From positions 44,906-108,905 of the forward strand of contig CAWHTU010000008.1 of NCBI GenBank assembly GCA_963832305.1: 64,000 bases of DNA. The letters are read 5' to 3'. Both the position numbers and the translations under genes were made by a program. Within the stretch, counting starts at the first letter, position 1, and the number at the start of each line of letters is the position of its first letter. The DNA is from an uncultured Alphaproteobacteria bacterium (GTDB lineage Bacteria; Pseudomonadota; Alphaproteobacteria; Rhizobiales; Beijerinckiaceae). Positions 1 through 64,000 of this stretch are shown one piece after another. The notes beneath the pieces are model-generated. The model was not told where the DNA came from. It worked only from the letters and a program-made list of their open reading frames with translations, and did not search any database.

Positions 1-1
1 A

Positions 2-589
2 ATCGAGGAATTCGGACTCGAAGGACCGCTCGAGCGCTGGCAGGAAGTCCGGGCTGCTATCCATGCGGAGGTGTGCGAGCGCGGGTACGATCCCAAGCAA
101 GACACGTTCGTGCAATCTTTCGGCGATACGACTCTAGACGCGAGTCTGCTGCTCGTTCCCATCGTCGGCTTTTTGCCGCCTGACGATCCCCGCGTCAAAG
201 GCACCGTGGCGGCAATTGAACGCACGCTCCTTCGCGACGGATTCGTGCTGCGCTATGACACCGGCGCCGGCGTTGATGGCCTGCCGCCAGGCGAAGGCGC
301 TTTTCTCGCCTGCAGCTTCTGGCTTGTCGACAACTATGTGCTGCTGGGGCGGTACGACGAGGCTCAAGCTCTGTTCGAGCGTCTGCTGGCGCTGCGCAAC
401 GACGTCGGGTTGCTGGCGGAGGAGTACGATCCCCACAACCGCCGTCAGCTTGGCAACTTCCCGCAGGCTTTCTCGCATCTTGCGCTCATCAATGCGGCCC
501 ATAACCTCAGCACGGCGAGAGGCGCGGCGCGACTGCGCTCGCAAAAATCCGGCCCCGCCCGGCCGGAGCCAGAGGCGGGCGCGGGCTAG
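2..589 (+). CDS. Glycoside hydrolase family 15 (glucoamylase/trehalase-like), 5'-truncated by the window edge
   Basis: Frame is open from position 2 (IEEFGLEGPLERW...). GH15 C-terminal motifs LDASLL, EGAFLACSFW, GLLAEEYD and GNFPQAFSH. Confidence 0.85.
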   Translation: MEEFGLEGPLERWQEVRAAIHAEVCERGYDPKQDTFVQSFGDTTLDASLLLVPIVGFLPPDDPRVKGTVAAIERTLLRDGFVLRYDTGAGVDGLPPGEGAFLACSFWLVDNYVLLGRYDEAQALFERLLALRNDVGLLAEEYDPHNRRQLGNFPQAFSHLALINAAHNLSTARGAARLRSQKSGPARPEPEAGAG

Positions 590-614
590 GCCTTGAGCCG
601 CATGCCGCAGGCGG

Positions 615-1532
615 TCACTTGCCGACCACCCCGTCGAGCCAGGCGATGAGGTCGCGCGTCACCTCGTCGCGGTTGGTCTCGTTCAGCGTCTCGTGCCGCG
701 CGTCCGGATAGATGCGGGTCGTGAGCCGGGTGAGGCCTGCGCTCTTCAGTGCATCGATGAGGCCCGTAACGTTGGCCCCGACCGGATCGCGCTCGCCGGA
801 AAAGACGTAGATCGGCATGTCCTTCCGGATGCGGGCGAGGCGTTCAGGCGCGAGGAGGCCGGGCAGCGCGTCGAGGACGTCGATGGCGAGCTGGTTCGTG
901 AAGGGGAAGCCGCAGTAAGGATCGGCCACGTAGGCGTCGACCTCCTTCAAGTCGCGCGACAGCCAGTCGAACGCGGTTCGCGCCGGCTCGAATGGTTTGT
1001 TGTAGGCGCCGAACCACATCTGGCCGATGAGCTGGCTTTTGCCGTGCTTCCCGAGCCTCAGCCGCTCGAGGCGCGCGATCAGGCGTCCGAGCGTCGCGAT
1101 CGCCGGCGGCTTGCCGCTCGAACCCGAATAGACCGCGCCGGCGAGCGCGTCGGAGTGCTCTGCGACGAACCCCTGTCCGAGGAACGACCCCAGCGAGTGG
1201 CCGAGGAAGATGATCGGAACGCCCGGCTGCTCGCTGGCGATCAAGCGATTCATGGTCCAGAGATCGTCGACGACCTTGCCCCAGCCCCCTTGGTCGGCGA
1301 AATGGCCGAGATCAGCCGGCGCGGCCTTGGGCCCGTGCCCGCGATGGTCGTTGGCGTAGGCCGCGTAGCCGGCGGCGTTGAGCGCCGCGGCGAGGCGCGC
1401 GTAACGGGCGCTGTGCTCGGAGAGGCCATGCGCGATCTGCACGACCGCCCGCGGCCGCCCCTCCGGCAGCCAGCGGCGAGCCAGAAGGCTCTGGCCATCG
1501 TCGGCGCGAAGCTCGAACTCACTCTCCGGCAT
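615..1532 (-). CDS. Alpha/beta hydrolase, lysophospholipase/monoacylglycerol lipase-like
   Basis: HGLSEH oxyanion motif, DHRGHG, nucleophile GHSLG, C-terminal HETLNE. Confidence 0.85.
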   Translation of the reverse strand: MPESEFELRADDGQSLLARRWLPEGRPRAVVQIAHGLSEHSARYARLAAALNAAGYAAYANDHRGHGPKAAPADLGHFADQGGWGKVVDDLWTMNRLIASEQPGVPIIFLGHSLGSFLGQGFVAEHSDALAGAVYSGSSGKPPAIATLGRLIARLERLRLGKHGKSQLIGQMWFGAYNKPFEPARTAFDWLSRDLKEVDAYVADPYCGFPFTNQLAIDVLDALPGLLAPERLARIRKDMPIYVFSGERDPVGANVTGLIDALKSAGLTRLTTRIYPDARHETLNETNRDEVTRDLIAWLDGVVGK

Positions 1533-1833
1533 CGCCTCTCCTCAGAACCCAGGCTGAGAAAACCCGCCTTTCAGGCCACGCTCGCCCGCCCAGGGCCGCC
1601 GCGTCAAGCAGGCCGTGACGACCGGCCGAGGCCGCCGATGATCGCATTCGGATCGAGACGTCGCGACCCCAGTTGCCAAATCCAAGAATTGTCGTTCTAC
1701 TCAGATTGGATCGGTCACAGTCGATCTCTCGCGCCCCGACTGGGCGGCATCGGAAAAGGCGGCCTCCCCGAATTGAGGCGTTCCGACCGTCCGGGGATAG
1801 CGCGAGCAAGAGCTGAACAAAAGGAGGAGCGCT

Positions 1834-2907
1834 ATGAAAAAATGGCTGGGCGTCACCGCGATTGTCGCTGCAACGGGTCTCTGGAGTTCGGGCGCCTTCG
1901 CGCAGACGGGCGCGATCAATAAGGCGGTCGGCGGTTATACCTGGGAGGACGCCGCGAAAGAGGCGCCGACCACCAAGAAGGACGGCAAGCCGCTCACCTT
2001 CGCGATCATCACCCACACCGCGGGCAACGGCTTCTTCGATCCGGTCTATGTCGGCGCTCAGGTGGCCGCCAACGCCTTCGGCATCAACCTGATCAAGCTC
2101 GGGTCGGAAGCGCCGATGGACGACATCCCGCGCGAGATCCAGATTCTGAACCAGATCGTCAACGATCCGACGATCAACGGCGTGATCATGACGACGCCCC
2201 AGGTCGGCGCCTATAACGATCTCGTCAAGAAGCTCGAGGATCGCGGGGTCGTCGTGGCGACGACCAACTCGTTCGACGGGACGCTGCTCGACCGGAGCAA
2301 CATCAGCCACACCGGCCAGGACGCCTCGGCAGCCGCGATTGGCGGCGAAGCGATCGTCAAATGCCTCATCAAGAACAACATCAAGGGCGGTTCGATCCTG
2401 TTCCCGAATACAGTGCCGGTCGGCAACATCGAGGTCAACAATCGCGTGACCGCGGCGTTCCAGGCGACCGTCAAGGCGCTCAAGGCCGCGAACCGGCTGC
2501 AGGATTTCAAGGTTGACGCCGGGCCCAACAACATCGGGGTCGACGTCGGCGCCGATATCACGCCCGCGCCAATCGTCCAGTTGATCGAAAGCCGCAAGGA
2601 CGTCGTCGGACTCTTCGGACCGAACGGCGGCGTGACCCCGGCGATCGGCGACGCGATCTCGCAGCTCAAGCTCAACGGCAAGATCTGCGCTTTCGGCTTC
2701 GACCTTGGCCCGAAACAGCTCGAGCAGATCAAGACCGGCGCGCTGCAGGGCTCTCTCGGACAGCAGCCCTTCCTGCAGGGCTTCTATCCGGTCGTGCAGC
2801 TCTATCTGCAGATTGACCGCAACATCTCGGCAGCGAATTTGGACACCCGCGCCCAGCTCGTGACCAAGGACAATGTCGAGAAGGTCGGCAAGCGCTTCGA
2901 GAACTGA
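1834..2907 (+). CDS. Sugar ABC transporter substrate-binding protein (RbsB-like)
   Basis: RBS AGGAGG, signal peptide ending AFA, Peripla_BP-like motifs (GFFDPV, GFDL, QQPFLQG), followed by permease and ATPase genes. Confidence 0.85.
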   Translation: MKKWLGVTAIVAATGLWSSGAFAQTGAINKAVGGYTWEDAAKEAPTTKKDGKPLTFAIITHTAGNGFFDPVYVGAQVAANAFGINLIKLGSEAPMDDIPREIQILNQIVNDPTINGVIMTTPQVGAYNDLVKKLEDRGVVVATTNSFDGTLLDRSNISHTGQDASAAAIGGEAIVKCLIKNNIKGGSILFPNTVPVGNIEVNNRVTAAFQATVKALKAANRLQDFKVDAGPNNIGVDVGADITPAPIVQLIESRKDVVGLFGPNGGVTPAIGDAISQLKLNGKICAFGFDLGPKQLEQIKTGALQGSLGQQPFLQGFYPVVQLYLQIDRNISAANLDTRAQLVTKDNVEKVGKRFEN

Positions 2908-3126
2908 CCCACCAAGCCGCAGGCGGCTCGGGAGGGCCTTGCGGCCCGCCCGGGCCCCCTCTTGCGACCCCAATATCGTGCGCTCAAATCCCGCGGACCG
3001 TCGCCCGCAAGGCGGCGGCCGCGCCGCAGAAGGAGGCCCTCGCTTGACCTGGCGCGACCGCCTCCGGGCGCGAAGAGACGCCGCTTTCCTGGCGTCGCGA
3101 AGGCCTCGTTCGACCCGGCTCCCTGC

Positions 3127-5430
3127 ATGACCGCCGTCGCCGAAGACAGCAGGGTCCGCGACGCCGGCCGCGAGGCTCCTCTCATCTTTGGCGGCTGGGA
3201 GGTCGGCCTCCTCGCCATCATGGCCATCCTCTACTCGGCCGGCCTTTATCTCAATCCCGCCTTTTTTGGCTCGACCGACGCGCTCTTTTCCGTCCTGCGC
3301 GACGCCTCTCGCTACGGCGTGCTGGCAATCGGCATGACCTTCGTCATCGTCAACAAGGAGCTGGACCTCTCGGTCGGCTCGACCTTCGGCCTCACCGCAG
3401 CGATCTTCGGGGTGATCTTCGCTCCGACCTATTTTGACATGGGGATATGGACGGCTGTCGCCTGGTGCCTCGTCATGGGGCTTACGGTCGGGCTGATCAA
3501 TGGCTTCCTGGTCACCGTCCTTGAAGTGCCGGCGTTCATCGCCACGCTGACGATGCTGTTCATCGGCCGGGGCGTGATCCTCGGCGTCACCGGAGGCAAG
3601 AACATCGCGTTCGAGATCAAGGCGGGGGAATTTCCGGCCTTCTTCCATCTCGGCGAAATCAACGCGTTCGGCTTCAACAACCAGATCATTCTCTTCGTCA
3701 TCATCGCCGCGATCGCCGCCACCGCCCTCGCGTATACGACCATCGGCTGGACGACCTATTCGGTCGGCGGCAACGAGCAGGCGGCGCGTTACGCCGGCAT
3801 CAACACCCGCTTCGTGCGGATGCGCTCCTACGTGCTTTCGTCGCTTTGCGCGGTGACCGCGGGGCTCATGAGCGTCGCCCAGAACAAGGACGCCGATCCC
3901 CTGGCCGGCTTCGGCCTGGAGCTTATCGCCATTTCGTCGGTCATCGTCGGAGGGGCGGCCATTTTCGGCGGCCGCGGGCGGATCCTCGGCTCCTGCCTCG
4001 GCGCGATTCTCATCGGGCTCATCGACAAGGTCCTGCGCGAAGGCGTGCCCACCACCCGCACGATCGATCTCGGCAACGGCGACACCGCCCAGGTGGCGGC
4101 GGTGACGCAATTGCCGCCCGGCGCGGTTCCCGCCTTCCTCGGCGTCGTCCTGATCATCGCGGTTCTCATCGAGCCCTGGCTCGTCAGGCGCCGCGCCATT
4201 CCCCGCCTCTGGGCCTGGCTCCGCGGCCGGCCGCCGCCTCCGGTTCCCGATCTCGGCGGCATTGCGATCGCCAGCGCTCCGACCCGCGGCGCAACGGTGC
4301 AGGCGCGCGGACTGGGCAAACGCGGCATCGCAGCCTTCTTCTATCGCCGGGATGCGGCTGCGGTGATCCTCATGGTCGCGCTTTGGCTGTTCGGCTGGTG
4401 GGCGCGGCCCGATTTCTGGGCCGGCCTCGACAACAGTTTTGCGACGCTGCTCGCCTTTTCGGAGATCGCGCTGCTCGCCGTCGGCCTCACCTTCGTGATG
4501 GCGAACGGCGACATCGACCTTTCGGTCGGCTCGGTGCTTGCGCTCTCCGGCGCGGTCGCGGCGGTGATCATGAAGGACACGACCTGGGGACCGCTGGCGG
4601 CGGTCGGCGGCGGACTCCTCGCCGGCGTGATCGCCGGCCTCATCAACGGCTGGCTCACCGCCTACGTCGGCTTGCCCGCCTTCATCGCCACGCTCGGGAC
4701 GTTCTACTGGGCGCGCGGCATCGGCTCGTCGATCGTCGCCGGCACCCAGCTCAACGGCTTTCCGGAGTCGTTCAACCTGATTGGACGAAACCTTTACGAG
4801 CTCCTCGACGTCATGGGCATGGCGCCCGCCGGCGGATTGTGGCTTGCGATCGCCAAGGCGGTCAGCGTGCAGACAATCTTCGTTCTCTTCGTCGCGCTCA
4901 TTGCGGGGGTCGTGCTCGCCCATACGACCTTCGGCGAGAAGGTCTACGCGATCGGCGGCAACGAACGGGCTGCGAATTTCGCCGGCATCAACACGCGGCG
5001 GGTCCGCTTCACGTCCTTCCTGATCTCATCGATCTGCGCCGCCTCTGCGGGAATCATCTACGACGCCTTCTATCGCAGCTTCATTCCGACCGCCGGGCAA
5101 TTGCGCGAGCTCGACAGCATCTCCTCGATCATCATCGGCGGCGGATCGATCTTCGGCGGCTACGGCACGATGATCGGCTCGCTTGCGGGCGCCGCCGTCA
5201 TCACGCTCATCCGTTCGCTTCTCTCGTTGCAGATCATCCTGAAGGACGGCTCATCCTTCGTCCTGCCGCAGCAATGGCAGAACGTGTTCATCGGCCTCAT
5301 TCTGATCGTCGCGGTGGTCGGCGACATCTGGCTCCGCCAGAACAATATCCTCGGCCGGTGGTTCGGCCGGAAACGAGCGCGCGAGGAAGGCCCGGCCCTG
5401 GCCGAGCCGGTCAAAAAGGCAGAAGCATGA
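3127..5430 (+). CDS. Sugar ABC permease with two fused RbsC/BPD_transp_2 domains
   Basis: DLSVGS, PAFIATL, GGNE.AA.(Y/F)AGINTR and GG..IFGG each occur twice. Start taken at ATG 3127 (MTAVAEDS). Confidence 0.85.
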   Translation: MTAVAEDSRVRDAGREAPLIFGGWEVGLLAIMAILYSAGLYLNPAFFGSTDALFSVLRDASRYGVLAIGMTFVIVNKELDLSVGSTFGLTAAIFGVIFAPTYFDMGIWTAVAWCLVMGLTVGLINGFLVTVLEVPAFIATLTMLFIGRGVILGVTGGKNIAFEIKAGEFPAFFHLGEINAFGFNNQIILFVIIAAIAATALAYTTIGWTTYSVGGNEQAARYAGINTRFVRMRSYVLSSLCAVTAGLMSVAQNKDADPLAGFGLELIAISSVIVGGAAIFGGRGRILGSCLGAILIGLIDKVLREGVPTTRTIDLGNGDTAQVAAVTQLPPGAVPAFLGVVLIIAVLIEPWLVRRRAIPRLWAWLRGRPPPPVPDLGGIAIASAPTRGATVQARGLGKRGIAAFFYRRDAAAVILMVALWLFGWWARPDFWAGLDNSFATLLAFSEIALLAVGLTFVMANGDIDLSVGSVLALSGAVAAVIMKDTTWGPLAAVGGGLLAGVIAGLINGWLTAYVGLPAFIATLGTFYWARGIGSSIVAGTQLNGFPESFNLIGRNLYELLDVMGMAPAGGLWLAIAKAVSVQTIFVLFVALIAGVVLAHTTFGEKVYAIGGNERAANFAGINTRRVRFTSFLISSICAASAGIIYDAFYRSFIPTAGQLRELDSISSIIIGGGSIFGGYGTMIGSLAGAAVITLIRSLLSLQIILKDGSSFVLPQQWQNVFIGLILIVAVVGDIWLRQNNILGRWFGRKRAREEGPALAEPVKKAEA

Positions 5431-6191
5431 CCCGTCCGATGGTTGAGATGCGCTCGATCGACAAAAGCTTCGGTCCGGTGAGGGCGCTGGTCGAGGTCCA
5501 TCTGTCCCTCATGCCGGGCGAGGTCCTCGGCCTCGTCGGCGACAACTCGGCCGGCAAGTCGACGCTCATGAAGATCATGACCGGCGCCTACCAGCGGGAC
5601 TCGGGCGAAGTCTTCATCGACGGAGAGCCCGTGCACTTCAGGAGCCCGCACGAGAGCCGGGATCTCGGCATCGAGATGATCTACCAGGACTTCGCGCTGT
5701 GCGGAAACCTCGACGTCAGCCAGAACATCTTCCTGGGCCGGTGGCCTCGCCGCTTCGGAATCTTCGTCGACCGCCCCCGCATGCATCAGGACGCGCGAAC
5801 GATCCTTGACCGCCTCAAGGTCGACGTGACCTCGGTCTATCAGAAGGTCGAAAGCCTTTCGGGCGGGCGCCAGCAGTCCGTGGCCATCGCGCGGGCCATT
5901 TCCTTCGAGCCCAAGGTCGTGATTTTCGACGAACCCACCGCCAACCTGTCGGTGACGGCGACCAACCGTTTGCTGGAAACGATCCTCGAGCTGAAAAGAC
6001 ACCGCGTGTCGCAAATCATCATCTCGCATCGCCTGACCGACATCTTCGAGGTCGGCGATCGGGTGATGGTGCTGAAGCGGGGACGCAATGTCGGCGAGCG
6101 AGCCATTGCCGACACGACGGAAAAGGAAGTGCTCGAACTGATCGTCTCTGGAGTGCCGGAAAAGATCGCCGACGCCGCTCTGAGTTCCTAA
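5427..6191 (+). CDS. Sugar ABC transporter ATP-binding protein
   Basis: Walker A GDNSAGKS, signature LSGGRQQ, Walker B IFDEP. ATGA overlap with the permease stop. Confidence 0.9.
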   Translation: MTRPMVEMRSIDKSFGPVRALVEVHLSLMPGEVLGLVGDNSAGKSTLMKIMTGAYQRDSGEVFIDGEPVHFRSPHESRDLGIEMIYQDFALCGNLDVSQNIFLGRWPRRFGIFVDRPRMHQDARTILDRLKVDVTSVYQKVESLSGGRQQSVAIARAISFEPKVVIFDEPTANLSVTATNRLLETILELKRHRVSQIIISHRLTDIFEVGDRVMVLKRGRNVGERAIADTTEKEVLELIVSGVPEKIADAALSS

Positions 6192-6403
6192 GCGGGCGCT
6201 GTGCTCGGCAAGCCCGAAGCCGCCCGTCCTCGGCGCCGAGTTCGAACTCCGTCGCCGGCATCCCCTCGCCAATCCTCGGACGGCAGCCCTCAGAGCCCGC
6301 TGCCAGTCGACTTGATGTGTTCGCCGAGCCGCACCAGAGCCTGTCGGAAAGGCGGCCGCCAGCGCGCGAGGCCTATTCCGATTATCAGACGATGAGAGAG
6401 TGC

Positions 6404-6443
6404 TTGCCGTAAAACAGAAGTCATGCTAGGTTTCCCAGCATGA
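6404..6443 (+). promoter_or_regulatory. Putative sigma70 promoter overlapped by an inverted repeat
   Basis: TTGCCG(6404-6409)-N17-TAGGTT(6427-6432). TCATGCT-N9-AGCATGA at 6421-6443. Confidence 0.45.
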
Positions 6444-6531
6444 AATCACCTCGGCTGGCGTGGAAAGGATTTTGCCGTATTCCCCAAAGTCCGCCCGTTG
6501 GAGACGGAAATTTTGTCCGGCGCTACGGCCT

Positions 6532-6587
6532 CGTATGCCACTGAAAACGCTCGTTTACGACGAGAGAATCCAAGACAATCCAAGCTT
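6532..6587 (-). repeat. Degenerate intergenic repeat, copy A
   Basis: Reverse complement AAGCTTGGATTGTCTTGGATTCTCTCGTCGTAAACGAGCGTTTTCAGTGGCATACG matches copy B at 34/56 positions without gaps. Confidence 0.6.
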
Positions 6588-6761
6588 CCGCATCCCTCGC
6601 TCGAGGGGTGTTCCAGGGGCCAACCCGCGGGTAACCAAGAAATTCCAAGAAAGAGGCCTAATATACATTTTCGCATCGCCTATTAAGGCCGCTCCAAAGC
6701 GGCTTTGAGGGACGCGGCGGTCCGGAAATTCCTCCTCGCCGAATCGGACGCGATCGGTTAG

Positions 6762-8402
<1,641 letters not shown>

Positions 8403-8478
8403 GGCGCGGCAGCGGCCGGAATTGGAAAACGCGGCCATTCTGCGCTCGTGCCCGCGGCAATTCCGTTTTCGCTCTCGA

Positions 8479-10542
8479 TTACGCCATCGCGTGGCGCCGC
8501 GCCCGAAATCCTGCCAGGCCGAGTCCGCCGAGGCCCATGAGGAGCCAAGTGGCCGGCTCGGGAACGGGGACGGTCGTCAAGCGAATGTCGTTGCCCACGA
8601 GGCCGGCATCGGCGTTGTACGTGTAATCGATGCTGAAGCGATACCAGGTCCCGTCAAAAGCGGCGTTTACAAATTGCCCGTCACTGAACAAACCAGATAC
8701 GGGGTCCGTCCCGTCGTTGGCGACAATGTCGAAGCCCTCGCCCAGCGTTGGCGCGGACAAAAGATCGAGGACAAGGTTCGCACCGTTCAAGGCGAGCGCG
8801 CCGGTCACGTTCAGGACGTCGTTCAAGCCCTGGCCCTGCGAGTTGGTCGGGTCGAGATCGATCATGAGGACGCTGTCCGCCTTGAGGGTCGTGTCGCCGA
8901 CGTTCAGCGCGCCGACTCCGCTCGCGCCCGGCGACAGCCGCGCGCCCGCGTCCACGGTCACTGGCCCAGAGATCGCGCCTCCCATATTCGCTGCGCCGCT
9001 GACGACCTCGACATCGGCGAAGTTCGACACGGCGCCGGAGTAGCTGAAGCTGTGACCCTTGCCGATGTCGAGATACATCTCGTTCACGCCTCCGACGCCG
9101 CCGGAGATATCGCCGAGGACTGAAGCCGCGCCGCCGGATATTGTCACCGTATTGTTCCCGGCGCCCAAGGCGATCGCCTTGCCGCTGCTCGAGCCGTCGA
9201 CGGTTCCGGCGTTCGTGATCGTGACGGGATCGAAGCTGGACGTGGCGTCGATCGCCGCGGTTGTCACGCCGCCGCCCCTTATGGTGGCGCCGGCTTCGTT
9301 GTTGATCGCCACCGTGTGACCGGACGCCTGGTCGCCGATCACAGCGATTCCGGAGTCGCTGTCGCCTTGAATCAGGCCGCCAGCCTGATTGGTGACCGTC
9401 GTGTCGCCATAAATCGGCTCGCGTTTCCCCGCGTCCGGACCGGTGGTGATGTCGTTGCCGGTGAGCGTGATGCCACGTCCGACAGCGGTCGTGTTGCCCG
9501 CAGCGACAGAGCCCTGGATAGTTCCGGAGTTGACGATCGTGCCGCCGCCGACCGACAAGCCCTCGCTTGCCGAACCAACCGCGTTGATCGAGCGGATCGT
9601 GCCGGTGTTGGTGATATTCACGAGGCCGTCCACGTCGATGCCGTCGCCGTCGCCGGTTACCCCGTCGCCGGTGATCAGGCCGTGATTGACGACAGTCACC
9701 GTCTCGAGAGCTCCAGCGCCGTTCAAGGCGTCAATATTGATGCCGGACCCATTGTCGCCCTGAATTGTCGCTCCGGCGTTGTTGGTGACGCTCATGGTGA
9801 AAGTGCTGGTCGCGTCGAGCTGGCCGCCAGTGATTCCGTGCCGTCCGCCTTCGATCAGCCCACCCGAATAGTTGGTGATTTGCACGCCGCTGTTGTTCTG
9901 CGCGTCGACGCCGTCGCTGCTGCTGCTGGTGGTCGTCGTGGATTTGATCGTGCCCCAATTGTTGACAACGCCATTGACGCCGGGGCGCACCGCGTCGCCC
10001 TCGTTCGCTTGCATGAGGCCATAATTATTGACCGTATTCGCTCCCGAGGTGATCGCGTTAAAGTCCACGACCTGGTTTCCGCTGGCCACGGGATTGTTGA
10101 TCGAGATCATCTGGCCGTAGTTATTCAGGGTGACGCTGGCCGGCGACTTGTTCATCTGAATCACGTCTCCCTGGGTGGTCTGCATCAGCGCGGTCGAATC
10201 TGCGACGCCGCCGCATCCCACCACGCCCGAGGCGCAGCCATTGTAGACCGTGAGGCCGGTGACGCCGGTATTGTCGCGGATCGCCCGGCCGGTTCCCGTC
10301 TGCTTGAGCGCGCCCAGATTCGTCAGCGTCGCGTCATTGCCTGAAATCGTCACCGCGGTCGTACCGCCGCTGACGGTGAGCGACCCGGTATCCGTGATTG
10401 TGCCGGTCTGCCCGGCGCCGGACCCAAGGGTTTGCGCGGTTGTCGAGGCGTTGCTGATGGTGAAGGTGCCGCCGAACGCGGGCGGCGTCGCCAACAGGCC
10501 CAAGGCCGCGATGGCTGCAGTTTGAAGCAGGATGGTCTTCAT
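8479..10542 (-). CDS. Secreted Gly/Thr/Asn-rich repeat protein with a PEP-CTERM sorting signal
   Basis: Signal peptide MKTILLQTAAIAALGLLATPPAFG, repeated I.N.G.I motifs, C-terminal VPEPATW + hydrophobic helix + RARR. Confidence 0.85.
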   Translation of the reverse strand: MKTILLQTAAIAALGLLATPPAFGGTFTISNASTTAQTLGSGAGQTGTITDTGSLTVSGGTTAVTISGNDATLTNLGALKQTGTGRAIRDNTGVTGLTVYNGCASGVVGCGGVADSTALMQTTQGDVIQMNKSPASVTLNNYGQMISINNPVASGNQVVDFNAITSGANTVNNYGLMQANEGDAVRPGVNGVVNNWGTIKSTTTTSSSSDGVDAQNNSGVQITNYSGGLIEGGRHGITGGQLDATSTFTMSVTNNAGATIQGDNGSGINIDALNGAGALETVTVVNHGLITGDGVTGDGDGIDVDGLVNITNTGTIRSINAVGSASEGLSVGGGTIVNSGTIQGSVAAGNTTAVGRGITLTGNDITTGPDAGKREPIYGDTTVTNQAGGLIQGDSDSGIAVIGDQASGHTVAINNEAGATIRGGGVTTAAIDATSSFDPVTITNAGTVDGSSSGKAIALGAGNNTVTISGGAASVLGDISGGVGGVNEMYLDIGKGHSFSYSGAVSNFADVEVVSGAANMGGAISGPVTVDAGARLSPGASGVGALNVGDTTLKADSVLMIDLDPTNSQGQGLNDVLNVTGALALNGANLVLDLLSAPTLGEGFDIVANDGTDPVSGLFSDGQFVNAAFDGTWYRFSIDYTYNADAGLVGNDIRLTTVPVPEPATWLLMGLGGLGLAGFRARRHAMA

Positions 10543-10666
10543 TGAGAGGGTCCGAGATAGGGGTTGCAACATGCGGCGACCGCCCCCTCCCGGCGAGAGG
10601 GGTCCGCGCCGCACAGGATCATGCGGGCCTTCTATGACTGTCGCGTGTCGCGGAGGCCGCCAAAGG

Positions 10667-10694
10667 TTGACGGAGCAAGCCGCGCGGCTATAGA
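10667..10694 (+). promoter_or_regulatory. Putative sigma70 promoter for tRNA-Ser
   Basis: TTGACG-N16-TATAGA about 80 bp upstream of the tRNA. Confidence 0.55.
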
Positions 10695-10772
10695 CCCCTT
10701 TTCGCCGAACCGCCGTAGTCCGGCGGGGACGGACCTTTTCGGGCGGACCGGCGAGGCGTCGTTTCAGACTTG

Positions 10773-10862
10773 GGAAGGATGGCCGAGTGGTTTAAGGCAG
10801 CGGTCTTGAAAACCGCCGTGGGCGCAAGTCCACCGTGAGTTCGAATCTCACTCCTTCCGCCA
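10773..10862 (+). tRNA. tRNA-Ser (anticodon TGA)
   Basis: Acceptor stem GGAAGGA/TCCTTCC, anticodon arm GCGGT-CTTGAAA-ACCGC, long variable arm, GTTCGAATC T-loop, encoded CCA. Confidence 0.97.
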
Positions 10863-10943
10863 GCGCGCGAGCCCGCTCCTCGATCCCGCAAGCCTTGCAA
10901 AGACCTCAAGAAAGGCGCTGTCTTCGATGCTCACGGCCCCGCG

Positions 10944-11876
10944 ATGACCGCGTCCGTCCTGTTCACCCTCGGAACTCGCGGCTCGCCCTTGGCGCTCGCG
11001 CAGGCGAACGAGGCGCGCCGGCTTCTCGCCGAGGCGCACGGCTGGGAGGTCGAGCGGATCGCGCTTCAGGTCATCCGCACAAGCGGCGACAGCATCCAGG
11101 ATCAGCCGCTGGCTGAGGCCGGCGGCAAGGGCCTTTTCACCAAGGAGATCGACGCGGCGCTCCTCGCCGGCGTGATCGACGCGGCGGTTCATTCGGCCAA
11201 GGACCTGCCGTCGGTCATGCCCGAGGGGCTGGCGATGGCAGCCTGTCTCGAGCGCGAGGATGTGCGCGACGCTCTCATCTCGGCGTTCGCGGACACGGTC
11301 GAGGGCCTGCCGCACGGGGCGACCTTCGGCGCCGCGTCGCTCCGCCGCCAGGCTCAGGCCTTGCGGCTGCGGCCGGATCTGAAGTCGACATTGCTGCGCG
11401 GCAATGTCGAGACGCGGCTCAAGAAGGCCGAGGCCGGTGAGATCGGCGCGACGCTGCTGGCGCTCGCGGGCCTCAAGCGGCTCGGCCTCGCCGAGCGCGC
11501 CTGCGCAGTGCTCGACCTCGACGCGTTCCTGCCCGCGCCTGGCCAGGGCGCGATCGCCATCACCGCGCGCGGCGCCGATGCGCCCGCGCTGCGGGCGCTC
11601 GAGCCGATCTCGGACGCTGAGACCTCGGCGGAGATCACTGCGGAGCGCGCCTTCCTGGCCGAGCTTGAAGGGTCCTGCCGCACCCCGATCGCCGGCCTTG
11701 CCCGGCTTGAGGCCGGGAGGCTCCGGCTGCGGGGCGAGGTGCTGCGCGCGGATGGCTCCGAGCGCTTTGACATCGCCATAGAGGGCGCTTCCGCCGACGC
11801 CAACCGGCTTGGGCGGGAAGCTGGACGCGAACTCAAAGCCCGCCTGCCCGAAGGGGTGTTGGCGGATACTCGCTGA
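10944..11876 (+). CDS. hemC: Hydroxymethylbilane synthase (porphobilinogen deaminase)
   Basis: GTRGSPLALAQ, GGKGLFTKE, AVHSAKD, LRGNVETRL, LEGSCRTPI. Confidence 0.97.
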   Translation: MTASVLFTLGTRGSPLALAQANEARRLLAEAHGWEVERIALQVIRTSGDSIQDQPLAEAGGKGLFTKEIDAALLAGVIDAAVHSAKDLPSVMPEGLAMAACLEREDVRDALISAFADTVEGLPHGATFGAASLRRQAQALRLRPDLKSTLLRGNVETRLKKAEAGEIGATLLALAGLKRLGLAERACAVLDLDAFLPAPGQGAIAITARGADAPALRALEPISDAETSAEITAERAFLAELEGSCRTPIAGLARLEAGRLRLRGEVLRADGSERFDIAIEGASADANRLGREAGRELKARLPEGVLADTR

Positions 11877-11974
11877 CTTAACGACCACGGATGGTGTTTG
11901 TTTGTCTTTTCTCGAAGCCAAATGCAAACTTATCAAAACCCAGCAAAAGCCTGGGCAGCGCCCAAACCAAACCC

Positions 11975-12041
11975 ATCAAAGGAAAAGGCTTGGGTTTCCT
12001 TTGATCGGCTTGTCCGAATTGAGACGTTTCAATTTGTTATG
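11975..12041 (+). repeat. Degenerate intergenic repeat, copy B, with 11-bp hairpin
   Basis: Stem ATCAAAGGAAA(11975-11985)/TTTCCTTTGAT(11995-12005), then core CTTGTCCGAATTGAGACGTTTCAATTTGTTATG. Confidence 0.65.
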
Positions 12042-12380
12042 CTGACTTCCAGAGGCCCCTGCTCCGCACGGTTTACTACGGCTCGCGATCTGGATGCGAT
12101 GCCTTTGAATTTCGGCTTAAGCCTGCCGACTAAAGCCTGTGGTGGAAACATCAGTACTCCAACGCAGGGAGAGGGGTTTGCAAAGTTGACCGAGTATTCA
12201 AAGAAGGTATGAACCGCTCTCCCATCTCTCACCGCCTCGCAAAGCAGCGTCGTCGAAGACCAAGCCGCAGCACAAGGCTGGCTTATGATCTCTGAGCAGC
12301 TTAAGCGAATGCAACGAGCCGTGACGGCCGTCGGCAGGAGGAAGTCGCAATGATCCACCCATCAACAAAGAAGCGATAAT

Positions 12381-14186
12381 ATGCGCTCGCTTCTCGCCTC
12401 CACGTCCATCCTGGCGCTGACGATCGGCGCCCATGCCCAGGTCGGTCCTTCCGCCATGCCGGCCGGCCCGCTTCCGGTTCGCCCCGAGTGCGCCGTCCCT
12501 CCGCAGCTAACGGACACGTTCAGTCACGTCTGGTATTTCGACCCGGTGAGCGGCCAGCCGCCGAACTATACCCAGGCGGGCGCAATGATCATGGCCCCAA
12601 TCACGGTTCCGGCCGGGCAGGTGATGAAGGCGTATATCGCCACGCTGACCAACGGCGTATGGTCAAGCCCGCTTGTGACCTTCACGGCGGGGCAGGTCAT
12701 TCCCAACGGCGGCAACGGCTCGCAGGCCGCGCCATGGAACAATCTCAGCGCGCTCGCCTGGGCCAATAACAACCAGAAGCAGCCCTACCACTATCCGCTG
12801 GTGACGAGCGTGCCGACCTACCAGCTCAATTCGAACACCCATGCTTACGGGTTTCTCACCGGCGGCATGCCGGGTGGGGTCCAGCAGTCAGGTCCGATCC
12901 AGCCGGGCGATGAAGTCCTGCTGATGGGCGGGAACTACGGGAATGTCGCCATCAATCTTCCCAAAACCGCGGTCGCCAACAGCGCGTGGATCACGGTCAC
13001 TGCCGCTCCGGGGCAGACGCCGGTCCTGACCGGACTCTCGATCGCCGACACGAATTTGTGGCAGTTCCTCGGCCTCAAGGTCCAGGGCGGCAACATGGTC
13101 AGCATCGGAGACGGCGGCGGCGGCGCGCTGACGACGCATGACATCGTCTTTTCTCATATCGACATGTCGAGCGCCGACGACGCGGTTTCGAAGACCTGGA
13201 CGCAGACGCAATGGGCGAGCCTCGCGGGGAACAGTTTCAGCGCGCTCGGAAGCCACTACGGCGACAACACCTATTGCGTTGGGCTTTTTGCATCGGTGAC
13301 TCATTCCGTTCACGAAGGCCCGTCGATCAACGCCGCGCATTCCATCGCGGCTTACAACGAGAGCCGCTGGTTCACCGACAATGGCTTCGGCGGCGCCGGA
13401 AGCTACAAGGATTTTTTCTTCAACTTCGTCCACGATCCGGTCGATGTCGGGCTGGGCTACCACGTCGATGGCTGGCAGCTCGAGGGCTACCCGCTGTTGC
13501 CCGGCGACACCCGCCAGACCTACACGCAAATTCATTTCAACGGCAATCGGCTGATTGATCACTATGATCCGACCGCGCCTTTCCCGACGAAGGCCATGAC
13601 GATGATGGACGACTACTCGGGGCAGGGAACGATCTGGTGGGACCATCTGCTGATTGAGAACAACGTCTATCTTAGCTCTGGCACATGCATCCTGATGGAG
13701 CTTCAGATCACGAACTCGATCATTCGAAACAACACCTGCGTTCCTGCGTCTTGGGCCCAGTGGCCCTTGCCGTCTATCGGCATCGGGCTGACCGGCAATT
13801 CGAATGTTCGGATCGTCAACAACATCGCGCCGGCCATTTACTATCCCTCAAATCAGCCGGGGGTGACGGGAGACAACAACGTCACGACCCGGCTCTTCTA
13901 CAACCTGCGAAACCCGGACGGCAGCTATAAGGCGACCGGAACCACCTTCACGGCGCCGGGATGGTATGGACCGGCGGGAAGGGGCCCATACTCCGCCACA
14001 GGCAGCGACGGCACGCCGCTCACCGGCAACAACAACCAGGTGGTCTCGGCGGCGAGCTTCCGGAGATTGTTCCAGCAAGCTCCCACCCAAACCGTGCCAC
14101 CGTCCTATGACCTCTCGTTGGTTCCCGGCGCCCTGCTGCCGGAAGGAAGGAACCTTGGCGCGGGTCGCCGGTTTACAGTCCCATGA
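12381..14186 (+). CDS. Secreted protein, probable right-handed parallel beta-helix (polysaccharide lyase-like), function unknown
   Basis: Signal peptide ending AHA. Asn/Thr/Gly-rich, with HVDGWQ, IENNV, IIRNNT and IVNNI turn motifs. Confidence 0.6.
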   Translation: MRSLLASTSILALTIGAHAQVGPSAMPAGPLPVRPECAVPPQLTDTFSHVWYFDPVSGQPPNYTQAGAMIMAPITVPAGQVMKAYIATLTNGVWSSPLVTFTAGQVIPNGGNGSQAAPWNNLSALAWANNNQKQPYHYPLVTSVPTYQLNSNTHAYGFLTGGMPGGVQQSGPIQPGDEVLLMGGNYGNVAINLPKTAVANSAWITVTAAPGQTPVLTGLSIADTNLWQFLGLKVQGGNMVSIGDGGGGALTTHDIVFSHIDMSSADDAVSKTWTQTQWASLAGNSFSALGSHYGDNTYCVGLFASVTHSVHEGPSINAAHSIAAYNESRWFTDNGFGGAGSYKDFFFNFVHDPVDVGLGYHVDGWQLEGYPLLPGDTRQTYTQIHFNGNRLIDHYDPTAPFPTKAMTMMDDYSGQGTIWWDHLLIENNVYLSSGTCILMELQITNSIIRNNTCVPASWAQWPLPSIGIGLTGNSNVRIVNNIAPAIYYPSNQPGVTGDNNVTTRLFYNLRNPDGSYKATGTTFTAPGWYGPAGRGPYSATGSDGTPLTGNNNQVVSAASFRRLFQQAPTQTVPPSYDLSLVPGALLPEGRNLGAGRRFTVP

Positions 14187-14491
14187 ATGCGTAAGGAATT
14201 GACCGCGCCAAATCTCGGGAATCTCTCTCGTCGCGGCCGCCGGTTGTGAAACCCGTAGCCGACGAACATGCTGGGTGGCGCCGGGGGCGCGCAGCGGGGT
14301 TATGACAATGCACGCAATCCGGGCTGCAGGGCCGCGATGCGATTTAAGTGGGCTCGTTGGCGGGCGCCCTTGCGCGGCGCCCTGCCCATCGACACTGTCG
14401 AATCGAGACCCCAAGCAGCGCCTCAGACTGAAAAACCTGACCGAAGCATGCGCCAATCCCATCAGGGCGATCCAACTAAGGAGGGAATCGA

Positions 14492-14998
14492 ATGGCCGAT
14501 CTCGCACCCCCTGCTGACGAAACCGATATCTCTCGCGACCGCCTCGCGGAGCTTTTGAACGAAGACCTCGCGCGCGAATACCAGGCGATCATCGCCTACG
14601 TGGTCTATTCCCAGGTGCTCACCGGCGCCCAGTACATGGATATCGCGGCCCAGCTTGAGATTCACGCCAGGCAGGAGCTCGATCACGCCCTGATCCTTTC
14701 GCGGCAGATCGACTATCTCGGCAAAATGCCAGTGGTCACCCCGAAGCCGGTGCGCACATCGAAAGACGCGAAAGAGATGCTTCAATTCGATCTCGACAAT
14801 GAGAACGAGACCATTCGCAATTATCGCGACCGGGTCCGACAATGCGAGGCGCTCGGAGAATACGCCCTCGCCGAACAGATTCGCCAGATCCTCACGCAGG
14901 AGCAGGATCATCAAATCGACCTGGCGACCGCGCTCGGCATCGACGTCCCGAATGTGAATAGCGGCCCACAAGGGCGCCCTCCGCCCAAGCGCCGCTGA
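14492..14998 (+). CDS. Ferritin-like (bacterioferritin/rubrerythrin-type) diiron protein
   Basis: EYQAIIAY, ELDH, ENETIRNY and EQDH diiron ligand pattern. RBS AAGGAG. Confidence 0.8.
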   Translation: MADLAPPADETDISRDRLAELLNEDLAREYQAIIAYVVYSQVLTGAQYMDIAAQLEIHARQELDHALILSRQIDYLGKMPVVTPKPVRTSKDAKEMLQFDLDNENETIRNYRDRVRQCEALGEYALAEQIRQILTQEQDHQIDLATALGIDVPNVNSGPQGRPPPKRR

Positions 14999-15198
14999 GC
15001 GAGGCGCCAGCCGGAGCAACAGCGGTGCGCCAGGACGCACTCCGGGTCATCACATCGCGCTCTTGACACCGCCTCGACGACTTCGCTTGAGTCGGACTGG
15101 CTCCAGCGCGTCACTTTGCGCTCTTGACGCCCGCGCCCGGTCGGCTCCATTGCATGAGCCAGACCCAAGCCCCAGCGCGGCGAACTTTCTAGGCGAGG

Positions 15199-16108
15199 AT
15201 GACGGTCATGGCCAACGAGCAGATGATGGCGCAAATGTCGACGAAGCCCGGCTTCATCGCCGCGCTCGATCAGAGCGGCGGATCGACCCCGGGGGCGCTG
15301 CGCCTCTACGGCATTCCCGACAGCGAATACAAAGGCGACGACGCCAAAATGTACGAGCTTGTGCACGAGATGCGAGTTCGCATCATGTCTTCGCCGGCCT
15401 TCAAGGGCGACAAGGTCATCGCCGCGATCCTGTTCGAGCGCACCATGGACGGCCAGGCGAAGGGCAAGCCGGTCCCATCCTACCTGTGGGAGGACCGGGG
15501 CGTCGTCCCGATCGTCAAGGTCGACAAGGGACTGGAAGCGGAAAAGGACGGGGTGAGCCTGATGAGGCCGATGCCGGACCTCGACAAGCTGCTCGCCCGA
15601 GCGGTCAAGCTCGGCGTGTTCGGCACGAAAATGCGCTCGGTCATCAACCTGGCGTCGAAAACCGGAATCGCGGCGATCGCCAAGCAGCAGTTCGAGTTCG
15701 GCGAGCACATCGCCGCCCATGGGCTCTTGCCGATTCTCGAACCGGAAATCTCGATCAAGAGCCCGGACAAGGCCGGAGCCGAGCGGATCCTGCTCGACGA
15801 ACTGACCAAGGGACTCGACTCCCTCCCCGCCGGGCGCAAGGTGATATTCAAGCTGACGCTGCCCGAGAACTCCCGACCACTACATGCCGCTGATCAAGGA
15901 CAAGCGCGTCGCCCGGGTCGTCGCGCTGTCCGGCGGCTACACGCGAGCCGAGGCCGACAAGCGGCTGTCCGAAAATCACGGCATGATCGCGAGCTTCTCG
16001 CGTGCGCTCGCCCAGGATTTGAGGCGCTCGATGACCGAGGCTGAATTCGACAAGGCGCTCAAGGAGGCCATCGACGAGATCTTTCGCGCCTCGACCGTCA
16101 AGCACTGA
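15199..16108 (+). pseudogene. Class I fructose-bisphosphate aldolase with a +1 frameshift near 15866 (possible sequencing error)
   Basis: GFIAALDQSGGSTPGAL, ILFE, KVDKG, PILEPE in frame 1, then RVVALSGGY and IASFSRAL in the next frame. Span 910 = 3n+1. Confidence 0.85.
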
Positions 16109-16109
16109 C

Positions 16110-16718
16110 GTGGCGGTCAGGTTCTACTACGCCTCGGGCTCGCCATATGCGTGGCGGGTTTGGCTCGCGCTCGAGCGCAAGGGCATTCCCTATCATTTGA
16201 AGACCCTGTCGTTCGACGCCGGCGACCTCAAGACGGCGGAATTCACGGCGCTCAATCCACGGCGGCGGGTGCCGGTCCTGGCCGACGACGATTTCGTCCT
16301 CACCGAATCCGGGGCGATCGTCGAATATATCGAGGACCGATGGCCGAACGGCCCGGCGCTTTTCGCAAACGAACCGCGCAAGCGCGCGATCCAGCGGCGG
16401 ATGGTTCGCGAGGCCGACCACTATCTTGCCGACATCGGCACGCGTTTTGCGACCGCTCCGTCGGAAGAGAACGCCAAGGATCTCAAGCAGGAGCTTACGC
16501 AGCAGTGGGAGGGCGCGGTGACGGACGACTATTTGACCGGCGAGCTTTCGGCGGTCGACCTCACCGTGTATCCATTCATGGCGCTGTTCGTGCGGATCGC
16601 CGGTCGTCGTCCGGACTTCGTCACGAACGACTTCATAGGCCCGCGCCTTTCGGGCTGGATGGATCGGATGCGCACGCTCCCGATCGTCCAGCACACTCAG
16701 CCGCCGCACTGGAAATGA
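16110..16718 (+). CDS. Glutathione S-transferase family protein
   Basis: GSPYAWRV, NPRRRVPVL, LTESGAIVEYIE. GTG start. Confidence 0.85.
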   Translation: MAVRFYYASGSPYAWRVWLALERKGIPYHLKTLSFDAGDLKTAEFTALNPRRRVPVLADDDFVLTESGAIVEYIEDRWPNGPALFANEPRKRAIQRRMVREADHYLADIGTRFATAPSEENAKDLKQELTQQWEGAVTDDYLTGELSAVDLTVYPFMALFVRIAGRRPDFVTNDFIGPRLSGWMDRMRTLPIVQHTQPPHWK

Positions 16719-16791
16719 GGCGCTCGGCTTGACCGGGCGCGGCGCTCGCACATGATGGCTGACGCGACCCACGCGGAACGGGGAGATCGCC

Positions 16792-17460
16792 ATGAAGGGA
16801 GCGTCCCAGACCGTCTTTCTGTTTGACGTCGACAACACGCTTCTGGACAACGACCGGTTTCAGGACGACCTGAGGCGGGAGCTCGAGCGTGCGCATGGCG
16901 TCAGCGCCCGCGACCGGTATTGGGCGATCTTCGAGGAACTGCGCGCCGAACTGGGCTATGCCGACTATCTCGGGGCGCTCGAGCGCCTGAGAATCGAGCG
17001 TTTGCATGATCCGACGCTCTTGCCCACGGCCAACTGGCTCATCGACTATCCGTTCGCCGACCGCCTCTATCCGGGCGCGCTTCAGGTCGTCGAGCATGTG
17101 CAGCGATGGGGGCAGGGCGTCATTCTCTCCGACGGCGACGCCATCTTTCAGCCGCGCAAGGTCGCGCGCTCCGGCTTGTGGGACGCTTTCTCGGGCAGGG
17201 TGCTGATCTACGTGCATAAGGAAAATGAGCTTGCCGACGTCGAGCGGTGGCATCCCGCCGCCCACTATGTCCTGATCGACGACAAGGCGCGCATTCTTGC
17301 CGCGGTCAAGGCGATCTGGGGCGCCCGGGTCACGACCATCTTTCCGAAGCAGGGTCACTATGCTGTGCAGGAGCCGCCGCGCGACGGGACGTCCGTCGAT
17401 ATCGCGGTTGATCGGATCGCGGATCTCCTGGGCCATGATCTGTCGAAACTGGCGCGGTGA
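16792..17460 (+). CDS. HAD-family hydrolase
   Basis: FDVDNTL motif I, SDGD, IDDK motif IV. Confidence 0.8.
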   Translation: MKGASQTVFLFDVDNTLLDNDRFQDDLRRELERAHGVSARDRYWAIFEELRAELGYADYLGALERLRIERLHDPTLLPTANWLIDYPFADRLYPGALQVVEHVQRWGQGVILSDGDAIFQPRKVARSGLWDAFSGRVLIYVHKENELADVERWHPAAHYVLIDDKARILAAVKAIWGARVTTIFPKQGHYAVQEPPRDGTSVDIAVDRIADLLGHDLSKLAR

Positions 17461-17777
17461 TTTTCGACCCCATATCCTCGCCGTCAAGATTGGGCCTTCT
17501 TGTCCAACGATGATGAGGGCGCTCATACTTCTGTACAATTGAGCGTTTCGCTTTCATCGCCGTATAATTTCCTGCTGTAAGCTGGAGGAGCCGCGCGGCA
17601 AGAGGAAATTCGGGGTGTGATATTGGTCCCGGCTTCCGCAAGGAGGGTGGCTTTGGCGTCTGGGACAATCCGCCGCGCCCTCGCCGGCCCCCGACACTGG
17701 ACAAGTTTCGGCAGTCCGGTTAGCGAAGGGAAAAGCGGCGCCGGGCTAAAAGGACGAGGGGCCGAAAAGGACCGTCG

Positions 17778-19079
17778 ATGGATTATCACCGGAGCTTTGA
17801 GGAGGCGACAGCGCGCCTGAAGGCGGAGGGGCGCTACCGCACCTTCGCCAATCTGGAGCGCGACGCGCGCCGGTTCCCGATGGCGCAATGGCGCCCGGCG
17901 GGCGCGGAGAATGATCCGCGCGAAGTGACCGTGTGGTGCTCGAACGATTATCTCGGCATGGGCGGCCACCCCGACGTGATCGAGGCCTCGGTCAGCGCGG
18001 CGCGCGCCCATGGCGCGGGCGCCGGCGGCACCCGCAACATTTCCGGCACCCACAATCCGATCGTCGAGCTCGAGGCCGAGCTTGCCGACCTGCACGGCAA
18101 GCAGGCGGCGCTGGCCTTCACCTCCGGCTGGATCTCCAATCTCGCGGCGATCTCGACCATCGCCGGCCTCCTGCCCGATTGTCTCATCCTCTCCGACGCG
18201 CTGAACCACAATTCGATGATCGAAGGCGTGAGGCGCTCCGGCTGTGAGAAACGGGTGTGGCGGCACAACGACGTGGATCACCTCGAGGCGCTGCTCGCCG
18301 CCGAGCCGATCGACCGCGCCAAGCTCATCGTGTTCGAGAGCCTCTATTCGATGGACGGCGACATCGCGCCGATCGCCGAGATCGTGGCGCTGGCCGAGAA
18401 GTACAACGCCCTCAGCTATATCGACGAGGTGCACGCGGTCGGCCTCTATGGGCCGCGCGGCGGCGGTCTGAGCGAGCGGGAGGGCCTCGCCGCCCGCATC
18501 GACGTGATCGAGGGCACCCTCGCCAAGGGGTTCGGCTCGCTCGGCGGCTATATCGCGGCGGGCGAGGCGATCGTCGATGCGGTCAGGAGCTTCGCCCCCT
18601 CGTTCATCTTCACTTCAACCCTGCCGCCAAGCGTCGCAGCGAGCGCCGCCGCCGCCGTGCGGCATCTGAAGCGCTCGACGGTCGAGCGGGAGCGCCACCA
18701 ACACATGGCGAAGTTGGTCAAGCATGCCTTGCGCGCCGCCGGACTGCCGGTGATGGACAATCCCTCGCACATCGTCCCGGTGTTCGTCGGAGACGCGCGC
18801 AAATGCCGGGCGGCCAGCGAAATGCTGCTTGAGCGCCACGCGGTCTACATCCAGCCGATCAACTATCCGACCGTCGCCAAGGGAACCGAGCGGCTGCGCG
18901 TGACCCCGACCCCAGCCCACAGCGAAGCGCAAGTCGCGGAGCTCGTCGAGGCGCTGGTGGACGTGTGGCGGACTTTGGGCCTCGAATTCGAGCAGGCGCA
19001 TGTAATCCCGCTCTTCCGCGCCAATGCGAACGAGGATACCCACTGCGCGTATCCGGAGATGAAGCGCGCGGCGGAATAG
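17778..19079 (+). CDS. hemA: 5-aminolevulinate synthase
   Basis: [52 protein letters not shown]. Confidence 0.96.
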
Positions 19080-19151
19080 GCGGCCGCCTTGCAGGGCCGC
19101 CCCTCGCCGCAGCCTGTTTCCGCAAAGGGCGTCGAAGCGCGATCGGACCGG

Positions 19152-20195
19152 ATGAGGGCGCAGAAGCCGCTCCTGGCGGCGCTCGCCGGCGAGCGGCGGT
19201 CGACGCCGCCGATCTGGCTCATGCGCCAGGCAGGGCGCTATCTGCCAGAATATCGGGAGCTTCGCACGAAGGCCGCGACCTTTCTCGACTTTTGCTATGA
19301 CCCCGCCCTCGCGGTCGAGGCGACGCTGCAGCCGATCCGCCGGTTCGGTTTTGACGCGGCGATCCTGTTTTCCGACATTCTCGTCCTGCCCGACGCGCTC
19401 GGCCAGCGCGTCGCCTTTGAATCGGGCGACGGTCCTCGCCTCGAGCCGATCGGCGACGCTGAAAGCCTGGCGAAGCTCGGCCGCGAGCCCGACTGGACCC
19501 GCCTCGCGCCGGTCTTCGAAGCTCTCGACCGGCTCAAGACCGCGCTGCCGAGCGAGGTGGCGCTGATCGGCTTCTGCGGCGCCCCGTGGACAGTGGCGAG
19601 CTACATGATCGCCGGGCGCGGCACGCCAGATCAAGCGCCGGCGCGCCTCTTCGCCTACCGCCATCCGGACCTGTTCGCGAATCTGATCGACCGGCTCGTC
19701 GACGCCTCGGCCGACTATCTCGTCCGTCAGGTAGCGGCCGGCGCGGAAGCGGTGCAGATCTTCAATTCATGGGCCGGCGTGCTGCCGCCAGCCGAATTCG
19801 ACCGCTGGTGCGTCGCGCCGATGACGGCTCTGGCGGCCAGGGTCCGGGCCAGGGCGCCGGATGCAGCGATCATCGCTTTTCCGCGCGGCGCCGGCACCCA
19901 ATTGGCGAAGTTCGCTCCCCTGACCGACATCGGCGCGATCGGTCTCGACACGGCTGTCGAACCGAAGATCGCCGATGCTGCCCTGCCCGGACGGCTCGCG
20001 CTCCAGGGCAATCTCGATCCATTGGCGCTCGTCGCCGGCGGACCCCGTCTCGACGAGGAAACCGACCGCGTCCTTGAGGGATTCGCCGGCCCGCGCGCCC
20101 ATATCTTCAACCTCGGCCATGGTGTGCTGCCCGAAACGCCTGTGGGCCACGTCGAGCGCCTGGTCGCCAGGGTCCGGGGGCAAAGGTCGTCATGA
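19152..20195 (+). CDS. hemE: Uroporphyrinogen decarboxylase
   Basis: [46 protein letters not shown]. Start taken at ATG 19152. Confidence 0.95.
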
Positions 20196-21106
20196 ACATC
20201 TCGACCCCGACAGATACGGATGCGCGCTTCGCCAGGGCGAGCGATTGGTTCGAGACCATCCAGCGGCGGATCATCGAGGCGATGGAGGCGCTCGAGCGCG
20301 AGTTCGCCGATGCGGGCGTCACTATGGCGCCCGGCCAATTCGCGATTAACCCCTGGACGCGCACCGACGCCAGCGGCGCCCCCGGCGGCGGCGGCGGCAT
20401 GGCCATCCTACGCGGACGCCTGTTCGAGAAGATGGGCGCCCACACTTCCGTCGTCCACGGCGCATTCCCGCCGGAATTCGCGGCGCAAATTCCGGGCGCG
20501 GACGGTGACCCGCGCTTCTGGGCCGCCGGGGTCTCGGTGATCGCTCATCCGTGGAGCCCGCACGTGCCAACCGTGCACATGAACACCCGGCTCGTGCGTA
20601 CGACAAGGACCTGGTTCGGCGGCGGCGCGGATCTCACCCCGATGCTGGACAAGCGCCGCAAGGCGGACGACCCGGACGCGATAGCCTTTCATGCCGCGAT
20701 GCGCGCAGCCTGCGAGCGTCATTCGGGAGTGGCCGACGCCGAGCGTCTTAGAAAATGGTGCGACGAGTATTTCTTTCTCAAGCATCGCAATGAGCCGCGC
20801 GGGATCGGCGGCATCTTCTTCGATTACCTCAACAGCGCAGGAGATGAAGGCAATTCGGCTTTCGACGCTGATTTCGCCTTCGTGCGTGACGTCGGCGAGA
20901 GCTTCATCAGCGTCTATTGCGACATCGTACGGCGCAACGCCGGAAAGCCGTGGAGCGAAACCGAGCGCGAGGAACAATTGATCCGGCGCGGACGTTATGT
21001 CGAGTTCAACCTGATCTATGACCGGGGAACAATTTTTGGCTTGAAAACCGGCGGCAACATCGCTTCGATACTCTCCTCGATGCCGCCGCTCGCCCGCTGG
21101 CCCTGA
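20192..21106 (+). CDS. hemF: Oxygen-dependent coproporphyrinogen III oxidase
   Basis: [44 protein letters not shown]. Confidence 0.95.
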
Positions 21107-21139
21107 GCCCATCCCACCAACAACTTTCGGAGACTGACC

Positions 21140-22003
21140 ATGGTCAACGCTGCCGAGTCCGGCCGCTTCCGCATTGGCGGCGCGTTCGACGTCAACCGTC
21201 TTGGCTTCGGCGCGATGCGCATCGTCGGCAAAGGAATCTGGGGCCCGTCAATGGACCGCGCCGAGGCCATGAAGACGCTTCGGCGCCTACCTGATCTCGG
21301 TGTGGACTTCATCGACACCGCCAATTCGTATGGCCCCGATTTCTCCGAAGAAATGATCCGGGAAGCGCTTGCGCCTTATGGCAAGATCCATATCGCGACC
21401 AAGAGCGGCCTCGCGCGCACTGGCCCGAACATCTGGATTCCGCTCGGCCGACCGGAATATCTGACCCAGCAGGCTCACAAGAGCCGCTGGCGGCTCGGCG
21501 TCGAAACGATCTCACTGTGGCAATTGCACCGCATCGATTCGAAGGTGCCGGCGAAAGAGCAGTTCGACGCCATCGCCTCGCTCATCAAGGACAAAGTCAT
21601 CCGCTGCGCCGGCCTCTCAGAAGTGAGCGTCGCCGATATCGTGGCGGCCTCGAAGGTCTTCCCCGTCGCCACTGTGCAAAACCGCTATAATTTCATCGAT
21701 CGGGCGAGCGAGGCCGTGCTCGACCATTGCGAGAAGAACGGCATCGCCTTCATCCCCTGGGCGCCGCTCGACGCCGGCGCATCAGCAAGGCCGGGCTCGG
21801 CGCTGGACGCGATCGCCCGCAAGCACAAGGCGACCCCAGGCCAGATCGCACTCGCCTGGCTTTTGAAACGCAGCCCCGTCATGCTGCCCATTCCAGGCAC
21901 CGGCAAGGTCGCGCATCTCGAGGAGAACGTCGGGGCGGCGGCGATCAAGCTCAGCGATGAGGAGTTCGCGACGCTCGACCGCGCCGGGCGCGAGAGGCAG
22001 TGA
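21140..22003 (+). CDS. Aldo/keto reductase
   Basis: [31 protein letters not shown]. Confidence 0.9.
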
Positions 22004-22046
22004 GCGCGGCCCGAAGCGTGACTCTTTAACACGGCAACGTCGTCGC

Positions 22047-22925
22047 TCAGCTCCTCAGCACCACGCAGGCGCCGCCGGCGGCCTCGAGCGCGGCGCATAG
22101 CCGCTCGGCTTCCGGACGGTTTTGCGCCGGCAGCCGCACCCGATAGAACGGGCGGAAGCCGCGGCTTCTCACGACTGAGCCGAGTACGAACGGGTTCTTT
22201 CCGCCAACGACCGAATAGAAATCGTGCCGCACGCGCTCAAACGCGCGCATCGCCGACCCCCGCGAGAAGCTAGCGGCGATCTGTACGCCCCAGGGCGCAA
22301 ACCAGCCCGAGACGATAGGCGAGACGCCCGCGGTCGTGCGCAGGGTGGCGATGAGGCTCAGGCATGACGGGCCGGCGGGCGCCGCCAGCTCGGGCGGCGT
22401 CGGGGTGCGCCATTCCTCGGCGGCGTGGCCGGTGAGCGCGAGGACGTAGTCCTGGGTCTCGAACGGAAGCTGGCCCTTGTCGTCGAGCCATTTATCGACC
22501 GCTGTTTCGCCAGCGTTATAGGCGGCCGCCGCAAGTCCCAGGTTGCCGAACTTGTGCACGAGTTCCGCGAGGTATTTTGCCGACGCCGGAATCGCCGACG
22601 CCGGATCGAACGGATTGACGAGCCCGCGCGCGGACGCCGTGCCGGGCATGAACTGGGCCACCCCTTGCGCGCCCGCGGGACTGACCGCGTCCGGCCGGAA
22701 CGAGCTTTCGCGCCAGATGAGCTTGGTGAAATATCCCGCCGGCAGTCCCTCGGACTTGGCCGAGGCTTCGAGGATCCCGCATAGGGTGGCGAGTGCATTG
22801 TCGGTCTCGGGACCGGCGTCAGGCATTGCCGGCCAGCCGCTCAGCGAAAGGACGAGGGCGGCGAGCGCAATCGCCACGCCTTTGACAAATCCGTCTCGCC
22901 GCAGGGCGGCGGTCAGAGACCCCAT
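22047..22925 (-). CDS. Lytic transglycosylase (SLT) with C-terminal SPOR-like domain
   Basis: IWRESSF, AQGVAQFMPGTA, AAAAYNAG, PFETQDYV, C-terminal WGVQIAA...YRVRL. Confidence 0.85.
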   Translation of the reverse strand: MGSLTAALRRDGFVKGVAIALAALVLSLSGWPAMPDAGPETDNALATLCGILEASAKSEGLPAGYFTKLIWRESSFRPDAVSPAGAQGVAQFMPGTASARGLVNPFDPASAIPASAKYLAELVHKFGNLGLAAAAYNAGETAVDKWLDDKGQLPFETQDYVLALTGHAAEEWRTPTPPELAAPAGPSCLSLIATLRTTAGVSPIVSGWFAPWGVQIAASFSRGSAMRAFERVRHDFYSVVGGKNPFVLGSVVRSRGFRPFYRVRLPAQNRPEAERLCAALEAAGGACVVLRS

Positions 22926-23073
22926 GCAACCCCCATTCGCGTCCGCTCTTCCACCCTCCCGGATTCTCATATGTCGTCGACGCGCACAACAGCTTTGCCC
23001 CCCAAAGCGCCGATGCTATAGGGGCGAAACGCGCTCTCCGCCGCGCTTCTCCCACCAATGAAAGTCCCCGCCG

Positions 23074-24285
23074 ATGCCCAAGATCAAGGTGAGCAATCCG
23101 GTTGTCGAACTCGACGGCGACGAGATGACGCGCATCATCTGGCATCTCATCCGCGACAAGCTGATCCACCCCTATCTCGACATCGACCTCAAGTATTTCG
23201 ACCTCGCGGTCGAGAATCGCGACGCGACCAACGATCAGGTCACCATCGACGCCGCGGAGGCGATCAAGGTCTATGGCGTCGGCGTCAAATGCGCGACCAT
23301 CACGCCCGACGAGGCGCGGGTCAAAGAGTTCCATCTCAAGGAGATGTGGAAGAGCCCCAACGGCACGATCCGCAACATCCTGGGCGGGGTCATCTTCCGC
23401 GAGCCGATCATCTGCAAGAACGTGCCGCGGCTCGTGCCAAGCTGGACCCAGCCGATCGTCATCGGCCGCCACGCCTATGGCGACCAGTATCGCGCGACCG
23501 ATTTCAAGGTCCCGGGCAAGGGCCGGCTCACCCTCCGCTTCGAGGGCGACGACGGCAAGGTGATCGAGCGGGAAGTGTTCAAGTTCCCGGGCGGCGGGGT
23601 GGCGATGTCGATGTACAATCTCGACAACTCGATCCGCGACTTCGCTCATGCGTCGCTGAATTTCGGCCTCATGCGCAAGTATCCGGTCTATCTCTCGACC
23701 AAGAACACGATTCTGAAAGCCTATGACGGGCGCTTCAAGGACATCTTCCAGGAGGTCTACGAGGCCGAGTTCAAGAGCCGGTTCCAGGCGCTCGGCATCA
23801 CTTACGAGCATCGCCTGATCGACGACATGGTCGCCGCGGCGCTGAAATGGTCGGGCGGCTACGTGTGGGCGTGCAAGAACTACGACGGCGACGTGCAGTC
23901 GGACACGGTCGCGCAAGGCTTCGGCTCGCTCGGCCTCATGACCAGCGTGCTCATGACGCCCGACGGGCGGACCGTCGAGGCCGAGGCGGCGCACGGAACC
24001 GTCACCCGCCACTACCGCGAACATGAGAAGGGCCGCCAGACCTCGACCAATTCGATCGCCTCGATCTTCGCCTGGACCCGCGGCCTCGCCCACCGAGCCA
24101 AGCTCGACGACAATCAGGCGCTCGCCAAATTCGCCTCGACGCTCGAGCGGGTATGCGTCGAAACGGTCGAAGCGGGCTCGATGACCAAGGACCTCGCGCT
24201 CCTGGTCGGCCCGGAGCAAAAGTGGCTTTCGACCGAGGGGTTTCTCGACAAGATCGACGAGAATCTGAAGAAGGCGATGGCGTAG
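23074..24285 (+). CDS. icd: NADP-dependent isocitrate dehydrogenase
   Basis: [43 protein letters not shown]. Upstream TTGCCC-N16-TATAGG promoter-like motif. Confidence 0.97.
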
Positions 24286-24335
24286 CGGGTCCCCGCCCAG
24301 CGAAGACCAAGATTACGCGATGGTGACGCGGACGC

Positions 24336-27005
<2,670 letters not shown>

Positions 27006-27485
27006 CTACGCATATCGCCTGGGCCGGATGCGGCCTGACGCGCGTTCTAGAGCAAGGTCGCCAAAAGCGCCAACGGGAAACAAGCACTATCGGCTCGGGC
27101 CGCCCGCATTTGCGTCGGGAGCATGGGACCGCGGCGCCTGCGCCCGCCCACGCAAGGGAAGGCCAGCGGGCATCGGCGGAGGAGGAAGAAAAGGGATTGC
27201 CGGCCTATGCGCTTATGCGGACGGGCGCTCTTTTGAGGGGTCGAGAGGCGGGGCCCTCGCGGGCGCCCTTTGCCCGCCGAGAGAAACGGACCTCATTCGA
27301 CTCCCTTCCGGTAGGAAGATAGGGCTTAAGGCTATGGGCTTGGGCATCACTCCGAGCGGCGGCGCAAGAGCGGAGGGAGGTACCCGCTCTCGCGCCGCCC
27401 CGGACGCGCAAATGCCAGACGCCTTCCTGGCGGATGGACCCGCGCCAAAGGCGGGGGACGCTAGGCGGGCCCAAAGGAAAGCGGG

Positions 27486-28566
<1,081 letters not shown>

Positions 28567-28644
28567 AACCATCGTCCTTCTCTCACGGGCAGCGTCCGAT
28601 CCGCAATCGCGGTTTTGCGCGCCCCCCACTGGTGCCGCGACTAT

Positions 28645-28659
28645 GTACATGATTTGTTC
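28645..28659 (-). promoter_or_regulatory. Intact proximal LexA (SOS) box of recA
   Basis: Minus strand GAAC-AAATCAT-GTAC (GAAC-N7-GTAC), lying between a putative -35 TTGCGC and -10 TACATA. Confidence 0.8.
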
Positions 28660-28669
28660 TCGGGCGCAA

Positions 28670-28684
28670 GTTCTATTTTTGTCC
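28670..28684 (-). promoter_or_regulatory. Distal LexA box of recA, split by the IS insertion
   Basis: Now GTTC-N7-GTCC on the plus strand. Removing the IS and one TSD restores GTTC-TATTTTT-GTTC. Confidence 0.75.
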
Positions 28685-28732
28685 GCATTATGCACCTCGC
28701 AAACCGGACAGAATATGATGGTGTACGGTAAG

Positions 28733-29503
28733 TTAGAATGGTTCTCCGACGAGAATTCGCTTGGTGTCGGACTCTATGCCGGTAAGGAAGGATTCGACTA
28801 CTACAGAGAGATAATCGATCGCCTCAATGACCGGTTTCCCCCGGAGTCCATCAATGTCGCCGAACGATATATGAAAGGCGACATTGAGATCGTAGCGAGG
28901 CTCAACATTATCGACTGTGTTACTGATTACGATCTCGTTTTTTACCGGGTCCCAATATGGTCTAAGGATCGGCCCGTGTCCGGGGAGTTCGAGGGTATTA
29001 ACGTCGATGTTATCGACGGACGCGCCAAAGCCAACAAGCGATCGATGCTTGTTACTGTTGGTGAGGTTTTTAATGGCCCAGAGCCTCTCATTCCCTCCCT
29101 TGTACGGCTGGAAAAATCCCATAACACCGAGAACCCGAGGGTGGACTTTCGTGGCCAGCCGGGAGATGGATTTTTCAAAATGAGACCGGGAGTCTCCAAA
29201 GACGAAATACACTTGGTCCAAGCTAGTGTCGGGAGTAAGGGCCGACACCGTGGCACACACCCCTTGATCCAAAGCGCCCCTCAAATTGTTGAGGGCATCG
29301 GCGGCGATAGGCCAAAGATTGGGGGGCAATTCGGCGGACAGCCTAACCTTTCTGGAATAGCGGCCGGTGTTCGGGTCGCGGTCTGTGAACTGGGTGTATG
29401 TATGGTTGTCGAAAAAGTCCTTTGCTCGTGTATTAAGTTCCTCTCGGTTTTCCCGAGCGCGATTCAGAAGCAGAAACGGACTGTCGAAGGGATCGAGATG
29501 CAT
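28733..29503 (-). CDS. IS passenger hypothetical protein (256 aa), possible HEPN-like fold
   Basis: Long open frame at about 52% GC (one 60-nt line counted). Motifs [11 protein letters not shown] and YKGGNERLW...TNSNKHR. Start uncertain (ORF extends to 29584). Confidence 0.65.
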
Positions 29504-29699
29504 GGTCGCCAAGGAGAGCGAGGAATTGAGCGAAGAGGAAATCAAACGCCGCATGAGCGCGGCTGTTCGCCGCGCCCTTGCCACGCCTCATTCCCCAACT
29601 AGCGAGCTGGTTGGAAAAACGGAGCGTGCCAAGGTGCAGCGTGAGAGTCGAGAACTTAAAGGGCGTCGAGCAACGCCAAAAGGCGACGAAGATTCTTAA
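29502..29699 (+). CDS. Small charged helical protein inside the IS (65 aa)
   Basis: [30 protein letters not shown]... with RBS-like GAAGGGA. Its stop overlaps the transposase stop in TTAA. Confidence 0.45.
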   Translation: MVAKESEELSEEEIKRRMSAAVRRALATPHSPTSELVGKTERAKVQRESRELKGRRATPKGDEDS

Positions 29700-30655
29700 G
29701 CGCTCGGTTGTTGCGTTCTCGGGTTACGAGGACTGCGGTATATAAGGCGCTTACCGCGGGCTCCCTTGGCCGCGAGTATCGCCCGCTCCGTGTCCTCGAC
29801 GCCAAGTTTTGAGCGGTTTGAAAAGCGGAAATCGAACTCAGAAAGGTAGCGGTGCAAGTGCTGCTCGCCACAGTGCTGGTAGACGCCGACCATGCCGCGT
29901 TTGAAGATTGAGAAATAGCCTTCAACCGTGTTCGTGGTCGTTTCGCCGCGCGCATATTCGCCCGAGCCGTGGTTGACTGCTTCGTGGGCCGCAAACGCGT
30001 TGCCGGGCTGCTTGTAGAACTGCGCCTCGTCCGTGTTGAGTGTCGAATCTAGTACGACGTGCGCGCCCAGAACCTTCTTGATCGTCGGGATCGTCAAGTC
30101 CTCGACCTTGACGGAGACGGCGCGACCACCGCGCTCAACCATCGTGAGAACCTTGCGCTTGGTCCCGGTACCGCGTTGGCCCTGCCAGCCCTTGCCAGAC
30201 ACAAACACGTCTTCGGGCTTGCCGATATAGGTCTCGTCAACCTCGACCGTCTTGCCCTTACCGCCTAGCGGCTCGGGGTCGCGATCCGCCATCGCCTCGC
30301 GAACGCGGTGCGCCAAAAACCAAGCGGTGCGATAGGAGCCGAGCCCGAGTTCACGCATGAGCTGGTGAGCGGATACGCCTTTCTTTGACCCAGCCATAAG
30401 GCGGAAGGCAAGCGCCCACTTGTGCAATGGGACGTGCGAGGACTCCATGACGGTTCCGACCGTCACTGAGAACTGCCCATCGCACGCACGGCACTTGTAG
30501 ACGCCTGCGCGATGAGCTTCGCCCTTTAGGGCTGTCGCCTCGTTCACAACGCCGCAATGCGGGCAGACTGGACCGTTCGGCCAATGCAGCGCTTCGAAAT
30601 AGGCGCGGGCCGCGTCCTCATTATGGAAAATCTGGTCAGTGAGATTGATAGACAT
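29696..30655 (-). CDS. IS1595-family (ISXO2-like) DDE transposase with N-terminal zinc ribbon
   Basis: WPNGPVCPHCG...YKCRACD, VEVDETYIG, LNTDE, VNH, TTNTVEGYFS, YLSEFDFRFS. Confidence 0.95.
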   Translation of the reverse strand: MSINLTDQIFHNEDAARAYFEALHWPNGPVCPHCGVVNEATALKGEAHRAGVYKCRACDGQFSVTVGTVMESSHVPLHKWALAFRLMAGSKKGVSAHQLMRELGLGSYRTAWFLAHRVREAMADRDPEPLGGKGKTVEVDETYIGKPEDVFVSGKGWQGQRGTGTKRKVLTMVERGGRAVSVKVEDLTIPTIKKVLGAHVVLDSTLNTDEAQFYKQPGNAFAAHEAVNHGSGEYARGETTTNTVEGYFSIFKRGMVGVYQHCGEQHLHRYLSEFDFRFSNRSKLGVEDTERAILAAKGARGKRLIYRSPRNPRTQQPSA

Positions 30656-30672
30656 GGGCGGTTCCGTGAAGA

Positions 30673-30897
30673 TTACTTTGGATTGTGTCCCGGAGACGGA
30701 GGATGAATTCCAGTTTGTTGTGAGGGGGATGCGTCATTTATTTTTCTGCCCAGTCTCCGAAACTCAGACAGGGGAATCTCAACAATCCATTCCTCAGTTT
30801 CATTCTCGATCTTTACGTATCCACAATCTGGCCTTTCGCCGTTCAAATAGCCGGTCGCAGACTGACCATATACAAAATGTTGCTTTCGAATCTTCAC
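30673..30897 (-). CDS. IS passenger hypothetical protein (74 aa) upstream of the transposase
   Basis: GTG start with RBS GGAGG. An inward promoter-like TTGACA-N18-TAGTGT begins in the right TIR. Confidence 0.55.
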   Translation of the reverse strand: MKIRKQHFVYGQSATGYLNGERPDCGYVKIENETEEWIVEIPLSEFRRLGRKINDASPSQQTGIHPPSPGHNPK

Positions 30898-31165
30898 TGG
30901 ACGCCTCCAAGGGTAGGAACACTACCCGAACGTCTGGCGGTTTGTCAAGTGCATAATGCCCATTTTTGTTCCACGACTTGATTTGTCGGCATCAAAGTTA
31001 AGGGCTTCAATTTCTCGCATTTACGGACTCGCCGGAGCGCCTCCGAGTCTGGGTCGCCATGGGCGCGCCGACGTGACGCTTCGTGATTCCTCGCCGATCG
31101 TCTCCGGCTCCGCGCTTTCCGCTCCGCTTCATGCTAGATGAGCGCGTTCTGAAAGTGGACCCGTC

Positions 31166-31588
31166 ATGATTTGGGGAACGTTCGCGCTTATCTTCGCTAC
31201 CGCCTTCACCGGCGCCTCGTTCTACGTCAACTGGGTCGAGCAGCCTGCGCGGCTCAAGCTCGAGGATGACGCGCTGCTCAGCGAATGGGGGCCAAGCGAC
31301 AGCCGGGGGATCGCGCTTCTCGCGGCTTATGCGCTCCTGGCGGCGATCGCCGGCTTCTTCGCCTATTTCGAATCGCAGGACGTGCGGTGGGCGTTCGGCG
31401 CGCTGGTCATCATCCTGAGCTGGCCCTACGCGTTTTTTCTCATGACGCCGCTTGACAACCAGATCCGGGGGCTGCGCGGCTCCGACGTCGCCGCGGCGCG
31501 GGCTCTCGTTCGCCAATGGGGCCTCGTCGAATCCGGCCTTACGGGACTCGGGCTGGCGGCGGTTGCCCTGTTCGCATGGGTGATTTGA
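31166..31588 (+). CDS. DUF1772-like (anthrone oxygenase family) membrane protein
   Basis: Four hydrophobic segments, GASFYVNWVEQPAR, W-P-S, C-terminal W...R..LG pattern. Confidence 0.65.
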   Translation: MIWGTFALIFATAFTGASFYVNWVEQPARLKLEDDALLSEWGPSDSRGIALLAAYALLAAIAGFFAYFESQDVRWAFGALVIILSWPYAFFLMTPLDNQIRGLRGSDVAAARALVRQWGLVESGLTGLGLAAVALFAWVI

Positions 31589-31659
31589 GCGGCGGCGCTG
31601 ATGTCCCCTCTCCTCTCGCCGCCCGAGCAGCATCGATCGATCCGAGACGAGCCTCGAAC

Positions 31660-32457
31660 ATGACCGGTCGAGATCCGTCGCGCCGCTTTGCTCCCGCCGC
31701 GCGCGACATCGGCGACGCGCTTGGCTTTTTCACGCGCATGCCCGTCAGCGCCAGCGCGCCGCTCGATATCAACCGCCTCGCTTGGGCGACGCCACTCGCA
31801 GGCACCGCAGTCGGTCTTGTCGGCGCGCTGGCGCTGGCGCTGACCGGGCTCATCGGCCTGCCGCATCTCATTCGCGCCAGCCTGGCGACAGCCGTCCTCG
31901 TCGCCGCGACCGGCGCTCTGCACGAGGATGGTCTCGCCGACGTGGCCGACGGCTTCGGCGGCGGGGCCACGCGGGCGATGAAGCTCGACATCATGCACGA
32001 CAGCCGCATCGGCGCCTATGGCGCCATCGCGCTGACGCTCGCCCTCATCCTGCGCGTCGGCGCGCTCACCGCGGCGCTCGACGACGGCTTCTGGCGCGCC
32101 TCTGCGAGCCTGATAGCCGCCGCCGCGCTCTCGCGCGCCGGCGCGCTGACGCCGCTCGCATTCCTTGGCTCCGCGCGCGCCGACGGCGCAGGCGCCGCGG
32201 CTGGCCGCCTCGAGCCCGACGCGCTCGCCGCCGCGTGGGGCTTGGCGTTGGTGATCGCTCTCGCGCTCGGCCTCATTTCGCTCGGACTGGCGCACGCCGT
32301 CGTTGCGGCATTGGCGAGCGGCGCAGGCGCCTGGGTCGTTGTCGCGCTGGCCCGGCGCGCGATCGGCGGCCAGACCGGCGACGTCGCCGGAGCGGCGCAG
32401 CAATTGTCCGAGATCGCGGCGTGGTGCGGCCTTCTCATCGGCCACGCGGCCCCCTAA
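31660..32457 (+). CDS. cobS: Adenosylcobinamide-GDP ribazoletransferase (cobalamin synthase)
   Basis: GFFTRMP, TGALHEDGLADVADGFGGG, IMHDSRIGAYG, GGQTGDVAGA. Confidence 0.93.
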   Translation: MTGRDPSRRFAPAARDIGDALGFFTRMPVSASAPLDINRLAWATPLAGTAVGLVGALALALTGLIGLPHLIRASLATAVLVAATGALHEDGLADVADGFGGGATRAMKLDIMHDSRIGAYGAIALTLALILRVGALTAALDDGFWRASASLIAAAALSRAGALTPLAFLGSARADGAGAAAGRLEPDALAAAWGLALVIALALGLISLGLAHAVVAALASGAGAWVVVALARRAIGGQTGDVAGAAQQLSEIAAWCGLLIGHAAP

Positions 32458-32466
32458 GTGAGGGCC

Positions 32467-32694
32467 ATGCCGGCCCCTGCTCGATCGACCCCTTGTATCC
32501 AAGTCTGCGTCATCGATCCCCTCTCCGCGTTGTGCATCGGCTGCGGGCGGACGGTTGGGGAAATCGCCGCTTGGACGACGATGAGCGAGGCTGACTGCTT
32601 GGCCGTCATGGCGGAGCTCGGCGAGCGCTTGGCCCAGGCGCGATCGCGCGCAGCGCGCGGCGGCGGTCTTGCGGCGCGCCGCCGGGTCCGCTGA
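32467..32694 (+). CDS. DUF1289 domain protein
   Basis: STPCIQVC...LCIGCGRT..EI..W Cys pattern. Confidence 0.85.
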   Translation: MPAPARSTPCIQVCVIDPLSALCIGCGRTVGEIAAWTTMSEADCLAVMAELGERLAQARSRAARGGGLAARRRVR

Positions 32695-33389
32695 TGCGCT
32701 TCATTCTCCCCGTTGCGATTCTGGCGGCGGCGCTGGCTGCGCTGCTCATGGCCCCGCCGCAGTCGACCCTGCTCGGGCTCGACCATCAAAGCTTCGCCAG
32801 CGCTGCGATCGGCGCGGCCGTGTTGTCGTGGCTACTCCTTTCGGGCCTGCGTTCGGCGCAGCCGAGCGACGTCGCCCGCATCGCGAGCGCGGCCGCGATC
32901 TGGGTGGCGCTCTTGCTCGCGCTGACCGGCGTCTACGCCTATCGCTACGAGGCTTCCGACATCGCCGGGCGCATTGCCGGCGAGCTTTTTCCGTCCGAGC
33001 CCGAGGTCGGCAGCGGCGGCGAAGTGATCGTCAACCAGCGGCTCGGCGGCGAATTCGCGATTGCCGGGCGGGTCAACGGCGCGCGCGTGATCTTCCTGTT
33101 CGACACTGGCGCTTCCGCCGTGGTGCTCACCGCCGCCGACGCGCGGCGCGCCGGGATCAACACCGCCGGACTTGAATATGACGCGCCGGTCTCGACCGCC
33201 AACGGAGCGGCGCTGGCCGCCGAGGTCCGTCTCGACCGAGTCGCCGTCGGGCCGATCGTGATGCGCAATGTCGCGGCCCTGGTCGCCCGCCCCGGGGCGC
33301 TGGACGAGAGCCTGCTCGGCATGAGCTTTCTCGGCAGGCTCAAGAGCTACGCGGTCGAGCGCGGGCGGCTCGTACTGACGGCCCGATGA
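32694..33389 (+). CDS. TIGR02281-family clan AA aspartic protease
   Basis: N-terminal TM helices, FLFDTGAS catalytic motif, STANG, SLLGMSFL. Confidence 0.9.
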   Translation: MRFILPVAILAAALAALLMAPPQSTLLGLDHQSFASAAIGAAVLSWLLLSGLRSAQPSDVARIASAAAIWVALLLALTGVYAYRYEASDIAGRIAGELFPSEPEVGSGGEVIVNQRLGGEFAIAGRVNGARVIFLFDTGASAVVLTAADARRAGINTAGLEYDAPVSTANGAALAAEVRLDRVAVGPIVMRNVAALVARPGALDESLLGMSFLGRLKSYAVERGRLVLTAR

Positions 33390-33457
33390 CGCAAAGAGGG
33401 GGATGTGCGTCGCCCCCGCCATCGTCCCTATGTATCGAGGCATCATCTAAAGGCGGC

Positions 33458-34225
33458 TTAGCCGCCACCCTCAAGGACGAAGCGTCGGTCCAGCGGCTGG
33501 ATTGGCCGTGCGTCCATTGGAAACACCGCGCCGTAGCGCTCAATCTGCTCCGGCGATGCTTCGATCGACGCGCGGAACACCACCCAATTCACTGTCTCCG
33601 GGCAAGGCGGGGTGGTCACGGAGCCCTCGTACTCGAAGTACGACGGGTCTGCCGGAAACAGGGTCCTTGGGTCGACGGTGACGCCGGCAACCGCAATATC
33701 CGGCCCCGGCTGCGATTCCATCGCCGCCACGACCGCCCCGAGCGCCGGGTTAGCCGCGCCGCGCGTGATGAACACGCCAAGCGCACATAACGACCCGTCG
33801 GCCGACTTGTTCACAAAATGTGCCTCCATGTCGAAGCGCTCGCCGTCGAGCAAATGCTCGCTCGGATGATGGAAGTGAAACTGCAGCAGCTGATAATTGA
33901 CGCCGGCCAGGTTCACCTGGTTGCCGGGCGGCACATTGATTTGGATGTAGTGCCCTGTGTTCCAGACGCGCAGCGGCACTTTTTGGTAATCAATGCCGAT
34001 AGGCCTCAATGAGGCTTTGACCGCGCCGGTTAGATTGATTGGCGATTGTTGCGTTCCGATCTCGCAAGTGCGGAAATCGGCTTCCAGATCGCCCCAATGC
34101 TCGGGTCCGCTCGCCCCTTCGTAGCCCCAATGCGGCGCGTCGGCGGCGAAGGCTCTGGCGCAGAGCGGGCAGGCAAGCGCGGCGGCGAGACCGAACATAC
34201 TACGGCGCGTCAGCGGAGTGGACAT
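33458..34225 (-). CDS. Alpha-class carbonic anhydrase with Tat-like signal
   Basis: TRRSMF signal, HWGYEG, QQSPI, QFHFHHPSEH, EAHFV, GSVTTPPC.E, RPIQPL. Confidence 0.92.
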   Translation of the reverse strand: MSTPLTRRSMFGLAAALACPLCARAFAADAPHWGYEGASGPEHWGDLEADFRTCEIGTQQSPINLTGAVKASLRPIGIDYQKVPLRVWNTGHYIQINVPPGNQVNLAGVNYQLLQFHFHHPSEHLLDGERFDMEAHFVNKSADGSLCALGVFITRGAANPALGAVVAAMESQPGPDIAVAGVTVDPRTLFPADPSYFEYEGSVTTPPCPETVNWVVFRASIEASPEQIERYGAVFPMDARPIQPLDRRFVLEGGG

Positions 34226-34936
34226 CGCTCGCCCTCCTCGATTAGCCCAACGGTTGCAGCCGCCGGGGATACAAGCGCCTTTGACAAATGCCGAAATTTC
34301 GACGGAACTGCGGCCACGCCATGGGCGGCCACGCGCAACTCTTTGGTGGCTTTTATTCCTCTGCAGACGCGCGTCTAGGGCCTTATGGTGGATTCACGCT
34401 GGATAGCATCCGCGATCCGCTCATAGAGATCCACTAAATCCCCGTCTCTTGTCCGCGTGTTGTCATGTCGTCATGTCCATATTGCGCCATGCTCGCAAGG
34501 AAGTTGTCGTTGCTCAACGGCCCTAGCGGGTATCTCCGCCGACATAGCGCCGCGGCTCGGAAAGGCCCAGTTGGAGCACCGCCGAGTCGTCCCTGCGCAA
34601 CCAGCTGACGTATGACCGCTAGTGCGGCCAACGGCTCGCCGGCCGCCCTGTCTACTCCCAACGCGGGCGACGTGCTGGCCGCTGCATCAGCATCAGGCGC
34701 GCAAACCGCGGATCGGGCTCGTCCCCGAACCTAGAACCAGATATTGGGTCGCCGGTGGAACACCGTCGGAGAATGTCCGCTCTTTGCGCCTTCCGGCCGT
34801 ACGTCGTGCCGGCCTCGAATGATCGCTACCCCCCATTCCTGCCGTCCTGCGAAAGGTTACAACGCGCCAGGCTGGCCGTCTTCTGACGCCAATTGAGTTT
34901 TGACCCGGCATGGTGGTGGGCGCGCTGCCGCAGCTG

Positions 34937-35968
34937 CTACTCGGCCGCCTGTAGGCGTTCGAAAGACGAGCGTCCTTCTGGACGCCCTGCGGCGGGGGCA
35001 AAGCTTCGATCCACCCAGGCGACGGCCCGGCGCAGCACATCGAGCCCGGCGCCGGTCCGCACTCCTTCGCTCGCCAGCGTCCGCCGATAAGCCCGCGCCC
35101 CTGCCCGGCCAGCGAACAGGCCGTGGAGATGCCGGGTGTAGTCGTGCAAGCGCTCGCCCCGCTCAAGCCCGCGCGCGATCGCGGGCATGAAGGCTTCAAT
35201 CACCTCGAACGCGTCGGCGGCCGGCGCCTCTTCGCCGAACAGCTCAGGATCGACGCCGATCAGGATCTCGGGCGTCTGATAGGCGGCGCGCCCAACCATA
35301 ACCCCGTCGACATGCCGAAGCTCGGCGCGCGCCGATGTGAGATCGGCGACGCCGCCGTTGAGGATGATCGGCCAGTCGGGATGGGCGCGCTTCAACGCAT
35401 GCACCAGCGGATAGTCGAGCGGCGGAATCGTACGGTTATCCTTGGGGCTCAACCCGTCGAGCCAGGCTTTGCGCGCGTGGACGATGAGCGCCGCCGCGCC
35501 GGCCGACTTCACCGCTTCGGCGAAGGCGCCGAGCGCCTCTCGCGACTCCTGCTCATCGACGCCGATGCGACATTTCACGGTCACCGGAACGTCGGCCGCC
35601 GCGGCCATCGCCGCGACGCAGTCGGCGACCAGCCTCGGCTCGCGCATTAGGCAGGCCCCGAACCGGCCGCTTTGCACCCGGTCGGACGGGCAGCCGCAAT
35701 TGAGATTGATTTCGTCATAGCCGAACCCAGCCCCGATCCGAGCCGCCTCGGCGAGACGCGCAGGATTTGCGCCGCCAAGCTGGAGCGCGACCGGATGCTC
35801 GCTGGGCTCGAAGCCGATCAGGCGCTCGCACGGCCCGAACACGACCGCGTCCGCCGTCACCATCTCGGTGTAGAGCCGCGCCCGGCGCGTGAGGAGGCGA
35901 TGGAACGCCCGGCAGCGCCGGTCGGTCCAGTCCATCATAGGAGCCACGGAAAATCTAAAGTCTTGAAT
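34937..35968 (-). CDS. dusA: tRNA-dihydrouridine(20/20a) synthase
   Basis: FSVAPMMDW, LYTEMV, QLGG, INLNCGCPS, VTVKCRIG, VHARKA, GVMVGRAAY. Start uncertain (ATT at 35968 or a GTG further upstream). Confidence 0.93.
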   Translation of the reverse strand: MQDFRFSVAPMMDWTDRRCRAFHRLLTRRARLYTEMVTADAVVFGPCERLIGFEPSEHPVALQLGGANPARLAEAARIGAGFGYDEINLNCGCPSDRVQSGRFGACLMREPRLVADCVAAMAAAADVPVTVKCRIGVDEQESREALGAFAEAVKSAGAAALIVHARKAWLDGLSPKDNRTIPPLDYPLVHALKRAHPDWPIILNGGVADLTSARAELRHVDGVMVGRAAYQTPEILIGVDPELFGEEAPAADAFEVIEAFMPAIARGLERGERLHDYTRHLHGLFAGRAGARAYRRTLASEGVRTGAGLDVLRRAVAWVDRSFAPAAGRPEGRSSFERLQAAE

Positions 35969-36257
35969 CGGAGCCCCTTTTCTGCGGTCCCAACTCGTTC
36001 GGCCGGGCCGTGCGCACTCTTTCCAGCGCCGCGACGCCACGTCAAGGAGACGTTTCTTCGGCGCGATGATCAAACAACTCCCTCCGGCTCGGACTGATCG
36101 AGCGGCGGGCGTCCGAGGAGGACGGCAGGCGCGCATAGTCGCAGGCTCGAAAGATCGTCGGCGACGCGAGGCCGCAATTTATGGAATTGTCGCGGACGAT
36201 CGCCAAAGCGCTCGGATGACGCGCGCGGCGAGCGTCAGCGCCCGGAGAGACAAACGG

Positions 36258-37962
36258 ATGTACACGGCGAGCACCGCTTTTCTCGATTCGCTCCAGGAAG
36301 CGGGGGTGGAGTTCATCTTCGCCAACTTCGGCAGCGATCATCCCGGGCTGATCGAGGCGATCGCCGAGGCGCGCGCCGAAAGCCGCGAGATCCCGCGCGT
36401 GATCGCTTGTCCCACCGAGATGTTGGCGCTGACTTGCGCGCAAGGGTGCGCACAATTTTCTGGCCGCGCGCAGGCGGTCGTCGTCCATGTCGATTGCGGC
36501 ACGCTGTCGCTCGGAGGCGCGGTCCACAATGTCGCGCGGTGCCGCGCGCCGGTGCTCATCTATGCCGGCATGTCGCCCGCGACCCAGGAGAGCGAACTCC
36601 TCGGCGGACGCAACGAATTCATCCATTGGCTCCAGGACGTCCCCGACCAGCGTGGCATCCTCCGCCAGTACATGAAATACGACCATGAGATCCGGTCGAG
36701 CCGCAACGTCCCGCAAATCGTCCATCGCGCGCTGCAGATCGCCGAAAGCGACCCCAAAGGGCCCGTCTATCTTGTCGCCGCGCGGGAGACGATGGAGGCG
36801 ACGGCTGAGCCCCTCTCATCCGACCCGTCGCTTTGGCGGCCGGTCCCCTCCGCCCCGCTTCGCGATGACGCCGTCGCGGAGATCGCCGTCGCGCTCGCGA
36901 ACGCCCGGCGACCGGTAATCGTGACCTCCTATCTCGGACGCAACGCCGCGGCTGTCGCCGAGCTGACGCGCCTCTGCCGCGGCCATGCGGTCGGCGTCCT
37001 CGAATCGGCGCCCTACTACATGAATTACCCGCAAGACGAGGATATGCATCTCGGCGCCTATTGGAACGAACCCGTGCGCAATCCGGTCCTGGCGGAGGCC
37101 GACGTCGTTGTCGTCATCGACAGCGACGTTCCCTGGATTCCGAGCGTCAATGCCCCCTCGTCCGGACGCGGCGGTGTTCCACATCGACGTCGACCCGATG
37201 AAGGAAACGATTCCGCTGTGGTACATAAGGGCGCGCCGATCGCTCCGCGCCGACAGTTTTCTCGCCCTGCAACAGATCAACGCCTGGCTCGACGCCCGGC
37301 CGCCGCAGGCATCGGTCGTTGCGGAGCGGCGCGGTCATTTCAGCGCGCTGCATCGCCGTCGCGCCGACGAGCTCGCCGAACGCGAGGCGGCGCGAACGGA
37401 TATCATCACGCCGGAATGGCTCACCGCCTGCGTGCGCCGCGCCGTCGACGACGAGGCGATCATCCTCAGCGAAGGCGTGACAAATTATCCGGCGATCCAC
37501 AACCACGCCGGCCGGCGCGTTCCCGGAACGATGTTCGCCAGCGGCGGCAGCTCGCTCGGCTGGAGCGGCGGCGCCGCGATCGGAATGAAGCTCATGGCGC
37601 CCGGCCGGATGGTCGTTGCGCTCACCGGCGACGGCTCGTACATGTTCTCGACGCCGTCGGCGGTTCATTGGTTGGCGCGGCGCCACGGAACGCCCTTCCT
37701 TCAGGTCGTCTACAACAACCGCGGCTGGAACGCGCCGCGCTTCTCGGCGCTGGCCGTGCACCCGTCCGGGTATGCGAGCCGGGCGAACGATCTCGACCTC
37801 AGCTTCGATCCTCCGCCCGACTACGCGGGTATCGCCGCGGCCGCGGGCGGCGCCCTGGCGCTCACAGTGAAACGGCCGGACGAGGCGGAGGCGGCGATCC
37901 GCAGCGCGCTTCGCGCTGTGGTCGAAGAGAAGCGTTCCGCGGTGATCGACGCCTGGCTATGA
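36258..37962 (+). pseudogene. Thiamine-pyrophosphate-dependent enzyme (acetolactate synthase-like) with a +1 frameshift near 37155
   Basis: FANFGSDHP, VHVDCGT, PKGPVYL in frame 1, then HIDVDP and TPP motif GDGSYMF...YNNRGW in the next frame. Run CCCCC at 37152-37156, span 1705 = 3n+1. Confidence 0.85.
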
Positions 37963-38109
37963 CGCGTGCTCCGGCGGACAACGCGCCCTGTCTTGAAGGC
38001 ATGGGCGGGACTTGCGCATAGCGGCGCGAGACAGGTCGCCGCGACCTGGTTGCTGCGCGATCTATATCGATCTAGGTCTGATCCGAAGCAGCGCTTCCGG
38101 AGGAGAGCC

Positions 38110-39138
38110 ATGGCGAGACCCCTGATCGTGATCGATCCGCAGCCGCGAGGTCTCGATGAGATTTTCGAGCCGGAGGTCTGGGCGCGGCTCGAGAGCCTCG
38201 GCGAGCTTGGCGTTCACGACGGGGCCGGCCGCATGCCGGCCGAACGCTTCGAAGCCCTTCTGCCCGAGATGGTTCTCCTGATCGGACAGAGCGACATGCC
38301 GAAGGCGAGGCTCGACCGGGCGCCGAAGCTGCGCGCCATCGTCAACGTCGAGACCAATTTCCTCCAGAACGTCGACTACGAAACCTGCTTCGAGCGCGGA
38401 ATCCACGTGCTCGCTCCGAGCTCAGCCTTCGCCAAGCCGGTGGCCGAGATGGCGCTGGGCATGGCGATCGACCTCTGCCGCGGCGTCACGGCAGCCGATC
38501 GGGCCATGCGCGCGGGCCGCGAGAAATGGCTGCTCGACGGCGCGGAAGGGTGCTTCTCGCTCTATGGCGCGCGGGTCGGCCTGATCGGCTTCGGCGATCT
38601 CGCGCGCGCCTTCGTTCCCCTGCTCGCGCCGTTCGGCTGCCCGGTCAAAGCCTACGATCCGTGGGTTTCCGAGCACTACATGGCCGGCTTCGGCGTCGCC
38701 GCCGCCTCGCTCGACGAGGTCTTGAGCGGAAGCCAGGTCATTGTCGTGTTCGCCGCCGTGACCAGCGAGAACCAGGGTTTCCTCGGCAAGCGCGAGTTCG
38801 ACCTCATCGCGCCGGGATCGGTCTTCCTGCTGATGAGCCGCGCGGGAGTGGTCGATTTCCCCGAATTCCTGCGCTCTGTCGAAAGCGGACGATTTCGCGC
38901 CGCGACCGACGTTTTTCCAATTGAGCCCGCGCCGCCCGGCGACCCGGCGCGCCGGATCGAGGGTCTGCTGCTGTCGCCCCATCGCGCCGGCGCCATGCGC
39001 GATCCCCTCTTCGAGATCGGCCGGCAGACGGTCGCCGACGCCGGCCTCATCCTCGCCGGCCTGCCGCCGCTTTCCTGCCGGCGCGCCCAGCGCGAGACCG
39101 TGCTTCGATCCCGGTCGAAGCCGATCGAGCGCAGTTGA
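38110..39138 (+). CDS. D-isomer-specific 2-hydroxyacid dehydrogenase
   Basis: GLIGFGDLA Rossmann motif, AYDPW, MSRA, DVFPIEP, SPHRAG. Confidence 0.88.
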   Translation: MARPLIVIDPQPRGLDEIFEPEVWARLESLGELGVHDGAGRMPAERFEALLPEMVLLIGQSDMPKARLDRAPKLRAIVNVETNFLQNVDYETCFERGIHVLAPSSAFAKPVAEMALGMAIDLCRGVTAADRAMRAGREKWLLDGAEGCFSLYGARVGLIGFGDLARAFVPLLAPFGCPVKAYDPWVSEHYMAGFGVAAASLDEVLSGSQVIVVFAAVTSENQGFLGKREFDLIAPGSVFLLMSRAGVVDFPEFLRSVESGRFRAATDVFPIEPAPPGDPARRIEGLLLSPHRAGAMRDPLFEIGRQTVADAGLILAGLPPLSCRRAQRETVLRSRSKPIERS

Positions 39139-39153
39139 AGGGGGTTTGCCGGC

Positions 39154-39195
39154 TTGACATCGAGCGGCGGCGAGACATAGCCTATAACGTTATAG
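39154..39195 (+). promoter_or_regulatory. Sigma70 -35 element plus LacI-type operator
   Basis: TTGACA at 39154. Perfect 14-bp palindrome CTATAACGTTATAG (39182-39195) with central CG, upstream of the LacI gene. Confidence 0.7.
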
Positions 39196-39247
39196 AGAGG
39201 CCGGCGAAGAATTCGGCTCGAACGTCGGCGACGCCTTGGAGCGAGCG

Positions 39248-40294
39248 ATGGCCGGGAGAGCGCCCACGATCCGCGATGTGGCGTCACGCGCCGGCGTATC
39301 GGTCGCCACTGCTTCCAACGTCGTCAACGGCAATCGGCCGGTCGGAGAAGCGAGCCGCCGCAGCGTGGTCGCGGCGATCGCGGCGCTCGGCTACCGGCTC
39401 GACCGCTCGGCGAGCGCGTTGCGCGGCAAATCGACTCGTCTTGTCGGCATGGTCGTTCCCGACATCACCAATGTCTTCTTCGCCAGCCTCGTTCACGGGG
39501 TCGAAGCCCTCGCCGAACGCGATGGCTACGATCTTCTTATCGTCTCCTCGAGCGAAGATGCGGCGAAAGAGCGCCGCCGCATCGAGGCGCTGATCGCGCG
39601 CCGCATCGACGGCTTGATCATCGTGCCCGCCAGCGACGACTCGATGGCGGCGGTCAGGGACGACGCCGCCACGGTTCGCCTGCCGCCGGCGGTGCTGGTC
39701 GACCGGGGCGATCGGGCGCCTGGATTTGACGCCGTGCGCGCCGATTGCGACGCCGGCGGCTACGCCGCAGCCCGCCATCTCATCGACCTCGGACATCGCG
39801 ACATCGCCATTCTCGCCCATTCAAAACGGCTCGAGAATGTCGAGCAGCGCATCGCCGGCGCCCGGCGCGCCCTGGTCGAAGCCGGGCTCGAGCGGCGAGA
39901 GCGCGTCATCTACGGCGGCGATGACCTCGAATCCCTGCGTGGCGCGATCGAGCTTGAGCTTCACCGCGCCGACCGCCCGACCGCGATCTTCGCCCTCACC
40001 AATGTCTGCGCGCTGGCCTCGATCAAGGCCGCGCGCGGGCTCAATCTTGAAATCCCGGGCGATGTGTCGATCATCGGTTTCGACGATTTCGATTGGATGC
40101 TCGCGCTGCGCCCCTATCTGACCACCGTCGCCCAGCCGGTCGAGGATTTCGCCTCCGTCGCCTGGCGCCTGCTGATGCTCCGGCTATCCGCCGGCGAAAA
40201 AAGCGTCGAGCGGGTCGAACTTCCCTGCACTCTCAGGGTGCGGGAATCCACCGGGCCCGCCCGCCCTCGGCTCAAAGCCGTTGCGGAGGCCTGA
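39248..40294 (+). CDS. LacI-family transcriptional regulator
   Basis: TIRDVASRAGVSVATASNV HTH, LGY, IIGFDD, LTTVAQP. Confidence 0.93.
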   Translation: MAGRAPTIRDVASRAGVSVATASNVVNGNRPVGEASRRSVVAAIAALGYRLDRSASALRGKSTRLVGMVVPDITNVFFASLVHGVEALAERDGYDLLIVSSSEDAAKERRRIEALIARRIDGLIIVPASDDSMAAVRDDAATVRLPPAVLVDRGDRAPGFDAVRADCDAGGYAAARHLIDLGHRDIAILAHSKRLENVEQRIAGARRALVEAGLERRERVIYGGDDLESLRGAIELELHRADRPTAIFALTNVCALASIKAARGLNLEIPGDVSIIGFDDFDWMLALRPYLTTVAQPVEDFASVAWRLLMLRLSAGEKSVERVELPCTLRVRESTGPARPRLKAVAEA

Positions 40295-40319
40295 ACCAGA
40301 AAGCAACAGGGAGTGAATC

Positions 40320-41297
40320 ATGCTGAAACGTCTGAGCTTTGGCGCCTCGATCGCGGCGCTCGCGCTCGGCCTCGCCGCGTCGGCGGCCTATGCCGAAGAC
40401 AAGCCAGTCTATGGCGTCTTGATGAAGACGCTGTCCAACCCGTTCTGGGGCGCGATGGAGAAGGGCGTGGACGAGGGCGCCAAGAACGCCGGCGTCGAGA
40501 TCTTCCTGGAGGCGGTCGAATCCGACCAGGCGGCCGAGCCGCAGCTCAACGCATGCAACACCATGCTGCAGAAGAAGCCCGTGGCGATGATCACTGCAGC
40601 GATCAATTCGACCATCCTGCTCCCATGCCTCAAGCAGGCGAACGGGATGAAGATTCCGGTCGTCGACCTCGACAACAACCTCGATCCGGCGATCACCAAG
40701 AAGGCCGGGGTTGATATTGCCTTTCATATCGGCTCGGACAACGAAGCGGCGGGCGCGAAAGGCGCGGACTATCTGGTCAGCGCGCTCGGCAAGGATGCGA
40801 AAGGTCCCGTGCTGGTGATCGAAGGCCTTTCCGGCAACATCACCGGGGAGAAGCGCGCGCAGGGGTTCGCCGAAGAACTGAAGAAGCAGGCGCCCGGCCT
40901 CAACATCGTCGCCTCTCTGCCGGGCGACTGGGACAGTCTGAAGGCCGCCAACATCACTAACGACACGCTGCAGCGCAATCCGGACCTCGTCGCCATCTTC
41001 TGCGCCAATGACGACATGGCGCTCGGCGCGGTCGAGGCGGCGCGCTCGGCCGGCAAGGACAAGATCGTCGTCATCGGCGTCGACGGCAACAGCAACGCCG
41101 TCAAGTCGATCAAGGCAGGACGGCTCAACGCCTCGGTCGCGCAATTGCCCTATCTGGTCGGCATGCAGGCGGTCGAGGACGTCAAGAAAGTGCTGGCGGG
41201 CGACAAGGTCCCGGAGATGACCTACGTGCCGACCCTTGTTCTGACCAAGGAGGTCATCGAGGCGAACAAGGAGCCGATGTTGCAGTACGTCAAGTAG
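40320..41297 (+). CDS. Sugar ABC substrate-binding protein
   Basis: Signal peptide, KTLSNPFW, IGSDN, ANDDMALGA, GVDG, VAQLP. Confidence 0.9.
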   Translation: MLKRLSFGASIAALALGLAASAAYAEDKPVYGVLMKTLSNPFWGAMEKGVDEGAKNAGVEIFLEAVESDQAAEPQLNACNTMLQKKPVAMITAAINSTILLPCLKQANGMKIPVVDLDNNLDPAITKKAGVDIAFHIGSDNEAAGAKGADYLVSALGKDAKGPVLVIEGLSGNITGEKRAQGFAEELKKQAPGLNIVASLPGDWDSLKAANITNDTLQRNPDLVAIFCANDDMALGAVEAARSAGKDKIVVIGVDGNSNAVKSIKAGRLNASVAQLPYLVGMQAVEDVKKVLAGDKVPEMTYVPTLVLTKEVIEANKEPMLQYVK

Positions 41298-41361
41298 ACC
41301 GGACGGCGCCACCCGCACCTCGCTCTTGGCGGACGGCGCCGCCTCATTCGAGCAACGCTCC

Positions 41362-42355
41362 ATGACTTCGACTCGACCCGACCACCGCCGCCCCTGCGTC
41401 GTGGCGTGCGCGCTTCGCTGGCGGAGGCGCCGTCCGACTCGAATCGCTGATCGTGCTCGCCGTGCTGTGCGCGGCGATGGCGATCTTGTCGAGCGCCTTC
41501 CTGTCCGTCTCAAACATTCTCAACATTCTTCTCTCGACGTCGGTATTCGGTGTGCTGGCGATCGGGATGACGTTTGTCATTTCATCGGCCGGCATCGATC
41601 TGTCGGTCGGCTCCATGCTCGCTCTTTCCGGGGTCGTGGGCGCGATGCTCACGTCCAATCTCGATCTTCCCTGGTGGATCGGGATTCTCGGCTGCCTTGC
41701 GGCCGGGGCGGCAACTGGCGCCGTCAACGGCTTCCTCATCACCAAGGGCGCTATTCCGCCGTTCATTGTGACGCTCGGCATGCTGGGGGTCGCCCGCGGG
41801 ATCGCGCTCGTGCTGAGCAACGGCGTATCGATTTATGGCCTCCCGCCCGAAATCGTGTGGCTCGGTCAGGGCCGGCCCTTTGGCGTCCCTGTGCCCGTGA
41901 TAGTCCTGCTACTCACGGCGCTTGTCGCCCATTTGCTGCTCGCGCATACGCGCTTCGGCGTCTACGCACAGGTGATCGGCGACAACGAGGGCGCCGCGCG
42001 CGCGATGGGCGTCCGGGTCGAGCGGATGAAGGTGCTGCTCTACACGCTGTCAGGGCTGCTGTCGGGCCTTGCCGGGCTCTTGTTTGCCGCGCGCATCAAT
42101 TCGGGCGAACCGACCGCCGGCCTAAGCTACGAGCTCACCGCCATCACCGCGACCATTCTCGGAGGCACAAACCTGTTCGGCGGGCGAGGCAGCGTCATCG
42201 GTACGCTGATCGGCGCCCTGATCATGGGGGTGCTTCAGAACGGGCTGAACCTGCTCGCCGTCCGGCCCTTCTACCAGCAGATCGCCATCGGCGCAGTGCT
42301 GATCCTCGCCGTCTGGCTCGATCGCATCAACAGCAGGGAGGGCTGGCGCCGATGA
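41362..42355 (+). CDS. Sugar ABC permease. N-terminus appears shifted by one extra base near 41367; otherwise it starts at GTG 41453
   Basis: GIDLSVGS, PPFIVTLG, GDNEGAA, LGGTNLFGG. Removing one T from ACTTCGA gives MTRLDPTTAAPASWRARF..., continuous with the permease frame. Confidence 0.82.
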
Positions 42356-43113
42356 GTCTTCTCGAGCTGAAGGACGTACGCAAGACTTTCGGCGCGATCG
42401 AGGCTTTGCGCGGGGTCACCTTCTCTGTCGAGACGGGCAGCGCGGTGGCGCTGGTCGGGGACAACGGGGCCGGCAAGTCGACGCTCATGAAGACGATCAC
42501 CGGCGTGTACAGGCCCGACCGCGGCGACATCCGCTTCGACGGCGTTTCCATCGTCGGTAAGGACCCCGGCGAAATCCGCGAGGCGGGAATCGAGATGATC
42601 TACCAGGACCTCGCGCTCGCCCGGATGCGCGATGTCGCTTCGAACATATTTCTCGGCCGGGAGCTTACGCGCTCGGTCCTCGGTGTCAGGCTCATCGACG
42701 CAAAGCAGATGCGCAGCGAAGCCGAGGCGATGGTCGCACGGCTTGGCGCCCGCATTCCTTCCGTTGCGCAGATGACGGGCCAGCTCTCCGGCGGCCAGCA
42801 GCAATCCGTGGCGATCGCCCGCGCGCTGACCTTCAACCCGAAGCTCGTCATCATGGACGAGCCGACCGCGGCGCTTGCGGTGCGCGAGGTTGAGCACGTG
42901 CTCGATCTCATCCGCACGCTCAAGAGGGACGGTATTTCCGTCATCCTCATCAGCCATCGCCTGACCGACGTTTTTTCGGTCTGCGACCGTATCGTCGTCC
43001 TCCGTCAGGGAGAGGTCATCGCCGATGACGCAACCCGCGAAACCAGCATGAACGCCGTCGTCGCCCATATCGTTGGCGCGGCGGACGCGTCGCCGCATGG
43101 AGCACCGCAATGA
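42352..43113 (+). CDS. Sugar ABC ATP-binding protein
   Basis: GDNGAGKS, LSGGQQQ, IMDEP, ISH. Confidence 0.92.
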   Translation: MSLLELKDVRKTFGAIEALRGVTFSVETGSAVALVGDNGAGKSTLMKTITGVYRPDRGDIRFDGVSIVGKDPGEIREAGIEMIYQDLALARMRDVASNIFLGRELTRSVLGVRLIDAKQMRSEAEAMVARLGARIPSVAQMTGQLSGGQQQSVAIARALTFNPKLVIMDEPTAALAVREVEHVLDLIRTLKRDGISVILISHRLTDVFSVCDRIVVLRQGEVIADDATRETSMNAVVAHIVGAADASPHGAPQ

Positions 43114-43153
43114 TCCGTTTCGATACCGCTTTCCGTCAAGAACGGAGGCGCAA

Positions 43154-44020
43154 TTGAAATTCGGCATTTACTACTCGTATTGGGAGCAGGAGTGGAGCGC
43201 CGATTGCCTTAAGTACGTGGAGAAAGTCGCCAAGCTGGGTTTCGACGTCATCGAAATCGCCGCACATCATCTGAACAGCTATAGCCCCGCGCATATCGCC
43301 GAAGTTGGCCGCACGGCGCGAGAGAACGGCATCACGATCACGGCCGGGCTGGGTCCGTCCCCGCAAAGAAACCTGTCTTCCGCCGATCCCGCGGTAAGAA
43401 AGGCGGGGCGGGCCTTTTTCGAAGAGACGCTGACCAACCTCGCCAAACTCGATATCCGCGTCATTGGCGGCGCCCTCCACTCCTACTGGCCGGTCGACTA
43501 TTCCAAGCCCGTCGACAAACCAGGGGACAGGGCGCGAGGCCTGGAGGGCATGTCAAGCCTTGCGGATTTTGCGGCCAATCTCGGAATTGATCTGTGCCTG
43601 GAAGTGCTCAACCGGTTCGAGAACCACGTCCTGAACACCGCAGAAGAGGGAGTCGCCTTCGTCCGGGAGATCGGCAAGCCCAATGTCAAGGTTATGCTCG
43701 ATACGTTCCATATGAACATCGAGGAGGATAGTTTCGGCAAAGCGATCCGCACCGCTGGTCCGCTGCTTGGCCATTTCCATACCGGCGAGAACAATCGGCG
43801 CGTTCCCGGCAAGGGCCGGCTGCCATGGCACGAAATCGGAGCAGCGCTGCGCGAGATCGGTTATAGCGGCGCGGTCGTCATGGAGCCCTTCGTCAAGATG
43901 GGCGGCCAGGTGGGCAACGACATCCGGGTCTGGCGCGATCTGAGCGACAACGCGAACGAAGCGCAGATGGACGAAGCTGCGCGGCAGGCCCTTGCGTTCT
44001 CGCGATATGTGCTTGGGTGA
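43154..44020 (+). CDS. D-psicose (allulose)/D-tagatose 3-epimerase family protein
   Basis: TTG start with GGAGG RBS. MKFGIYYSYWEQEW, metal ligands EVLNRFE, DTFHMNIEE, HFHTGENNR, MEPF. Confidence 0.9.
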   Translation: MKFGIYYSYWEQEWSADCLKYVEKVAKLGFDVIEIAAHHLNSYSPAHIAEVGRTARENGITITAGLGPSPQRNLSSADPAVRKAGRAFFEETLTNLAKLDIRVIGGALHSYWPVDYSKPVDKPGDRARGLEGMSSLADFAANLGIDLCLEVLNRFENHVLNTAEEGVAFVREIGKPNVKVMLDTFHMNIEEDSFGKAIRTAGPLLGHFHTGENNRRVPGKGRLPWHEIGAALREIGYSGAVVMEPFVKMGGQVGNDIRVWRDLSDNANEAQMDEAARQALAFSRYVLG

Positions 44021-44054
44021 AGGCAACGGCGTGTTGCTGGGTGGCGGCCCGACC

Positions 44055-44999
44055 TCACGCATTCGGAATGTTCTGCGCCAGCGCCTCGAGCACCGCCATG
44101 CGCACCGCCACGCCCATTTCGACTTGCTCGCGGATGAGCGATTGCGCACCGTCGGCGACCAGGGTGTCGATCTCGACGCCCCGGTTCATGGGCCCCGGAT
44201 GCATGACCAGCGCGCCGGGCTTGGCGTAGCCAAGTTTTTCCTGATCAAGACCGAAATAGCGGAAATATTCGCGCGCCGAGGGCACAAGGGCGCCGCTCAT
44301 CCGTTCGCGCTGCAGGCGCAGCATCATGACGATGTCGGCGTCCTTGAGCCCCGAGCGCATGTCATGGGCGACCTCAACCCCCATGCGCTGCACGCCCACC
44401 GGCATTAGCGTCGACGGGCCGACCACCCTTACATGAGCCCCGAGCTTGCCGAGGAGCAGGATATTCGAGCGCGCCACCCGCGAATGGAGGATATCGCCGC
44501 AGATTGCGACGGTGAGGCCCTCGATGCGGCCGAGATTGCGCCGGATGGTCAAGGCGTCGAGCAGCGCCTGGGTCGGATGCTCGTGCGCTCCGTCGCCGGC
44601 GTTGACGACCGAGCAGTCGACCTTTCGCGCCAAGAGATGGACAGCGCCCGCCTGATGGTGGCGGACGACGAGGATGTCGGGCCGCATCGCGTTCAGGGTC
44701 ATGGCGGTGTCGATCAACGTCTCGCCCTTTTTTACGCTCGACGCGCCGACCGCCATGTTCATCACGTCCGCCCCGAGCCGTTTTCCTGCGAGCTCGAACG
44801 ACGACTGGGTGCGGGTCGAGGCCTCGAAGAAGAGATTGATCTGGGTACGCCCGCGCAACGTGGCGCGCTTCTTCTCGACCTGGCGCGAGATCGTGACCGC
44901 CTCGTCCGACAGATCGAGCAGCGCGACGATCTCCTCGCGCGTGAGATGCTCGATGCCAAGCAGGTGGCGCTGGGCGAAGACGGGCGGTGAGACGGTCAT
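44055..44999 (-). CDS. pyrB: Aspartate carbamoyltransferase catalytic subunit
   Basis: [50 protein letters not shown]. Confidence 0.97.
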
Positions 45000-45121
45000 C
45001 TATGCCGGCGCCAATCCTGAGCCATGACACAAGATGCGCGAGGCGGCGTTCAAACCAGCTGCGCCCCGGCCCCAGAGGCGGGAGCCGGCAGCCAAATCGA
45101 TATGAGCCGGCGTAAGCCGGC

Positions 45122-45197
45122 GAAAGCCCACGAAAACGAAATGGCTTTCTTTTGTTTTCATATGTTTTTCGGAATCTGGACTTTTCATAGGGTTACG
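45122..45197 (+). repeat. Degenerate intergenic repeat, copy C
   Basis: Stem GAAAGCC/GGCTTTC (45122-45149). 3' core TTCGGAATCTGGACTTTTCATAGGGTTACG matches copy B at 19/30. Confidence 0.5.
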
Positions 45198-45403
45198 AAG
45201 GAATCAATAAGCTTTCTTCCCCGCCGCACTGTGTCTCGAATATCACAGTCTCCTCTCCTCTCTGTTCCCACCCTCGCCGGAGAAGCAGGGCAACGCAGCC
45301 AATTCCGGCGATTGGGAAAGCCATAGCATATATTTCTGATTTTGGCAAGTCCGGCAAAAGCATTTCGAGTTCTTGTCCCGCCCGCAAACCCCATCTCCAC
45401 GGG

Positions 45404-45829
45404 TTAGCCGTTCAATCTCGCGAGCGTGGCTGGGTCGGGATGGCCGGCGAAATATTTGTCGAGGCAGCGCTGGAACATGTCTTCGCCGGTCGCGGCCCGC
45501 GCGAACAGCGTCATCGACGAGCGGAGCTTCATTTCGTCGGTGGGTCCGAAGATCTCGCGCGCCGTCCGTCCTTCGACGCCGGCGACGATCGCCGCGCATT
45601 CCCTTAAGCGTTGGCCGAGGACGGGGTGGGCGAGATAGGCCCTGGCCTCGGCGAGGGAGGCGATCGCGAAACGGATCGACATGGGGCTCTGCCCCAATCC
45701 TGCGATCTGCGGAAAGACGAACCACATCCAGTGGCTTTCCTTCCGTCCTGCCCGAAGCTCCCGGCGGACCTGGTCATAGACCGGGTCCTGAGCATCGACA
45801 AAGCGTTGCAGGGGAAAGCGATCGGTCAT
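45404..45829 (-). CDS. DUF1810 family protein
   Basis: LQRFVDAQ, ELRAGRKESHWMWFVFPQ, HPVLGQRL, KLRSSMTLF. True start is ATG 45829, inside the longer ORF call. Confidence 0.9.
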   Translation of the reverse strand: MTDRFPLQRFVDAQDPVYDQVRRELRAGRKESHWMWFVFPQIAGLGQSPMSIRFAIASLAEARAYLAHPVLGQRLRECAAIVAGVEGRTAREIFGPTDEMKLRSSMTLFARAATGEDMFQRCLDKYFAGHPDPATLARLNG

Positions 45830-45875
45830 TATTGCGCCGATGCCCGCAGCTTCGCGGAAATCGCGAATGCGGCTC

Positions 45876-46742
45876 TCATCCTCCCTTCGGGTAGTCCGCG
45901 CCGCGCGCGACCGCCTCTCCCGCCACATATTCCTTGCGCAAGGCGTCGAGCTCTGCGCCCATCGCCTCATAGGCGAAGCTGCCGAGCACGAGCCGCAACG
46001 GCGGCTTCTCCTGTTCGACGGCGGCGATGATCGCTTCGGAGCCGCGGACGGGATCGCCCTGCTGCTTGCCGCTGATCGACTGGGTGAAGTTGCGGCGCGC
46101 AATCGCCGTGTCGGCGTAGGCGTCGATTGGGTGTTTCGGAACTTTGAGCGAACGCCCGGCCCAGTCGGTGCGGAACGGGCCGGGCTCGACGATAATGACT
46201 TTGATCCCGAGCGGTCCGACCTCCTTGGAAAGCGATTCAGACATGCCTTCGACAGCAAATTTGGTCGCCGCGTAGTAGCCCGATCCGGGAAAACCAATGA
46301 AACCGCCCATCGACGATACGTTGACGATGGCGCCCGACTTTTGCGCGCGCATGATCGGCAGCACAGCGCGAGTCAAAGCTGCGAGGCCAAACACATTGGT
46401 CTCGAACATCGCCCGAATATCGGCGTCGTCGCCCTCCTCGATCGCGGCGAGATAGCCGTAGCCGGCGTTGTTGACGAGGACGTCGATGCGTCCGAAGCGC
46501 CGTTGGGCGGCCCCGACGGCCGCTTCGATCTCTGCCTGCTTCTCGACGTCGAGTTTGAGAGCCAGCGCCTTCTCAGCGTGGTCGCGGACGAGATCCTCGA
46601 CCTTCGCTTTGTCGCGCGCCGTCACCACGACGCGATAGCCGCGCGACAGCAGGATTCTCGACAATTCCCGTCCGAATCCGGTCGAGCAGCCGGTGATCAG
46701 CCAGACCGGTTTTTGGTGAGCGGAAGATTGATCGGCGGCCAT
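45876..46742 (-). CDS. Short-chain dehydrogenase/reductase
   Basis: ITGCSTGFG, VNNAGYG, NVSS, YAATK, EPGPFRT. Confidence 0.92.
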   Translation of the reverse strand: MAADQSSAHQKPVWLITGCSTGFGRELSRILLSRGYRVVVTARDKAKVEDLVRDHAEKALALKLDVEKQAEIEAAVGAAQRRFGRIDVLVNNAGYGYLAAIEEGDDADIRAMFETNVFGLAALTRAVLPIMRAQKSGAIVNVSSMGGFIGFPGSGYYAATKFAVEGMSESLSKEVGPLGIKVIIVEPGPFRTDWAGRSLKVPKHPIDAYADTAIARRNFTQSISGKQQGDPVRGSEAIIAAVEQEKPPLRLVLGSFAYEAMGAELDALRKEYVAGEAVARGADYPKGG

Positions 46743-46950
46743 CGGCGTCCTCAAGGTTTGCAACGAAAGCGGAGAAGGCGGTTTCTCGCACGGGCGGACG
46801 GCGGGGCGCAATTGTGTGCGTGGCTTTCCAGAAGCCTGTGCACATTGACCATGACCCTCGATTTGACACTGGGCCTCTGCGTCTCCATATCCCGCGGCCA
46901 AAAGCCGGGGGCAAACGGGACGCGCCGGCTGCCCAAAGAAAGCTTCCTGA

Positions 46951-49857
46951 ATGAAAGTCGTGATCGTCGAGTCGCCCGCCAAGGCGAAGACCATCAACAA
47001 ATACCTCGGCAAGGACTACGGCGTCTACGCCTCGTTCGGTCATGTGCGGGATCTGGCGGCCAAGGACGGCTCGGTCGATCCTGACGACGATTTCGCCATG
47101 CGCTGGGAGATCGACGCCAAGGCGGCCAAACGGCTCAGCGACATCGGCAGCGCGGTCAAGGACGCCGACAGAGTGATTCTTGCGACCGACCCGGACCGCG
47201 AGGGCGAGGCGATCTCCTGGCACGTCCACGAAATCCTCAAGGGCAAGAAGCTGCTGAAGGACAAGCGGGTCGACCGGGTGGTGTTCAACGCGGTGACCAA
47301 GGACGCGGTCCAGGAGGCGATGCGCCACCCGCGCGAGATCGACGAGGCGCTGGTCGACGCCTACCGGGCGCGCCGAGCGCTCGATTATCTGGTCGGCTTC
47401 ACCCTGTCTCCGGTTTTGTGGCGCAAGCTGCCGGGCGCGCGTTCGGCCGGGCGCGTCCAATCGGTGGCCTTGCGCATCATCTGCGACCGCGAGCTTGAGA
47501 TCGAGAGGTTCGTCCCGCGCGAATATTGGTCAATTGTCGCGCATTTGCTGACCGAGGCCGATGCGCCTTTCTCCGCCCGTCTGGTCGGCGCCGACGGCAA
47601 GAAGATCAACCGCCTGGACGTCGGCTCCGGACCTGAAGCTGAGGCGTTCAAGATCGCGCTGGAGACCGCGCGCTTCTCGGTCGCGGCAATCGAGTCGAAG
47701 CCGGTCAAGCGCCACCCCTATCCCCCATTCACCACTTCGACATTGCAGCAGGAAGCCTCGCGCAAGCTCGGCCTCGCGCCGGCGCGCACGATGCAGATTG
47801 CCCAACGTCTTTACGAGGGCGTTGACGTGGGCGATGGCGCGGCCGGCCTTATCACCTATATGCGCACCGACGGCGTCGACCTCGCGCCCGAGGCGGTCGC
47901 GGCGGCGCGCCGCCTCATCGGCAAGGATTTCGGCGACGCCTATGTGCCGGCCGCGCCTCGCAAATACACCGCCAAGGCCAAGAACGCGCAGGAAGCGCAC
48001 GAGGCGATCCGCCCGACCGACATGACGCGGCGTCCGCGCGACGTCGCCCGTCATCTCGAGCCCGAGCAGGCTAAACTCTACGAACTGATCTGGACGCGCA
48101 CCATCGCCAGCCAGATGGAGAGCGCCGAGCTCGAGCGCACCACGGTCGACATTCTGGCGGAAGCGGGCGCACGCAAGCTTGAATTCCGCGCCACCGGCCA
48201 GGTCGTGCGCTTTGCGGGCTTCCTCGCCCTCTACCAGGAGGGGCGCGACGACGAGGAGGACGAGGAGTCCAGCCGCCTGCCGGCGATGCGCCAGGGCGAG
48301 AAGCTCGCGAAGGAGCGGATCGACGCGACGCAGCATTTCACCGAGCCACCGCCCCGCTACACCGAGGCCACGCTGGTCAAGCGGATGGAGGAGCTTGGCA
48401 TCGGCCGTCCCTCGACCTACGCCTCGACCATCGCCGTGCTCAAGGATCGCGCCTATGTGCGGCTCGACAAGAAACGCCTTTTTCCGGAGGACAAAGGCCG
48501 GCTTGTGACGGCCTTTCTCGAATCCTTCTTCGCCAAATATGTCGGTTACGATTTCACCGCCGATCTCGAGGAGAAGCTCGACCGGGTCTCGAACAGCGAA
48601 ATCGACTGGAAGACGCTGTTGCGCGAATTTTGGAACGATTTCTCCGGCGCTGTCGACGGCACCAAGGACCTCGGCACCCGGCAGGTGCTCGACAGCCTGA
48701 ACGAGCTGCTCGGCCCGCACATTTTCCCCGCGCGCGGGGACGGCGCCGATCCGCGCCTCTGCCCACTTTGCGGCCAGGGCCAGCTTTCGCTGAAACTCGG
48801 CAAATACGGCGCATTCATCGGATGTTCGCGCTATCCGGATTGCAAGTTCTCTCGGGTTCTCGCGCCGACGGGCGCCGAAAGCGCCGAGGGCGACCGGCCG
48901 GGCGTGCGCCTGCTCGGCATCAACCCGGAGAACAGCCTGGAAATTACCCTGCGCAGCGGCCGATTCGGCGACTATGTGCAGGAAGGCGAAGCGGAGAAGG
49001 GGTCGGAGGAGAAGCCGCGCCGCTCGTCGCTGCCGCGCGGCCTCGCCGCGGATGACGTGACGCTCGAGAAGGCGCTCGCGCTGCTCGCTTTGCCGCGCGA
49101 GGTCGCGCGCCATCCCGCGAACGGCGAGCCGATCCTCGCCGGCATCGGCCGCTATGGCGCCTATGTCCAGCACGGCAAGACCTACGCCAATCTCGGCCGC
49201 GACGACGATGTGCTCGAGATCGGCGCCAATCGGGCAATCGATCTCATCGTCGCCAAGGAGAGCGGCGCGGGGGCTTCGCGCTTCGGAGCCGGCGCTGCAG
49301 CGCGCGTTCTCGGCGAACATCCCGAGGGCGGCACGGTCAGCGTCAAGCAGGGCCGGTTCGGGACCTATGTCAATCACGGCAAGGTCAACGCCACCATCCC
49401 CAAGGGGACCGACCCGGCGGGCGTCACGCTCGACGAGGCGGTCGCGCTCTTGAAGGCGAGAGCGGCGGGCGGCGGCGTTATCGGCCGCCTCGTCGGCCAG
49501 CATCCGGACGGCGGGCCTGTCACCGTGCGCGATGGGCGCTATGGCGCCTACGTCAACTGGGGCAAAGTCAACGCCACGATTCCTAAGGGGACGACGCCGG
49601 ACTCCGTCACCCTGACCCAGGCTCTGGACCTCATCGCCGAACGCGAGGGCCGGCCTGCGGCCCAGCCGCGCAAGAGGGCGGGCGCGCCGGCAAAGACCAA
49701 CGCCAGGCCTCAGAAAGCCAAGGTTGCGCCGTCATCGACAAAGGGTCGGCCGCCAAAGCCGGCCGTCAAGAGCGCCTCAGCGCGAGCCGGAAAGCCGGCT
49801 CCAGCCAAGAAGCCCGCGGCGTCAAGCGCGAAGGGCAAGAGCTCCGCGACCCGGTAA
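46951..49857 (+). CDS. topA: DNA topoisomerase I
   Basis: IVESPAK, LATDPDREGE, SAGRVQS, ITYMRTD, AHEAIRPT, zinc ribbon, C-terminal GRFG/GRYG repeats. Confidence 0.98.
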   Translation: MKVVIVESPAKAKTINKYLGKDYGVYASFGHVRDLAAKDGSVDPDDDFAMRWEIDAKAAKRLSDIGSAVKDADRVILATDPDREGEAISWHVHEILKGKKLLKDKRVDRVVFNAVTKDAVQEAMRHPREIDEALVDAYRARRALDYLVGFTLSPVLWRKLPGARSAGRVQSVALRIICDRELEIERFVPREYWSIVAHLLTEADAPFSARLVGADGKKINRLDVGSGPEAEAFKIALETARFSVAAIESKPVKRHPYPPFTTSTLQQEASRKLGLAPARTMQIAQRLYEGVDVGDGAAGLITYMRTDGVDLAPEAVAAARRLIGKDFGDAYVPAAPRKYTAKAKNAQEAHEAIRPTDMTRRPRDVARHLEPEQAKLYELIWTRTIASQMESAELERTTVDILAEAGARKLEFRATGQVVRFAGFLALYQEGRDDEEDEESSRLPAMRQGEKLAKERIDATQHFTEPPPRYTEATLVKRMEELGIGRPSTYASTIAVLKDRAYVRLDKKRLFPEDKGRLVTAFLESFFAKYVGYDFTADLEEKLDRVSNSEIDWKTLLREFWNDFSGAVDGTKDLGTRQVLDSLNELLGPHIFPARGDGADPRLCPLCGQGQLSLKLGKYGAFIGCSRYPDCKFSRVLAPTGAESAEGDRPGVRLLGINPENSLEITLRSGRFGDYVQEGEAEKGSEEKPRRSSLPRGLAADDVTLEKALALLALPREVARHPANGEPILAGIGRYGAYVQHGKTYANLGRDDDVLEIGANRAIDLIVAKESGAGASRFGAGAAARVLGEHPEGGTVSVKQGRFGTYVNHGKVNATIPKGTDPAGVTLDEAVALLKARAAGGGVIGRLVGQHPDGGPVTVRDGRYGAYVNWGKVNATIPKGTTPDSVTLTQALDLIAEREGRPAAQPRKRAGAPAKTNARPQKAKVAPSSTKGRPPKPAVKSASARAGKPAPAKKPAASSAKGKSSATR

Positions 49858-50060
49858 GCCCCGGCGGGTTCCCCACCTGTCTTTGCCGCGAAGGCGCGGC
49901 TTGTCCCGCCTTCCGCCGAGGCAAGGGCGCAGATCACGCACATCGGTTTCCTCCCCGCCCAATGAACGGCCGCATTCGGACGGCGGGTCTTTGAGCGCGG
50001 CGAGGTTCCTCAAAAGTCGTCAACCGTCAATCGGGGAAGCCTGCCAGACCTTCGCGCTCG

Positions 50061-50447
50061 CTATCCCGGCTTATGACACACGGCTTCGATGTTGTTGCCG
50101 TCCGGATCGAGGACGAAGGCGCCGTAATAGTGCTCATGGTAGTGGGGCCGCGGACCCGGCGCGCCATTGTCGCGGCCGCCCGCCCCCATCGCGGCGCGGT
50201 AGAACGCATCGACCTCGGCGTGCGTTTGCGCCGTGAAGGCGACATGCGTTCCGCCCTTGGGCTTCGAGCCAGTGCCGATCCAGAAGAAAGGCTTTCGATC
50301 GGCCCCGAAACCGGCGCCCGCATAGCCGCCCGTTTCCTGCGGCGTGACTTCCATGATCACGCCGAGGCCGAGCGGCTTCAGCGCGCTCAAATAGAAGGCT
50401 TTCGCCCGAGCGATGTCGCCTACTGAAAGGCCGATGTGATCAATCAT
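50061..50447 (-). CDS. VOC/glyoxalase family protein
   Basis: MIDHIGLSV, HVAF, GGRDNGAPG.R, YYGAFVLDPDGNNIEAVCH. Confidence 0.9.
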   Translation of the reverse strand: MIDHIGLSVGDIARAKAFYLSALKPLGLGVIMEVTPQETGGYAGAGFGADRKPFFWIGTGSKPKGGTHVAFTAQTHAEVDAFYRAAMGAGGRDNGAPGPRPHYHEHYYGAFVLDPDGNNIEAVCHKPG

Positions 50448-50646
50448 GTCAAAGCTCTCCGATCTGGCGGCGCGCCCGGGGCGCAAGCTCGCCTCGCAAG
50501 CATAAGCGAGAACCGGGAAGATTGCCCATGAAGCCCTCGGAGGGGGCGTCGTCGCAGCCTCGTCGCGGCGGCTCAATTCTGTGCTATAATTCCGGGCAAC
50601 TCCAGGCGAAGGACGGGCAAGCGCGGGCTTGCAGGAGGGCCCGTCG

Positions 50647-51318
50647 ATGAATCCGGTCAACGCGACGCAGGCTCATGCGGGACAGACGGCGGAAGCGGCC
50701 TATGGCCGCTGGGCGCCGGTCTACGACCTGATCTTCGATCTGCCTTTCCATCCGGGCCGGGCCGCCGCGGCGCGCGCGGCCGCCAAGGCCGCCGGCCCCG
50801 GCGGCGAGATCCTGGTCGTCGGCGTCGGCACCGGGCTCGAATTGCCGCTGCTCCCGGCGGATGTGCTCGTGACCGGCATCGACATCTCTGGCCCGATGTT
50901 GCGCGCGGCGCGCGCCCGCGTCGAGCGCATGGGGCTCGCGCAGGTGAAGGGCCTGCATATGATGGACGCTGGCGCGCTCGAGTTTCCCGACGCCGCGTTC
51001 GACGTCGCGCTTGCGCCCTATGTGATCAGCGTCGTTCCCCATCCCGAGCGGGCGCTCGACGAAGCTTGGCGGGTCTTGAGGCCAGGCGGCGCCCTTATCG
51101 TGATGAACCACTTCGCCGCCTCCGCGGGTTTGCGGGCTGGGGTTGAGCGTCGGATGGAGACCGCAGCCGGCTGGCTCGGCTGGCACCCGAACTTCCCTTA
51201 CTCGGCGGTCGGAGACTGGATCGATGCCCGCCCCGACGCGCGAATCGTCGAGCGGAGCGAGCTTGCGCCGATGAATTTGTTCACGCTTCTGAGGATCGAG
51301 AAGGCCAAACGACGGTGA
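50647..51318 (+). CDS. Class I SAM methyltransferase, phosphatidylethanolamine N-methyltransferase (PmtA)-like
   Basis: AYGRWAPVYD, VGVGTGLELP, GIDIS, MDA..L.FPD, RVLRPGG. Confidence 0.8.
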   Translation: MNPVNATQAHAGQTAEAAYGRWAPVYDLIFDLPFHPGRAAAARAAAKAAGPGGEILVVGVGTGLELPLLPADVLVTGIDISGPMLRAARARVERMGLAQVKGLHMMDAGALEFPDAAFDVALAPYVISVVPHPERALDEAWRVLRPGGALIVMNHFAASAGLRAGVERRMETAAGWLGWHPNFPYSAVGDWIDARPDARIVERSELAPMNLFTLLRIEKAKRR

Positions 51319-51423
51319 CGAAGCCGCGCGTCAGCATCGAGCCCGCCATTGTGCAAGGATGGCTTGTTTCCTCGGGCGGTCGAACTTACCTTCGCACCAG
51401 GGCGCTTCCATCGCCCTTGAGAA

Positions 51424-53760
51424 GTGGAAGCCTTGCAGAATCAAAAAATCCGTCGGCGCGCGACGCCGAAGGCCGACCGCAACGCGGCTGAACCGCGAGC
51501 CGCTGCGCTTCCTTCGCGCGAGCAGGTTATGGCCTTCATCAGCGGAGCGCCGGCGCCCAATGGCGAGCGGGCTCCCGCGCGGGTCACCAAGCGCGACGTC
51601 GCTCGCGCCTTCGGCGTCAAAGGCGAAGCCAAAGCGGAATTGAAGGTCATCCTCAAGGATTTGCAGGCCGAAGGCGCCGTCGCGCGCGGCCGCAAGGCGC
51701 TCACCGTCCAGGGCCGCCTTCCCTCGCTCGTCGTGGCCGACATCACTGAGCGCGACCAGGACGGCGAATTGATCGCGAGGCCCGCCGAATGGAGCGGGGA
51801 CGCGCCCGCGCCGCGCATTGTTGTCCGCCGCTCCCGCGCCAAGCGCGAGCGCGCGCCGGCGCCGGGTCTCGGTGCGCGGGTCTTGATGCGGGTCGAGTTC
51901 GACCCAAGCGCCGGGGACGGCGCCCCAGCCTATTCCGGCCGGGTGATCAAGATCCTCGACAAGCTCAAGGGGCGCGCCTTCGCGGTCTATCGCGCCGCGG
52001 CGGACGGCTCGGGCCGGGCGCTGCCGGTCGAGAAGCGCGGAGCGGCGCGCGAATTCTTTGTGCCGGCGGCCATGGCGGGCGACGCGCGGGACGGAGACCT
52101 CGTCGCTATCGAGCCCTTGCGGGAGGGGCGCTTTGGGCCTCCCCACGCACGCGTCGTCGAAACGATCGGGTCGGTCAAGTCCGAGCGCGCGGTGAGCCTG
52201 ATCGCGCTCGCGACCCATCACATCCCGCATGTCTTTTCGCCCGCGGCGCTGAAGGAAGCGGAAGCGGCGCGGCCCGTCCAGCTCAGACCCCCGCGCCAGG
52301 ACTGGCGCGCGTTGCCGCTCGTCACGATCGATCCGCCTGACGCCAAGGACCACGACGACGCGGTTCATGCGGCGCCCGATACCGACGCCGGCAACCCCGG
52401 CGGGTTCGTGGTCACCGTCGCCATCGCCGATGTCGCGGCCTACGTCCGCCCCGGCTCGGCCCTCGACCGGGAGGCGCTCGAGCGCGGCAACTCGGTCTAT
52501 TTTCCCGATCGGGTGGTGCCGATGCTGCCGGAGCGGATCTCGAACGACCTTTGCTCGCTGCGCCCCCTCGAGGACCGCCCCGCGCTTGCGGTGCGCATGG
52601 TGCTCGGCGCCGACGGTCGCAAGCGCTCGCACAAGTTCCACCGGATCATGATGCGGTCCGCCGCCAAGCTTTCGTACGAGCAGGCGCAAGCCGCGATCGA
52701 CGGACGGCCGGACGAAACGACTGCGCCGCTCCTCGACAGCGTGCTGAGGCCGCTTTACGCGGCCCATTCGGTGATCAGACTTGAGCGCGAGCGGCGCGAT
52801 CCGCTCGATCTCGACCTGCCGGAACGCAAACTCGTTCTCGACCGGGAGGGCCGGCTCAAGGACGTGCGCTGGCCGGAGCGGCTGGAAGCCCACCGGCTGA
52901 TCGAGGAGTTCATGATCCTCGCCAATGTCGCCGCCGCCGAGACGCTCGAAGCCGCTCATTCGCCGCTCCTCTATCGCGCCCATGACGCGCCGAGCGTCGA
53001 GAAGCTCAACGACCTGATCGAGTTCCTCCGCACCATCGGCGTCAAATTGGCCAAGGGCGAGCGCGTTCGCCCGTCGCATTTCAACGGCGTCCTGGGCCGC
53101 GTGCGCGGGCAGGCGGTCGAGGCTCTGGTCAACGAAGTGGTGTTGCGCGCCCAGGCGCAGGCCGAATACAGCCACGAGAACTACGGCCATTTCGGCCTTA
53201 ACCTGCGCCGCTACGCACACTTCACCTCGCCCATTCGCCGCTACGCCGACCTTATCGTCCATCGCGCGCTGATCAGGGCGCTCAACCTCGGCGAGGGCGG
53301 CCTCAACGACATGCGCGCCGGCGAACTGGCGCAGGTGGCCGAGCATATCTCGGCCGCCGAACGCCGCGCGATGGCGGCGGAACGCGAGACCGTCGACCGC
53401 GTCATAGCAGCCCATCTGGCCGACGAGGTCGGCGCCGTGTTCGAAGGCCGCATCGCCGGCGTGACCCGCGCCGGCCTGTTCGTGAAGCTGAGCGAAACCG
53501 GCGCCGACGGCTTCGTGCCGGCTTCGACCCTCGGCGACGACTATTATCGCTTCGAGGAGGCAAACCGCGCCCTCGTCGGGTCGCGGACCAAGGAAGCCTT
53601 CCGCCTGGGCGGGGGGGTCAAGGTGCGACTGGTCGAGGCCGCGCCATTCGCCGGCGCGCTCAGGTTCGAGATCGTGCGCGCCGGCGCCGAGCCCGGCGCC
53701 CGGCGCAAATCGACCGCCCCGACGCCGTTCAAGGCGATCCGCAGGGACAAGCGGCGATGA
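51424..53760 (+). CDS. rnr: Ribonuclease R
   Basis: VTIDPPDAKDHDDA, VAIADV, GNSVYFP, HFTSPIRRYADL, S1 domain. Start approximate. Confidence 0.96.
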   Translation: MEALQNQKIRRRATPKADRNAAEPRAAALPSREQVMAFISGAPAPNGERAPARVTKRDVARAFGVKGEAKAELKVILKDLQAEGAVARGRKALTVQGRLPSLVVADITERDQDGELIARPAEWSGDAPAPRIVVRRSRAKRERAPAPGLGARVLMRVEFDPSAGDGAPAYSGRVIKILDKLKGRAFAVYRAAADGSGRALPVEKRGAAREFFVPAAMAGDARDGDLVAIEPLREGRFGPPHARVVETIGSVKSERAVSLIALATHHIPHVFSPAALKEAEAARPVQLRPPRQDWRALPLVTIDPPDAKDHDDAVHAAPDTDAGNPGGFVVTVAIADVAAYVRPGSALDREALERGNSVYFPDRVVPMLPERISNDLCSLRPLEDRPALAVRMVLGADGRKRSHKFHRIMMRSAAKLSYEQAQAAIDGRPDETTAPLLDSVLRPLYAAHSVIRLERERRDPLDLDLPERKLVLDREGRLKDVRWPERLEAHRLIEEFMILANVAAAETLEAAHSPLLYRAHDAPSVEKLNDLIEFLRTIGVKLAKGERVRPSHFNGVLGRVRGQAVEALVNEVVLRAQAQAEYSHENYGHFGLNLRRYAHFTSPIRRYADLIVHRALIRALNLGEGGLNDMRAGELAQVAEHISAAERRAMAAERETVDRVIAAHLADEVGAVFEGRIAGVTRAGLFVKLSETGADGFVPASTLGDDYYRFEEANRALVGSRTKEAFRLGGGVKVRLVEAAPFAGALRFEIVRAGAEPGARRKSTAPTPFKAIRRDKRR

Positions 53761-54176
53761 ACGACATGACGCGCTTCTGGCGCATTCCCACGCCCCGGCC
53801 CGAGCGTCCGCTGCGCACGGCGATCACCCGCGGCTTCTTCGGCCGGTGCCCGGCATGCGGGCGGGGCCAACTGTTCCGCTCCTATCTCAAGGTCGTCAAC
53901 GCCTGCAAGATTTGCGGTGAAGACATGAGTCATCAGCGCGCCGACGATGCGCCGGCTTATCTGACGCTCCTCCTTGTGGCCCATATGGTCGGCGCCGGCA
54001 TTCTGCTCTCCGACGAACTCTGGCCGCAGGCATCTGCGTTCTGGGTCATCGCGTTCTGGCTGACGGCGACCGTCGTCGCCAGTCTTATCATCTTGCCTCG
54101 CGCCAAGGGCGCCGTCATCGGTCAGCAGTGGGCCATGTGCATGCACGGCTTCGGCGCCGAGGGCGACCGGACGTGA
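53757..54176 (+). CDS. DUF983 domain protein
   Basis: RCPACGRG.LF..YLKV...C..CG, RADDAPAY, PRAKG. Typical position after rnr. Confidence 0.88.
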   Translation: MNDMTRFWRIPTPRPERPLRTAITRGFFGRCPACGRGQLFRSYLKVVNACKICGEDMSHQRADDAPAYLTLLLVAHMVGAGILLSDELWPQASAFWVIAFWLTATVVASLIILPRAKGAVIGQQWAMCMHGFGAEGDRT

Positions 54177-54883
54177 CCGACGCCGCCAGGTCCGATCGGG
54201 CGCTTCGCCCGCGCGACGCGGCGACGCTCATCCTGGTCGAACGAGCGGAGCGCGGCCACGCGCGGGTGCTGATGGGCAAGCGGCACGCGGGGCACCGGTT
54301 CATGCCGGGCAAGTTCGTCTTTCCCGGCGGCCGGGTCGAGCCGGAGGACCGGAGGATGGCCGCCGCCGGCGCGCTCGATCCCAATGTCGAGGCGAAGCTC
54401 AACGCTCGCGTGCGCCGGCCGTCGCCGCATTTCGCCCGCGCCCTGGCGCTGGCGGCGATCCGCGAGACCTTCGAGGAAACAGGCCTCGCGATCGGCGCTC
54501 CCGATCATGGCGCGCCGGCAAATCCGCCGCCGGGCGCCTGGTCCCGATTCGCGGCGACCGGCGTCACGCCATCGCTCGACGCCATCGACTTTCTCGCCCG
54601 CGCGATCACCCCGCCCGGACGCCCCCGGCGCTTCGACGCCCGCTTCCTGATCGCCGACGCGAACTCAATCGCCGGGCGTGTCGAGGGGGCTATCCATCCC
54701 GAGGCCGAACTGGTCGAGCTCGTCTGGACGCCGCTAGACGAGGCGCTGAACCTCGACCTCCCCGACATCACCCGCGCAGCCCTCGCCGACCTCGCGCTCG
54801 CGCTCGACGGCGGCCTCGACAAACGCCGCCCCCGCCCCTTCTATCGCCAGCTGCGCGGCAAGCGGCTCAGGGAGCAGCTGTAG
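54173..54883 (+). CDS. NUDIX hydrolase
   Basis: PRDAATLIL, VFPGGRVE, AAIRETFEETG. GTGA overlap with DUF983. Confidence 0.88.
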   Translation: MTDAARSDRALRPRDAATLILVERAERGHARVLMGKRHAGHRFMPGKFVFPGGRVEPEDRRMAAAGALDPNVEAKLNARVRRPSPHFARALALAAIRETFEETGLAIGAPDHGAPANPPPGAWSRFAATGVTPSLDAIDFLARAITPPGRPRRFDARFLIADANSIAGRVEGAIHPEAELVELVWTPLDEALNLDLPDITRAALADLALALDGGLDKRRPRPFYRQLRGKRLREQL

Positions 54884-55066
54884 GATCGAAACGAGATCAG
54901 GAACGGCCGCGCGCGCACCCGTCACAGTCCTTTGAAGAGCCGCCTTGCAGGCGTCAAAGCCCGCGGCTGATATTCTTCTGCAGAAAGGTGATTGAGCTCA
55001 CAGTGCAAGCCGCCGGGGCGGAAGTAGCGGTGTCCCGGGGTCAGTTCGTCCTTGGAGGAGAACAGC

Positions 55067-56239
55067 ATGGCGATCGCACATCCCGATCTCGGGAACTGGC
55101 GTTTACCGCGCCAAGGTCTTGAACCGCGCCATCGACATGGTCGGCCGCTCCCGGGCCTCACGTCCGCCGGCCCGCCGTGTGGAAGGAAAAGGCTTCTGCT
55201 TGGAACAATCCTGCCGAGCCTGGCGCTGATCGTGGCGCTCGCGGGCCTTCCCACTGTAGCCTACGCGCAGTCATCCACCCTTCCAGGCGAATTCGCATTC
55301 CGAACCAAGAAGGGGTACTACCTCACCGCTATCAGCGGCGGAGGGCGTTCCGACGCTCCGACGATCATCACCGAAGCGACTTCGGCCGGGCCGTGGGAGA
55401 AATTCAGGATCGTCGTGGCCGACCCGGCGGCGACCGCGTTCGACAAGAGCTTCCAGACAGCGACAGGTAATTTCGTCACCGCGGTCAACGGCGGCGGCAT
55501 GACCTCGGACGCCCTGCATACCGATGCGACTCAGATTCGGGGCTGGGAGCAATTCCGTATGAACGATCTAAGCCTGATAAGCTCCGGCGCTACCTACTAC
55601 GAGCTCTTTACCATCGGCAAAAGGGACGTCACCGCCGTCGGCGCCGGAGGACAATACGAAGACGCCATCCACACCGACGCCACGAATGTCGGAACATGGG
55701 AGGAGTTCAGGCCGGTGAAGTGCGGGGACCTGGGGTCGGGAATCGAATATTTCATCATCCCCAATGTCGTTCCCTTCGACGGCTGGGCGCTCTCGGCGCC
55801 GGGCGGCGGCGGCGCCGTCAGCGACGCGGTCGCGACGGGATATGGCGGATGGCCGGAGTCGCGGTTCAAGTTGATCCGCCAGCCGGACGGGACCTACGCG
55901 CTGCAGACATCGAACGGCTCGAATTTTGTCACCGCGCTGGGCGGCGGCGGCGAGGTGCAAGAATATATACACTGCCATCCCGGCTTTCCGGGCGCCTGCA
56001 TCGACAGCATCACCGATATCTTCCACACCGATGCGACGCAGGTTCTGGGATGGGAGAAATTCACGATCACCGACCTCGGCAACTGCAAGTACACGATACA
56101 GACCATCAAAGGGTTCTTCGTCGGTCAGTATCAGGCGCCGGAGGGGGTATTCTTCACGACCGACCGTAGCGTTGTTTCGGACAACGAGAAATTCCAGTTC
56201 GTGATGAGCGGTCTTGGCTCGCCGCCTATCCTCCATTGA
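55067..56239 (+). CDS. Secreted fascin-like beta-trefoil repeat protein
   Basis: RBS GGAGGA, signal peptide ending AYA, six ~40-aa repeats, most matching T..G..VTA..GGG...HTDAT....WE.F. Confidence 0.75.
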   Translation: MAIAHPDLGNWRLPRQGLEPRHRHGRPLPGLTSAGPPCGRKRLLLGTILPSLALIVALAGLPTVAYAQSSTLPGEFAFRTKKGYYLTAISGGGRSDAPTIITEATSAGPWEKFRIVVADPAATAFDKSFQTATGNFVTAVNGGGMTSDALHTDATQIRGWEQFRMNDLSLISSGATYYELFTIGKRDVTAVGAGGQYEDAIHTDATNVGTWEEFRPVKCGDLGSGIEYFIIPNVVPFDGWALSAPGGGGAVSDAVATGYGGWPESRFKLIRQPDGTYALQTSNGSNFVTALGGGGEVQEYIHCHPGFPGACIDSITDIFHTDATQVLGWEKFTITDLGNCKYTIQTIKGFFVGQYQAPEGVFFTTDRSVVSDNEKFQFVMSGLGSPPILH

Positions 56240-56703
56240 GGGGTTTTCGCCGGCAAGCAATCTCGCTTCATCAGAGCATTGGACGGACCGTCAAGGCGCG
56301 GGAAGAGCCGCTTCCCGCGCTTGAGCGAAGGACGGCCTGGCCTACGCGCTGGGCGTGGGCCTCGACAAACGGGGCCGCGCCCGTTCTTTCGCCAGTTCCG
56401 GGGCAAGTCGCTCAGGAGCAGCTCTAGACTAGCACCATCTCGCTCTGGGGCCGAAACTCAATCGTTTGGCCCGGTTTCGACCCGAAGCCGACTTCCAAGA
56501 TCGGCCCTATGACCGGGCGCAATGCGCGAGAAAACGGTCCTTCGATCGGATGCTCGGACGCCTCTTGGGGTTTCTGACACGTTTGCTGTCGGTCCCCGTC
56601 TAACATGCCGATTTCGGCTCCGCCGTTGATGCTCAGACCCTCTTTGTGTCATTCTTTTTGTTTGATCCAGCGGCGCAAGACCGTTGGTCATAGGGAGGAG
56701 AAA

Positions 56704-57732
56704 ATGTCCGACAAGTCGAAGTTGACTTCACAAGGCCGACGCAACCTCCTAAAGGGCCTTGCGGGCGCTACAGCTTCGTTCGCAGGGCTCGGTGTCAATC
56801 CCATGGTCGCCGGTGCGATAGCGAAGGAGGCGGGCAAGGCCACCCGACCCCTCAAGGCGGCATTTTCAAACGCCGGCCTGCAAGCGACCTGGTGCGCGCA
56901 GGGCAAGCAGGCGGCCGAGTACTGGGGCAAGCTTTTCAACGTCGACGTCACATGGTTCGATGGCGTGTTCAACAACGTCACGCAGCGCGCCGCGATCGAC
57001 AATATGGCTTCGCAGAAGTGGGACTTCGTCGCGATCCAGGCGTTCGGCATCGGAACCCTGACGGCGCCCGTCAACAAGATGATCGACGCCGGAATTCCGG
57101 TCGTTGACATGGATACGCTGATCGCCCCACTCGACACCATTAATGTCCTGACTTTCCTCGCGCCCGACAACGAATTCATGGGTGCGTCCGTCACCCAGGC
57201 GCTGGTCAACGCCATCAATGGCGAGGGCACGATCGTCATGACTCAGGGCTCGCTTGGACACACGGGCGCGCAAGGCCGCGCAAAAGGCTTCCATTCGGTG
57301 GTCTCGAAGTTCCCCAAGGTGCAGGTTCTCGACGAACAGCCAGCCGACTGGGATGTGACGAAGGTCGCGCGGATCTGGGAATCACTCTTGACCAAGTATC
57401 CGAAAATTGACGCCGCGTTCTTTCACAACGACGACATGGCGCTCGCCGCTTATAAGGTCATGCAGGACAAGGGGCGGACAGAGACCAAGATCGGCGGGGT
57501 CGACGCTATGCCCCCCGCGATTAAGGCCGTTCAGGCAAGCCAGATGTACGCGACTGTCCGCAACCCGTCTTGCCGTATCCACGGCGGGGCGATTGTCGCG
57601 GGCGTGTCGGCGGTGATAAACGGGGCAAAGACGGGAACTGACATACCAAAGAGCGTCGTCACCGACGGCCCCGTCGTCACCAAGGCCAACGCTGACGGCA
57701 TGCTATGGATGGAGGAGCAATTCCTCATTTGA
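56704..57732 (+). CDS. Orphan sugar ABC substrate-binding protein with Tat signal
   Basis: RBS AGGAGG, GRRNLLK twin-arginine motif, APDN, HNDDMALAA, GGVDA. Confidence 0.85.
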   Translation: MSDKSKLTSQGRRNLLKGLAGATASFAGLGVNPMVAGAIAKEAGKATRPLKAAFSNAGLQATWCAQGKQAAEYWGKLFNVDVTWFDGVFNNVTQRAAIDNMASQKWDFVAIQAFGIGTLTAPVNKMIDAGIPVVDMDTLIAPLDTINVLTFLAPDNEFMGASVTQALVNAINGEGTIVMTQGSLGHTGAQGRAKGFHSVVSKFPKVQVLDEQPADWDVTKVARIWESLLTKYPKIDAAFFHNDDMALAAYKVMQDKGRTETKIGGVDAMPPAIKAVQASQMYATVRNPSCRIHGGAIVAGVSAVINGAKTGTDIPKSVVTDGPVVTKANADGMLWMEEQFLI

Positions 57733-57762
57733 AGCCCGCGCCGCCGTCGTCAGGACTGTCCG

Positions 57763-59145
57763 ATGAATCCCGAAATCACCGCCAATTTCGCTGAAACCAT
57801 GCGCGGCCCCGTGATCGGACGCGGCCATCCGGAATACGACGGTGCGCGAAAGCTCCACAACGCGATGATCGACAAGCGGCCGCTTTTCATCGCCAGATGC
57901 GTCGACGCGGCCGATGTCATCGCGGCAGTGAATTTCGGCCGCTCGCGCAAGTTGCCGATCGCTATTCGTGGAGGCGGGCATAACACGCCCGGTTTTGCCA
58001 GCGTCGATGACGGTTTGGTCGTCGACCTGTCGCTGATGAAGGGTGTCCGAGTCGATCCGAAAAACCGGACCGTCAGGGTGGGTCCGGGTTGCACCACCGG
58101 CGACGTCGATCATGCGACGCAGGCGTTCAAGCAGGCCGTGCCATTCGGGATCATCTCGACAACCGGTGTGGCGGGGCTCGCCTTGAGCGGCGGGCACGGT
58201 TATCTCAGCCGCCTTTATGGCCTGACGGCGGACAATCTCATCGAAGCGGACGTGGTGCTCGCCGACGGCAGCTTTGTAACGGCGTCCGAAGCGGACAATC
58301 CCGATCTACTTTGGGCGCTGCGCGGCGGAGGCGGAAATTTCGGCGTCGTCGTCAGCTTCCTGTTCCGCACGCATCCGGTTGAGACCGTCTATGGCGGGCC
58401 GATTTTCTTCGAGCTTTCCGAAGCGCCGACTGTGATGAAGTGGTTCCGCGACAATCAGCCAAAGCTCCCGGAAGAGTTCTCTATGTTTCTGGGATTCCAT
58501 ATCGTGCTGCCCCAGGATCCTGCCCCGAAGGAGCATTGGTCAAAGAAGACGTGCGTCCTTGTCCTTTCGCATGCGGGCTCGCTCACGGAGGCTGAACGGG
58601 CCGTTGGCGTGATGCGGGCGGCCCTGCCAAAACCGATGATCGATTGGGCGCAGCCGATGCCGTATGCGGCGATGCAGTCGATGTTCGATGAAATGTCGCC
58701 GGCCGGCAACCAATGGTATTTGAGAGGCGACTTCGTCAAGGACTTGCCCGACGCTTCAATCGAGGCGCATGTCGCTTTCGCCGCAAAGATGCCGAGCGAC
58801 TATTCGGCGGTGCATCTCTATCCGATCGACGGCGCCGTGCATCGGGTAGAGCCGGCCTCAACCGCATGGGGTCATCGCGACGCTTCCTGGTCGCTGATCA
58901 TTGCGGGCATCGATCCCGATCCCGCGATGGCCCCAACCCTTAAGGAGTGGACGCTGGCCTATTGGCGTGCGGTCCACCCGTACAATTTGCCTGGCGCCTA
59001 TCCGAATTTCATGATGGACGATGAAGGCGAGGCGCGGGTCAGGGCAGCCTTTGGTCCGAATTACGAACGACTCGCGGCGGTAAAGAAGAAATACGATCCG
59101 ATGAATCTGTTCCGGGTGAACCAGAATATTCGGCCAGCGGCCTGA
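57763..59145 (+). CDS. FAD-binding oxidoreductase, berberine-bridge-enzyme family
   Basis: RGGGHN covalent-FAD motif, GVAGLALSGGHG, ALRGGGGNFGVV, C-terminal YPNF...KYDPMNLFRVNQNI. Confidence 0.9.
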   Translation: MNPEITANFAETMRGPVIGRGHPEYDGARKLHNAMIDKRPLFIARCVDAADVIAAVNFGRSRKLPIAIRGGGHNTPGFASVDDGLVVDLSLMKGVRVDPKNRTVRVGPGCTTGDVDHATQAFKQAVPFGIISTTGVAGLALSGGHGYLSRLYGLTADNLIEADVVLADGSFVTASEADNPDLLWALRGGGGNFGVVVSFLFRTHPVETVYGGPIFFELSEAPTVMKWFRDNQPKLPEEFSMFLGFHIVLPQDPAPKEHWSKKTCVLVLSHAGSLTEAERAVGVMRAALPKPMIDWAQPMPYAAMQSMFDEMSPAGNQWYLRGDFVKDLPDASIEAHVAFAAKMPSDYSAVHLYPIDGAVHRVEPASTAWGHRDASWSLIIAGIDPDPAMAPTLKEWTLAYWRAVHPYNLPGAYPNFMMDDEGEARVRAAFGPNYERLAAVKKKYDPMNLFRVNQNIRPAA

Positions 59146-59172
59146 GCCGTCGTTTCATAAGGGGGGAAGCCC

Positions 59173-59988
59173 ATGCCAATTTTCATGGACCGCCACGACC
59201 CAGCGCCCGGCATCACGGCGGAGCTGGTAGCGGCCGGCCATCAGAGAGACGTCGAAAATCAGGCCAAGTTCGGCGTAAAAATCCGGACGTACTGGTTCGA
59301 TCACAAGTGCGGCGCAGTCTATTGCCTCATCGACGCGCCCGACGCGGCCGCCGCCATCGAGTGTCATCGCGAGTCGCATGGCGAGGCCGGCGTTCCGTCT
59401 ACAATCATTCCGGTCGATCTTGCGGCGGTCGAGGCTTTCCTCGGCCGGACGAAGGATCCGAGCGAAGCCTCACCGTTGTCCGAACGGACGATGCGCGCGG
59501 TCATGTTCACCGACATCGTCGGCTCGACGGAGATGACGGCGCGTCTGGGCGACGACGCCGCGCTCAAACTGGTGCGAGCGCACGACGAACTGGTGAGGCG
59601 AGCGCTCAAGACCCACGGCGGCCGCGAGATCAAGCACACTGGCGACGGGATCATGGCCGCCTTCGACAAGACGCCCGACAGCGTGCTCGCGGCCGCCGAA
59701 GTGCAGCGCCAGCTTGTCGCATACAACGCCCTCGCGCCCGAGCCCTTGCGGGTCCGGATCGGCATTCATGCCGGCGAGCCGGTCGCGGACCACAACGATC
59801 TTTTCGGCGCGACAGTGCAACTGGCGAACCGGCTATGTAGCGGCGCGGAGGGCGGCAGCATCGTTGTCTCTGAACTGGTGCGGGGTCTGTGCGAGGGGGA
59901 TGCGGCGCGCTTCGAGCCACTCGGGGAGTGGCAGCTGAAGGGCTTCGCCGAGATGATTCCGGTGTTTCGGTTCGAGTGGTGGAAATAG
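59173..59988 (+). CDS. DUF4242 (SCO4226-like) domain fused to a class III adenylate/guanylate cyclase
   Basis: N-terminal MPIFMDRH...YW...YCLIDAP...H...HG, then MFTDIVGST, KHTGDG, RIGIHAG, FGATVQLANR. Confidence 0.85.
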   Translation: MPIFMDRHDPAPGITAELVAAGHQRDVENQAKFGVKIRTYWFDHKCGAVYCLIDAPDAAAAIECHRESHGEAGVPSTIIPVDLAAVEAFLGRTKDPSEASPLSERTMRAVMFTDIVGSTEMTARLGDDAALKLVRAHDELVRRALKTHGGREIKHTGDGIMAAFDKTPDSVLAAAEVQRQLVAYNALAPEPLRVRIGIHAGEPVADHNDLFGATVQLANRLCSGAEGGSIVVSELVRGLCEGDAARFEPLGEWQLKGFAEMIPVFRFEWWK

Positions 59989-60177
59989 AACTACAGCCGC
60001 AGCAATCATCGTCCGCTCGAGTTCGAACTCAATGCCTCCTCCACCATCTCAGCGAACGTCCGCAATGTCGCGCATTGCGGTCGCCATTGGGTCGGCATTG
60101 AAAGAGCCGCTTCCCGCCCAAACCGGTCGCCGCCTCGTTAGACGATCGGGGTTGTGACCCTAGAGCCGAGGCGAGGG

Positions 60178-60567
60178 CTACGCCGCGAGCCGCATCGGCC
60201 GCAGCCGGCCGGCAAGATCCATGAGCGCGAGGTGATAGGCGCGCGCGGTCCGGTGGGAGCGGTTGTAGCGCGCCATCACCACGTCGAGCAGCTCGATCAT
60301 GATCTCGCCGTCGACCTCGGCCAGATGGTCAAGCGTAAGAGCGCAGGGATCGAGCGCGCCGACCAGGTTTCCGCGCATGTCCTCAAACTCCGCCATGTCG
60401 CCGCGGATGAGCGCGCGCCAGACCCGGGCGTGGAGGCGGGTCAAATTGCGGGCGAGCTCGTGGTCGCTGATCAGTTTGCGGTAGGCCGCGATCAGCCGAT
60501 CGTAAATGACCGGCTCCGACCATTGCTTAAGACCGGAAAAGCCCTCGGACAGGTCGGCCCACGGCAT
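60178..60567 (-). CDS. Hypothetical all-alpha protein (129 aa)
   Basis: RBS AAGGAG 8 nt before ATG 60567, host-like codon usage, no recognised motif. Confidence 0.7.
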   Translation of the reverse strand: MPWADLSEGFSGLKQWSEPVIYDRLIAAYRKLISDHELARNLTRLHARVWRALIRGDMAEFEDMRGNLVGALDPCALTLDHLAEVDGEIMIELLDVVMARYNRSHRTARAYHLALMDLAGRLRPMRLAA

Positions 60568-60651
60568 GGCGGCGACTCCTTGGCGGCTCGTTTCGCGTCG
60601 CGAATCAGGAGGTTGGCCACGCGAAACGGCACGCAAACTGTTTCATTATCG

Positions 60652-60689
60652 TTAACATATTATGAATCCCCGCAAACAGGTTATCCACA
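60652..60689. promoter_or_regulatory. CtrA-like site and DnaA box
   Basis: Minus strand TTCA-N7-TTAAC (one mismatch to TTAA-N7-TTAAC) at about 60651-60666. Perfect TTATCCACA at 60681-60689. Confidence 0.5.
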
Positions 60690-61111
60690 CAAATCTCCGC
60701 GGCAGGCGCTCTTTTTGCTTGACCTAGCGTAAGGGAAGACGACGGCGCCGTTGAGAAGATCGAGTCGGGTCAAACGGGCCAATCGTGTGAACGGGCCGCC
60801 ATCTCCCTCCGACTGTTGCGTGAAGCAGCCCCATGTCCAATCAAAAATCACCCATCTGGACAGAGGAGGGCCGCGAACGCTGCGCGATCACGGGGCTTGA
60901 GGTTCGGCCAGCCGGCGGGGCCTTCGCAAAGTTTTTGCCAGCGTCCGCTTGCGGAAAATCAGAATCTCGGGTAGGGTGGCCTCAACATGACGCACATCCT
61001 CGGCGACTTTGAAACGACCGGCGGCGACCGATCCGCCCGGAGCCGCGAGCGGCTTTCGCAACCGCGGCGGCGGCGATCAGGGCGAAAAACAAAATGATGG
61101 CCTCGAGTCAC

Positions 61112-61187
61112 CGCAACTCGTTGAAAAGGCTCAAAACGGACAAGGGGGATCCAAGGGAATCAAAGACTTTTTCTTGGAAAGTCTTTG
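61112..61187 (-). repeat. Degenerate intergenic repeat, copy D, with 10-bp hairpin
   Basis: Stem CAAAGACTTT(61161-61170)/AAAGTCTTTG(61178-61187). Reverse-complement core matches copy B at 39/56 with one gap. Confidence 0.65.
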
Positions 61188-61258
61188 CTCAATTTTGCTG
61201 GAGCCCGGGTCGATTTGGGTAAATTTGGATCGGGCTTGGATAGGCTCGACTGGAAGAG

Positions 61259-61723
61259 TCACCGTCCAGCGGCGAACTCGGCCGGGCGAGTCTGGCGGGC
61301 CAGCGCGTCGAGCACAGCGTTGATCATGCCGCTCTCCTCCGGACCGAAGAAAGCGGCGGCGACATCGACGTACTCGGTCACCGCGACCCGCGCCGGCACA
61401 TCGGGCCGATTGCGCAACTCGTAGAACGCCGCGCGCAGGATCGCACGCATGAGCGCCTCGACCCGTTTGAGCGGCCAGCCTTTGGCCAGCGCGTCGTCCA
61501 GCCCGCGGTCGATCGGCAATTGGTCGCGCAGCACGCCCGAGACCACGTCGCGAAAGAACACGAGCTCGGCCGGAGTATACGAATCTCCCTCGATCTCACG
61601 GCCAATCCAATGCGCCTCGAATTCAGCCAGAATGTCATCAAGCCCCTTGCCGGCGATCTCCATCTGGTAGAGCGCCTGCGAGGCGGCCAGGCGCGCGGCC
61701 GAGCGCCGCTCCGATCTCTTCAT
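61259..61723 (-). CDS. nusB: Transcription antitermination factor NusB
   Basis: RSAARLAASQALYQ, LRAAFYEL, TEYVDVA, INAVLD. Confidence 0.96.
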   Translation of the reverse strand: MKRSERRSAARLAASQALYQMEIAGKGLDDILAEFEAHWIGREIEGDSYTPAELVFFRDVVSGVLRDQLPIDRGLDDALAKGWPLKRVEALMRAILRAAFYELRNRPDVPARVAVTEYVDVAAAFFGPEESGMINAVLDALARQTRPAEFAAGR

Positions 61724-62208
61724 CGCCGGGCGAGGCGGCGCTGAAGCGCCGCGAGGCCGAGCGCAGCCCGCGCCGCATCGCCCCCCTTGTCGCCGCGCTC
61801 CGGATCGGCGCGCTCCTCGGCCTGGCCGATCGTGTCGGTGGTGAGAATGCCGTTGCCGAGCGCGAGCCTGCGCGCGACCGACATGTCCATCAGCGCCCGC
61901 GCCGACTCGCCGGCGACGATCTCGAAATGGAAGGTCTCGCCGCGGACGACGCAGCCGAGCGCAATCGCCCCGTCATAAGGTCGCCCGGCCGCCTTCGCAG
62001 CGTCGAGGGCGATCGCCAAGCCGGCGGGAATCTCAAGCGCTCCGGCTACGCTCACGAGATCGTGGGTCGCGCCGGCGGCCTCCAGCGCGCGTGTCGCGCC
62101 GGCGAAGAGGCCGGCGCCGATCGTGTCATAGTAGCGCGCCTCGACGATGAGGAAGCGGCCTCCCTCGAAATGAGGCGCGGGTGCGGCGGCCCGGCGCGGC
62201 TCGGCCAT
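61720..62208 (-). CDS. ribH: 6,7-dimethyl-8-ribityllumazine synthase
   Basis: VAGALEIP, ALGCVVRGETFHFE, GNGILT, KGGDAA. Confidence 0.95.
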   Translation of the reverse strand: MAEPRRAAAPAPHFEGGRFLIVEARYYDTIGAGLFAGATRALEAAGATHDLVSVAGALEIPAGLAIALDAAKAAGRPYDGAIALGCVVRGETFHFEIVAGESARALMDMSVARRLALGNGILTTDTIGQAEERADPERGDKGGDAARAALGLAALQRRLARR

Positions 62209-62290
62209 GGATCAAATCTCTCGAGGGCTGGCTTTGGAACAGCGTCAGTCCTTAATGGTCGGGAGCGGGAGAGGCAAGGTTCGCCGCCCT

Positions 62291-62590
62291 TCACTCGCGG
62301 GGCGAGCGCCAGACACCATAGCGCCACGGTTGCGCCCAGGAAGCGCGCAGGGCGAGCCGCGCCGGCGGCGGATCGTAGCCTGAGCCGCCCCACGGGTGGC
62401 AGCGGCACACCCGCGCCAGGCCCATCCACGAGCCCGCCCACAGCCCGTACCGCAGGATCGCTTCGTCGGTATAGGCCGAGCAGGTCGGCAAATACCGGCA
62501 CTCACGGCCGAGCAGCGACGAGAGCGTGATCTGGTAGAGGCGGATCAGCGCGTGAGCGGCGCGGCGCGGGCCGAGGACGAGCGCGCTCAC
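62291..62590 (-). CDS. yidD: Membrane protein insertion efficiency factor
   Basis: IRLYQ...CRYLPTCSAY...G...RVCRCHPWGGSGYDP. Confidence 0.93.
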   Translation of the reverse strand: MSALVLGPRRAAHALIRLYQITLSSLLGRECRYLPTCSAYTDEAILRYGLWAGSWMGLARVCRCHPWGGSGYDPPPARLALRASWAQPWRYGVWRSPRE

Positions 62591-63045
62591 GACGCCGGCG
62601 CCGCCTCTTGAGCCGTTTCGCGCGCGGCGATCTGACCGAGGGCGTCGACGACAGCGTTGAACGTCAGCAAGGTGGACGCGTGGCGGGCCTTATAGCCGCG
62701 CACCGGCTCGAGCACAGCAAAATCTGCCCATTTACCGACAGGCGGAGGGCCGTCGGCCTTGAGCATCAGCGTCATGTGATCGCGCAGAGCACGCAGCTCC
62801 TCGAACGTCGCGCCGACCACATGGCGCGCCATCAGCGACGACGAAGCCTGACCAAGCGCGCAAGCCTTCACGTCATGGGCGAAATCGACCACCCGCCCGT
62901 CCTTGACGCAAACGTCGACCACGACCGTCGAGCCGCAGAGCCGCGAATGCGCCTTGGCAGTGGCGTCGGGATTTGCGAGCCGCCCAAGCCGGGGAATATT
63001 CGCCGCCAACTCGAGGACACGCCGATTGTAGATCTCGTCGATCAT
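62587..63045 (-). CDS. NifU/IscU-like Fe-S scaffold domain protein
   Basis: SRLCGS, VKACALGQAS, RHAS..L pattern. Usual neighbour of yidD. Confidence 0.85.
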   Translation of the reverse strand: MIDEIYNRRVLELAANIPRLGRLANPDATAKAHSRLCGSTVVVDVCVKDGRVVDFAHDVKACALGQASSSLMARHVVGATFEELRALRDHMTLMLKADGPPPVGKWADFAVLEPVRGYKARHASTLLTFNAVVDALGQIAARETAQEAAPAS

Positions 63046-63146
63046 CCTGTCCCAAACCTCTGTCCGCCCTATATAAGTGACGGGAAAGTCGAAATCGAGG
63101 CCCTGGGAAAGCGCGGGCGAGAGCCGGGCGCGGAAGAGAAACGCGG

Positions 63147-63590
63147 ATGGATAGTGCTGGAGACAAAGCCAAGGCCGGCCCTGCGGCTGGCGAGACAGGC
63201 GATCGCGAGGAGGGGTTGGAGTTCAGGCCAAAGTTCGGCGCAGACGGCCTCGCGACCTGCGTCACGGTCGACGCGTCGCGCGGAGACGTGCTGATGCTCG
63301 CCCACATGAACGAGGCCGCATTGCGGGCGACGCTCACGACCGGCATTGTCCACTATTGGTCGCGCTCGCGCGACGCGCTCTGGCGCAAGGGGGACACGTC
63401 CGGCCAAACCCAGAAGCTGATCGAATTGCGCGTCGACTGCGATCAGGACGCCTTTTTAGCCCTGGTAGAGGTTGGCGGCGACGGCGGCGCCTGCCACACG
63501 GGCCGCCGTTCCTGCTTTTATCGTCGGGTTGAGACGGACGGGGACGCCGCTCGGCTGGCGTTCATCGAATCGTCGATGACCCGCCGCTGA
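63147..63590 (+). CDS. hisI: Phosphoribosyl-AMP cyclohydrolase
   Basis: [39 protein letters not shown]. Confidence 0.95.
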
Positions 63591-63733
63591 CGGTGGGGCC
63601 GCGCCATTGGGAACCAGCGGCCGTCGCGGCGAATTGAACGAGTTGGCGTTAATTATCTGGCGATATCTGGCGCGCAGGCTTAAGTTTCGCAGCGGAAGGC
63701 GAGGCATGCGGCCATTTGCAGGCGAGTTGGGCG

Positions 63734-64000
63734 ATGTTCAGGGCGGCCTATCGCAGAAACGATACTGACCCTGTGCCGGGCGTAGGACGGTCCCGACGGG
63801 CGAAAGTGGGCGTCGTGCTTGGCGCGGGGGCGGCGCGCGGCTGGGCCCATATCGGCGCAATGCAGGAACTGGACGCGCTCGGCTTCAGGCCGGATGTCGT
63901 GGTCGGATCTTCGATCGGCTCACTGGTCGGCGGCTGCTATGCGGCCGGGCGGCTTGAGATGCTGGAGGCTTTCGCCCGCTCGCTGACCAGGAGGCGGGTG
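63734..64000 (+). CDS. Patatin-like phospholipase, 3'-truncated by the window edge
   Basis: LGAGAARGWAHIG glycine loop and GSSIG nucleophile motif. Confidence 0.85.
   Translation, partial: MFRAAYRRNDTDPVPGVGRSRRAKVGVVLGAGAARGWAHIGAMQELDALGFRPDVVVGSSIGSLVGGCYAAGRLEMLEAFARSLTRRRV

Follow-up and report, generated by a model that had tools for sequence, protein, structure and literature searches.

The window, a 64,000-nucleotide stretch of DNA from an uncultured member of the Beijerinckiaceae, carries upstream of recA a complete IS1595-family (ISNwi1-like) insertion sequence (IS) with cargo (28683–30961, minus strand, 2279 bp), in which the GC content is 55.5% compared with 65% in the background. 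The element is bounded by two inverted ends, one on the recA side and far from the transposase gene (28683–28706) and one adjoining tnp (30938–30961), the latter containing the −35 hexamer TTGACA (30948 to 30943 on the minus strand). Over 22 nt (28685–28706 and 30938–30959) the two ends show 86% complementarity, and the end pattern occurs at these two places only in the 64 kb, with 0.00 matches expected. A perfect 8-bp target-site duplication, ATTTTTGT, flanks the element on both sides (left copy 28675–28682, right copy 30962–30969). All coordinates first proposed by a sequence-only reading hold. The transposase tnp (30655 to 29696, minus strand, 319 aa) combines a zinc ribbon at residues 12–59 (Pfam Zn_ribbon_IS1595, PF12760; 3.6e-13) with a DDE domain (Pfam DDE_Tnp_IS1595, PF12762; 2.3e-32) and matches NCBIfam transpos_IS1595 (NF033547; 8.3e-58); the DDE domain, the zinc ribbon, the inverted ends and the 8-bp duplication assign the element to the IS1595 family.

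The element carries cargo and has GGGCATTAT.. and ..ATAATGCGG at its tips. In these respects it may resemble the ISNwi1 subgroup of the ISfinder classification, in which a single DDE transposase with an N-terminal zinc ribbon and 8-bp duplications are combined with lengths of 1.9–3.9 kb owing to frequent passenger genes, and with short ends of the form GGnnATTAT. An exact-protein look-up returned no record of the transposase sequence, and a search of PLSDB plasmids returned distant IS1595 fragments only, none covering at least 80% of the element.

The cargo gene orf283/256 (28733–29503, minus strand) has a sense frame that is open in its homologs. A search of 5.8 billion proteins yielded just 22 of these, and Pfam domains were found in none of them. 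The gene itself gave no Pfam, PADLOC or NCBIfam match, and its AlphaFold model (pLDDT 80) gave no fold match in the PDB at E<0.3. The long plus-strand ORF antisense to it was rejected as a shadow ORF, as homologs have stops in that frame. A small ORF of 64 aa, convergent with tnp, or a remnant of one (29505–29699, plus strand), was identified by tblastn; conservation of its C-terminal part extends to about 20 related ISs, and full versions of 93–98 aa are present in loci L011 and L014. A further small ORF from the ORF list, orf74 (30673–30897, minus strand), lies between the IS promoter and tnp and has a homolog in none of the other loci compared. Cargo genes differ from copy to copy.

The recA gene (27486–28566, minus strand) is split by a +1 frameshift into two ORFs, which correspond to positions 1–137 and 140–262 of the Pfam RecA profile plus RecA_C. 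The frameshift is caused by an extra T at 28101/28102 (GAGTTCGAT vs. GAGTCGAT in relatives), which is the sole indel in 5.4 kb relative to the same-species metagenome contig L002 and the only coding indel in ~12 kb relative to the same-species contigs. In contigs L001–L005, recA is intact and encodes 359 aa. The extra T is missing from all of the related metagenome contig depth in one run and from ~83% of it in two others, and an error in the assembly may account for the frameshift.

The SOS box of alphaproteobacteria is GTTCN7GTTC/GAACN7GAAC (PMC9578287, PMC3091678). Removal in silico of the IS together with one copy of the duplication restores GTTC-TATTTTT-GTTC beside gcgcaa (TTGCGC on the recA strand), just upstream of the putative recA −35, as had been claimed. 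On the recA strand this distal box reads GAAC-AAAAATA-GAAC, the duplication representing its positions 3–10, and it abuts the hexamer TTGCGC (28664–28669, minus strand), to which the putative −35 was assigned from conservation: when the empty sites are rebuilt, TTGCGC or TTGGCA comes directly after the distal box. A proximal LexA-type box, GAAC-AAATCAT-GTAC (28645–28659, minus strand), lies between the −35 and the −10 region and, as also stated in the sequence-only reading, remains attached to recA with the core promoter. The junctions are exactly those first described, namely GTTC-N7-GTCC on the recA side (28670–28684, minus strand; GGAC-AAAAATA-GAAC on the recA strand) and TGCC-CATTTTT-GTTC (plus-strand letters; 30957–30971, minus-strand feature) on the far side. 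The recA-side remnant is one base (A-to-G) away from GAAC-N7-GAAC, its two G being supplied by the IS tip and its AC and spacer by the duplication.

The two boxes flank or overlap the conserved TTGCGC/TTGGCA hexamer in the recA promoters of >20 species, in which the proximal box is kept as GAACAAAnnnnG[TC]AC. In their direct repeats and position, the rebuilt distal site and the proximal box conform to alphaproteobacterial LexA operators and are predicted to bind LexA. Matches to GTTC-N7-GTTC/GAAC-N7-GAAC in the window number two to three against about two expected, i.e., they are not rarer than chance, so that the significance of the boxes comes from their position and cross-species conservation rather than from their count. 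The third GAAC-N7-GAAC (46139–46153) is most likely a chance match; it falls within overlapping ORFs on both strands, with no obvious intergenic promoter nearby. A consensus promoter scan called neither the IS promoter nor the recA promoter, as the −10 rule that it applies is overly strict for hexamers of this kind.

The empty site exists in nature. In the same-species metagenome contigs L002–L005, GTTCTATTTTTGTTC is uninterrupted, with the GTTC-N7-GTTC box in place, and the recA side is 99.5% identical to that of the window. Contig L001, from an indel-prone assembly, is also without the insert, yet its box reads GTCC. A different element, a MITE of 375 bp, was found at almost the same spot. 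Within the species, the site thus occurs both empty and otherwise occupied, which shows that the insertion is polymorphic and, by implication, of recent origin. Raw-read support for the junctions was sought in indexed runs, none of which contains the strain (at best, 0.21 of the sampled words were shared with a run, and these came mostly from conserved recA), and Logan contigs at 98% identity yielded IS-internal pieces and one flank only, with none across a junction or the frameshift.

The same insertion recurs among relatives of the element in dozens of other soil alphaproteobacteria. The 31 closest transposase loci in GTDB species (58–82% identity) come mostly from Beijerinckiaceae and Methylocystis, and 28 of them have a junction at the recA-promoter site, recA lying within the fetched flank of 22. 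Five extra homologs, picked for long contigs only and including the isolate Methylocystis sp. Sn-Cys, are all at the recA site, with the gene order tnp-cargo-recA-alaS and the same junctions. A metagenome end-pattern scan added at least four recA-site cases, the remaining matches listed being mostly other IS subgroups and chance matches. This places more than 35 independent copies, from different species, at identical base pairs, and the duplication comprises box positions 3–10 in every copy with both junctions readable. Among copies with both junctions correctly parsed, the 8-bp duplication is perfect in 20 of 22, and GAAC-N7-G[AT]AC is rebuilt in 19 of 22.

IS1595 elements are usually seen as ordinary, weakly A/T-targeted ISs that duplicate 8 bp of A/T-rich DNA. 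With this background, and with GTTC-N7-GTTC occurring in the window at about the frequency expected by chance, an ordinary IS could have landed by chance in an A/T-rich spot, its overlap with a LexA box being coincidental. However, this probability is practically negligible in view of the independent copies at the same base pairs, which are not assembly copies of one sequence (58–82% identity, differing flanks), and of the hundreds of alternative A/T-rich 8-mers available. In 62 kb of the window, 253 8-mers have at least seven A/T, and ACAAAAAW occurs at the recA box only, so that A/T preference alone cannot explain the pattern.

A single ancient insertion, inherited vertically in Beijerinckiaceae and Methylocystaceae, would make the element a fossil rather than a homing IS, and it would be compatible with a location common to a family-level clade and with the weak correlation between transposase and RecA identities (r=0.44). 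However, the duplication follows the host species' own spacer (ACAAAAAA, ACAGAAAA, ACAAATAA, ACGGAAAA and ACAAAAAT) while its two copies in any one genome agree, a pattern that cannot arise from one ancient insertion. The element is also found in both orientations at the same base pairs (L008, L024, L032), the site is empty or differently filled within one species, the transposases are intact, with duplications mostly perfect, and in two Methylocystis species (L011 and L029) the RecA proteins are 97% identical but the transposases only 66%. Ancient insertion is thus highly improbable, and the differing duplications, the two orientations and the disagreement between transposase and RecA demonstrate repeated independent insertions. 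The distal neighbour genes vary among the loci.

The earlier suggestion that SOS boxes are preferred targets was borne out in part: the targeting is real and stronger than proposed (28/31 and 5/5 at the recA site), but it is confined to one site, and a copy in any other SOS box was found in none of the relatives examined. Target specificity is not absolute, as L009, L018 and L052 are located elsewhere, none of them in GAAC-N7-GAAC, and the remnants L207–L214 are also elsewhere; the loci are mostly metagenome-assembled genomes, in which multi-copy ISs assemble poorly, so that extra copies elsewhere are possibly under-sampled. These few outlying copies would be expected if loose A-tract targeting were followed by selection, with copies upstream of recA retained as harmless or as useful for the expression of cargo or recA and the others lost. 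The orientation bias of ~22:6 toward recA could also be selected, and the nearby MITE suggests that the region tolerates insertions. However, the base-pair precision holds in both orientations, although neutrality would allow insertion anywhere in the ~300-bp intergenic region, and other transposase clades have fixed flanks of their own, which points to an intrinsic property. Loose targeting with selection is therefore considered rather unlikely, and the specificity would reside in the transposase instead.

A LexA-type operator is also present within the element itself. This motif, GTTC-GGGTAGT-GTTC (30917–30931, minus strand), is located 11–12 bp after the −35 TTGACA and covers the putative tnp −10 TAGTGT (TAnnGT in the clade). 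The exact operator was found in most of the ~26 clade relatives with a readable 5′ end (17/22 and L221–L227), and in three further relatives it is one base off. Alignment of 21 ends showed invariant half-sites with variable spacer and flanks, and the spacing of the motif to both the −35 and the start codon is constant; the operator is absent from sister clades. Since the motif overlies the tnp −10, the transposase is probably repressed by LexA and released in the SOS response. The sequence-only reading had missed this operator, as well as the two orientations and the recA frameshift. A sister sub-lineage (L025, L027–L030) occupies the same recA site without an operator of its own, showing that the two SOS links are separable.

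A LexA-type operator is found at the target as well as at the IS promoter, and 19 of 22 rebuilt targets are canonical boxes, which might suggest that the target is chosen by a LexA–operator complex rather than by DNA sequence alone. Such protein-guided homing is quite unlikely, however, because the operator-less sub-lineage homes too and because degenerate distal boxes are used. In hosts with such boxes (L024, GAAC-N7-GCTT; L027; L030), the IS is nevertheless located in the A-tract that precedes the recA −35, so that what is recognised may be this A-tract with its promoter context rather than the LexA box itself. In L013, a second insertion has entered the hybrid GGAC site, indicating that the distal half-site is dispensable, and the lack of hits in other SOS boxes among the copies examined likewise argues against guidance by LexA.

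The transposase and the cargo gene both point toward recA, as previously noted; relatives carry the element in both orientations, so that read-through into recA is not essential. The main effect of the insertion could be de-repression of recA, followed by compensatory inactivation of recA through the frameshift. This would be consistent with the change of the distal operator from GAAC to GGAC, with the scan for terminator-like sites, which called none between the cargo gene and the IS end, and with the uniqueness of the frameshift among coding indels. However, recA is intact in almost all other carriers, the frameshift is possibly an assembly artefact, inverted copies exist, and in the filled allele the A-tract, the −35 and the proximal box of recA are unchanged. 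De-repression as the main effect is thus doubtful, and the earlier proposal of weakened recA repression is possibly overstated.

The explanation that we consider likely is that an ISNwi1-like IS1595 clade inserts site-specifically into the distal LexA operator of recA, with a transposase that is probably LexA-repressed and SOS-released. In this mechanism, the clade would target the recA promoter in Beijerinckiaceae, in Methylocystis and in alphaproteobacteria close to them through a staggered 8-bp cut, always over positions 3–10 of the distal operator (GA/ACAAAAAA/AGAAC) abutting the recA −35, and the window copy represents one recent, independent event. Most of the clade, including the window copy, would be controlled through GTTC-N7-GTTC over the tnp −10, with the −35 inside the inverted end. 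After insertion, the core promoter and the proximal operator are still attached to recA, as is a distal operator with one mismatch, which suggests a low-cost docking site for variable cargo.

No published report of site specificity in the ISNwi1 subgroup, of homing to the recA SOS operator or of a LexA operator in this subgroup was found, nor any published precedent for an IS that homes to the recA operator. The closest functional parallel is Tn7 at attTn7 (the TnsD pathway), together with other ‘safe-harbour’ transposons, which likewise use a single conserved site by a near-universal housekeeping gene, are present at roughly one copy per genome, carry cargo that varies and do the adjacent gene little damage. 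However, Tn7 uses the TnsD selector with TnsABC and inserts downstream of glmS, whereas the recA element has one transposase ORF and an upstream promoter operator as its target; ORF and domain searches of the element revealed no TnsA/B/C or TnsD/TniQ genes, so the resemblance is functional only. Integron integrases, Tn5 transposase and phages such as GIL01 share a LexA operator over the recombinase or lytic promoter, but this operator is not their integration site, and the LexA control of the recA element is predicted from its motif. A sequence-defined target hit at a fixed position is known for IS1397/ISKpn1 (REP/BIME), IS4321/IS5075 (Tn21-type ends) and IS30 (end-like hot spots); these belong to other transposase families, and the recA element hits a unique promoter/operator rather than a repeat family. 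As with IS30, the flank of the recA target (G.ACTTG.CA, 10–19 bp from the junction) is similar to the IS end when the two are compared in the same register, although this mimicry is weak in many hosts (5–12 of 18 positions).

If the proposed explanation is correct, a clade of elements has a single operator of a near-universal gene as its destination and is seemingly switched on by the same repressor, which would form a new link between the SOS regulon and mobile elements, both in their activity and in the cargo that they deliver, restriction-like genes such as GmrSD among it. It would also provide a simple case of site-specific transposition by one protein, open to dissection in methanotrophs in culture, and possibly a safe-harbour integration tool for alphaproteobacteria. 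Cultured carriers include Methylocystis sp. Sn-Cys (GCA_016745395.1), Methylocystis sp. L43 and M. borbori 9N. The recA upstream regions of these taxa would then be a recurrent insertion dock, relevant to recA-based typing, promoter studies and the curation of metagenome-assembled genomes.

A broader reading, which we put forward only tentatively, is that ISNwi1-like transposases are promoter-homing enzymes, each clade reading one conserved promoter/operator and inserting at a fixed distance of a few bp upstream of the −35. The recA clade would then be under LexA control and jump when LexA leaves the target, forming a single-protein, SOS-gated safe-harbour system with a cargo dock for defence-like genes before recA. 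For a Mesorhizobium-type sister clade, the target in the promoter-homing reading would be a TTGAC promoter before a terminase/GTA-like cluster.

The recA promoter of the window is interrupted by a 2279-bp segment (28683–30961) bounded by the 8-bp repeat ATTTTTGT. On the + strand, the left junction (28682/28683) reads GCGCAA-GTTC-TATTTTTGT followed by CCGCATTATGCACC, and the right junction (30961/30962) reads GGTGCATAATGCC followed by CATTTTTGT-TCC. The segment ends are 22-nt inverted repeats (86% complementary), whose pattern occurs within the 64-kb window only at these two positions (0.00 expected), and the central transposase ORF (30655 to 29696, minus strand, 319 aa) carries both the zinc ribbon and the DDE domain of IS1595. 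Domain content, ends and duplication all assign the element to the IS1595 family, and the ends suggest that it may fall in the ISNwi1 subgroup. Directly downstream of the IS lies recA (minus strand, start codon 28566), with alaS next. In silico excision of the IS and one repeat copy gives GAAC-AAAAATA-GAAC on the recA strand, abutting TTGCGC, and the proximal box GAAC-AAATCAT-GTAC (28645–28659) is located 4 bases beyond TTGCGC. The alphaproteobacterial SOS box is GTTCN7GTTC/GAACN7GAAC (PMC9578287, PMC3091678). The anatomy proposed in the sequence-only reading, an IS within a LexA box, was thus recovered in full, including the junctions, the 8-bp repeat and the restored box. The GTTC-N7-GTTC motif is no rarer in the 64-kb window than expected by chance, so that its count alone is uninformative and the argument must rest on position and conservation. 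A third GAAC-N7-GAAC match (46139–46153), inside overlapping ORFs of both strands, is most likely a chance match.

With the transposase as query, a search covering a single genome for each GTDB species yielded 80 loci, in which the IS ends and flanks were located by script and recA by tblastn. At least one junction falls at the recA-promoter site in 28 of the 31 loci with a transposase 58–82% identical, the common target of these 28 being GA/ACAAAAAA/AGAAC-TTG(C/G)(G/C)(C/A)-N4-5-GAACAAAnnnnG(T/C)AC. The hosts are MAGs of Beijerinckiaceae, Methylocystis, Methylovirgula, Roseiarcus, Rhodoblastus, Methylocella and Methylobacteriaceae, together with two isolates, and recA lies within the fetched flank in 22 of the 28. 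Both junctions were correctly parsed in 22 copies: the 8-bp duplication is perfect in 20 of these, and a canonical GAAC-N7-G[AT]AC is restored in 19, with the duplicated stretch always corresponding to box positions 3–10. Five further homologs, selected solely for long contigs and including the isolate Methylocystis sp. Sn-Cys, all show the order tnp-cargo-recA-alaS and the same junctions (5/5), and a metagenome scan for IS ends added at least four more recA-site cases. Three copies (L009, L018 and L052) are located elsewhere, none in a GAAC-N7-GAAC site, and copies at other sites may be under-counted, since the loci are mostly MAG contigs and multi-copy ISs assemble badly. The earlier suggestion that SOS boxes may be a preferred target holds in a narrower form, for the one recA-promoter site hit in 28 of 31 relatives; no copy was seen in any other SOS box. 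The window contains 253 A/T-rich 8-mers (at least 7 A/T) in 62 kb, whereas ACAAAAAW is confined to the recA box, showing a pattern beyond A/T preference alone. In the literature searched, no IS was reported to target the recA promoter or a LexA operator, and no target specificity was described for ISNwi1-type elements.

The repeated copies are independent events rather than a single old insertion. First, the site is empty or otherwise filled in the window's own species. The neighbouring 140-aa protein (window 31166–31588) is encoded in identical sequence on seven metagenome contigs, whose recA side is 99.5% identical to the window. The empty site that the sequence-only reading had pointed to in related strains exists: four of these same-species contigs (L002–L005) carry an uninterrupted GTTCTATTTTTGTTC, then a different 375-bp MITE-like insert, and L001 has no insert separating recA from the 140-aa-protein gene, reading GTCC versus GTTCC in the other contigs (L001 has the homopolymer indels of a long-read-style assembly). 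The IS allele is thus polymorphic in the species and recently gained. The MITE-like element (L002:5421–5795, also L003–L006) sits 4–5 bp distal to the recA box; its imperfect 43-bp inverted ends begin GGGATATAGCGATCG, and in L002 it lies between copies of a 14-bp direct repeat (TTTTTGTTCCGGCA) that takes in part of the box. Similar ends occur at this position in three other species (L016:~3883–3923, L017:~3907, L028:~3874–3914). At least two element families thus dock upstream of recA. The 10–12 bp just distal to the box vary among three otherwise ~99% identical alleles (GTTCCACGACTTG, GTCCGCAACCTTG, GTTCCGGCAACCGG), forming a small hypervariable patch beside the insertion point (window 30970–30980 vs. 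L001:5803–5815 vs. L002:5806–5818); some of this difference may come from long-read error in L001.

Across species, the duplicated 8-mer tracks the host spacer (ACAAAAAA, ACAGAAAA, ACAAATAA, ACGGAAAA, ACAAAAAT; in inverted copies ACAAACAG, ACAAAATC), and both copies are identical to each other within each genome. Such host-specific yet internally identical duplications exclude a single ancestral duplication, whose two copies could not have changed in parallel. Both orientations occupy identical base pairs, with about 22 copies of the GTDB set toward recA and about 6 inverted, and the distal-side genes vary from locus to locus. The Methylocystis loci L011 and L029 have RecA proteins 97% identical and transposases only 66% identical, and the L029 transposase clusters with those of L027 and L030, though their RecA proteins are only 90–92% identical; this incongruence argues for independent events. 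At L013:4188–4225, a ~35-bp remnant of two IS tips directly precedes the duplication of the complete IS at the recA site, indicating that the same 8 bp were hit twice in succession.

The targets are mostly canonical LexA boxes. However, the distal box is degenerate in L024 (GAAC-N7-GCTT) and in L027 and L030 (USC-alpha and Methylocella hosts), where the insertions are still in the A-tract, 5–6 bp upstream of the recA -35. The second L013 copy, beside the remnant of the earlier one, lies inside a hybrid GGAC site; the determinants would therefore be the duplicated 8-mer and sequence on its promoter-proximal side. Read outward from the junction, the target has G.ACTTG.CA at positions 10–19, and the IS ends have GCACTTGACA in the same register; the two match at 10–12 of 18 positions in Methylocystis-type promoters and 5–8 in others (background mean 4.3). 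Mimicry of the IS ends by the target may be regarded as a lead, not a result. In a sister transposase clade (L047–L086, ~51% identity; Mesorhizobium, Chelativorans, Aquibium and Hoeflea) with ends CCTAATTATATAC, the empty sites are AGG-N8-CC, often directly before TTGACrCCGTGACGGTGGTyTGGTAGG, and several copies are arranged in tandem, with 8 bp between one IS end and the next. The L064 copy (6598–8228) is followed by a gene for the large terminase subunit (Terminase_6N, 1.7e-20), apparently the start of a GTA-like or prophage packaging cluster. Recurring flanks of their own, GTCCTAATTT and CCCTCCCCACAAGG, are also seen in other ISNwi1-like subgroups, whose ends are GGAATTATGCACTTGACATACC (metagenome loci L092, L106, L108, L110, L130, L146 and L187). 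Fixed targets may be common in the ISNwi1-like group.

After insertion, the recA-side operator reads GGAC-AAAAATA-GAAC, one base off the original, with AC and the spacer from the duplication and GG from the IS tip; the insertion leaves A-tract, -35 and proximal box as they were. Judged from this operator, weakened recA repression is possible and perhaps small. No terminator-like site was found from the cargo gene to the IS end, making read-through into recA conceivable; inverted copies in other species indicate that it is dispensable. The window's recA contains a +1 frameshift (window 28095–28105, minus strand) due to one additional T at 28101/28102, giving ORFs of 163 and 203 aa. No other coding indel distinguishes ~12 kb from the same-species contigs, and related metagenome contig depth is mostly without this T; the frameshift reflects either a true recA pseudogene in a strain with the IS or one assembly error. 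recA is apparently broken in L013 and L033 as well.

The left end of the element reads, on the transposase strand, GGGCATTATGCAC-TTGACA-N12-GTTC-GGG-TAGTGT-TC, then GGAG and a start codon. This GTTC-N7-GTTC (30917–30931) recurs exactly, and in the same place, in most of ~26 sub-clade relatives with a readable 5′ end; in three others a single base differs. Across 21 aligned ends, there is little or no change in the inverted-repeat core, either half-site, the ribosome-binding site or the ATG, whereas the stretch from the -35 to the first half-site varies freely. This is the footprint expected for a LexA operator over the -10, from which we infer LexA binding and induction; the promoter resembles that of recombinases under LexA control (integron integrases, Tn5). 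The motif is absent in a sister sub-lineage (L025, L027–L030) and in the 50%-identity clade; as that sub-lineage still homes to recA, homing is independent of the internal operator. Like Tn7 at attTn7, the element behaves as a safe-harbour transposon, but with a single transposase.

The IS promoter would drive orf74, for which no homolog was found at the other loci, and then the transposase. A small convergent ORF follows (29505–29699), whose C-terminal 45 residues are kept in ~20 related ISs, and then the cargo gene orf283 (28733–29503, minus strand, probably 256 aa). Relatives of the cargo gene are few (22 homologs among 5.8 billion proteins, none with a domain) and are found also in integrase- and resolvase-bearing contexts; the protein model (pLDDT 80) has no PDB neighbour. 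Related ISs range from 1.9 to 3.9 kb and vary in cargo, which includes GmrSD_N+HNH (type IV restriction-like, L224:5158–6711), a nested IS (L227), unknowns, a weak MtlR-like match (L223:5162–5608) and a faint Trypsin_2-like one (L226:5127–6155). The dock before recA may thus collect defence-type genes. A 295-aa open frame antisense to the cargo gene (28716–29602, + strand), beginning after the promoter-like IS end, is a shadow ORF, its homologs being interrupted by stops in that frame. In related ISs (e.g., L026, L011, L070), a conserved CATTTTGTCC (reverse complement GGACAAAATG) lies ~24–33 bp inside the recA-side tip; a small inward-reading ORF (M..KKGQAG..) has its ribosome-binding site and start here, and the motif also pairs as an inverted repeat with the IS tip and duplication (GGACAAAAA); the window's element has a degenerate version only (TTCTGTCC).
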